Assembly (NCBI GenBank): GCA_951406725.2
Contig: OX597834.1
Location: 35,154,001 to 35,218,000, forward strand
Length of the DNA stretch: 64,000 bases
Direction: 5' to 3'
DNA from: Octopus vulgaris
Lineage: Eukaryota
A program made the position numbers and the translations under genes. Positions within the stretch are counted from its first letter, which is position 1. The number at the start of each line of letters is the position of its first letter. Below are positions 1 to 64,000 of the stretch, in pieces. Under the pieces are notes generated by a model. It saw only the letters and a list, made by a program, of their open reading frames with translations, did no database searches and was not told the origin of the DNA.

Positions 1-182
1 TGCATATATACACATTATTTTATTTAGTCGAATATTAGTTTAATTCACTATTAAGTAATAATTAATCTTATCTAAAATATAAAGATTAATTAGTAAATTT
101 AAAGGCGACTTTCATTTCACTGTCGCTTGATAACCAATTCATGGATTTCACTTTATTTAAAGCATCGTTTTCTTATGGTAAT

Positions 183-273
183 TAGGATTCTCTTTAGAAT
201 TTTAATTTCTTAGTGAATCGATCGGTAGGATTCTTTTTTAAAAGTTTAATTTCTTTATTAGTGAATCGATCGT
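183..273. repeat. Imperfect ~45-bp tandem duplication upstream of the snoRNA locus
   Basis: TAGGATTCT...TTTAATTTCT(TTAT)TAGTGAATCGATCG occurs twice (~183-224 and ~226-272). Confidence 0.7.
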
Positions 274-299
274 TGAAGAGTCGAGGCGCCCTGCGGGAA

Positions 300-380
300 A
301 TTGGCGGCAACCATGACCACGTGGTGTCGTCTATTGCATGTCTCCAGAAAACTACTACACGTGGCGGCTTTCTCATTTAG
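300..380 (+). promoter_or_regulatory. Candidate promoter/TSS of the snoRNA host transcript
   Basis: CpG-containing patch with two canonical E-boxes CACGTG (318-323, 358-363), followed by a pyrimidine tract CTTTCTC (368-374) resembling a 5'TOP/TCT start, just upstream of the first snoRNA. Confidence 0.45.
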
Positions 381-387
381 TATTACT

Positions 388-524
388 GCAGCTTTTCTAT
401 GATGACAACGATGACGAGTCTGAGGGCAATTTGCTGTCTTCGTGGTACAGTTTTTGTACTTTTGAAGTGCAGTTAACTTGCCATATCTGCTGCTTCTAGA
501 GGCATTTGTCTGAGAAATAGCTGC
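388..524 (+). ncRNA. SNORD15: Box C/D snoRNA, U15 (SNORD15) homologue
   Basis: Box C ATGATGA 399-405; GATGACGAGT followed by D' CTGA; AGAGGCATTTGT followed by box D CTGA 510-513; terminal stem GCAGC-TTTTCT/AGAAAT-AGCTGC. Both guides are antisense to 28S CAAAUGCCUCGUCAUC and match the U15 guides as recalled. Confidence 0.92.
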
Positions 525-711
525 TTTCAATACTTCATTCATACTATGCCCCGAGTAGTTTTTCTAACCTCTGTGGAACTTGATCTATATTTTACGTCAC
601 GAATTGGCAGGTTTTTCGAGAAACAGGCCGCACTAAAAGAAAATCGGGGTAATTTTTAGTTAGGTATGCAATTAAGGAGTCATGCGAGCTCCATATAATA
701 TATACTAATGG

Positions 712-823
712 TAATTTTTCGCTAGGCGTCCTTATTGTCTTAAGGGTCGTGGTGAGAAATAGTAATTTTTCGTTAGGGATTCCATTTAAAGTCCCGCAGG
801 TTCCCTCGTAACTGGTTTACAGT
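712..823 (+). ncRNA. Candidate box H/ACA RNA
   Basis: Hairpin (TTTTTCGCTA/TGGTGAGAAA, TCCTTA/TAAGGG), ANANNA hinge ATAGTA (759-764), second hairpin (GTTAGGGA/TCCCTCGTAAC), then ACA plus 3 nt at ~819. It sits in a plausible intron (649-848). Short for the class, and no target identified. Confidence 0.4.
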
Positions 824-981
824 AAATCGTTCTGCATTTTCTCTTTAGTTGGGGTTGGCAGGAATGTATCTGGTGTTCAGCTAGCAGTAATTTATAGTTT
901 TGATAATTATTAGTTTAAGACAAAATGCCTATTAGAAGTTATTTGTGTGGTTGAATTTTAATAGGGTCTGCGAAGGTGCTG

Positions 982-1054
982 TTTGCCCTGATGAATTCTT
1001 GGACTAGAGTCTCTGAAAAATTTTAATTTGAAGACAAACTGTCCACTGAGCAAA
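982..1054 (+). ncRNA. SNORD52: Box C/D snoRNA, U52/snR78 homologue
   Basis: Box C (C)TGATGA 988-994; guide GGACTAGAGTCT plus D' CTGA 1013-1016, antisense to 28S GACUCUAGUC (fifth nucleotide pairs with the U equivalent to yeast Um2421); C' TTGAAGA; box D CTGA 1046-1049; stem TTTGC/GCAAA. Confidence 0.88.
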
Positions 1055-1678
1055 TAATACCTTTCGTTATCTGTCGATCATGCCATATTTGTTCACATAG
1101 TGTATAAATTAGTGGTAGGCTTCGTGAGTCATACCGTAATTCGGTCTGTAATCGCAGCTTAGATTTTTTTTCGGCCAGTTTAATTTATAAGTTAGTCATT
1201 TTGATCGATTATCACGGGTTTTTTTCTATACGACCATTATTTTTTAACAGTAGGTTGTGATTTTTAGCAGAAGTGGGTTTCCGTTTTTTTTTTTTTTTTC
1301 CTCTGAAAATTTCCATGGACTGGGTTTTGGTTTCAACGGATTCACTTTTATTATAGTGTAGGATCGTTTTATTATGGCGCTGATTTTTTTTTTTTTTTTG
1401 TATTTGGTTATATGCAGAAATAGTTTACGACGAATACCTTTTCGTTCATGACTAGGGTCAGGTACTTCGTCTTTATGCCGGCATTTAGTTTTGTAGAAAT
1501 AGCAGCCAGCTCCTTAGGGGTAAGGAACTCTTAATGCAGTTTTATGATAGTAAGATAGCCGTATTGCTTCGTATTTAAGATTATTTAGATAAGACTTTGA
1601 CTTGGTATAGATTTCGTTTTAGTCATTTTTTTTGTATTTAACTATGGTGATACGTTATCTAGTCACAGTGTTTGAGAT

Positions 1679-1752
1679 GTCCCAAAAGTGATGATTTCGT
1701 GGATCGACTGATTTCTGACGATTAATCCTTTTGCCCCTATCTGATTTGGGAC
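1679..1752 (+). ncRNA. SNORD80: Box C/D snoRNA, U80/snR60-like (D guide)
   Basis: Perfect 8-bp stem GTCCCAAA/TTTGGGAC; box C GTGATGA 1688-1694; D' CTGA 1708-1711; C' CTGACGA; guide CTTTTGCCCCTAT plus box D CTGA 1741-1744, antisense to 28S AUAGGGGCGAAAG with one G-U pair (site equivalent to yeast Gm908). Confidence 0.88.
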
Positions 1753-1995
1753 ATTTCATTAGCCGCTATTTAACATCCGTTTTTCGTCCTAGCATGGGTT
1801 GGGTAGTTTGACCAGACCTAGTAGGGGACTGGTCGCATCAGGCTCCAACGTGGTGGCCGCAGCAGTATATGTGCACATGCCAGGGTGAATCGAGGAGGCG
1901 CATTTTTCAATGAAATTCGGACTTTGGTACAGATGTAAGTAAAATGTATTAATTCTCGTATTAATAAATTGTATCATTGGATTGATACCTCAAAA

Positions 1996-2062
1996 AGTAG
2001 GGTGATGAATGGCGTGTGAGCATTTGTGCTTGCAATAGTTTTGGTTCCTCTCTCTGAAGTGT
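1996..2062 (+). ncRNA. Weak candidate box C/D snoRNA
   Basis: GTGATGA 2002-2008 and CTGA 2054-2057, with an internal hairpin and a 10-nt antisense element GGTTCCTCTC. No good terminal stem and no clear C'/D' boxes. Confidence 0.3.
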
Positions 2063-2118
2063 TTTACCATGCTAGATGGTGATTTTTTTTTTTTTTTTTT
2101 TTTTACAATAAGCAAAAT

Positions 2119-2211
2119 TTCTGATATAATGATGAACACTAGGTCGGAGTACTGTGCTATTTCTAGCAGTGATGACTCTTCCACTCGTTCACTTTTTTCT
2201 GAATATCAGAA
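2119..2211 (+). ncRNA. Box C/D snoRNA, target unassigned
   Basis: Perfect 9-bp stem TTCTGATAT/ATATCAGAA; box C ATGATGA 2129-2135; canonical C' GTGATGA 2169-2175; box D CTGA 2199-2202; internal stem TGCTA/TAGCA. Confidence 0.8.
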
Positions 2212-2319
2212 GCTTATTCAGTACAGCACAAAGAATTGGTGTGGATGCTTGTGAAATAGAGCTTTTTGAGTTCCGGAAAATGTCCATTCTGTGAGATTGC
2301 CAGTGTGTAATAAATTTTG

Positions 2320-2840
2320 TGGGGGGTGGTGGTCTGAAAGGTTCATAGGCTAATAATGTGAGATCTATGTATCAATTTCCACCTTTCTTATTAATAACTG
2401 CATTCTCTCTTTCCAGGTGAACTTGACATTTGGCTGTTCAAAGAAGACTTAAAGTAACTGGTGTTGGCTTTTGAGATAGGACGAAATTTGTTATCAAGTA
2501 CCTGATATTGGTGTGGTTGCTATATCAGGGGCTGGCACTCCAGCTTTGCTAACAGTGCAAGAGTGGGGCAACTTAATTTCAGAGGGGTGGTAAGAGTCTC
2601 AAAGATTACCCAAGGTCCAGATGTCCTACAACTGCTCCCTTTGAGGAAAATGTTGGTCATGTTCACTGCATGCTGATGGACAGCAGGTGATTGACTGTAG
2701 ATCAGATGGCCTATGCTATTAGCATAGGACAGGAATATTCTCTGCACAATGAATCTGGCGATAGTTTCTGCTTGGTGGATGCCACGTTTTCTAACGCCCA
2801 ATGAAAAGTGCACAACACTGATCACATCATGGGAAAATCT
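2320..2840 (+). mobile_element. Degenerate mariner transposon 5' fragment
   Basis: TIR-like GGTGGTCTGAAAGGTTCATAGGCT. Broken transposase frame reads ...VSAWWMPRFLTPNEK, a WVPREL-type motif. Similar to 52450-52895. Confidence 0.7.
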
Positions 2841-5085
2841 GCAGTAATTGCCTTGGTTTTAAGCTATAGATTTCTAAAAAAATAGTGGAAGAGCAATGTT
2901 CTGTAAACAAAATGGAAATAGATCTATGTTAGCAATCTTTCCAACTTCGTACATATATTTTTATAAACACCTGCAAGAGAAAGTTACCAGTGGGAGGTCA
3001 ATGTAGAAATTTATAGTAAAAGTGGGAATGGTGTTCTAAAACATGGCCCAGATAAGTGAGGGGTCCACAATGGTATAGAACCAACAGGGAGACTGCAGTT
3101 GCTTGACCTGCTAAAAGTAGTAGCTGCATCAACCCCTTTCAGAATAGATATATTTGAGTTTTTTAGTGCATAGGAAAAGTTCCTAAATTTTTTCAAGCTG
3201 CTATCCCTTTGACACCCAGGCCACATTCCTAGGGCCCCTAGCCATCACAAACGCAGACCTCTTTCCGAAGCAAATTCAAAGCAACTGTATTTCACAAATA
3301 AAACTTGACCTAATAAACCCATTATTTTGTTGTCTTTACATGAATCACTACCCCTATTATCACCCCACTTTTCTTCAATGTCTCCAGGGGGTGCAAAGCC
3401 ACCCACTTTGGGAAGCACCGATGTAGTGTAATGGAGCCCAAGATGTACTATGACTGAAAGCATGGGATGTTTGTGGCTAAGAAGTCATCAGGCTGTTCAG
3501 TCAAAAGTGACTGTTTAACTCTTTACTCTGATCTCAGCATTGGAGATATATTTTAAATACTGGACAGGAGCACGTTCACATGTTTGTAAGGGTGAAATGG
3601 ATTTTGCTGAGGCAGATTTTCTATGAACTGATGCCCTTCTTGTCAGCAACCTTCACCTGTTTCCATTTAAGGTGATATTTCTTCAAAGCCAGACATGGTT
3701 TTTGAGAATATTAGAAATGAATGACATTTATTTACAGCAATCATGTGATGTCATAACAAGGAGACATGTAAACAGGCTTTATTCAGTCTCCAGGTTTAGG
3801 TCAGCCCAGAGATACAGTAGAAGACACTTGGTCATAATGTAGTAGCACTGAGCCTGAAACAATGTGGTTAGGAAGGAAACTAGCCACACTTGCTTAGTGT
3901 GGTATTTTGACCATATACCTGACTAACAGATGCACTCCACCAGTAGCATGCTGCAATGGTATACAGAAAAATAAAGCTCCACTGGTGTTAACGAGCTCAA
4001 AGGGTTAATTTGAATTACATCATAGCTAATCCAGATGATTAGAATCAGTGATTTATAAAGGTAGGAAATGAATCACTAATGCATTCTTTGTACAGAACCA
4101 TGTAGTAGCAATGAATCCAAGACATCAAGGTTGAGAAGTAATCTCAATCTTGCATCCCCACCCCACACACAAAAACTAATTGCAAGAAAGTTGTTTGCAA
4201 TGCAAACACCACCTTAGAAGTCAGTCTCCTGCCTTTAGAATTGTAAGAACCCAAAATGCTTCAGTATTCCAGTCATGACTCACCCAGTTTTCTTATTCCA
4301 TTTCTTACATGCACCAAAGCTGGTTGTGTTACTCCACTTGTTACAGAATAACAGCTAATGATAAAGTCCTAGATAGACTAACAAAAGCACGAGATGGTCA
4401 TGGCTAGAAGGTCATCAATTTAGTATAATATTGGCACAAGGTTAGCAATACTTGGGAAGGGGTAAGTTGATAATATTGGCCCCAGTACACAACTGGCATT
4501 TTATCAACCCCAAGAAAGATGAAAGGTAAAGTTGACCTTGGCTGAATGTAGAGACGAATGAAATACTAAGCATACTAGAAGTTATTTGTCCGCCCTTATC
4601 CACCAAATATGGAGGGCCTTATAGAAAGGCCTGCCCTTTCATGAGCATTCCTACCAACTAAACATAAGATTGGAAGTTAAACCACCTCCCTGATATGTAG
4701 ACTGTATTTGCTAATACAAGGGTCAGGTTTAGACAGAGTTATTGAACTTTGTAGTGTGGTCAACAAATGTTTTTACCTTGCCCCTAAACAGAAGCCTAAG
4801 CCCTATCTACTGATAGGGCTTCCCTAAACTTATATCCACAGGTTTCAGATTCAGTCCAACTACGGGGGAAGTGTCTTCTATAGCCCTGGGCCAACCAAAA
4901 CCTTTGGTAGACAAACTGAATGAAACACCATGTGTTTCCTTTTCTTAATTTTGCATCATTTGTTTTCAATCTTCTGTGGAAATTTATTTCCTTGAAAGGG
5001 AGGACATCCAGCCAGTGAAAGCCTACCTCCATTGAAGCTCGGAAAAGTGGATGTTAAAATGATGATTCTGAAAAAGGAAACTGCT

Positions 5086-5305
5086 ATACAAGGGGGTGCT
5101 GAAAAGTTCCTGATGTTAAGGATGTCACGAAAGGCCTGGTTGGAGACCCAACCTAAATTCTCTTACAGGGCTTAAAAACGCTGATGGACTGCTGCAATAA
5201 GTGTGTGAATCTGAGAGGGGAATATGTTGAATAAAATTGTAATCAACTGATTCTCCTGTATTTTCTTTTACCCAAGGCCAGGAACATTTCAGCACCCACT
5301 TATAC
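5086..5305. mobile_element. Mariner-derived MITE
   Basis: Terminal inverted repeats GGGTGCTGAAAAGTTCCTG / CAGGAACATTTCAGCACCC with TA flanks. Confidence 0.75.
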
Positions 5306-5788
5306 ATGAAATGAAAGAATTAGCCAATTCCTTAGCACATGCAAAAATTATAGATCAAAAAGTCGAGGAAACAAAGTCCCAGATCGATGGGGAACATTAA
5401 ACGGTTATGAAAAGATACTTTACTAAAATTCACAAAAAAAAAAAAAAAAAAAAAAAAAAATTAACTCCTGATTCAAATGTTATGATAATAGCAGTTAATA
5501 TAAAAATTTTGGGGTTTGACAAATTAATTTCATTGTCAATTGTAACCCTGAAACCATTTCCTCAAAGAAACAGACTTTAATAATGCATATTTTGGCATCA
5601 ACCACCTGATTTTTTTAAAACTCAGAAATTGAAATGAATCAAATCCTTGCCCTAGAGGCTTGAGAAAAGGAGCTGCATGAAACATGGCTCATCACCTGGT
5701 GGGTCACTATTAAAAATGTAGAAGTCCCACATGCCACAGTTTGTCCACAACTGTTTTGTATCATCAGAAACACAATCCTTCCTGTATA

Positions 5789-5980
5789 TATGAGGGGTGG
5801 GGGTGCTGAAAAATTCCTGGATTTAGATAAAAGGAAATACAGGAGGATCAGTTAATGAGTTTATTTAACATCTTCCCTTCTAAGATTCATACTTATTGCA
5901 GCAGCCCTTCAGTTTTCCTAAGCCCTGTAAAAGAAATTTGAAGGTTGGACCTCCTACCAGGAACTTTGCAGCACCTTATA
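5789..5980. mobile_element. Mariner-derived MITE, same family as 5086-5305 in opposite orientation
   Basis: TIRs GGTGCTGAAAAATTCCTGG / CCAGGAACTTTGCAGCACC; interior is the reverse complement of the 5086-5305 copy. Confidence 0.75.
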
Positions 5981-7934
5981 GTTTTTTGTTTTTTTTTTCT
6001 TTTGTGCCACTTTAGCATGTGGTCTAGCTGGGCATTTAAAATTTAGCATGCACTAATTGACCTAACCCAGACCAGATCTATTTCACAGCATAAACTCGCA
6101 TACTGCCTGCTACTGTATCTGTAAAGGATTGAGTTGGGTTTTTTTCAAGTATTCAATAAAAACAATAAATTGGGTTTAAAAAGTGTTTAATATAAAATGA
6201 ATACAAAACACTGATTTTTAAAAACTGACAAAGTAAAAGGGAACAAATGAGCAAAAATACAGAAATGTCCAACTAGGTTTTCTTATTTCAAATGGCATAA
6301 AAATCTAAAACATTCAAAGAAATTCAAATCTTATATTGGTAAATTGAATACAGAAAAATGCATGTGTATATGTATTTGGTTACATATAACCTTTACAAGA
6401 TGGGAGGAAACAAATTCATTAAAAAATGGGATTCCATCTTTTAAAGTAAAGAGAATTTTGTGTTAGTATATAATAAAAAAATTGGGTATTAACATTGAAT
6501 AGAAGACTTTTCAAATCAGCAATAATATGGAGCAAGTCCTACACAAAAAGTCTTTGTATTAAATATATTGAAATGACCAAAAATTTCATTAAAAAGTTGG
6601 GGTTGTTTTCCTAAACTGAACAATAGTTAAAACTATTTAAAGAACTTTGGGAAAATATATTAAGAACTGATGTTAATTTTTCAGTTGGAGGTATAGGTAA
6701 CAAGAACCCAATTTATAGAACAAAAGCAAAATATAATCAGCATTAATAGCCAGGGAGGTGGTATGGTTCTGTTGACTGCATCTTGAAGAACGTCAAAATT
6801 GAAGTTTCAATTGTTCACTTGTTCCAAATATGAAATCCAGAACATCTATCAGAGGTTGTTAGAAAAATCAAAGAACAAGCAGGAAAAAAATTGGGTTATG
6901 AACAACCCCTGGAGTTTAACATTTTGACCAAGCACAAGAGAGAAACTATAAACAATTGTATTTTATATTTAAGAATTCTACTGGTACTTAGTTTGGCTTC
7001 AGTAGGAATAAATAGCAAAGTCACCATCCACTTCTCAGAATTGAACTTGTGGCTCTATCATTCTTCATGACAATGAAAAATGTTCCAATTATAATTCACA
7101 CTCAATGAAACAAACATTAAAAATATTTTAACTCTTAGAGTAAAAAATACCTTTACAAGAAGTTGGGGGTGGGGATATCAATAAGATAATGTAAAAATTT
7201 TACAAAAACATCAGGTTAGTCTAATAAACAGCAACAGCAACTTAGTTTTTTTTTGTATTTTTTCTTTAAAGTGTTTGGTTTGAGAAATGCAATAAATATT
7301 TCTGGGAGCACTGAAGTAACTCAGAATATAACAAAAGGCACAACAAATGAAATATAGTTGTACTCAGGAGTTTAGAGGCGACCTGCCTTGTCTAAATATA
7401 ATGTCAGGAGTAATAAATATATTTAATACATTAAAATCAAAATCTCAAAGAAATTTATATATATCTCTATATATATATAGTAAGAAAAAATTTCATTAAA
7501 AAGTTAAAAGGTACTTTCATATTAAGACAGTCAATTTGTTTTTTTTATTTACTAAAGGATTAGTAAATATACTATTCCACTTCTAGAGTTAGTTGGCAGA
7601 CTTTTGGAATGAACTACCATTACCAGTAGAAATTTAGTGGAAAAGGACACAGAATTGGAGAGTGAAAATGTTAAAATTGTTTAGGCCAAAAAATTCTTTC
7701 ACAGAAAGAATCACCCAATTCCTTACCATTTTCCTTCTGCATAAAGTTGTGATAGCCAATTCCGAAAGTCTGCCAACTAGCATCTCGCGAGTGTAATAGT
7801 TTATCTACTAATCCTTTAATAAATAAATTAGCCATCGATAATAGAAAAAGTACCGATAAAAATGTTCTAGTCCCTCTCCTCACGAAAATATTTTGAGCCT
7901 ACCACTTTAAATGGTATGCAACAGACCGAGTCTG

Positions 7935-9833
7935 CTATTGAGATGGCAGCGTGTTGCCTGAATATTGAACATTTTGCATATAAGCAATACATGGAATAAA
8001 TGGAGTTTGAGAAGATTGACCAGTGGAGAGAGCAGTAGCTGTGGCGAAGTTCTGTGGATACATAGCATATAGCTGGTGGGTGTAGGTGTGTTGTGCCGGA
8101 TAATATACAGGTGTACTGTGGACGGGAGCGGTCATAGACGAATTATAGCGAAAAGAGGATACTGACTGGGGCGTAGAAGTAGAGGTTACGTTCGTGTTTT
8201 GTAACATGCTGACAGCTTTGTGGTACTCAAAACCAAGGTTGTAGAAGTATCTTAAAGTAGCCAAATCCGAGAAAGGTAAGTCTCTTCCGCACGGGTCTTG
8301 AGAAACTCCAACATTGAAATTTATCAAACTGTTCGCTCGCTCCAAGTAAGGAATCCAAATGTGAGGATTTATAGAAATTCGTGAAGTCATACTTACAGGT
8401 GCTGATAGAGAAGTCGGGTTATTGTTTACATTAGTAAGAGGTGGTTGATCACCAGTTACAAACATACTACTGCTCGAAGAGTCGTCAGCGCTTACCAATG
8501 TCGGCGGTAGAGACGAAGTCACCAACATTTCAGTATTTGATTGGTCGTATTCTAGCTGCTTACAGTAATGGCATTCACAAATAGCATTTTCATTGAATTT
8601 ATTTAAAGATTTATCGCTGTTTACTTTCTCTGCAACATAGTCGTCGTTTTCTGGGTTTGAACTATTAGGATATTTATGAAGACTGCGTGAAAATTTAGTT
8701 CTATTAGCTGTATTCAATTTCTTTTGGGTGTAGATTTTAGCATGGCGACTTCCGACAGATTTTTTGACTTTAGTGGAAGTAGTCAAATTACTAGAGACTA
8801 ATTGACTCGTACCATTCATATGTACAACCATTGTTACTGCTTTTCGGCACTTTCTACCGGTTTTCAATAGGTATCGTTCATTTGAAGGTACGTGTCTTAA
8901 ACAGTCGTAAGCAACTTGGCATTTCTTACCAAGTTCTTCCACATATACTTCAACATGTCCCTCCCCATCAGTTATTTCTTGAACATGAGCATTATATGTT
9001 CGGTCAGTTCCGTCTATTAAAACTTGGCATTTATCTCCCGGCTGAAATTCGGAAAGCCTTTTCGCCAATAACTCAGCTCTTTTAGCTTCTTGCCAGTTAT
9101 CGAATTCAACATTCCGAAAAATATCTGGATCCAGTGCTTTGGCAACTCTGTAAGGTAATGGAGGACTAGGTTTTTTATTCTCACATTCTTTTCTTGAACC
9201 AACACAGTCGAATTCCACATCGTTTTTCTTGTCACAAGCCAAATTTTTGTTGCTTCTAACACGCTTGCATTTATTTTGTTTCCGTAGCATATTCACAGCC
9301 TCTTCAATTTCGGTGGGCATTTCAAATACGTTGCGGTACAAAATATCATAAATCACAGACTGACAGAGAGCTGCTTCAGGTGGGAATGACTTTGAGTAGA
9401 CACTATCATAGTGAACACCATCAAAAAATAATAAAATTTGCTTGGTATAATCAGTTTTAGAGATGGAATATATACTATCCATACCAGTATAGATGAAAAA
9501 GTTTAGTTTGTATACGTCGGACAACAGTTTAATTTCTGTATAACTTCCACAAACTTCGCTCTCTTCGAAGCTAAAACTTAAATCAACGCAGGTATCTTTG
9601 TTGCAGCCACTTGAAAACGAACTACTCGAAGCCAATTTTTCTTCGACAGCTTTCTGTAGGTGGTCATGGAATGCCTGCGTATTGAACAACTGCTCTGAGA
9701 CAGCTCTGTAGAAACAGGAACCATCTTTGGGGATAGGTTTACGCCATAATCCTAAGCTATCCAAATATAAATCCACTTCGGTTCTCGGCTTGTTATTAAT
9801 ACTTATAACATTAGACAAGTTGTTGTCCCCCAT
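7935..9833 (-). CDS. Intronless OTU-domain deubiquitinase with Tudor domain (OTUD4/ALG13/ovarian tumor family), 632 aa
   Basis: Uninterrupted 1.9-kb ORF. OTU Cys box IPKDGSCFYRAVSEQL and His box GVHYDSVY; family motif PLPYRVAKALDPDIFRNVEFDNW; Tudor-like FQPGDKCQV...YNAHVQEI...VEVYVEELG; C-terminal GRDLP...LRYFYNLG motif. Confidence 0.93.
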   Translation of the reverse strand: MGDNNLSNVISINNKPRTEVDLYLDSLGLWRKPIPKDGSCFYRAVSEQLFNTQAFHDHLQKAVEEKLASSSSFSSGCNKDTCVDLSFSFEESEVCGSYTEIKLLSDVYKLNFFIYTGMDSIYSISKTDYTKQILLFFDGVHYDSVYSKSFPPEAALCQSVIYDILYRNVFEMPTEIEEAVNMLRKQNKCKRVRSNKNLACDKKNDVEFDCVGSRKECENKKPSPPLPYRVAKALDPDIFRNVEFDNWQEAKRAELLAKRLSEFQPGDKCQVLIDGTDRTYNAHVQEITDGEGHVEVYVEELGKKCQVAYDCLRHVPSNERYLLKTGRKCRKAVTMVVHMNGTSQLVSSNLTTSTKVKKSVGSRHAKIYTQKKLNTANRTKFSRSLHKYPNSSNPENDDYVAEKVNSDKSLNKFNENAICECHYCKQLEYDQSNTEMLVTSSLPPTLVSADDSSSSSMFVTGDQPPLTNVNNNPTSLSAPVSMTSRISINPHIWIPYLERANSLINFNVGVSQDPCGRDLPFSDLATLRYFYNLGFEYHKAVSMLQNTNVTSTSTPQSVSSFRYNSSMTAPVHSTPVYYPAQHTYTHQLYAMYPQNFATATALSTGQSSQTPFIPCIAYMQNVQYSGNTLPSQ

Positions 9834-9984
9834 AATTTTTTCCTTTTTTTAAATAATAATAATTATCATAAAATAAATTCAAATTCTTACTGACGGCAGT
9901 TATTTGTGAAGAAACGTTTCGTTTGCCTTTTAGTTCACAGCAGTTCCACGAAGTTACCCAACATTCCAATTCCAGCTCAAGTGA

Positions 9985-10135
9985 ATTGCCTTTTATTATA
10001 TTCGGGGGGAGGCGGCCAAATTTCGTGACAGGTGCCCATAATTAACTTCAAATTATCTCCCTTTTTCTTGCTACTGCCCAATGAGGTTAATCCACCTGTA
10101 ACACCTCATTAATTTAATTGAACCACCTGTGTGAT
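9985..10135 (-). promoter_or_regulatory. Candidate promoter of the OTU gene
   Basis: TATA-like TATAATAAAAGG on the minus strand (9989-10000), an adjacent GC-rich box, and three CAGGTG/CACCTG E-boxes (10029, 10093, 10124). Confidence 0.4.
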
Positions 10136-11708
10136 CTCGCTGCTCAGCACAGTCGCACCAAATTAGTTGAGGCACCGCCTACACCAACGACTAAACCGTT
10201 ACACTCCATATGACTTGTTAGAGATAGCAGCTAAATCTCCCTCAAACCACACTCCATCTTCTTAGAGGAGGCTACGTTGGATAATATTCACGAATTCCTT
10301 TGCACATAAGGAAAAAGCGACATCAAGATTGACTTGGAGCAAAGAATTACGACAGCTTCAGTTAGTCTTGAACGTGAATCGCCCTGGAGAAGGGTAAACC
10401 CAATAGATTAGACTAAAATCTAAACAGTGGACATGTTTGAAAAATACTTTCGTTACAATATTTACGTTTCTCCAAATTTTCATTTATTGAAATTTTTTCG
10501 TTCTTTATTTTAGACATCACATCATTGTGACCATAAATGTTATTATTTAAGCGTGTCGTCATAAATATTATTATTCAAGCACATTTTATTTTTATATTCT
10601 TCCTTTTTCTCTCAATAAATCGTGTCTTCAAAGTTAATGCTGGATTTTAATATCAATTATGTGATAATATATCAAAGATTTTAAAATATGATTGAGTACT
10701 TCAAGAATCCAATAGAAATAACGATGAACATATCTGGAAGTGCCTCGGCAAATATCGGCTGGTCTGACGAAAGATCCATTCCAAACCATCTAGCGACACA
10801 CAAAGCTGTTAAATTCACTCTAAATTAAAATTCATTTCACGAAGGGTCAGAATTTCTGTCGCGCAACTACGACAGAAACTTTAACTCTTTACCTGTCTTG
10901 TGTATCGCATAGGATATACAGGACATATTTCTCTAATGTCCATGCATCGTATATGATGCACATTCCTATATATATATATTGCTCAGAACGTATGAAATCA
11001 AGGCTAACTAAAAGTCTAACAACAAGCATGGGCGCTCAGGACAAATGCTTTGGTCAGGAAAAGAGTTAGATTTAAAGAAAAGGTATCAGTTCTCCGTGTT
11101 ATTAGATGGTTAGAATGGCTTTTCCACGATATGGTGACGTTAGTCTCAGTACACGATCTTAAGATCTGGTGATTTGATACACTGTCACACTTTCTGAACT
11201 CAATCATTACAATAACAAAACGAACCGATGAGCTTATTTGCTCGGTCGTAATTGTAATTGGTGAATGTATTGGGTTTGTTTCTTTAAAAATATTTTCATT
11301 ATGCTATAAGAAAACAAAGAGCATTTTATCAAAATTTTCTTTTTTAAACAGCGACATTGCCGATTTTGACGTGATATAATTGGTGTTTTAATGCATGATA
11401 GGAACACCAGCGACATTACACGACTAACTCGCTAGCGTAGATTGTCATGGCCAATGTTTCCTCTAAATTGTGCACCTATGCGTGTGCGCACGCCTTTAAA
11501 CAAAGGAAAAGGGTGCGCCAAGTTTTCAAGAAGAAATCGAATTGCTTTCGTTTCTACTTACAAGCACAAGGCTTGAAATTTTATGGGAAGGTGATAATCG
11601 ATTACATCGATCCCAGTGTTCGACTGGTATTTTATCCCTGAAAGGATGAAAGACAAAGTGGACTTCGGTGGGATTTGAACTCAGAACGTAAAACTAGAAT
11701 AAATATCA

Positions 11709-11938
11709 ATTTCTTTACTACCCACAAGGGGCTAAACATAGAGGAGACAAACAAGGACAGAAAAAGGGATTAAGTCGATTATATCGACCCCAGTGCGTAA
11801 CTGGAACTTATTTAATCGACCCCTAAAGGATGAAAGGCAAAGTCGACCTCGGCGGAATTTGAACTCAGAACGTAGCGGCAGACGAAATACGGCTACGCAT
11901 TTCGCCCAGCGTGCTAACGATTCTGCCAGCTCGCCGCC
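11709..11938 (-). mobile_element. SINE family A (tRNA-like head, CCTTTCGGGGTCGATAAA-type core), near full length
   Basis: Head GGCGGCGAGCTGGCAGAATCG...GAGTTCAAATTCC with A/B boxes. Many related copies (~17030, 27005, 33710, 33950, 35760-36970, 47813, 49200-49710, 60900). Confidence 0.85.
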
Positions 11939-13414
11939 TTCGAATTCATTTTGATTGAAGAAATTCATTGAAAACAAAGTCTTAAATAATACACTATTAA
12001 AAATGGCGTGTCTTTATTTGTTAAGAAGATCAATATGGCATTTGAGCGATTGTTATTCGCATATTCTGGGGGAGGCATATTTTGCAAACAAGAAAACTTC
12101 CGAAATCATCGAAATTACTTCATATTCATGATAAATTTAATGAAAATGGTGGTGAAATAAAATTTGATGGAATCTTAATAATTCAAGCTCAAAAATAATC
12201 AAGTTCATTTTGTTGTTCAACTATTTTTTTTTTTTTTTTGCGACGTGGGGGTTAAATATATAACTGTAGACAGAAGATTTAAATGATGGCATGCCTAAAC
12301 AAAATTTAGCAATGCCATCATTAACTTTGTTTCTTCGTCACTTTATGAAAAATGAATATTTTTTAATTAGATTTTCTACAAATTCATTTCAGATGGTATA
12401 ATTACGATTATATCGGAATTTGTTATGAAAAGATTTTTCGGAGGTGTTGGGTTAGTCGAAGAGTTTCGGATAATTCACACGAGTTGACTTTGTTTCCTCA
12501 TTATTTTCAGAAATATGGGTATTTATTAAGGAACTTTTCTACAAATACCTTTCAGATGGTATGGATTACGATTATACTGGAATATAATTAGAAATAATAA
12601 TAATAATGATAATAATAATAATGATAAGTGGGCGCACACATACATGATACTTACAGAATGAAACTTGAATTTTTTTTTTTTAATGATGTAATTTACACTA
12701 TCTTTAATCTTTGACTTGTTTCATTTATTTGCCTGCGGCAATGCTGGGGCACCACCTTGAAAGTTTAGTCAAATAAATCAACTCCAGGCTTTATTATTAT
12801 TTTTTTCTTTTTGGTTAATGTTTAGCACCCGGCCACCAAAACAAAAGAAAAAGTGTAATAGGTGTAAAAAAAATCTGTATTGAACGAATATAAAACAAAT
12901 ATTTGCGCTAACGAACCGGGTGTGGGGAGAGGATGTTAGGAAAATTCACAAGATCCGATTTTTTCCCTCGTAATGTATGGAAAATGGATATCTTTTAATG
13001 AAATTTTATATAAATACCTTTATATACGATTATAAAGAAATTTGTGGGGGAAATATTTTCCGAGGGGTGGGGAGAGGACTTTCATAGGTATATTCTCTAA
13101 GCACATAAACGCATACATCACACACACACACATATGGAATAAGAAGTAAGAAGTGAAGGGTGGGAGCGCTGTGCGCAGGATGGGATGGGAATCTGAAAGA
13201 GCCTCTTGTTGGCTTTGGAGCAAGAGAGAAAAGCTGGAAGCCATGAGGAGCAGTGACTTGGCCTTCTCTGCTGACCCACTAATAGGAGGATGTTACGGTT
13301 CAGGGTCGAAACACCTGAAGATTGTTGGAAACTGTCTGATGACATCAGTTCCTCCTGGCCAATGCTCCTTATAGCACATCCTTATACGTGTTATTAACAT
13401 ATATATATATATAT

Positions 13415-13672
13415 CATCATCATCATCATCATCGTTTAACGTCCGCTTTCCATGCTGGCATGGGTTGGACGGTTTGACTGAGAACTGGCAAGCTAGGAGG
13501 CTGCGCCAGGCTCCAATCTGATCTGGCAAGGTTTCTACAGCTGTATACCCTTCCTAATGCCAGCCACTCTGAGAGGTAAGAACTTTTTATGCACCACCAG
13601 CATGGGAGCCAGTTCGGTGGGACTGGCATTGACCACGCTCGAATGGTGCTTTTTATGTGCCAGTCAGGCAGT
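13415..13672 (-). mobile_element. Non-autonomous retroposon with (GAT)n tail (family E, probably RTE-mobilised)
   Basis: (ATC)n GTTTAACGTCCGCTTTCCATGCTGGCATGGGTTGGAC motif recurs at ~1770, 14340, 19805, 22180, 27370, 38990, 39235, 46070, 53465 and 61525. Confidence 0.7.
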
Positions 13673-15504
13673 ACTGTGCATACCTGCAGAATTCACTCAA
13701 ATGGAAATTTTTTGTTATTTTTCTTTTTATGGATTTTTACTGGGGAAATGTTAAAATTTTAAATTCTGTAATAGTCATCTTCAAATGAAGACTTGATAGG
13801 TACTGTCAATGGAATGAGGTACCCAGGGAGCATGGTTCCAGGCACAAGTGTCTCATGCTATAGCATCAAGTCAACCCAAGGCATACAAATGATATTGTGT
13901 AGGCAGAAACCATACTTCCGTCAGATAGACTGTACCCACTTGCATAGCTAGAGTGTGTACTGCCTGGGGTGGCCGTTCCATTTGCTTCTCCCAGACCCCA
14001 CAAAAACACATATTGCCTACAGCAGACCCAATAGTGCTGCACGGGGCAGACAACACCTGCTGCCCCCAGCTATGCTAGTGATTGTACCTGATGCATATTG
14101 ACAGACTCAGTCAGTTACTTGGTTTAATAATCATCACCTGACCCTTGAGTGCCTTCTGTGGAATCCATTTTGCTGCCAGTACCCAAACTAGGTATTGGGC
14201 CTAAGAAAAACTTCCTTTCGTTCCATCAGTCTCAGAGGCCCCACATAGGGTTATGAATTCTACCTTTCTTCATCTGACACAAAAGAGACACGAAAATCAG
14301 AACCATCCACAAAAAAAATGGAAAAGACAACATTAGAAAGGGCATCCAGCTGCAAAAACCATGCCAAATCAGATTGGAGTCTGGTGCCAGCTCTGGTCAC
14401 ACCATCCAACCCATGGACAACGGACATTAAATGATGATGATGATGATATAACTTATGTATCTTGTCATCATCATTGAGGTTTTAATCTTGTAGAGTTTGT
14501 CTTTGTGAAATGTAGACTTTTTACCATTCCTCATTCTTGATACTCAGGCATTTTAATTTGCTAAACACAATGCAAGAATGAACGATTTTTTTTTTCTTGT
14601 CCCATTTTCCTTCCTTCTTTTCTTTATATAATGAGATTATTTTGCTGTTGTTTATTTTGGTTACCTCTCACAGCAGTAATGATGTAAGATTTTAGGTAAA
14701 CGGATATTTGTAGATAAATATAGGAATGTAAGAGATAGATAGGTGGGTAATAAGTAAATATACCAACAGATCCCTTCTGCATATTTGAAATGAGAGGAAA
14801 GAAAAAAACACAATTAAAAAAAAAAACACAAGTGTAATAGCAGAAGAATGAAAAAAATATAAAAAATATTCTTGGGTATAAAATTTCATTCCAAAGAATA
14901 TGAGAAATTACTTAAGCTGATGTGTGAGTAGGAGTGTAACGGATGTGCCATGTACCCGTAGATATCACTTTATCAAAGTAGGGTAGCCGTGTCATTTCTT
15001 TTAAACAATAATACTGTAAAATGAGACAAAATTATGTTTGTGAGTTTTATCTTATCTTATACATCAGATATATATATATACATAGGTGCAGACATGGCTG
15101 CGTGGTAAAAAACTTGTTTGCTAAACACTTGGTTCTGGGATCAGACCCACTGTGTGACACCTTGGGCAAATGTCTTCTGGTTGCTCCAAGGCCAACCAGA
15201 GCCTTGTGAGATGACTTGGTAGATGGAAACTGAAAGAAGCCCATCGTCTATAGGTGTGTGTGTCTTTGTGTTCGATTCTTTCCCACCATCACTTGGCATC
15301 TGGTGTTGGTGTGTTTACATCCCTGAAACTGATAGAATATGTACCAGGCTTAAAAAAAACACTAAGTACTAGAGTTGATTCATTTGACTAAAAATTCTTC
15401 AAGACAGCGCCCCAGCATGGCCGCAGTCCAGTGACTGAACCAAGTAAAAGATAACAGCTGTATTCTTTTATACATCCCAGCTCTTAGGCTGCAGCCATGC
15501 TGGA

Positions 15505-16090
15505 ATAGATATATATATATAAACTTTGGTTTTAGCTAGATTGACTCTAAGGCCCTTCAATTCTAAACCTTGCTTCCACACCTGAAACTTCTCTAGTTCT
15601 GATGGTGACTCAGTAATTAGAGCAAGGTCATCAGCATAGAGGAGCTCCCAGGAGCATCCTGTCTTGAATTTCTCCGTTATTGCCTGGAGGACTATGATAA
15701 ATAGGAGAGGGCTGAGGACTGAACCTTGGTAGACCCCTACCTCTACCCGGAATTCTTCACTGTACTTGTTGCCAACCGTCACCTTACTGACAGTGTCCCT
15801 GTACATGGCTTGCACAGCTCTCACTAATCATTCATCTATCCCTAGTTTCCTTACTGACCACCAGATAAGGGATCGGGGAACCCTGTCAGAGGCTTTCTCC
15901 ATGTCAACGAAAGCCAGATACAGAGGTTTATCTTTGGTTAGGTATTTCTCCTGCAGCTGTCTTACCAGAAATATAGCATCAGTGGTGCTTTTCCCTGGCA
16001 CGAACCCAAACTGCATCTCATCTAAACTGACTCTTTCCCTAATTAGTTGGGCTATGACCCTCTCCGTGACCTTCATTACCTGATCCAACA
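15505..16090 (-). mobile_element. RTE-clade LINE reverse transcriptase fragment
   Basis: QFGFVPGKSTTDAIF, LAFVDMEKA-DRVPR, GVYQGSVLSPLLF and LLYADDL motifs, with an in-frame stop and truncated ends. Confidence 0.92.
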
Positions 16091-17821
16091 ATATATATAT
16101 AAAACCCAAAGCCGTCACTCACACATAGGTATACCTTCATAGCAAATTATTTTACAGGTGCCTGAATAGTGAGGAACAAACACCAGTTCCCTCTCAACCT
16201 TCTCATACTTGATCTGATGGAAGTGGAACATCCCAGAATGTAGCAACTGGAAAGAGTGAGGTCAGTATACACACTAGACTAGCAGAACTCCTTTTTCATC
16301 AAAGCCATGACCTCACAAACACGAATCTAACACACTAACCACTACATCACATGCATTCTCTCCCTCACACACACTATTGAAGTATGTGATTATATTTTAT
16401 CTAGATTCATCTTATATATGATTTATTACATAAAGATGTGTGTTTTAACTTATCTTTATGTTTGTGTATATAAACATATGAAGATATCTACATACATGCA
16501 CACGAGTATTTATATCCTTGGCAACAGCAGCAGCTGTTTCCCGTGTCTGAGAATTACAATTTCCTCCTGATTGAGTAGTTCCTCTATATTGATGATGGCA
16601 TTGCTACACACACACACACACACACATGTTTAGTACATTAGTACTGACCACATGGCCTAATGGTAGGACATTGCGCTCACGGTTGCAAGGTCATGGTTTC
16701 AATTCCTGGACGGAATGGTGCTTCATGTTCTTGAGCAAGACACTTCACCTTGTGCTGCTCTGCAATCACTTCAGAATATGACATGTGGCACACTGTGCCC
16801 TTGTACAAGTAATTTCAACATGATGGAGGCAGTGAACTAATGTACAGCACAAACATTTGATCACTATAAACACATCATCTGTGGCTCTCTGATAGTACGC
16901 TGTATTCTGTATTATCTCAGTTTACCCTAACTGTCAATGGGTACCATCAGATCATCTGAGTGATATCACTTATGATAGACTGGTGTCACATCCAGGTGAG
17001 CATAATCTCTCATTGAATCCATAATATTGGTTTTATATTTTGGCATTAAGTCTGAAACTTCGAGCGAGGAGTTAAACCAATTACATCAAACCCAGTATTC
17101 AATTGGTGCTTATTTCATCGATCCCTTGAGGATGAAAGGCAAAGGTGACCTTGGCGGAATTGGAATTCAGAACACTAAAACGGACAAAATGCCACTAAGC
17201 ATTTTGCCAGGTGTACTAATGGTTCTACCTGCTCGTCACCTTAAAAAATTGGCTTGCAGGCTGCTACAGAGAATCAAACCCTGTACCTCTCAAACTCTGG
17301 TTAAGAACTCTGTACCTTTGCAGTAAGTGACACATGATATTGAAACCAAGGATCAACAATATAGAGGCCTTCAGAGACATTTAGATTTGAACCTTGATCA
17401 CAGTACAGTGCCACTGTTGGGATATCAACTAATAACCTCCCATCCTTACCCTATCCTTATTCCCCTGATCAATCATGATTGCCCAAGTTCTAGAAATTAC
17501 TGGAATTTCAGAGGGAAACTCCCAAAAAATCAATTGTGTTTGCTGCCTTAATAATGAGGTTTAAATCAATAACTCCCTGGATTACCCTAAGCTAAACCTA
17601 CACTGTTAGAAAGGGAGAGAGAGAGAGAGGGAATCAGGATACAGTGGTCTTGGGTGGGATTGTCAATATGTTTATTAACATACGAGAGGAAATGGATTTA
17701 ATATGGCTGCTAATCTCTAAGTCATATCAATGGAACCTTAATCCATTCTTTGAAATACAATGGTAGAGAGTTTCTCATGAAATTAACAGGTTTCTTGTGT
17801 GTGTGTATATATGTATTTATG

Positions 17822-17912
<91 letters not shown>

Positions 17913-18497
17913 GTATATATATTGATATATGTGTGTGTGTACATATATATATATATTATATATAATATAATATATATATATATATGTTATATAATGTATA
18001 TATATATACACTATAAGCAGGTATTTGTGTATCTATATATAAGTATTTATGTATAATTATGCATTTTATACGTGTGTAGTGTCATTAATCTTCAGATCTT
18101 TGACTGTTTCTCTTTCAGTCTCTTGATCTCACTCACACCCTTACTCCCTCTCTCTCTTTCTCTTTCTCCTCTTTCTTTTTCTCTTTCCCCCTCTCTCTAT
18201 TTTCAACTTACTCCTTCTTCTGATCAACTCCATGAACTGTTTTTTTTCTTTGTTTCTCCCCCCCCCCTTCACTTCTATCATTTAAAAAATCTTTCTGAAA
18301 TCACTTCTTTACTCTCTCTCTCTCCCCTTTTCCCATTCTCTCTCTCTCTCTCTTTCTGTCTCTTCCTCCCACCTCATCCTCTGCCTGCTCTCCATCTCTT
18401 CCCCTTCCTATTTTTCACCTGTTTTTTTCCCCTCTTTCCTCCACCTGTTTCTCTATTACTCATCTCACCTCCTCTTCAGTCACATCTCTTGCTCTTT

Positions 18498-18529
<32 letters not shown>

Positions 18530-18872
18530 TCACCCCATCCTTTTTCCTTTATCAGTTTCATGTCCATTCACCATACATAGTCAATATTTTCAACTCTCCT
18601 CTGCTTCATTATCGATACTTTGCTGCAAGCCAGCCCTGATCTGGCAAATCTACGATCAAAGACATTCCAGCTGTGACCAATACCATCTCATTTTCAGCCT
18701 CATCACATAGTGTGTCACATATATGCACACAAGCATGACTGTGGTTCAGTTGCTTACTTCTCACACACACATGTATGTTGTGTGAGTGTGTGTGTGTGTG
18801 CATGTGTGTGTGTGTGTGAGTTTGTGTATATAATGTTTCATACAAACTCACACATACACACATTTGTATGAA

Positions 18873-18918
<46 letters not shown>

Positions 18919-19459
18919 CCATATGTTATATAGATACTCATATATATATATATATATGTTTGTGTGAATGTGTGTATATGTGTATAATAGTATAGGTGTA
19001 TATAAGCAGATTGATAATAAATTACTTTTGCAACGATGTCAAGAAATAGGATGACAACAAAACAAAATATGAATGTGTGTGTGCGTGTGTGTGTGTGCGT
19101 GCGTGTGTGTGTGTGTGCGTGTTAGCGTCTGATTACGTTTGCACTCTAAGAAAGTGATTCACTCAGAATCTTGGAAGATATGAGAAATACAAGATCTCAA
19201 ATTCGAAAAACAGATAAAAGTTAGTGACAGGAAGAGTTCTCAGCTGTAAAACAACGCCTCAATAATATACGCATCTAACTCATGCCAACATGGAAACACA
19301 GAAGTAAAACAAATGATTGAATATATATATATAGACTTCGGACTAAGTCTGATGAGATGTTCATGAAGCTATAGCCTTCGTGGATGCAAAACCATCAATC
19401 ACTCTATGGCCAGACATTAACTTTATTACTTTAATACTTTACAGCTCTATGCTTTAGAG

Positions 19460-19727
19460 TAGGGGTTCTCAACCATTTTTTTCCTATGAACCCCTTTGAT
19501 TCCTATTTTATTTCTGTGAACCCTCATTGCCATTAAAAAAAAATCCAATTGTATTTTTATAATTAAATATTATTTGGATTTGTATAAAAATATTTTGTGT
19601 ATAGTTTGTTTCCTATAAATTTTACTGATCGGAAGCACAAGTTTTTCATGGCCCTTAAAAAATTTCTGTGGACTCCCAATTTACTAAATTGCATCCGTGG
19701 ATCCTCCAAAATTTTATATGGTCCCTG
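19460..19727. mobile_element. hAT (Charlie-like) MITE
   Basis: TAGGGGTTCTCAACC start and CCCTG end; flanking 8-bp near-duplication CTTTAGAG/CTTTAGAA. Confidence 0.65.
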
Positions 19728-20013
19728 CTTTAGAATCTGCTTCTTTTTTGAATATATGATACATTGATGATATATATATATATATATATATATTCTTGGT
19801 ATAATATCTGCCTTCCATGCTAGTATGGATGGGATGCTTTCGCAAGAGCTGGCCAGGCCAAAGCTTGCATCAGACTTCTGTGGCTGTTTTGGCAGGATTT
19901 TTACAGCTGGATGCCCTTCCTAGTACCAACCACTCAGCAGAATGGATTTAGTGGTGCTTTTCATGGCACAAGCACAGGCGAGGTTAATTGTGCTTTTTAT
20001 GTGGCACAAGTGC

Positions 20014-20050
<37 letters not shown>

Positions 20051-20833
20051 GATAAAGAAAGTTATGGCTGGTCTATGGAGTTATTCAGGGTTTTGTATCC
20101 ACAAGGAATCTGGGAAAGAGTTAGAAAGGTAGACTGAAAAAAAGAGATTGTTGGAGATGTATTGAGTTCTACCATCAGGGAAAAGTGGTGGGGGAAGTAC
20201 AAGTAGTCCTGAGTGTGTCTGTGTGTCCCTTTGTTTGTTTATATTTGCATCTCTCCAAAAATCACTGAGCACCAATCTGTGACCTTGTAATTTCCCCTGT
20301 CACCAAACTGTTCACTAGTTTTATAACTCCAAAGACACGAAGAATAAAAGATGTAAGACTTATGGACAGGAAGGACATCTTGCAGTAAATCAATACTTCA
20401 GTAATATATTCATCTAACCCATGCTGGCAGAAAATAACAGATGAAGAACTCATGCATATACACACATCCATATATATATACACATACACACAACCATATA
20501 TGTGTATACACACATATACATACACGTGTTTGTGTATCTAAATTAAATCTTCAAATTTAGTGACTGTTTACATCAATATACACACACATGGATATATATA
20601 TACACACTCACACATATATGAATACATGCATACACACTCGTCTCTTGGAAATTTTTACAGTATCCTGATTGCTCAAAGCTGTTTACATCCGGCTTGGGAA
20701 AAAAAAAAACACGAGATCAATGCTGTTATGTAAGAGGTTTCTATAAATACATGCAATGGATAATGTCTATGCCATCAAACATATACACATATATGTGTGT
20801 GTGTGTGTATATATATGTATATATATATGTGTA

Positions 20834-21175
<342 letters not shown>

Positions 21176-22960
21176 AGAGAGCTGTGTGTGTGTGTGAATG
21201 TGTGGTGTTAATATATAGCAGATATAAAAGATAATAGCTTTATCAATGCATATATAAATGTTTAAATGTGTGCGTATATGTTCATATATTACACTTACAT
21301 AAATACTTACATATATATATTTATGCTCACACATACACACACATACATATATAATCACACATGCACATACACATTTATATTTACACATGTATGAATATTT
21401 ATTAATATACACAATAGGGATATAATGGCTGTTCCATCAGTGTTTATGTATATTTACATAATATCCATATTCATACATATACATGCATACACCCACACAT
21501 ATACACTGATACACATGCAATCATTTCATGTCCACTTTCCATGCTTGCATGGATTTGACAGCCATCACAACCTGGGGGAATTCTTATCTGAGAAAACTAC
21601 CCTCCTGGATGAGTTGGTGGACCATGTTTTAATCATAATTTTCAGTGGAATTATTTCTATGATTGGATGCCCTTCCCATCACCACCCACCTTACAGAGTG
21701 TTCTGGGTGCACTTTATCATATCACCTGCCTTAGAAAGGTTGTTGTGTCATCAACAAGACAGGATTTAAAAGTCCTTTTCACCCTACATTTTCCCCCACT
21801 TATTTGCTCACTATTCAACAGTGTGTTGAGCACATTTTGTTGCATTGAAGAGGGCAATGCAGAAATCAAAAACATGATCAGGTACTTGGCTTGTGAAGAG
21901 CTGACCTTTTGCATTACAGGTTACTGTATGGTTTAGAAGTTTACATTCCAACCACATAGTTTCAGGTTCAGTCCCACTGCATGGCACCTTGTCTTCTATT
22001 CTACTCCTGGGCTGATCAAAGCTTTGTGAGTGGAAGGCTGACCAAGATATATGGCACATCACTGTACTAAAGAAGACCCATTCACCACAATAGAACTGAG
22101 ATCTTAAAACCAAGGTGCCATGAAAAAGTATTGGTGTGGGTACTGCTGCCACATAAAAAGTACTGGTGATGGTGCCATGTAAAAAGCACCCAGTACACTC
22201 TGAAGTGGAGTGGTTGGTGTTAGGAAGGGCATCCAAGCTAAAACAGACTGTGGAACCTGATGCAGCCCTTGGCCTTGCCAGTCCCTGCAAAGCTGTCTAA
22301 CCCATGCTAACATGGAAAACGGATGTTAAATGCTGATGGTGTGTGTGTGATTGTTTCCTTGCTCTGACATCATGTGATAGTGGAAAATTAGTATAATTAT
22401 CATACAAGCAGTGTCATTTGTTTCCAATATTCCACAAAGACATGTCTGGCCACAGGGAAAAACTCGCTTATTTGGTGACAGGAAGGAATGGTACCCAGCC
22501 ATTACAAAAAAATCTGTCTTAACAAGTTTCCTCTGACTGATGAGAGCATAGAAAAGTAGACTTTAAAACGATGATGATGGTGATGAAAATGATGAATCAG
22601 CTCATTCAGAGATTGTCTCTTATGTTGTTCTATAGATTATTGATCTCTATTTTGTACCAGACAATTAGAAATTCCACTTCTAACTTCCAAATTTAACAAC
22701 AAAACAGATATTGAAAACAACAGACATCAATATCTGAGTCATCCTCTGCTATTTTAGACTACATCTTGACTATTTACCATGTATGGGAAGATTTAATTGC
22801 ACTAAACCTCGAAAATGCAGACTGCGACTAAATATTCCCTCCAGTGTATCATACAATCATTTTACTCATTATTCATATAAATGCTGGAATTAATCACAAA
22901 TCAATGAGCCAAGAACTCCGTAAGAATTCCAATTCATTCACACTCCTTCCCCCTCCTGAC

Positions 22961-23135
22961 CCATGTACCCATACCCTGCCTACTTCCTTTCAGGGTTTCT
23001 TCCACCATGTACCCATAACCTGCCTACTTCCTTTGAGGGTTTGCTCTGCCATGTACCTATAACCTGCCTAGTTCCTTTGAGGGTTTGCTCTATAAAGTGC
23101 CCATACCCTGCCTAGCTGCTTTGAGGATGTGTCCA
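22961..23135. repeat. 44-bp minisatellite, ~4 copies
   Basis: Unit CCATGTACCCATAACCTGCCTACTTCCTTTGAGGGTTTGCTCTG starts at 22961, 23005, 23049 and ~23093. Confidence 0.9.
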
Positions 23136-25790
23136 CGTCCTGCCTAGTGGTTAGGGTACTTGGCTCATGATTATAAGGTCGTCAGTTCAATTCCTGGTGG
23201 AGCATTGTATCCTTGAGCAAGACACTTTGTTTCACGCTCCTCCGGTTCACTCAGCCGTAGAAATGAGTAGTGATGTCACTGGTACCAAGCTGTATCGGCT
23301 CCTTTAACTTTCCCTTGGATAATATTGGTGGCGCGGAGAGAGGAGGCTGGTATGCATGGATGACTGCTGATCTTCCATAAAAAAACAACCTTGTTTGTTT
23401 TTGTTTGGTTTCCTTATATGTCTCTACTGTTCTGTTTTTGTTCCCAACTTTGACCCTCCATAAAATCCAAAATTTTATTTTGGAAGTTATAGGAGCAACT
23501 GTCTTTGAAGACTCATATTGTCATTGGATGCTGGAAATGAGGACCAGATAGACAGCCTACAACTGATGAAGGGTCGTTCTTTGTGCTACTTGTCCTGTTT
23601 TCCATTTTTTCTCTCATTGTGTGCATATTTAACTCGTTTGTTTTCATACTTCATGTTGTTTACAGCTGGTGATGTCCTGTACCCATATATGCATATATAT
23701 ATATATATATATACATACATATATATATGTATATATAAAGGCACATGGCTAGTGGTTAGAATATCAGGCTCACAATAATGAGGTAGAGAGTTTGTTTCCT
23801 GGACCAGGCTGTGTGTTGTGTCCTTGAGCAAGACACTTTATTTTCATGTTGCTCCAGTTCACTCAACTGTAGAAATTCACTGCAGCATCACTGGTGGCAA
23901 GCTGTATCGGTCCCTTTGCCTTTCCCTTAGATAACATTGGTGGCATGGAGAGGGGAGACTGGCATGCATGGGCAACTGCTGGTCTTCCATAAACAACTTT
24001 GTACCTCAGAGGGGAACTTTCTAAGTGCAATCCCTTGGTCATTCCTGACTGAAGGGGTCTTTTCCCTTTTAATTACTTGGCAACCTCACTAATGCTGGTG
24101 GCATGAAAAATGCACCAGGTACTCTTTGTAAATTGGTTGGTGTGAGAAAGGGTGTCCAGTTGTAGAAACCATGCCAAAGTTGACATTAAAGCACAGCACA
24201 ATCCCTGTGACTCCCCAGATCCTGTTGGAATGTCCAACTCTTTTCAGCATGGAAAAGGGACGTTGATGATGATGATGATGACAACGAACAGATCGTGTAT
24301 TGTTTTAGATTGAGAATTTTGGAAGTTCTAACCTCTTAACTGACTTGAAGTACCAGAGAGACTGTGGAGCAGATGTTGTTGATGTTTAGTTGTGGTTTAA
24401 GAAGACCAGTAACCAGAGTCATTCCAACCATGATCATCCTGTCTTGGTGAGCAGGAGTAGTAGATGATGGTAAATTTTGAGTAAGATATTTGGTTGCTTT
24501 TTCTAACATGCTGAGCAGCTGCATAGAGGACCCCCTCTGAGTAATAGATATTCAGCTTGTTAGAAATAGCAACCAAATTTATCTCAAGTCCTACCTGGCT
24601 GTTTTAAACAAGGAAAGGACATGTTAGATAATGTAGTCCCATGTACTGCATTTTATCATGGCACCCACATTGGTGAGGTTATCAAGTCCTTGATTGGACA
24701 AAGAAGCCTTTTGAACCAATGTCACTGCTTGCTCACCAACCACTTTACAGAATGTTCTAGATGAATTTATAATCATTCTAATCATATCCCGGTGTCCTAG
24801 CTCTTTCTCTCTCTCTCTCTCTCTTACCATCTATTGATCTATTTATCTATCTTACTATCTACCTACCTAGCTCTTTTTATCTGTCTGTCTGTCTATCTAT
24901 CTAGCTACCTCTCTCCCTTCCTCCCTCAGATTGATATTAGTAGACAAATGAAAGATCTTTTAAAACGAAATTTTTGACGATATTTTATGTTCAAAGTAAA
25001 TTGTATAAGCTTTTATAATGTGTGTGTACACACATATGAGTGTGTGTGTGTGTTTGTGTGTGTGTGTGTTTATGCATAATGTAGAAGCTGTTCTAAGAAG
25101 TTGCTCATTCCAAAGACAGCCCCAAAATAAGTCTAAGAAGAAAGGCTCTCTTTTAGCAGCAGAGAAGATGAGAACTCAACAAGACACATCCAAAGCAACA
25201 CTCGAAGGAGAGAAGCAGTAACTGACTATAAACCGACCTAGGGTAGGGCAAAGAGGATATTTTATTTCTACCAGAGACAACCCCTTTGGTGTGTTAGTAA
25301 CATGGTAAAAGAACTGTATTCAGTCCATGCGTCATGAAAGGAAGGGCATTAACCATAGTAAAAAAAAAAAGATAAAGAGACTCACATACAATTCAGATTC
25401 TTGGTTTTTATCTGTGATGTGTTTCAGATAATGCAGGATTGCGACAAAACGATGGAAAAATGCCAGCAGAGAAACTGGACATAGAATTGGACAGATATAT
25501 GTATATATATATATATAAGAGTGGCTGTGTGGTAAGTAGCTTGCTTACCAACCACATGGTTCCGGGTTCAGTCCCATTGCATGGCACCTTGGGCAAGTGT
25601 CTTCTACTATAGCCTCGGGGCCGACCAAAGCCTTGTGAGTGGATTTGGTAGATGGAAACTGAAAGAAGCCCATCTTGTGATAGTGGTGGGGGAACAAGAC
25701 AGACACACAAATATATACATATATATATATATGTATGTATTTGTGTGTCTGTCTTGATATACATATATATATACATATGTATGCATATAC

Positions 25791-25891
<101 letters not shown>

Positions 25892-27511
25892 AACATATAT
25901 CTAGGGAGAGAGAAAAAAGAAAGAAAAATATAAATGATTTCTACATATATGGATGGATGGATAGATAGAGATAGATTGACAGACAGACAGACATCAGATA
26001 GACCGACAGGTAACTACATACATAGACAAAAGAAAAACATACAAGATATATACATGTTATATAATGTAGATTGATAGATGCTGAGATAAAAGAAAGTATA
26101 TTCAAGGTTACTTCACATCTATCAATCTATTACTCGATCTATCTACAAAACTAATATACACAGATAAATAGGTAGGATGGTAGGTAGGGAAGCTGCTAGA
26201 TAAGTAAAAGAAGAGAGGAAAAAAACATACAAGATTATTACTATATGTGTCCCAAGACATGCATTGATCTCGTTGCTAAAGTAACAAGGAATAAATAGAA
26301 CACAAATATCACCTATAATTTAAACTAAACATCAATAAGAGATATATGTGTTTAAAATGTTTGCTGTCTTTTTGTCTTTTAAATTACTCTCTTGCCCACC
26401 CAGTCTTTCACAGAAGAAATAACAGCTCTACGGCTCTTCCTTCTGAAGGACAGCCACAACAACAGCTAATAGACATAGGGCAGCTTTGATTTATACGGAG
26501 GGGAGGCGGGGTTGGTGGAAAGTAGTTAGTGGAAATCAATGATGCTTGATGTGAAGATAAGATGATCAAGACAATCTTTCGTAGTTGAGTGAATTTAAGA
26601 TGTGTCTCTTTGTTGCTATTGTTGTTGTTGTCATTGCTGTTGATTATCCCAGGTCATTCATTACTGAGTGATCAGATCTATGGTCTTTGTAGCTTTACAG
26701 CTGTGACTGTCACATCTTTTATTGCTTTTTATTAGGTTTGCATAAACACTAAACACGACTATGTGGTTAACAAGTTTACTTCACAGCCGAAAGGTTTTGG
26801 GTTCTTCCCGCTGCTTGACACTTTGAGCAAGTGCCTTCTGCTCTTGCCCCAGCCTGACTGATTCATCGTGAGGAAATCTGGTGGATGAAAACTAATGAAG
26901 CTGATCATTACTGAGGAAATAACAGGGGACCGAGACTCCTGGGGTTTCGCTGTGCTTGAAAAGACACATCATGCAAAGCAGAAGCATGGCTCCCCTTGTA
27001 TACATATTTCTTTATTACTCACAAGGGGCTAAGCATAGAAGGGACAAACAAAGACAGACATAGGTATTAAGTCGATTACATCGTAACTGGTACTAAATTT
27101 ACCGATCCCCGAAAGGATGAAAGGCAAAGTCGACCTTGGCGGAATTTGAACTCAACGTAACGACAGACGAAATATGGCTACGCATTTCGCCAGGCGTGCT
27201 AATGTTTCTGCCAGCTCACCGCCTTGCATACAGTCTTGTCCCCTCTTTGCATCACCATCTGAGCATTCCTAATCTTGTAGGCTCGTAAGTGCTGGGGGCC
27301 ACATAAAAAGCAGATGTACTCGTGCCACATAAATGTACCGGTGCTGATGCTGAGTAAAACCACTCAGTCCATTCTGTAAAGTGTTTGGCATTAGGAAGGG
27401 CATCCAGCTATAGGAACCATCTTGAAACAGATATGGATCCTAGGCAGCCCCTGCCAAACTGTCCAACCCATGCCAGAATGGAGAGCAGATGCTAAATGAT
27501 GATGATGATTA

Positions 27512-27584
<73 letters not shown>

Positions 27585-27593
<9 letters not shown>

Positions 27594-27770
27594 AAGTTAA
27601 TCCAAACATGAAAGCACAAAAAAACACAACAACGCGAGGACGTGGAACAAATATAGTATTATTGGACGCTCAGGAAAGAAGGAAAGAAGGAGGGTTTAAC
27701 GTTTCGAGCGGAGCTCTTCGTCGGAAACATAGAAGGAAAGATCCAGAGAAGGGAAGACAGAGGAAAAAAG
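27585..27770 (-). mobile_element. Penelope-like element terminal-repeat fragment with a minimal hammerhead-like motif
   Basis: Minus strand reads GTTT-CCGACGA-A-GAGC-TCC-GCTC-GAAACGTTA-AAC and is inserted next to a (TA)n tract, as is typical of Penelope pseudo-LTRs. Confidence 0.55.
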
Positions 27771-28449
27771 TGTGTGTGTGTGAGGAGACCTCCTTCAGTC
27801 ATGAATGACCATGGGACTGTCAAACTGTCCAATTCATGCCAACATGGAAGGCAGACATTAAATGATAATGTCAATGATGATGATGACATGTATGCATGGA
27901 ATAGTTGATGTGAAAGACAATGAGGATTTTTAGCACTTCCCTTTTACCATTGCACCATTTTTATTGGCAAAGAAGAGCTGCTAGACTTCATCCAATCAGT
28001 TGTCAGGTGATGTGGTCTTTGGCAAAAGAATTGCGCTGATGACTCATGTGAATGATTTGAAGTCAGATATTTTCTTCACTGGCCAAGTTCTCAATCTTCT
28101 TTGGGTACCACTTGAAGATGAAGACAGAGAGGAGGATGGTGCCTTTTATTAGAACACATCATCATTACCATTTAAAGTCCATTTTTCATGCAGGAATGGG
28201 CAAGATGGTTTCACAGGAACTGGCCAATTGGAAGACTGCACTAAACTCTGCTGTCTGACTTGGCAGGGTTTCTATGGCTGGATGCTGGGGGCAATGCTTT
28301 GATGAATTTTAGTTGAACTAATTGACCTCAGTACTTATTTATTTTTTAAGCCTGCTACTTACTCTGTCAGTCTCTTTTTCCAAACTGCTAAGTTATAGGG
28401 ACATAAACACACCAACACTGATTGTCAAGTGGCAATGGGAGACACACAG

Positions 28450-28539
<90 letters not shown>

Positions 28540-30089
28540 ACACATAAACATACACAAACACACACACAACACACACACACACACACACATTTATATATAC
28601 GATGGGCTACTTTCAGTTTCTCTCTACAAAATCCATTCACAAGGCTTTGGTTGGCCTGATTCTATTGTAGAAGACACTTGCCCAAGTTAACATACAGTGG
28701 AAGTGCCTTGCTTAGTGGTTAGGGACATTGGACTCATAATGGTAAGATTGTGGCTTTGATTCTTGGACCAGACGATGCGTTGTGTTTTGAGCAAGACACT
28801 TCACTTCTCATTGCTCCACTCAGCTGACAAAAATGAGTAATTCTGTGATGGACCATTGTCCCATCCAGGTGGGGAATAAATACACCATGGAAACTGGGAA
28901 ACCGGCCCTTAGGAGTCGGTATGACTTAAGAAGCCAACTAATTTTACTTTTACCACAGAATGGGACTGAACCCAGAACCATATGGTTGGAAAGCAAACTT
29001 CTTACCACACAGCCACGGCTGTACCTATATATATCTTGTTTTCTAAGATATTCAGGATCTAACAACAAGAGAAGTTTAGTTGTGAAAGCGTTCTACTGTT
29101 GTCCACTTGGTGAAGCCGGGTAAAACAATAATAATAACAACAACAAAAATAATACAAAAAAAAAGTCAAACCTAGTGTTTCAGAAATGTGTGTTCTAAAA
29201 GTAGCAAATTATTGATTTGTCTGTCCGTGATTGATAATTCTCATAGTTAGTAAATACACTAATGAGATCTCTCGATGGAATCTCCTGTCTAGAGACTAAA
29301 GCGTGCCAAACAATCATAACACACACACACACTTAGAAGAAGTGCGTATGCATTTATATATAATACATATATGTGCGTGTATATATATATGTGTGTGTGT
29401 GTGTCTATGTATGAGAATATGTGTTTGTGTGTGTATATATATACACACATGTAGGAGTATGTGTTGTGCATTTGTGTATAATACATTTCAATGTGTAGAT
29501 ATGCGTGTATATATATATGTGTATATTTGTGTGTGTGTGTCTATACACTGCAAGTTTATGTATACATGCAGATTTGTGTGTGTGTATGTATATATATATA
29601 TATAACTGGATACATGCTAATACAAAGAAGCGAGAGAAAGAAATTGCTGCCCTCTGGGCGTTCTTGGGGTTCTTTTTTACTAGTGTATGACCTTTAACCA
29701 ATGACCTTCTGAAGGTCATTCATTAATCTCATTAATCCTAGTTGCATTTTCCTTGTCGCTTAATTTAAGGGTCAGGTTGGAAAAAGAAAAGCTATGGGCT
29801 TTGACCATCTGGCACCTTCTCATACAACCCCTCTTTACCCTCTCATCTCATCCATAAAAGAAGGGTCGCATTTACTGTGAGGTGCATCTATGTGATCATT
29901 TGTCCCGCTAGAAGTAGCAGCCAAACTTCCTTTAAATCACTCCCAAACGGTTTAAACAAGGAAAGGGAAATGCATCGGATAATGTAATTCTCAGGATACT
30001 TAAAAAGAAAAAGAAAAGTTTTGATGGTCACGTTTGGAATGCTTTTGGTCAATGGTCTGCTTAATCAAGCTTGTGGTTAAACAACAACA

Positions 30090-30124
<35 letters not shown>

Positions 30125-30479
30125 ACCTGATCAACTCTCGTTATATTCATAATGCTTATTGGCAAACATTGAGCAAACCTTTTATGGAGAAAATCATCTA
30201 AAATTTACTTCGTTTTACTAATTAATCTCTAAGCTTCCTTTATGACAAATCTGCTCCAGCTCCCCCCCCACCCCACCTCTGTCACCTTTTCCTTCTTTAT
30301 CTCCTTTCCTTTCTCCATCTCTCTCTTTTTCTCTCCCTTGTGTCTCTCCCACCTTCTCTCTTTCTTTGCTCCCTTCCCTCCTTCTCCCTCTCTCTCTAAC
30401 CCCCCTCGATAAAGCTGTTTGTTGATTAAATGGGTTCTCCATGTAACATTCAGAGCCATTCTTGTGTAGCAGCCATCTA

Positions 30480-30840
30480 TCTATTTTTCTGGCCTTTGGG
30501 CTCTTAAATAAGTCCCTATCTCTGTTACATCGAGGCACTAAACTAAACATGCCCCTATCTGTCTTGCATGCGGACTTTAAACCCCTTCCTATTTGGAATT
30601 CATCTGGACCTTTGACCATTTACATATGGGCCCTAAGATAAACATGTTCCTATCTGGCTTTCACCTGGATCCTCAACTAAACATGTCCCTATTTTGTCAA
30701 ACATGTGGACCCTAAAATAAACATGTACATGTCTGGTTTATATCTGGACTTAAACATGTCTTTATCTGGCTTACACCTAAACTTTAAACTAACCATGTCT
30801 CCCTCTGGCTTACATCTGGGTCCTAAACATGAGCCTCTAT
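30480..30840. repeat. Degenerate ~40-46-bp minisatellite, ~8 copies
   Basis: Recurring TAAACATGTCCCTATCTGGCTTACATCTGGA-like unit. Confidence 0.8.
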
Positions 30841-30885
30841 AACTTATGGTTTCAGTTGATATTCATGATTAACATTAATCTAGCA

Positions 30886-31086
30886 CAGTGGTTTTCAACC
30901 AGGGTTCCGCCAGTACAGTCCAGGGGTTCCACAAGAAGTTACAAAACTGCTAAAATCGGCAGGAATTTTTAATTCTCCTGTGCAGATATGTGTGTATAAG
31001 ACTATTAAATTATTGCACAGGGGTTCCTCGAGCCAGTGGAATGTTTCCTTGGGGTTCCGCTCCAGCAAAAAGTTTGAAAAGCACTG
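30886..31086. mobile_element. hAT (Charlie-like) MITE with perfect TSD
   Basis: TIRs CAGTGGTTTTCAA / TTGAAAAGCACTG; 8-bp TSD ATCTAGCA at 30878-30885 and 31087-31094. Confidence 0.9.
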
Positions 31087-32210
31087 ATCTAGCATGTAAC
31101 AGTGGAATTAAGGTTCCTGTCCATCAAACACGTGGTCACAAGTTCAAGCCTTGTTGTAGCTACTGTTTGCTGTGATTTTACCCTTAAACAACAGAAATTA
31201 TTTCACTAGCCTCAGGCTGCTTGTCTGACAGTGTGTTCGCAAGAACAAATATAACATGCATCCAGCTGTAAAAAGAAAGAAAAAAAGAAGAGACCCTTAT
31301 ACTGGCACAATATGTGTGGTAAGAAGTTTGCTTCCCAACCACATGGTTCCAGGTTCAGTCCCACTGCATGGCACATTGACCAAATTTTGTGAGTGGATTT
31401 GGCTGATGGAAACTGAAAGAAGTCCACTCTGTGTGTGTGTGTGTGTGTTTGGATGGGTGTCTCTTTGCCTTTGGCCCCACCACTGCTTCACAACCGGTGT
31501 TGGTGTGTTTATGGCCCTATAACTTAGCGATTCAGCATAAGAGACTGATAGAATAAATTCCAGCTTAAGAAAAAATGTAAACATTGGGGTTGATGAGTTC
31601 AAAATAAAAGATGCTGCACTAACAGTATGCAGATGTTTGTCAGAGGGATGCTGCACAAGGGCAAAAGAAAAAAAAATGGTGGTGGTGGTGGTGGTGATGG
31701 TGGTAAGGGTGGAGTGAGGTCCCCCACAATACACTTCTTCTTGAAGTGGTACTTGAAGAATTTGATGAGGAGTTGATATATATGCACACCAAAAGAAAAC
31801 AAAAAGAGCCCAATATAAAACCATCCTAACAAGGGTGGAATGAAAAGGAAAAAAGAAATTGTATCAAAAAGCAAAGAACATCAAAAGCAAACAAACGTAT
31901 TTGACCATAATTCTCCCATTTATGCTGATCGGACAAAAGAATCTTATGTTCGCATCCAAAAACACAGTCTGCCTATTCAAAGTTATCAATCCTCTTCATA
32001 CAAGACTCATTCTTTGACATGCTTCTTTGCTATTAAGTGATGGCGAAGGTGAATGATGATGATGATGATGATGACGATGATGATGATGATGATGATAATA
32101 ATCATTGTTTATAATATTTAAAATTTTTCCTCTTCCTCCTCCTCCTACTACTACTACTGCTGCTGCTGCTGCCGCTGCCACCACCACCACCACTATCACT
32201 ACAATTACTA

Positions 32211-32245
<35 letters not shown>

Positions 32246-32875
32246 TAATAATAATGATAATAATAATGATAATAAGGCTGTGTTATGTAAACTGTGGTCC
32301 AGAATATGCTAACTCTAGCAGTATGTTGAACAAAAATAAATAAATAAATAATAATGAAAATAATAATAATGGACATAAAGAAAAATATATAAAAGAAAAA
32401 GCTTACAGCACTAAAATTTTATAAAATTGCTCCTAACAACAGCAACAACAACAACAAAATAATTACCTATTGAGAATGTTTAACATGCCTATTGCTGTTT
32501 CCATGTGTGTGTGCATGCGTGTGTGTGTATGTGTGCGCATATATATATATATGTTTGTATGTATCTACACACACACACACACACACATACTGATACATTT
32601 AAATATATAGATACCTATACATACAAGTATAAATATATACATATACATACACACATATATATACATATACATGCATGTATATACATATACACACACATAT
32701 ATATATATACATATACATGCATGTGTATACACACACAAATATATACATATATATAGACACACACACAAACATATATACACATATATATATGCAGAGAATG
32801 TGTTTAAAAATCCTTGTCTGTAGATTTTTTTCCTTGTATGCAGTCCTTTGTTCTTGAAACAAAGCAGATATTTGC

Positions 32876-32911
<36 letters not shown>

Positions 32912-33623
32912 TACAACAACAACAACAGCAACAACAACAATCTGTTTTGAAAGAGACTTGCACTTTGTTTTCCTTGGTTCTTTGGAAACAAAACCAACTT
33001 TATATTCGAGTCATGAATTGCGCCAGTTATGCAGTGCAATCGGAGGCAGACACAACAGGTGCACAGAATTCACAGCAATTATCCAATGCAAACACTGGAA
33101 AGCGAGAAGCTGTGGCATTCATCAAAAGGGTTTTTCTCTTTTTTTTTTAAGAAGAAATGTTTCCCAGTGGTGGTGGTGGTGGGGGGACAAAAAAACAACA
33201 ACATAATTGTGTTTTGTTATTGTTGTGGCGGTGGTGGTGGTGGTTGTGCTAGTGTTGCTTTTTGCTGTTGGTGGTGGTGGTCAGTGAAGGAAACCTAATA
33301 CCAAACCAAAATCTGATTACTTCAGACAATGGACTTGAAAAGAAAACAGAAAACTGTGTTTGTAGTGTGTCTAAACAGATTATTAATTATTATTATTACT
33401 TCGGATTTGTTAATTGTTTATCTCAATTTTTTGTTTAATTGTGTGGTTGTTGTTGTTATTATTATTATTATTATTATTATTGTTATCTTTTCTTCTTCTT
33501 TCAAATTTGCTTCCATTTCTTGCCGAGTGTCTTCCCGACTCCTAGGGCAAAGAAACTCATAGTATACATTGGTAGGCCATTAAACTAAACTCACTAGTTT
33601 GTTCATTTTTTTTTTTATTATTT

Positions 33624-33663
<40 letters not shown>

Positions 33664-34217
33664 CATTATTATTATTATTATCATCATCATCATCATCATT
33701 ATCATTAGGTGGCAAGCTGGCAGTAAAATGCTTAGTGATATTTTATCCATCCTTACATTCTGAGTTCAAATTCTGCCAAGGTCAACTTTGCCTTTCAACC
33801 TGTCGAGGTCAATAAATCAAGTACCAGTGAAATATTGGGGTCGGTGTAATCGACTAGTCCCCTCTCCACAAATTTCAGGCCTTGTGCCTTTAATAGAAAG
33901 GATTATTATTATTATTTTTACTATTGTTGTTGTTGTTATTATCATTAGACAATGAGGTGGCAGAGTAGTTAGCACACCAGGCACAATGCCTAGTGGTATT
34001 TTGTCCGTCTTTACATTCTGGGTTCAAATGCTAACAGAGTCGACTTTGCCTTTCATCTTTTCAGGGAGAATGAAATAAGTACCAGTTGATCTGTGGGGTC
34101 CATAGGTACAAAAAAAAAAAAAAAAGGATAGGGAACCACTGACTTAAATGGAGTTACTGGGCTGACAATAACTTCTTGCTCCTAACCCTAATCTTCTTCA
34201 GCTTAGGGTTCTGAAAA

Positions 34218-34321
34218 AGAGTCACTGGTGAGAGTCACTAGTGAGAGTCACTGATGAGAGTCACTAGTGAGAGTCACTAGTGAGAGTCACTGATGAGTGT
34301 CACTGGTGAGTGTCACTAATG
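34218..34321. repeat. 13-bp minisatellite, 8 copies
   Basis: AG(A/T)GTCACT(RRT)G unit, e.g. AGAGTCACTAGTG, repeated 8 times. Confidence 0.95.
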
Positions 34322-34495
34322 ATGTTCTTCCTTCAATTTAATATTGGATCAGTCATGGCTTTAGGGTTAAGAAGCTTGCTCCTCATCTACATGGTTCCTG
34401 GTTCAATCCCACTGCTTTGCACTTACTTTGGGCAAGTGTCTTATACTGTAACCCCGAGTTGATCAAAGCCTTGTGAGTGGATTTAGCTGACAGAA

Positions 34496-34511
34496 ACTGA
34501 AACAATTCTGT

Positions 34512-34564
<53 letters not shown>

Positions 34565-34660
34565 TGTGGTGTGTGTGGTGTGTGTGGAGGAAACCTGACT
34601 CAACAAATCCCTTCCAACCAGCTGAATTAGGACAAATTTAACTGAAACAATTCTGTCACG

Positions 34661-34703
<43 letters not shown>

Positions 34704-34756
34704 AGGAAACCTGACTCAACAAATTCTCTCCAACCAGCTTAATTAGGACAAATTTA
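34496..34756. repeat. Local tandem duplication containing a (GT)n tract
   Basis: ACTGAAACAATTCTGTCACG-(GT)n-GGAGGAAACCTGACTCAACAAA...AATTAGGACAAATTTA is present twice. Confidence 0.9.
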
Positions 34757-35371
34757 TCCTACCGAGGCAGTGTAAGTTCACAGGAATGCAATAACAAAAG
34801 GGTTACAGCAGGAAGTTTGCATCATAGAATCAAGGATGGTTTCTGGCAGGTTGGCATACAAAAAAAATAAATAATAATAAGGGGGTTGAAGGGGGATTTA
34901 AGCTGCACCATTTCTCCCAAGGTTAAACTGACCTATAACAGAGAGGTTCTCGTTGTTTGCTCGTAACGAGAGGAGATGATGTCATGAAGTGGAAGGCAGG
35001 TAAATGGTTGGTTGTCTAAATTAAAAAACACTGAAACATGCTTTATTATTATTGCAACAAGTGGACAGACAACTGCAGTAATCAATTTTAGAAACAGAAT
35101 TGATGTTGTTGAAACATCAGAAGAATGTTTTACAATAATTGGAAAATAACTCGTTACTGGTGAACTGTTATATTAGACTATCAGACTTCTTGCTTCAAAC
35201 AACAACAACAACAACAACAACACTCGAATTTACAACACAATGCTTCTTCTCGTCTTTGTTTTTTTTTTTTGCTTTTTTTTTAAAATTATGTTTTTATTGT
35301 TAGATTTTTTATTGAAAATGTCATTGTTGTTGTTGTTGTTGCTGTTGCTGCTGCTGCTTTGTTTGTTTGTT

Positions 35372-35716
35372 TGTTGAGCGCCTGGGAGAAGTCCGAAGCA
35401 TGGTCCTTTGCTATTCGTAAGACCCGCAGAAGAGAAAGCAGGTCAACCCCCGACACCGAGAGCATCGACGGATGGATGAATGCACATCCAGGCTCAGCAG
35501 TTGCGTAGGAAGTCGGGGACAAGAAACAAGAAGAAAGAGTGAGAGAAAGTTGGGGCGAAAGAGTACAACAGGGGTCGCCCCCCGCCCCTGCCAGAGCCTC
35601 GTGGAGCGTTAGGTGTTTTCGCTCAATAAACACACACAACGCCTGGTCTGGGAATCGAAACCGCGATCTTCCGACCGCGAATCCGCTGCCCTAGCCACTG
35701 GGCCATTGCACCTCCA
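35372..35716 (-). mobile_element. tRNA-derived SINE family D, full length
   Basis: Head GGAGGTGCAATGGCCCAGTGGCTAGGGC...GGTTTCGATTCCC followed by a unique body and an (AAAC)n tail. Partial second copy at 39772-39927. Confidence 0.8.
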
Positions 35717-36535
35717 CTGCTGCTGCTGTTGTTGTTGTTGGTGTTGTTGTTGTTGTTAAGGCTGTGAGCTGACAGAACCCTTAGAAACCTGGGCAAAATG
35801 ATCGACAGCATTTTCACGTCTTGGACATTTTGAGTTCAAATTCTTCCAAGTTTGACTTTGCCCTTCATCCTATCAGGACAGACAAAATTAGGTATCGGTG
35901 AAACACTGGAGTTGGGTCAATGCAATCAACTACCAATTTTCAGGCTTTGAGTCTTTGGTAGAAAGGATTATCCTCCTCCTCCTCCTCCTCCTCCTCATCA
36001 TCATCATCATCATCATCACCACCACCACCACCACCCACCACCACCATCACCATCATCATCATCATTATTACTATTATTATTATAAGGTGGTGAGCTGGCA
36101 AAATTGTTAGCACACAAGACAAAATGCTTACTGGTATTTCACCCGTCACTACGTTCTGAGTTCAAATTCTGTCAAGGACAAATTTGCCTTTCATCCTTTC
36201 GGGGTTGCTAAAATAAGTACCAGTTGAACACTGGGGTCAATGTAATCAACTCATCCCCACCTCCCCGCAAATTGCTGCCCTTGTGGCAAAACTTGAAACC
36301 ATTACTTGTGCAAATAGTAGAAATTATTATGATTATTATTATTATGGAGGCAAGCTGGCAGAACCATTAGCAGCATTTCATCTGTCTCTATGTCCTGGGT
36401 TCAAATGCCACCAGGGTCAAATTTGCTTTTCATCCTTTTAGGTTTGATGAAATAAGGACCAATTGATCAATGGGGTTGATATGTAATCGACTTCTAAAGT
36501 TGCTGACCTTGAGCCAAACTTTGAAACCATTATTT

Positions 36536-36566
<31 letters not shown>

Positions 36567-36569
36567 TAC

Positions 36570-36600
<31 letters not shown>

Positions 36601-38124
36601 GTTGTTGTTGTTAAAGGCTGCAAGCTGGTCAGAAGGCTTAGCAGCATTTTGTCTGTCTTCACGTTCTGTGTTCAAATTTCGCTGAGGTCAGCCTTTCCTT
36701 TTATCCTTTCGGGACTGATAAAGTAAATACCAGCTAAGCGCTGGGGTCGATGTTGTTAAAAGGTGGCAAGCTGGCAGAATCATTAGTGTTTCAGACAAAG
36801 TGCTTAGCAGCATTCCTTCCCACTCTTTACATCCTGAGTTCAAATCCTGCAGAGATCAACTTTGCCTTTCATCCTTTTTGGGGTCAGTAAAATAAAGATC
36901 CAGTCCACCTCTGGGGTCGATGAAATCAACTTGCTCGCCTCCCCTCAGAATTACTGGCTTTGTGTCAAAATTAGAAAGAATTATCCATATTATTATTATT
37001 TTCATTTTAGAAGGACAAAAAAAAAAATCTTTCATTTTCTACATATCTCTCGTGAAAGCTTAGAAGGAATTTGCGGAAGAAGAAGAAGAAGAAGAAGAAG
37101 AAGAAGAAGAAGAAGAAGAAGAAGAAGACAAACAGATGGAAATACACAAGAGAGGAAAGAAAAACAACGGAAGGTGAAAGAGAAGGAATAAAAAACGAGA
37201 GAAAGAGAAAATGCGAAAATGACAGGAAGACACGTCTTTAGTGCAAAAAAAATGTTAATGATAATAGTTTTGAAGTTTATGACTGCGATAATTGTTGAGA
37301 GACCCTGAGTCATGCGAGAAAGAATTCGAAAACACAAACAGCAAAAGAACAAATTTGTAAACAATTCTAAAATAACTGATTTATTCTAAGGAGTTTCAAT
37401 GTGGCAAAGTCATCATAAGAAGGAGAGTGTTCATAACGAGGAATGAGAAACCTGTAGATTAACTGCGAGCTTGGGTTGTCAGAACAAACAGTACTAGAGG
37501 AAGTAAATAAACCGAAATAGGTTATTGATGGTGCTGGTGGTTGTAAAGAAAGTTAAAAGACAGGCTGGGTGGAATACGTTGTAACCGAAAAACAAACAAA
37601 TAAGAACTGAAAAACAAACAAAAAAAATAAACAGAAAGCTACAGAAAAAAAAAACTAACCTTGCAATATGTCAAAACATTTTCTCAAGAAATGTAATCAA
37701 GTTTTCATGTATTTAGGGAAAGAATTTCATTTGTTGCTCCATTTTTTACCTTTTCTTTTCTTTTTTCTCTTTTTTTTCTTTCTTTGTTTATTAATATCGA
37801 AACTTGATCTGCAAACAGGGAGTTGACAAAAGTTGTAGCATGTCGGAATGTTGAGCTAAATCTCATCTTCATCATCATCATCATCATCATCATTATCATT
37901 ATCATCATCGTCCTGCTTATCATTTTCATTTTACATCTGTTTCTCTACACCAGCACAGGTTGGTTATGTCATCATTGGCTGTGTCTTCTCGTACACATTA
38001 CACCAACAAAGAATAATCAGTCGATTTCAAAGTGGTAAGTCATGTGTTGCCTGCATTTTTATCAGGTTGCCAGTAAAATTGATACACACATGACTGAGTA
38101 TATTCATTAGAGAAATAGAAAGAA

Positions 38125-38174
<50 letters not shown>

Positions 38175-38508
38175 AAGCAGAGAGGTGAGAAAGATAAAAT
38201 AACAACACAGAAAGATTTTTATCAAATGAAGAATTCTTATCTTGCTTCAGTCAGTTGCACTCTTTCAAAGTTAACTCAGAGTTTGTAAGACATTTGCATG
38301 TTGAGTATCGTCATCATCACTATTGTCATCATCATTTAATGTTCTATATTATGTGCTAGCAGGGTTTGGACAGTTCAACTGGAACCAAAGAACCAGAGGA
38401 CTGCAATAAGCTCTTGTGCCTACTTCACTATGGTTTCTACCATTGGATGCCATTCTTAACACAAATCCCTTTACAGAATGTACAGTGCTTTTTATGTGGC
38501 ACCAGCAC

Positions 38509-38542
<34 letters not shown>

Positions 38543-40269
38543 AAGTGTTTGTGTGTTTGTACATGTATGTTAAGCAGTGTACATGCTTACAGTTTGTACA
38601 TGCATGTTAAGTATGTTAAGCAGTGCTTCTTTGAGTCCAAAAGGGTGACTTAGCCAGTCAATAAATAGAGAGTGATAAAATAAGTACCAGAATGAAACTG
38701 AAACAAGTGCTGGTGTCAATATGATTGACTTAAAAACCAGTGAAGGCAATGCCTCGGCATGGCTGTAGTCCAATGATTGAAATTAGTAAAAGTTTAAAAA
38801 CGATTACTGCAGGCATCATCCCTGTACAACCCAGGCACCTTATGCTAGATATTCACTGCTTCTAGAAAACAGAAACTTCAAAAGGATCCTCTAGTGCATG
38901 CCACCTTCATAAAACTCAACACACAGAACCAGGTGCTATCTGGGGTTACAGTACACACAGTCAGTTGTCAGCTTTTTAGAAGTTTTTTTCATCATCATCA
39001 TCATCATCTAATGTCTGCTTTCCATGCTGACATGGGTTGAATGGTTTAAAAGGTGCTGGCCAGGCAGAGGACTGCACCAGACTTCTGTGTCTATTTTGGT
39101 ATGGTTTTTATGGCTGGATGCCCTTCCTAACACCAACCACCCCCAGAGTGGACCGAGTGCTTTTTATGTGGCACCAGAATGTAAATGAAAGTGAGTGTTG
39201 AAATTGTTTTAATCTTTCAGTATTCAAACTGGCCATCATCATCATCATCGTCATCATCGTTTAACGTCTGCTTTCCATGCTAGCATGGGTTGGATGATTT
39301 TGACTGAGGGCTGGTGAACCAGACAGCCGCACCAGGCTCCAGTCTTGATCTGGCAGAGTTTCTACAGCTGAATGCCCTTCCTAATGCCAACCACTCTGAG
39401 AGTGTAGTAGGTGCTTTTTACATGCCATCGGCACAGGGCCAGTCAGGCGGTACTGGCAATGACCTCGCTCAAATCTTTTTACACATGCCACCGGCACAGT
39501 TGCCAGTAAGGTGACGTTGGTAACGATCACAATCAATATTCACCCAAAATATTCCACCCGCTTTTATGTTCAAATTGGGCAAATCTGACCTCTCACACCA
39601 ACCCTACAAGGTCATTCTAAAAATAAACTACCACATTATCAAACTCTTGAAGCTACAAAATTAATTCAAAGCTTAATTAATTCAAAACAATTTGAATAAA
39701 TAAGCAGAACATTTGACAAAATAATCTGAATTCTAAGGGGTTAAAACTGAGTTGGCTGAACACATTGCAAGAGTACAACAGGGGTCGCCACCACCCCCTG
39801 CCGGAGCCTTGTGGAGCTTTTAGGTGTTTTTGCTCAATAAACACACACAACGCCTGGTCTGCGAATCGAAACTGCCATCCTCCGACTGCGAGTCCGCTGC
39901 CCTAACCACTGGGCTATTGCGCCTCCACTGGTACTCATTTTATCGATCCTAAAAGGAAGAAAGGCAAAGTGGACCTCAGCACAAAGCCTGCAATTGTTTT
40001 CTAGATGGAGGGGTTAGTTTATGGCATTGAAACTCAGTGCTTGACTGCATTAAATTGCACGTGAAAAGATGAAAGGCAAAGTCGACCTTGGAAAATAATT
40101 TTTGCTGCTGCTGCTGGCTTCGTCGCCATAGTTGTTGTTGTTGTTATTGTTGTTGTAACAGTCTGTCAAGATTGTCCAATAACCTCGTCTGTAACTGCTA
40201 CAATTCTGCTAATACAACAGTTAATTCAATCACGGGTTAGAAAGAAGAACAGGTTGACAAGACTGAAAC

Positions 40270-42060
40270 CTACACACACACACACACACACACATACACA
40301 CACACACATAGATATATGTGTACATAGGCACCACTCAGATACACATGCACTTACACACAGAGCAAGACATACAAGCAGCTATACATACACACACATATAC
40401 AAAGCTATACACACACACACACAGACACACACAGCTATGCATGCACAGACACACACAAAGCTATACACACACACACACACAGCTATGCATGCACAGACAC
40501 ACACAAAGCTATACACACACACACACACACAGACACACACAGCTATGCATGCACAGACACACACAAAGCTATACACACACACACACACAGACACACACAG
40601 CTATGCATGCACAGACACACACAAAGCTATACACACACACACACATACACACACAGCTATGCATGCACAGACACACACAAAGCTATACACACACACACAC
40701 ACATACATACACACATGCATGCATGCACAGACACACACAAAGCTATACACACACACACATACATACACACACAGCTATGCATGCACATACACACACAAAG
40801 CATATATACACACACACACACATACACACACAGCTATACATGCACAGATACACACATACATACACAGCAATGCATACACACAGAGCTACACATACACACA
40901 GCTATACATGCACACACACAAAGCTATGCACACACACGCACATATTTTTATATGCACACATACGTATAGAAGATGCATGTACACACAGCTATACAAGTGC
41001 ACATACATACCTACATTTGTGCATGAACACACAGCTATACACACACACATGCACTCATAGACAGTTACGCACATACATAGCTGTATACACACAGCTGTAC
41101 ACATACAACTATACATGCATGAACAGACAGACACACACACACACATATACATACATGCACACACACACATATGAAGAAGCACATGCATGCTTATACATAC
41201 ACATACACACACATGCACTTAAACACAACAGGATACAGTTGTTGCAAGCATGCATACACTGCTGCACGACACACACAAGTATACATACACACATATATAT
41301 GCGCTCTCACCGATACACATATACACACACTCTTGCACAATTCCCTAAAATCACATGTACATGTAGACACGTGATTTTTACATACACGTGGACTTATACA
41401 TGCACGTGCTCTCAGATGCACTTGTACATACACACATATATACATATATATATTACTCACATACATACATACATACATACATACATACATACATACATAC
41501 GTGCATACATACATACATACATACATGCATACATACATACATACATACATACATACATACATACGTGCATACATACATACATACATACATACGTGCATAC
41601 ATACATACATACATACATGCATGCATGCATGCATGCACACATACATACATACATACATACATACATACATGCATACGTGCATACATACATACATACATAT
41701 ATACGTGCATACATACATACATACATACGTGCATACATACAAACATACGTGCATACATACATACATACGTGCATACATACATACATACATACACACATAC
41801 ATGCATACATACATATATAGATACACACATTTTGTACATTTGCATGCACACTGACACAGCTATATGTGTGCAAGAGCTCACTAGGACACACACACAAACA
41901 CACACACGCATACACAAACACACACACACACGAACTTATGTACACACACACACATAATTCCACACAATTATATGCACACAACCATAGTTGTACATGTATG
42001 CATGTACATATATGTGCACACACACACACACACACACTCATACATACCTATATATATACA

Positions 42061-42092
<32 letters not shown>

Positions 42093-42120
42093 AAAAAATT
42101 GTGTGTGTGTGTGTGTGTGT
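40270..42120. repeat. Compound CA/TACA microsatellite with an embedded ~45-bp higher-order unit
   Basis: ACAGCTATGCATGCACAGACACACACAAAGCTATACACAC repeated ~7 times (40400-40800), then (TACA)n at 41460-41815. Confidence 0.95.
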
Positions 42121-43105
42121 GTGGCTTAGTGGTTAGGGCATTGCACTAATGATCGTATGGTTGTGATTTCAAATCCTGGACTCGGCAGTGCATTGTGTTC
42201 TTGAGCAAGACACTTCACATTGCCCAGCTGGCAAAAGCAAATAGTTGAATAATTCTGCAATGGACTGGCATCCCATTCAGGGGTAATATATATGCCACAG
42301 AATCTGGGGGAACTGATTTTATGAGCCTATGGCTCAAGAATGACCTTTCGTCCTTTCGATGTATATATTGTTGCTATTATGTTAAACTGTCGCATGTCCA
42401 AATTCAGCCAAATGCATTCTCTTTTGCTCTTTTACTTGTTTCAGTCATTTGACTGCGGCCATGCTGGAGTACCGCCTTTAATCGAGCAACTCAACCCTCA
42501 GGACTTATTCTTTGTAAGCCCAGTACTTATTCTATCGGTCTCTTTTGCCGAACCACTAAGTGACGGGGACGTAAACACACCAGCATCGGTTGTCAAGCAA
42601 TGCTAGGGGGACATACACAGACACACAAACACACACACACATATATATATATATATACATATATACGACAGGCTTCTTTCAGTTTCCTGTCTACCAAGTC
42701 GACTCACAAGGTTTTGGTCAGCCCAAGGCCATAGTAGAAGACACTTGCCCAAGGTGCCATGCAGTGGGACTGAACCCAGTACCATGTGGTTGGGAAGCAA
42801 GCTTCTTACCACGCAGCCATATACACACACACTGTACTCACGTACACTAAAATGCACACACTGCATAAACGTATGCACTCTTAGTTTCCTTGAATTGTTA
42901 CTGTACACTTTCACACACACACACACACACACACCTGCTTGCACTCACGTGCGCATATGCATTTGTACATGCATACATACATACACATAGTTGTTTATTC
43001 ACACATGCACGTGTACTTACACATAGTTGCTTACACACATACACAGATACAACAAAAACAAAAAACAACAAAGAACTAATCTGTTCACATTTTGTTTGCA
43101 CACAC

Positions 43106-43142
<37 letters not shown>

Positions 43143-43699
43143 TTTTGTTTCTCTTTCCTCTGTTGCTTCTCTTTCTCGCTTCTTGCTCTTTACACTATTT
43201 CTTCCTCTCTCTCTCTCTCTCCCTCTCTCACTCTCACTCTCTCTCTCTCTCTCTCACCATTTCACTCCCTTCGCTTCTCATTTCTCTTAGTAATTTCACT
43301 TTTTCTCTTCTCTATCAATCTCTCTCTCTTTCTCTCAATCTCTCCTTGTCTATCTTTCCCTTCTCGCCCTTTTACTGACTACATCTGTCATTCTCTCTCT
43401 CTCTCTCTCTCTCTTTCAATATCTGTCTAGCAATCACTGCTTTCCTCTCTCTCTTTCTCCCTCTCTCTCACTCTGTCTATCTATCACTGCTTTCTTCTCT
43501 CTCTCTCTCTCTCTCTCACTATCTGTTTAGCTATCACTGCTTTCCTCTCTCTCTCTCTTACTCCTTTCCTCTCATTGTCTCTATCTATCACTCCCTCTAC
43601 TCCCCCCTCTTTCTCCTTTAAACTGTTGCCAGGTTATGCAAGATCTGTTTTTACCCAGAATGCCTCACACTTCCTTCCAGTCATGGTGGCTACCAATAA

Positions 43700-44070
43700 C
43701 GTTTTCTACAGTCACCACCACCACCACCACCACCATCACCGCAGCGACCACTGCATCACTACCACAATACCAATACCACACCAGTTCCACCACCGTTGTC
43801 ACCTCCACCATCACCACAAACCTCACTGCACCATTACCATCATTGCACCACACTACAGCCAACATCAGTACATGGACTGCAGCCACCACCACCATCACCA
43901 CTACCACCACTACCACCACTATCACCACTACTACAACTACTACTGCTAGTGCTGCTGTTACCACCACCACCACCACTACTACTACTACCACAACCACCAT
44001 CATCACCATCACCACCACCACCACCATTGCACTACTACCTCCACCATCACCACCACCACCACCACCACTA

Positions 44071-44103
<33 letters not shown>

Positions 44104-44183
44104 CACAACCACCATCATCACCATCACCACCACCACCACCATTGCACTACTACCTCCACCATCACCACCACCACCACTGGTAT

Positions 44184-44216
<33 letters not shown>

Positions 44217-44500
44217 CACCACCACCATCACTACTACTGCTGTTGCTGCACCAGTAGCAGTAGCATTGTAGCCTTGACAACCACAAGTACTAGAACCACC
44301 ACTACAGTCACTACAACTATCACCTCTACTGCAACAGCCTCTACCGTACTAGTACCACCACTACATAACTGCAGCTTCTACAACATCTCTACAGCCTCTA
44401 CTACCACCACCACACCACTACAGCTGCTACCAAACTACAACAACTTTTGTCACACTGCTGCAATGACTACCACATTGCTACATCCCATACTGTGTTAGTA
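43700..44500. repeat. (ACC/ACT)n trinucleotide low-complexity tract
   Basis: Mixed ACC/ACT/ATC triplets with an internal duplication. Similar tract at 50890-51290. Confidence 0.9.
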
Positions 44501-44634
44501 CTTCTCTCACTACAACCAGTGCTACATCCCAACAGCCTCTACCATATCAGCACCACTACCACAGGCACCTCTACAGCTTTCACTCGACGACCACATTTAT
44601 GCTACAGCATCCAACAGTCATTAATGACCAGGGA

Positions 44635-44862
44635 TGAAGGTTCTGGTTCTGCTTTCTACTGGAACCGTGTTATCTGTGGCTGACCAGTATGATGTGCAAA
44701 TGGCAATCTCCGTCATTCACATAAGGTGCAGCAATTGTGGGCTGCCCCAGGGCTGTTTGAGTTGTGGTTCTCTTTTCTGTGGAGTGGGAGCACCAAGCAG
44801 TGATGAGTATAAATGCAGTGTTATTTATTGCCAGTCGAAATATGCTGGTGACACATTTGGAC
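44635..44862 (-). mobile_element. Possible degenerate RTE LINE 3' end
   Basis: Minus strand translates ...EKR...DGDCHLHIILVSHR*, resembling the RTE C-terminal RDCHSRIGLxSH motif. A RLRHVWTH (RLRWxGH-like) segment lies on the far side of the 18S array (~45330-45355). Confidence 0.4.
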
Positions 44863-45325
44863 TGGTCCTGGAGATTAGATCCGGTTCTTGAGCCAGTCGT
44901 GGCTTCACCATTTGTTTATGGCATGGCTTAAGCTTTTGAGACAAGCATATGACTACTGGCATGATCAACCAGGTATGGTCCCAAGGATTAGGTCCAGTTC
45001 CTGATCCATTCATGGCTTCACCATTCATTTACAGCATGAACTTACACTTACATGGCTTAAGTTTTGAGACAAACATATGACTACTGGCAGGATCAAACAG
45101 GTATGGTCCCAAGGATTAGATCCGGTTCCTGAGCCATTCATGGCTTCACCATTTGTTTACGGCATGAACTTACACTTGCATGGCTTAAGTTTTGAGACAA
45201 ACATATTACTACTGGCAGGATCAACCCGGTATGGTCCTGAGGATTAAGTCTGGTTCCTGAACCATTTGCAGTTTTACTGTTCACTTACGGCTTTGAGACA
45301 GGCATATGACTACTGGCAGGATCAA
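44863..45325 (-). pseudogene. Tandem array of four 18S rRNA 5'-end fragments (128-bp unit)
   Basis: Minus strand TACCTGGTTGATCCTGCCAGTAGTCATATGCTTGTCTCAAA..TTAAGCCATGCA..GGTGAA..GAATGGCTCA is the universal 18S start. Units at 44863-44975, 44976-45103, 45104-45231 and 45232-45325; the outer two carry deletions. Confidence 0.93.
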
Positions 45326-47812
45326 TGTGTCCAAACGTGCCTCAATCTTATTTGAACTGGTAATGACATGTGGATCTGCTTTACTTGTCCTTTGTATGAT
45401 CCGGGATCACCAGCTCAGACTGTTTTACCATGTTACTTGATTTTCAAAGATAGACCCTGCTTATCATGTCCTCTTCACTGAGGATCTTACTGGGTTGACA
45501 GCTTGTGTTAATTGACACCATTCCATGCGGTCATGGCAGATAAGCATGTATCCTGCAAAGATGGGGACCAACTGGGACTCTGCTCGATGGGTTGCCTACA
45601 AGGACCCGGAAATATACCAACAAATGGTGAATGCTGCAACGTTCTGCAACAGTGTCTGTTCCCACACCTGACCTGATCTTCCTTTCTTCCACTGTATTCA
45701 TCGATTTCTCTAGTATAGGATGACCAATAGGACCCAAGCCTGGGCAGCATGGAACGGAGGACAGGTTGTTGTCCATGTAGTGCATCCCACTTTGTCCACA
45801 TCACTGATGGATCCAAAGGAACAAGCATTGTTACAGTTTACCACTGTCCCAACACATCTCTGTCATCAGCTGACTATCACTCTCTTTATCCCCAGCTCAC
45901 TTTCCTCCATTTTCCAACTGGGGTATCCATTTATCTATTCTACAGCAAGACACCTGTATCTGTCCCCTTTATACCTTAAATCTCTCAACTGGAACAAAGC
46001 CACATACCCTCAGTACTACTCCCCCACGCCCAGATGAGGAGTTTTTGTCATGCAAGGTACTGGTGACTCTGTTGGTGCTGGTGCCACATGAAAGAAAAAA
46101 CACCTGTAAAAAGCATCCAGCACACTCTGTAAAATGATTGGCATTAGGAAGGGCCTCCAGTTGTAGAAACTATGCCAAATCAGACTGTGGAACCTGGTGT
46201 GGTTCCTGGCTTTGCTAGTTCCTCTCAAGCCATCCAACCCATGCCAGCATGGAAAATGAACGTTAAATGATGATGATTATGATGATGAAGATGATGATTG
46301 CAGCTCTGGTTGCCAGAAGGAGATTGTAGACAATGTTGTACTGCTTCAGGGGCCTCAACTCTCAATTTTTCCCACAAGATTTACTCCTGAAGCCATGGCA
46401 GAGTATGGTCACAGAAGTTTGGAATCAGGGGTTTTCCTTCTCCTCGTGGGTTGATAATCCCACTACCACCACCACACACACACACACCCTGACCAAGCTA
46501 ATGAGCTCAATCTGCTCAGCTGACTTTCTAATTAACCAATAGTTGAGACCCTGACAGTCGCTACTACTCCGGGTCAGAGTAGTAGCAATTTTAAAACCCT
46601 GGAACACCTCAACCAGGGACCCACAATTAGATGCAGTTTAACCCTTCAGCACTCAGATTATTTTCTCAAATGTAACCCTTATCTATCCACATTGTTTTGA
46701 ATTAATCATGCATTATCTTGTAACTTCAAGATTTCGATGATGTGATTGTTTATTTTTAGATGAGCTTGTAGGGTCAGTGTGAGAGGCCAGATATGGTCAG
46801 TTTGAACATAAAATGGATGGACTATTTGGGTCAGATATGGCGGGTTCAAAATGCTAAAGAGTTAAAATCATGCTCAGGGCTTACTGTCACCTTACTACAG
46901 GGTGTCCCCCAAATCACTGATGGGTTTCAAATTTTAATAACTTCCTTAACTTTACAAATAAATGCATAGAATGTTGATACACACACACACACTTCATTTA
47001 AGTATATATGAACATGTCTAGATAGGCAAGTGTATGCATGAGAAGACATACATAAAGCAAAACATATACAAATCTGCACCTACACATACATACATACATA
47101 CATACATACATACATACATACATACATACATACAAACATACATACATGCATGCATGCATGCATGCATACATACGTACATACATACATACATACATACATA
47201 CATACATACATACCCACATACATACATACATACATACATACCCTGTTGTTGATGTTGAAATTCCAATGAAGGAGACTTGGATCTAGGTTAGAAATCGGCT
47301 CTTTCTCTATTGACAAGAAATCTTGAAATAAAACTGAATAATGACTTGCACACACACACACAAGTAAGCACACACGCACATGGCTTTGGTGAATCGCTTA
47401 TACAAGGGAGATAACTCTACTTTCTCTATTTTTTCGTTGAACTTGTCTTAGCAAATTTCTCCGAGATTGTGTTTTGAAACAAGCATCGTTGAAAGAATCA
47501 TATGAAGCCATTTGATGATACACAGATTAAATTACTTTCATCTCACAAGGCCAGCCAACCCCAGAGCTCAATTGGTAATTAGTTTATTGACCCCGAAAAT
47601 ATGAAATACAAAATTGACCCACAAACTTCGCTCTGTGCACGGTTTTACGACGTATGAGCAGGCGTGGCTGCGTGGTAAGATGCTTGCTTCCCAACCACAT
47701 GGTTCCAAGTTCAGTTCCACTGTATGGGACCTGGGGCAAGTGGCTTCTACTTTAGCCTCTGGTCAACTAAAGCCTTGTGAGTGGATTTGGTAGACAGAAA
47801 CTGAAACTGAAA

Positions 47813-48034
47813 GGCGGCGAGTTGGCAGAAACGTTAGCACACTGGGCGAAATGCTTAGCAGTATTTCGTCTGCTGTTACATTCTGAGTTCAAATTCCGCC
47901 AAGGTTGACTTTGCCTTTCATCCTTTCAAGGTCAATAAATTAAGCACCAGTTACGCACTGGGGTCGATGTAATCGACTTAATTCCTATGTCTGTCCTCTC
48001 TGTGTTTAGCCCCTTGTGGGCAATAAAGAAATAA
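47813..48034 (+). mobile_element. SINE family A nested inside a family B SINE (47660-48360)
   Basis: Complete family A copy flanked by the duplication GAAACTGAAA (47803-47812 and 48035-48044), interrupting the family B consensus. Confidence 0.85.
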
Positions 48035-48054
48035 GAAACTGAAAGAAGCTCGCC

Positions 48055-48118
<64 letters not shown>

Positions 48119-51100
48119 ATATGTATATGTGTATATGTATATGTATATATATGTATATGTTTGTGTGTCTGCGTTTTTCCCCATCACCATCGCTTGACAA
48201 CCCATGTTGGTGTATATCCTCGTAACTTAGGGGTTTGGCAAAAGACATTGGTAGAATAAGTACTAGGCTTACAAAGAATAAGTCCTGGGGTCAATTCATT
48301 CAACTAAAGGGGGTGCTCCAACATGGCCGCAGTCAAATGACTGAAACCAGTGAAAGAATTAAGGAATAAAAGAATATATATGGGCACAGGCTTAGCTGTG
48401 TGGTTGAGAAGCAAGGTTCTCAACCATGTGCTCTGAAGTTCAATCTTACTGAAAATATCTCCTATGATAGAACTGGGCCAATCAAAGCCATGTGATTTGA
48501 TTTCATAAACGCAAACTGAAAGAGTCCGTTGTGTGTGTGCATGTGTTTTTTTAATTAAGATGTAAACTGTTAATATATGAATGCGGAAGAGAAAGTTGAA
48601 CAACTTTAAACCTACTTTTAGGCCACCCTGTATATCAACCCTGGGCCAATCAAAGCTTTGTGAGTGGATTTGATAAATGAAAACTGAAAGAAGTCCATTG
48701 TGTGTGTGTGTTTGTGTGTGTGCTTGAATGAACATTGTTTTACGTCTGCTTCCCATGCTGGTAATTGTTGGACAAGTCATGACTGTAGTTAAGAAGCCTC
48801 CCACTGCATGGCCTTAGCCCTGGGCCAACCAAAATAATTAGAGTGGATTTTGAAGATGGAAACTGAAAGAAGCCTATGACATGTATGTGTGTATATATTC
48901 ATATGTATATGTGTGTGTGTGCATGTATATATATTGTGTGTTTGCTTCTCTTCGCATGCAGGTACACAAACACACACGGTAGTTGTAAATGAGTAACACC
49001 ATCATACAAGCGGTGTTGTTTGTTTTTAGTCTTACCTGATCATAAGTAAATATTACTTTGCTTGGCAAACTGTAATGGTTGGCAACAGGAAGGGTATCTG
49101 GACATAGAAAAATCTACCTCATCAAATTCTTTCCGACCCGTGGTAGCATGAAAAACAGTGGATACGAAAGCCATGCTAATGATGACGATGATTATATATT
49201 TATTTTTTTATTGCCTGCAGAGGGGCGGGGTCTAAACATAGAGGGGACAACACAAGGACAGACAAAGGAATTAAGTCGATTACATCGATCCTGCTGATTA
49301 ACAGGTACTGAAAGAATTTTTTCTACTCTAGGCACAAGGCCCCCAATTTTTGTTTTTGGTGGGGGCATTTAATTAGATCGATCCCAGTGCACAACTGGTA
49401 CTTAATTTATCGACCCCTAATGGATGAAAGGCAAAGCTGACCTCAGTGGAATTTGAACTCAGAACATAAAGACAGATGAAATACCACAAAGCATTTTTCC
49501 CAGCGTGCTAACGTTTCTGCCAGCTTGCCACCTTAGTAACCAATGAATATTTCTTTATTGCCCACAGGAGGATAAACATAGAGGGTACAGACAAGGTCAT
49601 ACAAAGGGATTAAGTCGATTACATTGACTCCAGTGCATAACTGGTACTTATTTAATCGACCCCGAAAGGATGAAGGATAAGTTGACTTCAGCAGAATTTG
49701 AACTCAGAACGTAAATTTGAAGGAATAGTTTAGGTGCAGGAGTGGCTATGTGGTAAGTAGCTTGTTTACCTACCACGTGGTTCTGGGTTCAGTCCTACTG
49801 CGTGGCACCTTGGGCAAGTGTCTTCTACTATAGCCTCGGGCTGACCAAAGCCTTGTGAGTGGATTTGGTAGACGGAAACTGAAAGAAGCCCGTCGTGTAT
49901 ATGTGTATATATATATATGTATGTGTGTGTGTATATGTCTGTGTTTGTTCCCCCAACATCACTTGAAAACCGATGGTGGTGTGTTTACGTCCCCGTAATT
50001 TAGTGGTTTGGCAAAAGAGACCGATAGAATAAGTACTAGGCTCGATTTGCTCAACTAAAGGTGGTGTTCCAGCATGGCCACAGTCAAATGACTGAAACAA
50101 GTAAAAGAGTAAAGAGTACAGACAATTGATGGTTTAAGCAGGAGCAGCTGAGGATAAGCATATTAAAAGGGGTCTGTGGGAAAACTCATTTAAATAAAAG
50201 GGTCGGGGAACCATTCCTGGGAACCACTGTGAAAAGGTTGGGAACCACTGTACTATAAACATTGTATAAATGGATACTAACTACAAGATATTGTTATTAT
50301 ACTATGTGATTAAAATAACAGGTTACTCACCGAATGGTTGCACATTCAATTCCTTCAGATGGTAACTGTGTGTTTAAGGTCCCTGGCAGGGCCGTTTGCT
50401 TTTGTGCTGTCACATGTTATCTTCAAAATAAAGTAGACCCCATTCCTATTGCACTGTTCTGGTTTATATCAACCACTGCTAAAACTTACCTGCTCCAGAA
50501 TTATAAAAATTTGTAGACCTATCAAACCCACGTTATTATCATGATAAAAAAAAATACTATTTGATATATTATAATTTGATAAATTATAAAATATTACATA
50601 TTTGATGTATTACAATTTCATGAATTATAAAATAAATAAATTAATTAATTAGTAGAATGATAAATGAGAAAAAGTCCCAGTCTATTTTAGGAGTTTATGT
50701 GTGTTTAACGTAACATGAATTTCAATGTCCTCAGGTTGTTGTGTTAGCATATGAATGACATATACGTGTTATGACATACGCATGTTTCTATAAAGACTCA
50801 ACCGAGTGACACTTGTCCTTAAGTCGACTGAGGCAGCTTATTATCGTAATTCCCCCATGATGTGTCCGACAATATACCTCTGCAACCACAGACACCACCA
50901 CCACCACCACCACCATCACCACCACCACCACTGCCACCACCGCCACCACCACTGCCATCACCACAACCACCACCACTGCCATCGCCACAACCACCACCTC
51001 CTCCTCCACCACGACTGCCACTACCTTCAATATCACTACCAGAAATGACAGCAACCACCACCACCATTGCCATCACCACAACCACTATTACCGCCCCCAC

Positions 51101-52100
51101 CTCCACAGCCACCACCACCATAATCACCACTATCACTGCCACCACCACCACTAACACTACCACCATCACCGCCACCACCACAACCTCCCCCTCTGCTGCT
51201 GCCACCCCTACCACCACCACCACCACCACCACCACCACCACATCACCTACCAGCCAGCCAGCCAGCCAGCCACCCCCAACCCACCCCCGTTTCCTCCATA
51301 GTAAATATTTCATATGTCTAGACATAAAAGCACCCTGACTCCATTGTAGACAGTCATTATGGCATTGTCAGACAAGGGTGAAGAAGATTCATAGCTAAAC
51401 AGATAGCTTGCAGCAACAGACCCTAACCCTAACCCTATAATTATGGACACCCACACAGGTTTTCTTCCGAGGAGCCAAGTTCAAGTTGAAATTCCTTTCC
51501 AAAGATTAATGCAAGTTTTTTGGAGGGTTTTTTTTAACCAATATATATCTTTTTTTGCTTGTTTTTTACTTGTTTCAGTCATTGGACTTTGGCCATGCTG
51601 GGGCACCGTTTTGAAGGGTTTAGTTAAACAAATCGGCCCCGGGACTTATCTTTTTTTTAAAGTCTGGTATTTATTCTTATCGATCTCTTTTTCTAAACCA
51701 CGAAGATATGAGGGATGTCAATGAACCAACACCAGTTGTCAGGTGGTGTTGCAAGACAAACACGACATAAACACATGTGGAAAGACTTCTTTTTGTACCC
51801 TACCCCCGGTGTGGCTGTGCGGTAAGTAGCTTGCTTCCCAACCACATGGTTCTGGGTTCAGTCCCACTGTGTGGCACCTTGGGCAAATGTCTTCCACTAT
51901 AGCCCTGGGCCGACCAAGGCTTTCTGAGTGGATTTGGTAGACAGAAACTGAAAGAAGCCTGTCATGTGTGTGTATGTGATGATATATATATTATATATAT
52001 AACAGGCTTCTTTTAGTTTCCATCTACTAAAACCACTAACAAGCTTTTGGTTGGCCCAAGGCATCCTGTGTTTGGAAACATACAAAAAAACCAGCAGGAT

Positions 52101-52446
52101 TAACCAATTGATAACCTAACTCAAACGTTTGTCCCTCAAGAGTCGGACAAAGAACCAACTAAAATTTCTCTTCCTCCAAGAGATAACCGTCAAGAACAAA
52201 AGGAAGAATCCCCTCAGCTGCATCGATCACAAAGAATTCGGAAAGCCCCTGAAAGGCTTGATCTGTGATTTTCTTTTCCTTCTTTTTCTAGGAGGGAGTG
52301 AATGTTGTGCAAACAACGTTAATATAAAGAGCATGTGTATTTACCAGGAAGAGGAAGCGTGAGAATGGCCATTCGGAATAACGTAGAGACTAAGAAAAAA
52401 AAATTTAGTTTCTTTGAACCAGGATTTACTGGTTTTATACATTACA
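52101..52446 (+). mobile_element. Gypsy-like LTR retrotransposon 3' remnant (pol end, PPT, short LTR)
   Basis: Reads PQLHRSQRIRKAPERLDL*, a typical pol C-terminus, then the polypurine tract AGGAGGGAG, then a TG...CA segment at 52303-52446. Confidence 0.7.
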
Positions 52447-52449
52447 GAA

Positions 52450-52895
52450 CTGTATTGTTCTTTCCAGGTAAATTGACATGTGACTGCTCAAAGAAAACTT
52501 CAAATATAATCAGAAGCAGCTTCTCCTAAAAATGGACAGAATTTGGCATTGTGGTGTTATCAAGTACCTGCAGAAAAGGGGTTTTGCTCCTCCCCCCCAT
52601 CCACAAGGACATTCATGTTGACATGGTTGCTACATTGGTGGGTAACATTTCAGCTTTCTCAACGGTGCCAAAGATGGTATCTGAATTACGCAGGACATCC
52701 AGAGGAAAACATTGACCATGTCGACCACTTGGTGATAGATGATACGATTGACTAAAAATCAAACACCCAATGCCATTAGCATATCCCATGAGAGAGTTGA
52801 GAATATTCTGCACTACAAAGGTGGCACAGTGAAGGTCTCTGCTCGATGGGTGCCACCTCTTCTGATACCTGATCAAAAGCACACCAAGCACACCA
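52450..52895 (+). mobile_element. Degenerate mariner transposase fragment, interrupted by a SINE
   Basis: ISISHERVENILH...KVSARWVPPLL motif; homologous to 2320-2840. Confidence 0.8.
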
Positions 52896-53313
52896 GACGC
52901 AGGAGTGGCTGTTTGGTAAGTAGCTTGCTAACCAACCACATGGTCCCGGGTTCAGTCCCACTGCGTGGCATCTTGGGCAAGTGTCTTGTGCTATAGCCCC
53001 GGGCTGACCAATGCCTTGTGAGTGGATTTGGTAGACAGAAACTGAAAGAAGCCTGTCGTATATATGTATATATATATATATATATGTGTATGTGTATGTT
53101 TGTGTGTCTGTGTTTGTTCTCCTAGCATTGCTTGACAACCGATGCTGGTGTGTTTACGTCCCAGTCACTTAGCGGTTCGGCAAAAAGAGACTGATAGAAT
53201 AAGTACTGGGCTTACAAAAAGAATAAGTCCCGGGGTCGAGTTGCTCGACTAAAGGCGGTGCTCCAGCATGGCCACAGTCAAATGACTGAAACAAGTAAAA
53301 GAGTAAAAGAGTA
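52896..53313 (+). mobile_element. tRNA-derived SINE family B, full length
   Basis: Head GCAGGAGTGGCTGT..GGTAAG..GGTTCAGTCCC, central CCTTGGGCAAGTGTCTT, internal TA/TG tract and (GAGTAAAA)n tail. Many copies (15083, 25518, 31310, 42418[-], 47660, 49733, 51810, 56740). Confidence 0.88.
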
Positions 53314-54379
53314 AGCTGACCACATCATGGAAATATCTGATGTTGTTTCTGGCAGATCCTGCTGGTTTCCTTGTATGTTTCCAAACACAGGATGCCTTGG
53401 GCCAACCAAAGCTTGTTAGTGATTTTAGTAGATGGAAACTAAAAGAAGCCTGTTGTTTATATATATCATCATCATCGTTTAACATCTGCTTTCCATGCTA
53501 GCATGGGTTGGACGATTTGAATGAGGACTGTGAACCAGATGGCTGCACCAGGCTCCAATCTTGATCTGGCAGAGTTCCTACAGCTGGATGCCCTTCCTAA
53601 TGCCAACCACTCCAATATATATATATGTGTGTGTGTGTGTGTGTCTTGTGTGTGAGTTTACATGTGAGGTGTGTGTTTCTTTGTGTGTGAGTTTGTCCCC
53701 CTCCACCACTTGACAACTGGTGTTGGTGTGTTTATGTCCCCGTAACTAAGTGGTTTGGCAAAAGAGACTGATAGAATAAGTACAGAGATTGGTTCATTCG
53801 ACTAGAAATTCTTCAAGGCAGTACCCCAGCATGGCCACAGTCTAATGACTGAAACAGGTAAAAGATAAAAGATACACACACACACACGCAATGGGCTTCA
53901 ACACAGTTTCTGTCTACCAAATTCACCCACAAGTCATTGGTTGACCCAGGGCTTGATAGAAGACACCTTGCTCCCGGTGCTGAGCAGTGGGGCTGAACCT
54001 TAAACCAAGTAGTTGCAAAGCAAGCTTCATAACCACACACACACACACACGCACAAATGTAAGAAACTCCTAGTGCTCAGACACTTTAGTCATTGTGAAA
54101 TATTTGCAATAATCTATAAATGCTAGGTTTACATTTTATGTTTGTCAATGTGTCAGAGGAATTCAGTTGGACCAGCAGTTGGTGTCAGTAGAAAGGTCAG
54201 ATGAGGTCACCGAGTAGACACTGATGCACATAGCTGATCATTTAATTGACCATGCGTTAACACAGGTTATTTTAGCCCTTGTACTAGAAAAACAAGGATT
54301 CACTTTTAGGGATTGTAAAATACCTTTTATTTTTTCTGAAAATTGTTGAGGACAGATTGAACATATATATATGCATGTA

Positions 54380-54416
<37 letters not shown>

Positions 54417-54964
54417 TCTTTTACTTGTTTCAGTCATTTGACTGCGACCATGCTGGAGTACCACCTTTAGTCAAATTCCCAATTAAATGTGGATGCTCTG
54501 AGAAAATAAACTATACTGCTGTAGGTGCCATCACAGAAAGTCTCATAATGGCTTTTGGTGCAGAGATGTGTAACTTTTGAAATATGTCCCTGATAAAACT
54601 TATTTCAAAAAATTATTCATTTGAATATTTGTCTTATACCTTCCAATCTCTTTCTTTATTCCTCTGTTTCTTTTTTTCTCACAAATACATACATTACATA
54701 CACATGCATGCATATATACATGTGTACATACATGCATTTACACCCATGTGTGTGTGTGTGTGTGAAATCATAGTTGCTAGAATTAGACCCAGCTGGCCAA
54801 AGTTCAGGGAGCTATTACCCTTTTTGGTAACAATGTTAACAAAGGACCTCTTCCTCAGAAGGAAAGGCAGATTATACTAAGCTTGTTTATGAACAGCTAT
54901 GCTACATGGTGATGAAACATGGTGGTATATATACACATACAGGTGCAGGAGTGTCTGTGGTAAG

Positions 54965-56520
54965 AAGCTTGCCTCTTTGCAGGCCCTGACTTGTCGATGC
55001 AGAGTTGTCTGCAGGCGGCAAGTCACTTAGCTTGGGGGACCTGACAAAGAGAATTGTTGTAAGAAACTTTGTATTCGAGGGTTTGTTGGTCGGTGGGCAC
55101 TGACATCCCTCTCATCCGTATCATTTTGTTTCATTTTGTCTCATCTTGTCCATGTCCAGCACACAAGCTTCTCTCTGTGTGCTGCCCTTGTGGCAAATTA
55201 AATGAAATAAAGAAGCTTGCCTCCACGCATGAGTTGGTTTATTCGCTCTGTTGATTTTTGATGAGTTAGACAGAAATTTTTGTACTGCTTGGTGGCGGTT
55301 TGTCGGTGAGTGTTGTACCAGTGGAAGAAAATGTATTCAGACCTTAGCGAGTATGAGCAATCCTCAGCAGAGGAGGAGCTCTTTAAGGCAGTAAATAGAA
55401 TGGATGAACATTTGGAAAGAGTAAAGGGTTTTGCCAAAGCTGCAGAGGTCAAGAAAAGGGAGGTGGACCTAGCCAGACTGAAGGAACTGAGACAGATGAC
55501 ACAGAAGGTGGGAGGTGACATAAAGTTATTATCCTCCAAAAGGGTCATGGAAAATATGGAAAAGAAAACCATTATCTACGAGGTGTACTCAGTGGAGAGT
55601 AGGAGGGTGGAGTGGATGGAGATGGGAAAAAGTAGAAAAAGCATTGAAGGGGCTTTCAAAGGAAATGACACTCATAGCGAAAGGAAATGGATATGGGACA
55701 GTGGTTGTCCAGTTTAGGACTGCAGAGGAGGCAAAGAGGCTGGTGAGTACAACTGTAAAAACGGAAGAAGTAGTACTTCTACCCACATACCTTGGAAGAA
55801 AGACTTCTAAGGTGAGGGTAGAAGGAATCCCACCCAATATAGAAGTGGCTTGGGTTGCGGCAGCTGTCCTCGTTGGTAGTGAGGAGGAGATGGCTGTCCT
55901 CCAAGCCACAGAGATGGAGGAAGGAGGATATAGAGGAAAAACCTTGAAAATCATCATAGAAGCAGAGGTGAAGCACCCGGAAAATTTGGCAGAGACAGTG
56001 ATGTTGGGAGAAATAGTATTGAGAGTATGGGTAGAGGGCAGAGTTCCGCTATGTTTTAAATGTGGCCAAAAATGCCACATTAGAGCTCACTGCCCTCAAC
56101 AGATGTGGTGCTGGAAATGGAGGAGAAAAAAGAAGAAGCACAGATAGAAAGAACAAGGAGGATGAAAGGACAGGGACAGAGAATAAAAGGAAAAAGAGAA
56201 AGAAGCGGAAGAATAGTCAGTGTGATGTGGGACCCCAGACCAACTCCATCCCACCCAAGACCACTCAGACCCACCCTCCCCATACAGACACTATTTGTCT
56301 TATACCTTCCAATCTCCTCACAGGTAAAAAAAAAGAAGAAAGAACAGACACCACAAAATTTACAAGACTCCTCCCCCCGGTGAAAAAAGGTTACGTGTAC
56401 TTGGAGGAGAGAGTGTTGTCACTCAGCGATGGGGAAAATGGTAAATGAAAGACTAGATCAAAGACCAAAGAGGACTCAGGACTAAGGGGTGGCGTTACTC
56501 AGTGTGGGGGTGAGTAACAC
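54965..56520 (+). mobile_element. Non-LTR retrotransposon ORF1-like remnant (coiled coil, RRM-like region, CCHC knuckle), frameshifted
   Basis: Overlapping ORFs 55310-55717 and 55644-56147. KVRVEGIPPNI motif and zinc knuckle CFKCGQKCHIRAHC (CX2CX4HX4C). Purine-rich sense strand. Boundaries approximate. Confidence 0.7.
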
Positions 56521-56829
56521 ACTTTTCATATTCTCATTTCTCAGACATCATTCATGTATCATTATTTTAATATTTTGAATTTACTGTTTCTCATCTCCAT
56601 TTTCATGTGTCATTCATAGCGCCATATTTTTATGTTGCTACATGTCCCCACATGTGTTGTAGTGTCCCCCCCTCTATGTAATGCCTTTATGGCAATTTAA
56701 AAGAAATAAAGAAGGTTGCTTCCCACCCACGCTGTGTGGCTCCTTGGGCAAGTGTCTTCTACTATAGCCACGGGCCGACCAAAGCCTTGTGAGTGGACTT
56801 GGTAGACGGAAACTCATAGAAGCCCGACG

Positions 56830-56879
56830 TATATGTATGTATGTATGTATGCATGCATGCATGCACGTACGTATGTGTG

Positions 56880-56910
<31 letters not shown>

Positions 56911-57247
56911 GTATGTATGTATGTATGTATGTATGTACGTACGTATGTACGTATGTGTGTATGTATGTATGTATGTATGTATGTATGTATGTATGTATGT
57001 ATGTATGTATGTATGTATGTATGTATGTATGTATGTGTATGTATGTATGTATGTATGTATGCATGTATGTATGTATGTGTGTATGTATGTATGTATGTGT
57101 GTATGTATGGATGTATGTGTGTATGTATGTATGTATGTAAGTATGTATGTATGTATGTATGGATGTATGTGTGTATGTATGTATGTATGTATGTATGTAT
57201 ATATGTATGTATGTATGTATGTACGTACGTACGTATGTATGTATGTA
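56830..57247. repeat. (TATG)n tetranucleotide microsatellite inside a family B SINE
   Basis: ~420 bp of TATG units with variants. Reverse-orientation tract at 47085-47240. Confidence 0.97.
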
Positions 57248-57819
57248 TTCGTGTATCTGTGTTTGTCCCCGCCATCGCTTGACAATTGATGTTGGTGTAG
57301 TTACGTCCGAGTAACTTAGCGGTTCGGCAAAACAAACCGATAGAATGACTACTAGGCTTACAAAGAATGAGTCCTGGGATCGATTAGTTCGACGAAAGTG
57401 GGGGTGCTCCAGCAAGGACTACCGTGAAATCACTGAAACAAGTAAAAGAATAAAAAAACACACACACATATGTATGTATGTGTGTGTATGCTTTTTATGT
57501 ATATATATATATGTGTATGTGTGTGTGTATTGCAGTCTTTGCATAAATCATCTCTTTTTATCACGGAGTAAGTTTCAGGCCTATCACCGGCAAGGGAGGT
57601 AACTAATAGTTTATTTATTGACCGAGTATTCCAAAGTTTCTTTTCCTCCAAGTTTTCCCTTTATTATCCTAAACATTATGCATACATTAAGGCCCCCCTG
57701 CCGCCCTGTCCATGTCTTCTAATCTTACACCACACTATTCGCTTATTCGAACCACACACACACCAGTGACCCGTTGGTTTTCCCGACTCTTCCAGTCTTT
57801 CTTCATTTGACGTTTCCAG

Positions 57820-57920
57820 ATGGAAATCTCTGCTCAACAAACTCAATGCAACATTTTCCATCTTCCCCCAGAAACTCTCGTTCACATATTTTCATATTTT
57901 GATTTTAGAGATTTAATCAG
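57820..57920 (+). CDS. FBXO3: F-box only protein 3-like, coding exon 1
   Basis: ATG at 57820; MEISAQQTQCNIFHLPPETLVHIFSYFDFRDLI(R), the N-terminal half of an F-box; donor AG|GTAAGA, phase 2. Confidence 0.88.
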
Positions 57921-58384
57921 GTAAGAATTCGACCTTTTCCTTGCTATTTTGGTTTTTTATGCCTACTGCTGCTTTGGTTAATAATTTCCTTCTTTCTGTT
58001 TGTCTCTTATTCTTCATATAATGTTCTTTACAAAAAGCAACTGTCCTAATTTTAGGTTCCTTTATTTGTTTATTATCAAACGTATGTCTTGGCTATTCTA
58101 CAAAATTCAGGAAATTCTAAATTGTGGTAATACCACGTTCGTCTAGTTTTAAATGAATTTATTGCAGCGCAATATTTTTCCTTTTTTGGGACGTAAATAT
58201 AACAACAAAAATTCTAATTAACAATCCGCATAATTTTTTTTTCGGGTCAATAATACTGCCATTACACGGTTACACACAGTTTTAAGAAAATAACTGACAA
58301 ATAACATCGAAGTCGTCAAACAGGAATGAAAACATTGGAAAATGGAATTCGAAATAAATTGTTTGAAAAACCAAAGAAGGGAAG

Positions 58385-58437
<53 letters not shown>

Positions 58438-58506
58438 AAACATTTTTATTATATATCTTACTATATATATATAATGCACACACACACACATCATACATTA
58501 TTACAT

Positions 58507-58547
<41 letters not shown>

Positions 58548-59642
58548 GGTGTATTATGTGAATTTATGGAAAGGTATCCCATAGAACCTTACAAAATAAA
58601 AGGACGAAATATTATTCAGACTTTTCACACACACACACACACATATAGTTAAACTTATTTGTGTGTTTGTGTGTGTGTCTATGTACATACACACACATAT
58701 TTGTATATATATATGTAAATATGTATGTATGTATTTATATTCATAAGTGCATATATATATATATATTTATATATTGATGGTGTTTAAATGTTAACAATTG
58801 AAATAATTGTAGAACTTAGAAATTATAAACCAAAATCTGTTATTTTACTGTCTCTTCATCATTTGACACGTTCTCCATTTCTGTCTGTTCGTCCTGACAT
58901 TGCACAATAATTGTTAACAAGCATCACCTTCATAGAATCAGTGTCCTTCATTTCCAGTCTTGTTAAATATGTCTGGCTATGAGGAGATAATAGGGTAAAG
59001 ACCCCCTTCAGTCACAAATGACCAAGGAATTGCATCTAGAAAGTTCCCCCTTGAGGCACAAGTCTGGGAGGACCAACAGTCACCCATGTATGCCAGTCTC
59101 CCCTTTCCATGCCACCAATGGTATTCAAGGGAAACGTAAAGGGGCTGATACAGCTTGGCACCAGTGATATTGCACCTCATTTCTACAGCGGAGTGAACTG
59201 GAGCGACATGAAAATAAAGAGTCTTGCTCAAGAACACAACACACAGCCTGGTCCGGGGATCGAACTCACTACCCCATAATTGTGAGCCTGACGTTCTAAC
59301 CACTGAGCTATGTGCCTTCACAGGATGATAATACTTTGCTTGTAAACAGGTAAGTGTTGGCAACAGGATGAGTATCCAGCTGATGCATTCAAGCATAAAA
59401 GGTGGTCATTAAAACAATGATGATGATGATGATACCTATATCTATGTGTGTGCCTGTCATCATCGTTTTAATGACCACTTTCCCACGCTTGCATAGTCAG
59501 ATGGAACTTAAGGCAGGTTTTCTATGGCTGGAAGCCCCCCCCCCCCCGTCACCAACCCTCACCTGTTTCTGAGCAAAATATTATTCTCTTGTAGCATGTT
59601 TTACACGGGAAACTGGACAGAACAACCTTGTTTGTATTAAGG

Positions 59643-59770
59643 CTGGGGTCCCTTAAATGGTTGATATTGACCCCTGGGGGGGGGTCGATAAATGCACTTA
59701 ATTATTATCATTTATTTATTTTCTTGTACATGCCTGGGGGTCGATGAGCTGAAAAGTTTGGGGACCCTTG
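59643..59770. mobile_element. Small hAT-like MITE
   Basis: CTGGGGTCCC / GGGGACCCTTG termini with 8-bp near-TSD TATTAAGG/TGTTAAGG. Confidence 0.6.
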
Positions 59771-60288
59771 TGTTAAGGAGGTGATGGTGATGATGGGAGG
59801 CAACTTTGTGCCAGGTGATTAAGAGGTTAAAGTATGGAAAAAAAAGGGGCAGGAACAGATTTTTTGCCATAGAAATAGATGGCTAGATTGCACTATATAA
59901 AGATGGTGTTAGGAAGGGCATCCAGCTGTAAAAATCATGCTGAAATGGTCGGTGAAACTGGCACAGCCCTCTGGCTTACCAGCATGGAACATGGATGTTA
60001 AATGCTGATGATGGTGGTAGTGGTGGTGGCTGTGATTAATTGGGGTGGAACTGGAAGTGAAATAAAGATGGTGGTGACGAGGTGCTAGTGTACCTTGAAG
60101 GTCATATAGAATGATGTTTCTGTGTTATATGAATATTGATATTGTGCTACGACCCTACATAAATGTTGTAGCTATGATTCTAACAATCATTATTTCCGTA
60201 TCATGTTGTAGCAGTAAAAATGTACTTGTGATTATTTCTGTTCCATATTGTGGCTTTAACACCATATGTATCCAGCTGTAAAAAAAAC

Positions 60289-60526
60289 CAGGGCTGTGGA
60301 GTGGGAGTCATGGAGTCGGAAACAATTAAGGGGTAGCTGGAGTCAGTAAAACTATACTGACTCCAACTCACAATGTCTTTATTCTTGAATATAATCCAGT
60401 TATAACATATAAGCCGAGTCAGAGTACAAGCGTATGCATAAGCTTTATGAGATATGTAGATTGCAATCACTTAATTACATAAAGAGGAGTCAGAGTCAGT
60501 TTTTTTGTTTTGACTCCACAGCCCTG
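60289..60526. mobile_element. MITE with CAGGGCTGTGGAGT TIRs inserted into a family E repeat
   Basis: CAGGGCTGTGGAGT / ACTCCACAGCCCTG termini; GTAAAAAC-type flanks on both sides. Confidence 0.8.
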
Positions 60527-61136
60527 GTAAAAACTATGCCAAAATAGACCTCACCATTGCTGGCACCATGTGAAAGATACTGAGTCCACTGTGTAAAGTG
60601 GTTGGCATTAGGAAGGGCATCCAACAGTAGAAGCCATGCCAAAACAAACCTTGCTGGTGCTAGTAGTACATCAAGAGCCAAGTGGTTGGCATTAGGAAGG
60701 GAATCCAGCTGTAAAAACCATGACAAAACAGGCAGTAGAGCTTGGTGCAGTCCTCTGGCTTGCCAGCTCCTGAGATGCCAGGATGGAAAACGGAAGTTAA
60801 ATGATGATGATAATGATGTAGCTGACAGTGGACGTCTTTATTTATCCATCATATTGCAGCCACAAAACTGTACATCATTATTTATTTATTATAATAAGGT
60901 GGCAAACTGGCAGAATTGTTAGCTCACCAGACTTGTTCTGAGTTCAATTTCAGCCAAGGCCAACTTTGCTTTCATCCTCTTGGGGGTCAACAAAATAAGT
61001 ACCTCATATTATCACTATAACAGTATCAATCTTTATTTTCTCTTATATATCCTCTAATTGTAAAGGTATGTATCTTTTATTTTGTCTGTATATATTCACT
61101 CGCTGCAACGGTGTATATTGTTGTTTCACATTGTAG

Positions 61137-61226
61137 GTGCTGCAAAGTGTGTAGACGTTTCTACGACATTCATTTTGATGATCTGCTATGGAAAAGATTT
61201 TGCTACCAAAATTTTCTTGAAGAAAA
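61137..61226 (+). CDS. FBXO3: FBXO3-like coding exon 2
   Basis: Acceptor TTGTAG|, 90 nt, CCKVCRRFYDIHFDDLLWKRFCYQNFLEE (C-terminal half of the F-box), donor |GTAAGT. Phase matches exons 1 and 3. Confidence 0.9.
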
Positions 61227-61599
61227 GTAAGTCATTTTTTACCTTTTTATTTCCTACTTAAAACAGCAATTCCTAAGATTGTGTAAAATATGTCTCTCCT
61301 CGTACGGATCGTGTCATGTATGCCTCTCCATATTACAAACATTCCTGTTTTAAACTGTGTTTTTAATGAAATACTCTGCCTCTATGTTTTAATTAATTTT
61401 GAAATTAAGAGTCTGAAGGGAAATTTAGTGAAATAATTAACATCTTGCGGTTGAATTATAATTTAGAACACCACTTAAAAAATTTCTTACACAAAATTAT
61501 AATAGCAAAATCACATGACTATATCATCGTTTAACATCCGTTTTCCATGCTGGCATGGATTGGACAGTTTCTACAGTTGGATGCCCTTCCTAACGCCAA

Positions 61600-61865
61600 C
61601 CACTTTGAGAGTGTATTGGTAGCTTTTTATGTGCCACCAGCATGGGAACCAGTCAGGCGGCCCTGGCATCGATCATGTTTGGATACAGCTTTTTACGTGC
61701 CATCACTTTGGGAGCCAGTTGGGGGCACTGGCATCGACCACATTTGGATAGTGGCTTTTTATGTGCCACCAGCACAGGAGCCAGTCAGTGGAGACTGGCA
61801 TTGAGTATGTTTAGATGATGCATTTTATGTGCCACCGGAACAGGAGCCAGTTGGGGTACTGGCCA
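61600..61865. repeat. ~61-bp internal tandem repeat in a family E element, ~4 copies
   Basis: TTTTATGTGCCACCAGCA..GGAGCCAGT..CTGGCAT unit repeated. Confidence 0.8.
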
Positions 61866-62753
61866 CAACTATGATTTTGGCTTTATATATATATCAAAAT
61901 AAGAAACAAGTATATCTCCGGTAATTTGGTACGATCGTTTCATGCTACATCATTTTAATAAACATTTTCTTGTTGTCTATTTTTATTATAATCACCCCGT
62001 GGATTTATTTGGATAATACCTTACAAAATTCTGGTGCATCTGACTTAAGTACCATATTCATTTGAATCTAAATTTTGCTGAACTTTATATATATATATAT
62101 ATATATATATAACGACGGGAGGGCTCTCTCATTCCTCATTCTTTCTGGTTTTCTCTACAAGCATTCTCTTTTTTTTCTCCTCCTCCTCCCTCCCGTCGTT
62201 GACCCGCGACGAGGCTACTACTGTCTTTCTCACCTGGCTTCCTTCAAGTGTGGACGACTTTCCTGTCTCTCTCTTGCTGACCTCAAAAAGTGTTCAAAAT
62301 ATTTTTTCTTTCGTCGTGGCTTAACAGCTCTCTGTGTTTGTGTTACTGTTATTCTCCTTGTCCTGTCTTTTACTGTTTATATTTTGTACTGTCTTTACTG
62401 TCCTGTTTTTGTTACCATTTTTAATGTGTTTGAGAGAGTGGTTTCTTTGGTTTGTTTGTTCCTAAACAACACTTATTTTAGTGCTGTGGACACTGCCAGA
62501 TTGAATGGTACTGGCCAGGTGTCAAAACCATAATGATATCCGTGGGGCAGCTGATGATGGAGGTATGTTGGATTGTTGGTATGCCTGTGGAATAGTATTA
62601 TAACACATCCTTTTGATATATATATGTGTGTTCTGTATATAACTGTCCTCTATATCACACAGACTGTGAAATACTATTTTGTACTAAAAATTTCTTCTAT
62701 TCTGAATTTAAAAGTTACAGTGTACATTGGTTTTTGTTTCCTTGTGCCTGCAG

Positions 62754-62908
62754 ATGTCCTGAGAATGTCTCCTGGAGAAGTTTCTTCAAGAAACTCTACA
62801 TAAAAGATGGCAAATATCTACCAATTTATAAACAAATCAAGCGAGCTTGGAGAACCATTGAGAATTATATAGAAACAAATGTACCTCTCTTGAAGAATTC
62901 CTTGGCTG
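62754..62908 (+). CDS. FBXO3: FBXO3-like coding exon 3 (gene continues beyond the window)
   Basis: Acceptor CCTGCAG|, 155 nt, (K)CPENVSWRSFFKKLYIKDGKYLPIYKQIKRAWRTIENYIETNVPLLKNSLA, resembling FBXO3 WKSLF..Y...GRY...Y..IKKAW..L..Y as recalled; donor G|GTAAGT. Confidence 0.88.
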
Positions 62909-62927
62909 GTAAGTCTACATCCATTCA

Positions 62928-62960
<33 letters not shown>

Positions 62961-63219
62961 TCATTAACTTCCACTTTTCCATCCTTGCAAATGGAATTTG
63001 CTGAGGCTGGTTTTTCTTTGACCAGATGCCCTTTCCAGTTGCCAGACCACTCCTGTTCCCAAGCAAGGTGATATTTTTCTCATGGTCAGACATGTCTTCT
63101 ATGGCGGACTAGAAACAAATATTGCTTGTATGACAGGAATGCTCATTTAAAACCATCATGTGGTGTCATGACAAGGGTACACACACACACACACCCGCAA
63201 TGTATATAGTATCATTATA

Positions 63220-63555
63220 GGCGCATGACTCAGTGGTTAGAGCTTCGGGCTCACAATCATAAGGCAGTGAGTTCGATTCCCGGACCGGGCTGTGTGTTGT
63301 GTTCTTGAGCAAGACACTTTATTTCACGTTGCTCCAGTTCCACTCAGCTGTAGAAATGAGTTACGACATCACTGGTACCAAGCTGTATTGGCCCCTTTGC
63401 CTTTCCCTTGGATAACATCGGTGGTATGGAGAAGAGAGGCTGGTATGCATGGGCGACTGCTGGTCTTCCATAAACAACCTTGCCTGGACTTGTGCCTCGA
63501 AGAGGAACTTTCTAGGTGCAATCCCATGGTCATTCATGACTGAAGGGAGCTTCAC
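63220..63555 (+). mobile_element. tRNA-derived SINE family C, full length
   Basis: Head GGCGCATGACTCAGTGGTTAGAGC...GAGTTCGATTCCC and core TTCTTGAGCAAGACACTTT. Other copies at 23740-24062, 23140-23390 and 58995-59316 (-). Confidence 0.85.
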
Positions 63556-63629
63556 TCTTTTAAATAGTACCTTTATTAAGAAGGCTAATATCAGTGGCCT
63601 GTCAATGGGGACCTCAGTCCACACGGCAT

Positions 63630-63832
63630 CACAGTAGCAGTAACATAGTCAACTGCTACAAAGGTAAAGGTGACACTTTAGATACAAATAATTACAGAGG
63701 TATCAAGTTGTTGGATCAGGTAATGAAGGTCACGGAGAGGTTCATAGCCCAACTAATTAGGGAGAGAGTCAGTCTAGATGAGATGCAGTTTGGGTTTGTG
63801 CCAGGGAAAAGCACCACTGATGCTATATTTCT
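63630..63832 (+). mobile_element. RTE-clade LINE RT fragment (same family as 15505-16090)
   Basis: YKGKGD...NYRGIKLLDQVMKVTER..QFGFVPGKSTTDAIF; near-identical to the 15.9-16.1 kb copy. Confidence 0.9.
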
Positions 63833-64000
63833 GGACTATGGCCATTGCTAGAGAGAGAGCACCAACTTCAAGAATTGTTAATTTTATTTTTAGTAGATTA
63901 CATTTGGTCCCAGTATTTTGTCTGTCTGGTATTGGTTTTCTTGATTTCTTGAGAACCAAACAGTCAAGTGAGTACCATAGACCAGTGATTCCCAAACTTT

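Follow-up and report, generated by a model that had tools for sequence, protein, structure and literature searches.

Genes that carry several box C/D snoRNAs in a spliced transcript lacking an ORF are already well known from flies and vertebrates, the closest described systems being Uhg1-8 of Drosophila and the vertebrate GAS5 and SNHG1/UHG. Vertebrate snoRNA hosts have 5' TOP starts and their spliced RNA is subject to decay, and in human the U15, U52 and U80 guides reside in three different host genes (RPS3, SNHG32 and GAS5, respectively). Fly Uhg genes are described as Myc targets through E-boxes, the one of Uhg1 lying 14 bp before the start (PMC4430873), and the organisation of host genes in fly snoRNA clusters offers a further comparison (PMC13228274). 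The content and order of snoRNAs commonly differ between hosts across taxa (PMC6984369), and thus a mixed set of guides is unsurprising in itself. Concerning cephalopods, no description of a snoRNA host was found among the literature matches listed, at the level of titles and listings; a squid genome paper gives snoRNA locus counts and no more (PMC6962438), and an octopus lncRNA paper filters out Rfam-like transcripts (PMC9115989).

The locus presented here, at the beginning of a 64,000-nt stretch of the Octopus vulgaris genome (hereafter the window), is an additional member of this Uhg/GAS5 type and one of two tandem snoRNA hosts. It is very probably a transcribed and spliced gene without a long ORF, whose only role would be to host box C/D snoRNAs. 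The reading of a dedicated non-coding host, already put forward in a preliminary description of this DNA, is supported by four guide RNAs, the lack of an ORF, spliced RNA, a first exon with TATA and initiator elements and retrocopies of mature snoRNAs. Judged by analogy, the likeness to Uhg, GAS5 and SNHG1 would be one of kind, and no orthology to a named host is claimed. Like Drosophila Uhg1/2/4/5, it carries E-boxes near its 5' end (PMC4430873). It differs from Uhg, GAS5 and SNHG1 in its set of guides and in the existence of tandem paralogous hosts with near-identical promoters, and whereas vertebrate hosts have a TOP start, a TATA/initiator arrangement with no clear TOP start is present here. 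The preliminary description confined the locus to 368-2300; that stretch does hold the snoRNAs, but the gene likely extends from upstream of the window to about 3300, and a used junction (1934/2417) reaches beyond the former limit. The features are as follows (window positions unless a contig is given).

G000:C21:35153764-35153795, plus strand: predicted exon 1, 32 nt, with TCATTT initiator and AG/GTATGT donor
1-610, plus strand: remainder of predicted intron 1, from sequence signals
302-363, plus strand: promoter-like block with TGGCGG and two CACGTG E-boxes (318, 358), conserved in the paralog
399-513, plus strand: B1, U15/SNORD15-type box C/D snoRNA (Rfam match below cut-off, boxes, stem)
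611-648, plus strand: predicted short exon, with a second possible donor after 663, from AG/GT boundaries only
714-823, plus strand: weak H/ACA-like candidate, with hairpin 714-760, ATAGTA at 759 and ACA at 819
849-886, plus strand: predicted short exon, acceptor with 14/17 pyrimidines, weak donor
988-1049, plus strand: B2, U52/SNORD52-type box C/D snoRNA (Rfam match below cut-off, boxes, stem)
1101-1123, plus strand: predicted short exon, acceptor conserved in the upstream paralog
1688-1744, plus strand: B3, snR60/U80-type box C/D snoRNA (Rfam match below cut-off, boxes, stem)
1793-1934, plus strand: penultimate exon segment, donor 1934/1935 used, acceptor at 1792 predicted
2002-2057, plus strand: B4, weak box C/D candidate with perfect C and D boxes and no stable stem
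2129-2202, plus strand: B5, box C/D snoRNA (formerly called an orphan) with variant D' box (CUGU, 2152-2155) and two upstream paralogs
2417-3330, plus strand: terminal exon, starting within a dispersed repeat that begins at about 2356, with AATAAA at 3297 and 3312

Region 368-2300 was scanned for RNAs combining box C, box D and a terminal stem, with dinucleotide shuffles as the null. The plus strand contains four, as had been proposed, compared with a shuffle mean of 0.054 (four or more in 0/1000 shuffles), and the identical scan of the minus strand gave none. B1, B2, B3 and B5 all have their C box close to the 5' end and their D box close to the 3' end, with a terminal stem, the C box of B2 deviating by a C in place of a purine, and each bears a guide of at least 9 nt beside D or D' that is complementary to the animal's own 28S or 18S rRNA. 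Rfam gave no match at gathering score in the whole 64-kb window. Below the cut-offs, the expected families were recovered: SNORD15 (RF00067) at 394-518 (E-value = 7e-10, 53.8 bits against a cut-off of 75), SNORD52 (RF00276) at 984-1052 (E-value = 2.8e-6, 39.2 against 45 bits) and snR60/Z15/SNORD80 (RF00309) at 1679-1752 (E-value = 0.11, 27.7 against 41 bits). All four snoRNAs falling below the Rfam cut-offs, and no ORF being present, routine annotation would overlook the locus, as anticipated. B1-B3 resemble SNORD15, SNORD52 and snR60/Z15/SNORD80 in box layout, guides or homologous target sites, but all score under the cut-offs; the names U15-, U52- and U80-type are accordingly given here as putative types, from guide and target, and not as membership of the Rfam families.

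Guides were tested against the rDNA of the same genome, as well as its own U2 and U6, and targets were called by the D+5 rule, with positions counted from the start of the Rfam match. The rRNAs are long and divergent (an 18S match of 2643 nt and a 28S match of 4890 nt), and the target sites were found in both of the two rDNA copies. The D guide of B1 forms 10 Watson-Crick pairs that place the predicted target at 28S A3377 (human Am3785), and its D' guide forms nine towards G3384 (human Gm3792); B1 is also the best SNORD15 match in the genome among the four listed. The D' guide of B2 forms 13 pairs, including two G-U, directed to U3517 (human Um3925), a pairing equalled in 0/60 shuffles. It carries one change, matched in the 28S target by a U-to-C substitution, and B2 is the only intact match genome-wide (G000) to a pattern of C box plus U52 guide. 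For B3, the D guide forms 13 pairs directed to G1337 (human Gm1625; 1/60 shuffles as good), and the D' guide forms nine pairs directed to U1246, an A in the eukaryote consensus (human Am1534). Taken alone, the B1 D, B1 D' and B3 D' guides are equalled in 8/60, 5/60 and 23/60 shuffles and are not significant, so their weight rests on family identity and site homology; the guides of B1-B3 are identical with the Rfam consensus guides or can be mapped to them. A human guide table lists the same correspondences (SNORD15 for Am3785/Gm3792, SNORD52 for Um3925 and SNORD80 for Am1534/Gm1625; PMC11550049). The U15, U52 and U80 assignments hence hold against the genome's own rRNA. Altogether, the predicted 2'-O-methylation targets would be two adjacent 28S sites for B1, one for B2, two for B3 and one 18S site for B5, and guides from this locus likely serve six conserved methylation sites in rRNA.

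At the U80 D' site, guide and rRNA have changed together. The Rfam eukaryote consensus of the target reads UGAACUAug, compared with CGAUCCACG in the octopus 28S, and the consensus guide CAUAGUUCA is represented in B3 by CGUGGAUCG. The B3 guide thus departs from the consensus at four of nine positions, and all four changes form Watson-Crick pairs with the four changes of the rRNA. By our own estimate, the probability that four changes would match by chance at a site chosen in advance is about 1/256. The same guide core is shared by three upstream U80 copies and one retrocopy. Since one of the four compensatory changes falls on the methylated position itself, the conserved Am would become Um, a switch that we infer from the base change, the modification being predicted. 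A comparable case is zebrafish SNORD34 with LSU-2824, reported to have three compensatory changes, with Um in human and Gm in zebrafish (PMC7668251). Both cases are co-changes of guide and rRNA that include the methylated base; there are three changes in zebrafish SNORD34, and four in B3, which lie at letters conserved in the Rfam eukaryote consensus and where methylation is predicted. The octopus pair is a clean, testable case of co-change, in which a methylation may or may not outlive a base change at its position. A search of the metagenome collection with a U80-type pattern gave 0 matches.

B5 had been labelled an orphan, a label that no longer fits, as a predicted target in 18S rRNA has been found at what is probably the site served by SNORD28 in human. 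Treated as a canonical D-box guide, B5 has no good target (15/60 shuffles as good). Its D' box is a variant (CUGU at 2152), after which come a short hairpin and a C' box that is perfect, and the D' guide forms 11 pairs with 18S 1895-1905, pointing to C1898. Moreover, nucleotides 2184-2190 pair perfectly with the adjoining 7 nt of the rRNA (18S 1888-1894). The guide alone is matched in 69/1000 shuffles, and the guide with the adjacent 7-mer in 1/1000. The 18S site comes after the conserved GAACGAGAC, and the target C is 8 nt past the second A of GAACGAG, the same spacing as between human Am1383 and Cm1391; from this spacing and context the site would correspond to human Cm1391. In human, Am1383 is assigned to SNORD30 and Cm1391 to SNORD28 (PMC11550049). 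Most likely, judging from complementarity, B5 is a guide for this 18S site, its action helped by the extra pairing beside the target. Rfam gave no row for SNORD28 (RF00085) at B5 up to an E-value of 10, and the SNORD28 model has a single match in the genome, located elsewhere (E-value = 0.45). Because B5 is unlike the SNORD28 model, we call it a functional equivalent, which may not be a homolog: the predicted target would be the homologous C, but the B5 guide lies at a variant D' box. Yeast snR75 likewise combines one guide with extra pairing in the second guide region, away from the D box (PMC3116282), a layout common to both RNAs, and divergent C'/D' motifs are reported to be active in the same work (PMC3116282). 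In the genome (G000), a tight B5 pattern has three matches, namely B5 itself, the paralog A3 and a sequence that looks unrelated, and no D-type guide for this 18S site was found elsewhere. A second complementarity, at 18S 1579, comprises 9 nt with two G-U pairs and represents a minor alternative target.

Two weaker candidates had been proposed in addition. One of them is clear as a box C/D candidate, namely B4 (2002-2057), and the other is at best the H/ACA-like hairpin at 714-823, without a target. The latter folds at -18.4 kcal/mol (intron z -2.4) and was rejected as a box H/ACA snoRNA, having a single good hairpin, a poor second one, no Rfam match and no convincing pocket target. The D guide of B4 is complementary over 11 pairs to GAGAGGAACCG of the sarcin-ricin loop; the residue it would target is A4469 of the octopus 28S, the final A of the GAGA tetraloop. 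The pairing is equalled in 226/1000 shuffles, the fold has a z of 0.03, and perfect C-D box pairs have a local background of 0.2 per kb. B4 is single copy, with no paralog or retrocopy in the genome, and the four other places in the genome that match its guide together with the D box lack a C box within the 90 nt examined. In metagenomes, a collection poor in animals, 0/42 matches were snoRNA-like (coding-like or repeats, stems of at most 5). Whether B4 is a real snoRNA is therefore doubtful, although we regard it as a serious minority reading. In human numbering, the last A of the GAGA tetraloop presumably falls between human Am4590 and Gm4618. The human list contains no 2'-O-methyl site between these two (PMC11550049), the second of which is placed on H95 (PMC12288042, PMC4855143). 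No report of GAGA-tetraloop methylation appeared among the literature matches listed, and full modification maps of other eukaryotes may hold one. Caution is suggested by TtnuCD32 of Tetrahymena, whose long pairing with the basal part of the sarcin-ricin stem gave no methylation (PMC6315972), whereas B4 would pair with the loop itself. If B4 is real, its position with B5 within one observed intron provides the set-up for a sno-lncRNA, given that a single intron with two snoRNAs can give rise to one RNA that has a snoRNA cap at either end (PMC4234469). The full proposal, in which B4 would be a genuine snoRNA restricted to this lineage, would methylate the last GAGA A, would share the intron of B5 and might form one twin-snoRNA RNA with it, is rather unlikely; if true, B4 and the A-to-U switch at the U80 site would mean rewired methylation in core parts of a divergent ribosome.

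The host gene would start 236 nt before the window, where TATATAAA is located 31 nt upstream of the TCATTT initiator, and RNA polymerase II likely initiates at this promoter. The two conserved Myc-type E-boxes possibly boost its transcription. A pyrimidine tract at 368 is a possible second, TOP-like start, as suggested by the E-box placement in fly Uhg1 together with the conservation of the E-boxes. Contigs from four of the 24 listed public runs aligned to -600..6900; none of the 24 is recorded as RNA, and their RNA nature is a guess, though the spliced joint argues for RNA. All four runs cover the locus, X19 over -234..667 and X1 and X5 from -188 onwards. A GT-AG junction at 1934/2417 is present in three of the four (X1, X5 and X13, from three studies) and removes the intron that contains the B4 and B5 region. 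Spliced contigs of X5 span 2417 to 3296, and a contig of X1 likewise stops at 3296; a repeat starts at this very point, so the 3' end near the two AATAAA signals is a probable one. Two 22-nt joints (1341/1997 and 2018/3177, L021 places) were rejected as splicing, as these 22 nt recur without change in the upstream U15 and the joints likely derive from a contig of the paralog.

The junctions proposed in the preliminary description (648/849, 886/1101 and 1123/downstream) are absent among the 15 of 20 joints listed, and a single contig of X1 runs unbroken over -188..1299 across them. The acceptor at 1100/1101 is nevertheless kept in the upstream paralog, where 1072-1113 aligns with -13116..-13079 (81%, 34/42 nt, E-value = 4e-4), and the internal micro-exons remain predictions. 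As contigs lose rare forms, the missing joints are no proof of absence. Polycistronic snoRNA precursors exist in yeast (snR72-78) and in plants, and the same snoRNAs could come from such a precursor, mostly unspliced, being cut out by an endonuclease and not released from lariats. The introns with B1-B3 are indeed unspliced in the listed contigs (X1 and X5, with X13 across B3), B4 and B5 would occupy a single intron, and an E-box lies just upstream of the pyrimidine tract near 368, as in fly Uhg1 (PMC4430873). The start of such a precursor would be this E-box/pyrimidine site or the TATA start. Against it stand the strong first donor, the paralog-conserved acceptor, the used junction and a typical spacing between box D and acceptor (candidate acceptors 97, 51 and 48 nt downstream of box D in B1, B2 and B3), in addition to the loss of rare, short spliced forms from contigs, and we judge the polycistron unlikely. 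A point against the spliced host is that B5, with its non-canonical D' box, has its nearest used acceptor 214 nt away. Under the preferred reading of a spliced host, the snoRNAs are likely trimmed from introns and loaded with fibrillarin, the spliced exons being a likely by-product.

The absence of an ORF, claimed from the start, was confirmed. The longest ORF across 24 spliced models is 39 aa, no ATG ORF above 61 aa exists on the plus strand in -300..3400, and no plus-strand ORF of 100 aa exists in 1-7900. These data also bear on the possibility of a protein-coding host, in which the snoRNA introns would be part of an extended 5' leader and the coding exons would follow downstream of it. Protein-coding hosts are common for snoRNAs (PMC13228274) and the read comparison covered -600..6900 only, but the spliced contigs stop at 3296, next to the two AATAAA signals. 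In addition, no ORF above 39 aa occurs in the terminal exon, and the next clear gene is on the opposite strand, where an OTU-like gene neighbours the locus. A coding host is thus very unlikely, which leaves the non-coding host as the favored reading.

Further evidence comes from a paralogous cluster at -13452..-8888 (G000:C21:35140548-35145112), 9-14 kb upstream, with six snoRNAs, namely one U15, three U80 and two B5-type RNAs, together with a decayed U52-like remnant ahead of the conserved acceptor. In the 50 kb upstream, Rfam gave 121 rows to an E-value of 5, almost all of them simple-repeat miRNA look-alikes, the sole useful one being SNORD15 at L012:6543-6663. Between the twins, boxes, guides and stems are preserved at 72-88% snoRNA similarity, whereas the introns do not align; between B3 and the upstream copies, two stem pairs changed on both sides, from A-U to G-C. 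The promoter and exon 1 are 97.7% identical over 1.26 kb (1229 matches, 29 mismatches), and the order of the E-box block is kept at -13558/-13541/-13499. Given diverged snoRNAs and introns alongside near-identical promoters, we propose that the second host arose by an old tandem duplication, that snoRNAs have been gained and lost since, and that conversion or re-duplication made the promoters alike recently. The twin hosts thus illustrate snoRNA gain and loss and promoter homogenisation at a single locus.

Such a pair could also be read as one working host, the upstream copy, and a decaying duplicate in the window, given two similar clusters and a window copy with a repeat-derived terminal exon. 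Yet the window has the only intact U52-type guide found and a U15 with both conserved guides, and its copy is covered by contigs in 4/4 runs; in the upstream cluster the U52 has decayed and the U15, whose D guide is retained, carries an altered D' guide. Decay of the window copy is therefore highly improbable, and two tandem hosts remain our reading. The changed D' guide of the upstream U15 forms 10/11 pairs with 18S 87-97, with the mismatch at position 3.

Finally, four dispersed retrocopies were detected, one of B1 (C12, 5'-truncated), two of the upstream U15 (C19 and C1) and one of an upstream-type U80 (C11); none was found for B2 or B5. All four end 0-4 nt past box D and continue with an A-run and the same repeat start, and three of them start at or just before box C. 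Judging from these ends, they look like reverse-transcribed mature snoRNAs, which would support the existence of the mature RNAs. Two further copies (C14 and C29) carry intron and exon pieces unspliced.

The two copies of the 1.3-kb promoter duplicate on the sequence carrying the window differ by 2.3% substitutions, and sequence comparison points to the snoRNA duplication behind it being far older than the promoter duplicate itself.

G000:C21:35138853-35140163 and 35152607-35153868, promoter duplicate
G000:C21 about 35153180-35153650 (window -821..-355), and its upstream copy, site of a possible divergent transcript

Contigs cover -600..-355 in three of the four runs, the coverage ending short of the TATA box, and the minus strand has a strong donor near -821. 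This region may belong to a divergent transcript started by a two-way promoter.

Copies of the snoRNAs and of their host are also dispersed in the genome.

L005:1501-1620, L039:1500-1640, L040:1500-1630 and L092:1501-1580, snoRNA retrocopies
L002:1501-1779 and L003, unspliced host fragments

All four retrocopies are followed 3' by a short A-run and then the start of a SINE-like repeat common to all of them, which suggests possible snoRNA-SINE chimeras formed via template switching. Two of them share the different D' guide of the upstream U15 (L012:6549-6570), for which pairing to 18S 87-97 is weak and a clear target was not found. The host fragment on C14, another genome sequence, starts at the predicted donor 886/887, and its U52 is dead.

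Repeat sequence also enters the host itself.

Window 2356-2850, degenerate dispersed repeat, presumably mariner-like
Window 7935-9848, minus strand, intronless single open frame of 637 aa

The former provides the acceptor and beginning of the host's terminal exon; window 1769-1815 matches a repeat as well. The latter weakly matches an OTU-like protease (PF02338, E-value = 5e-4, below cut-off) and is a serviceable synteny marker. Concerning the rDNA array of G000:C20 (L019, L020, L023, L024; period about 18.4 kb), its rRNAs are very long, the matches spanning 2643 nt for 18S and 4890 nt for 28S, and have substituted bases where the Rfam consensus is conserved.
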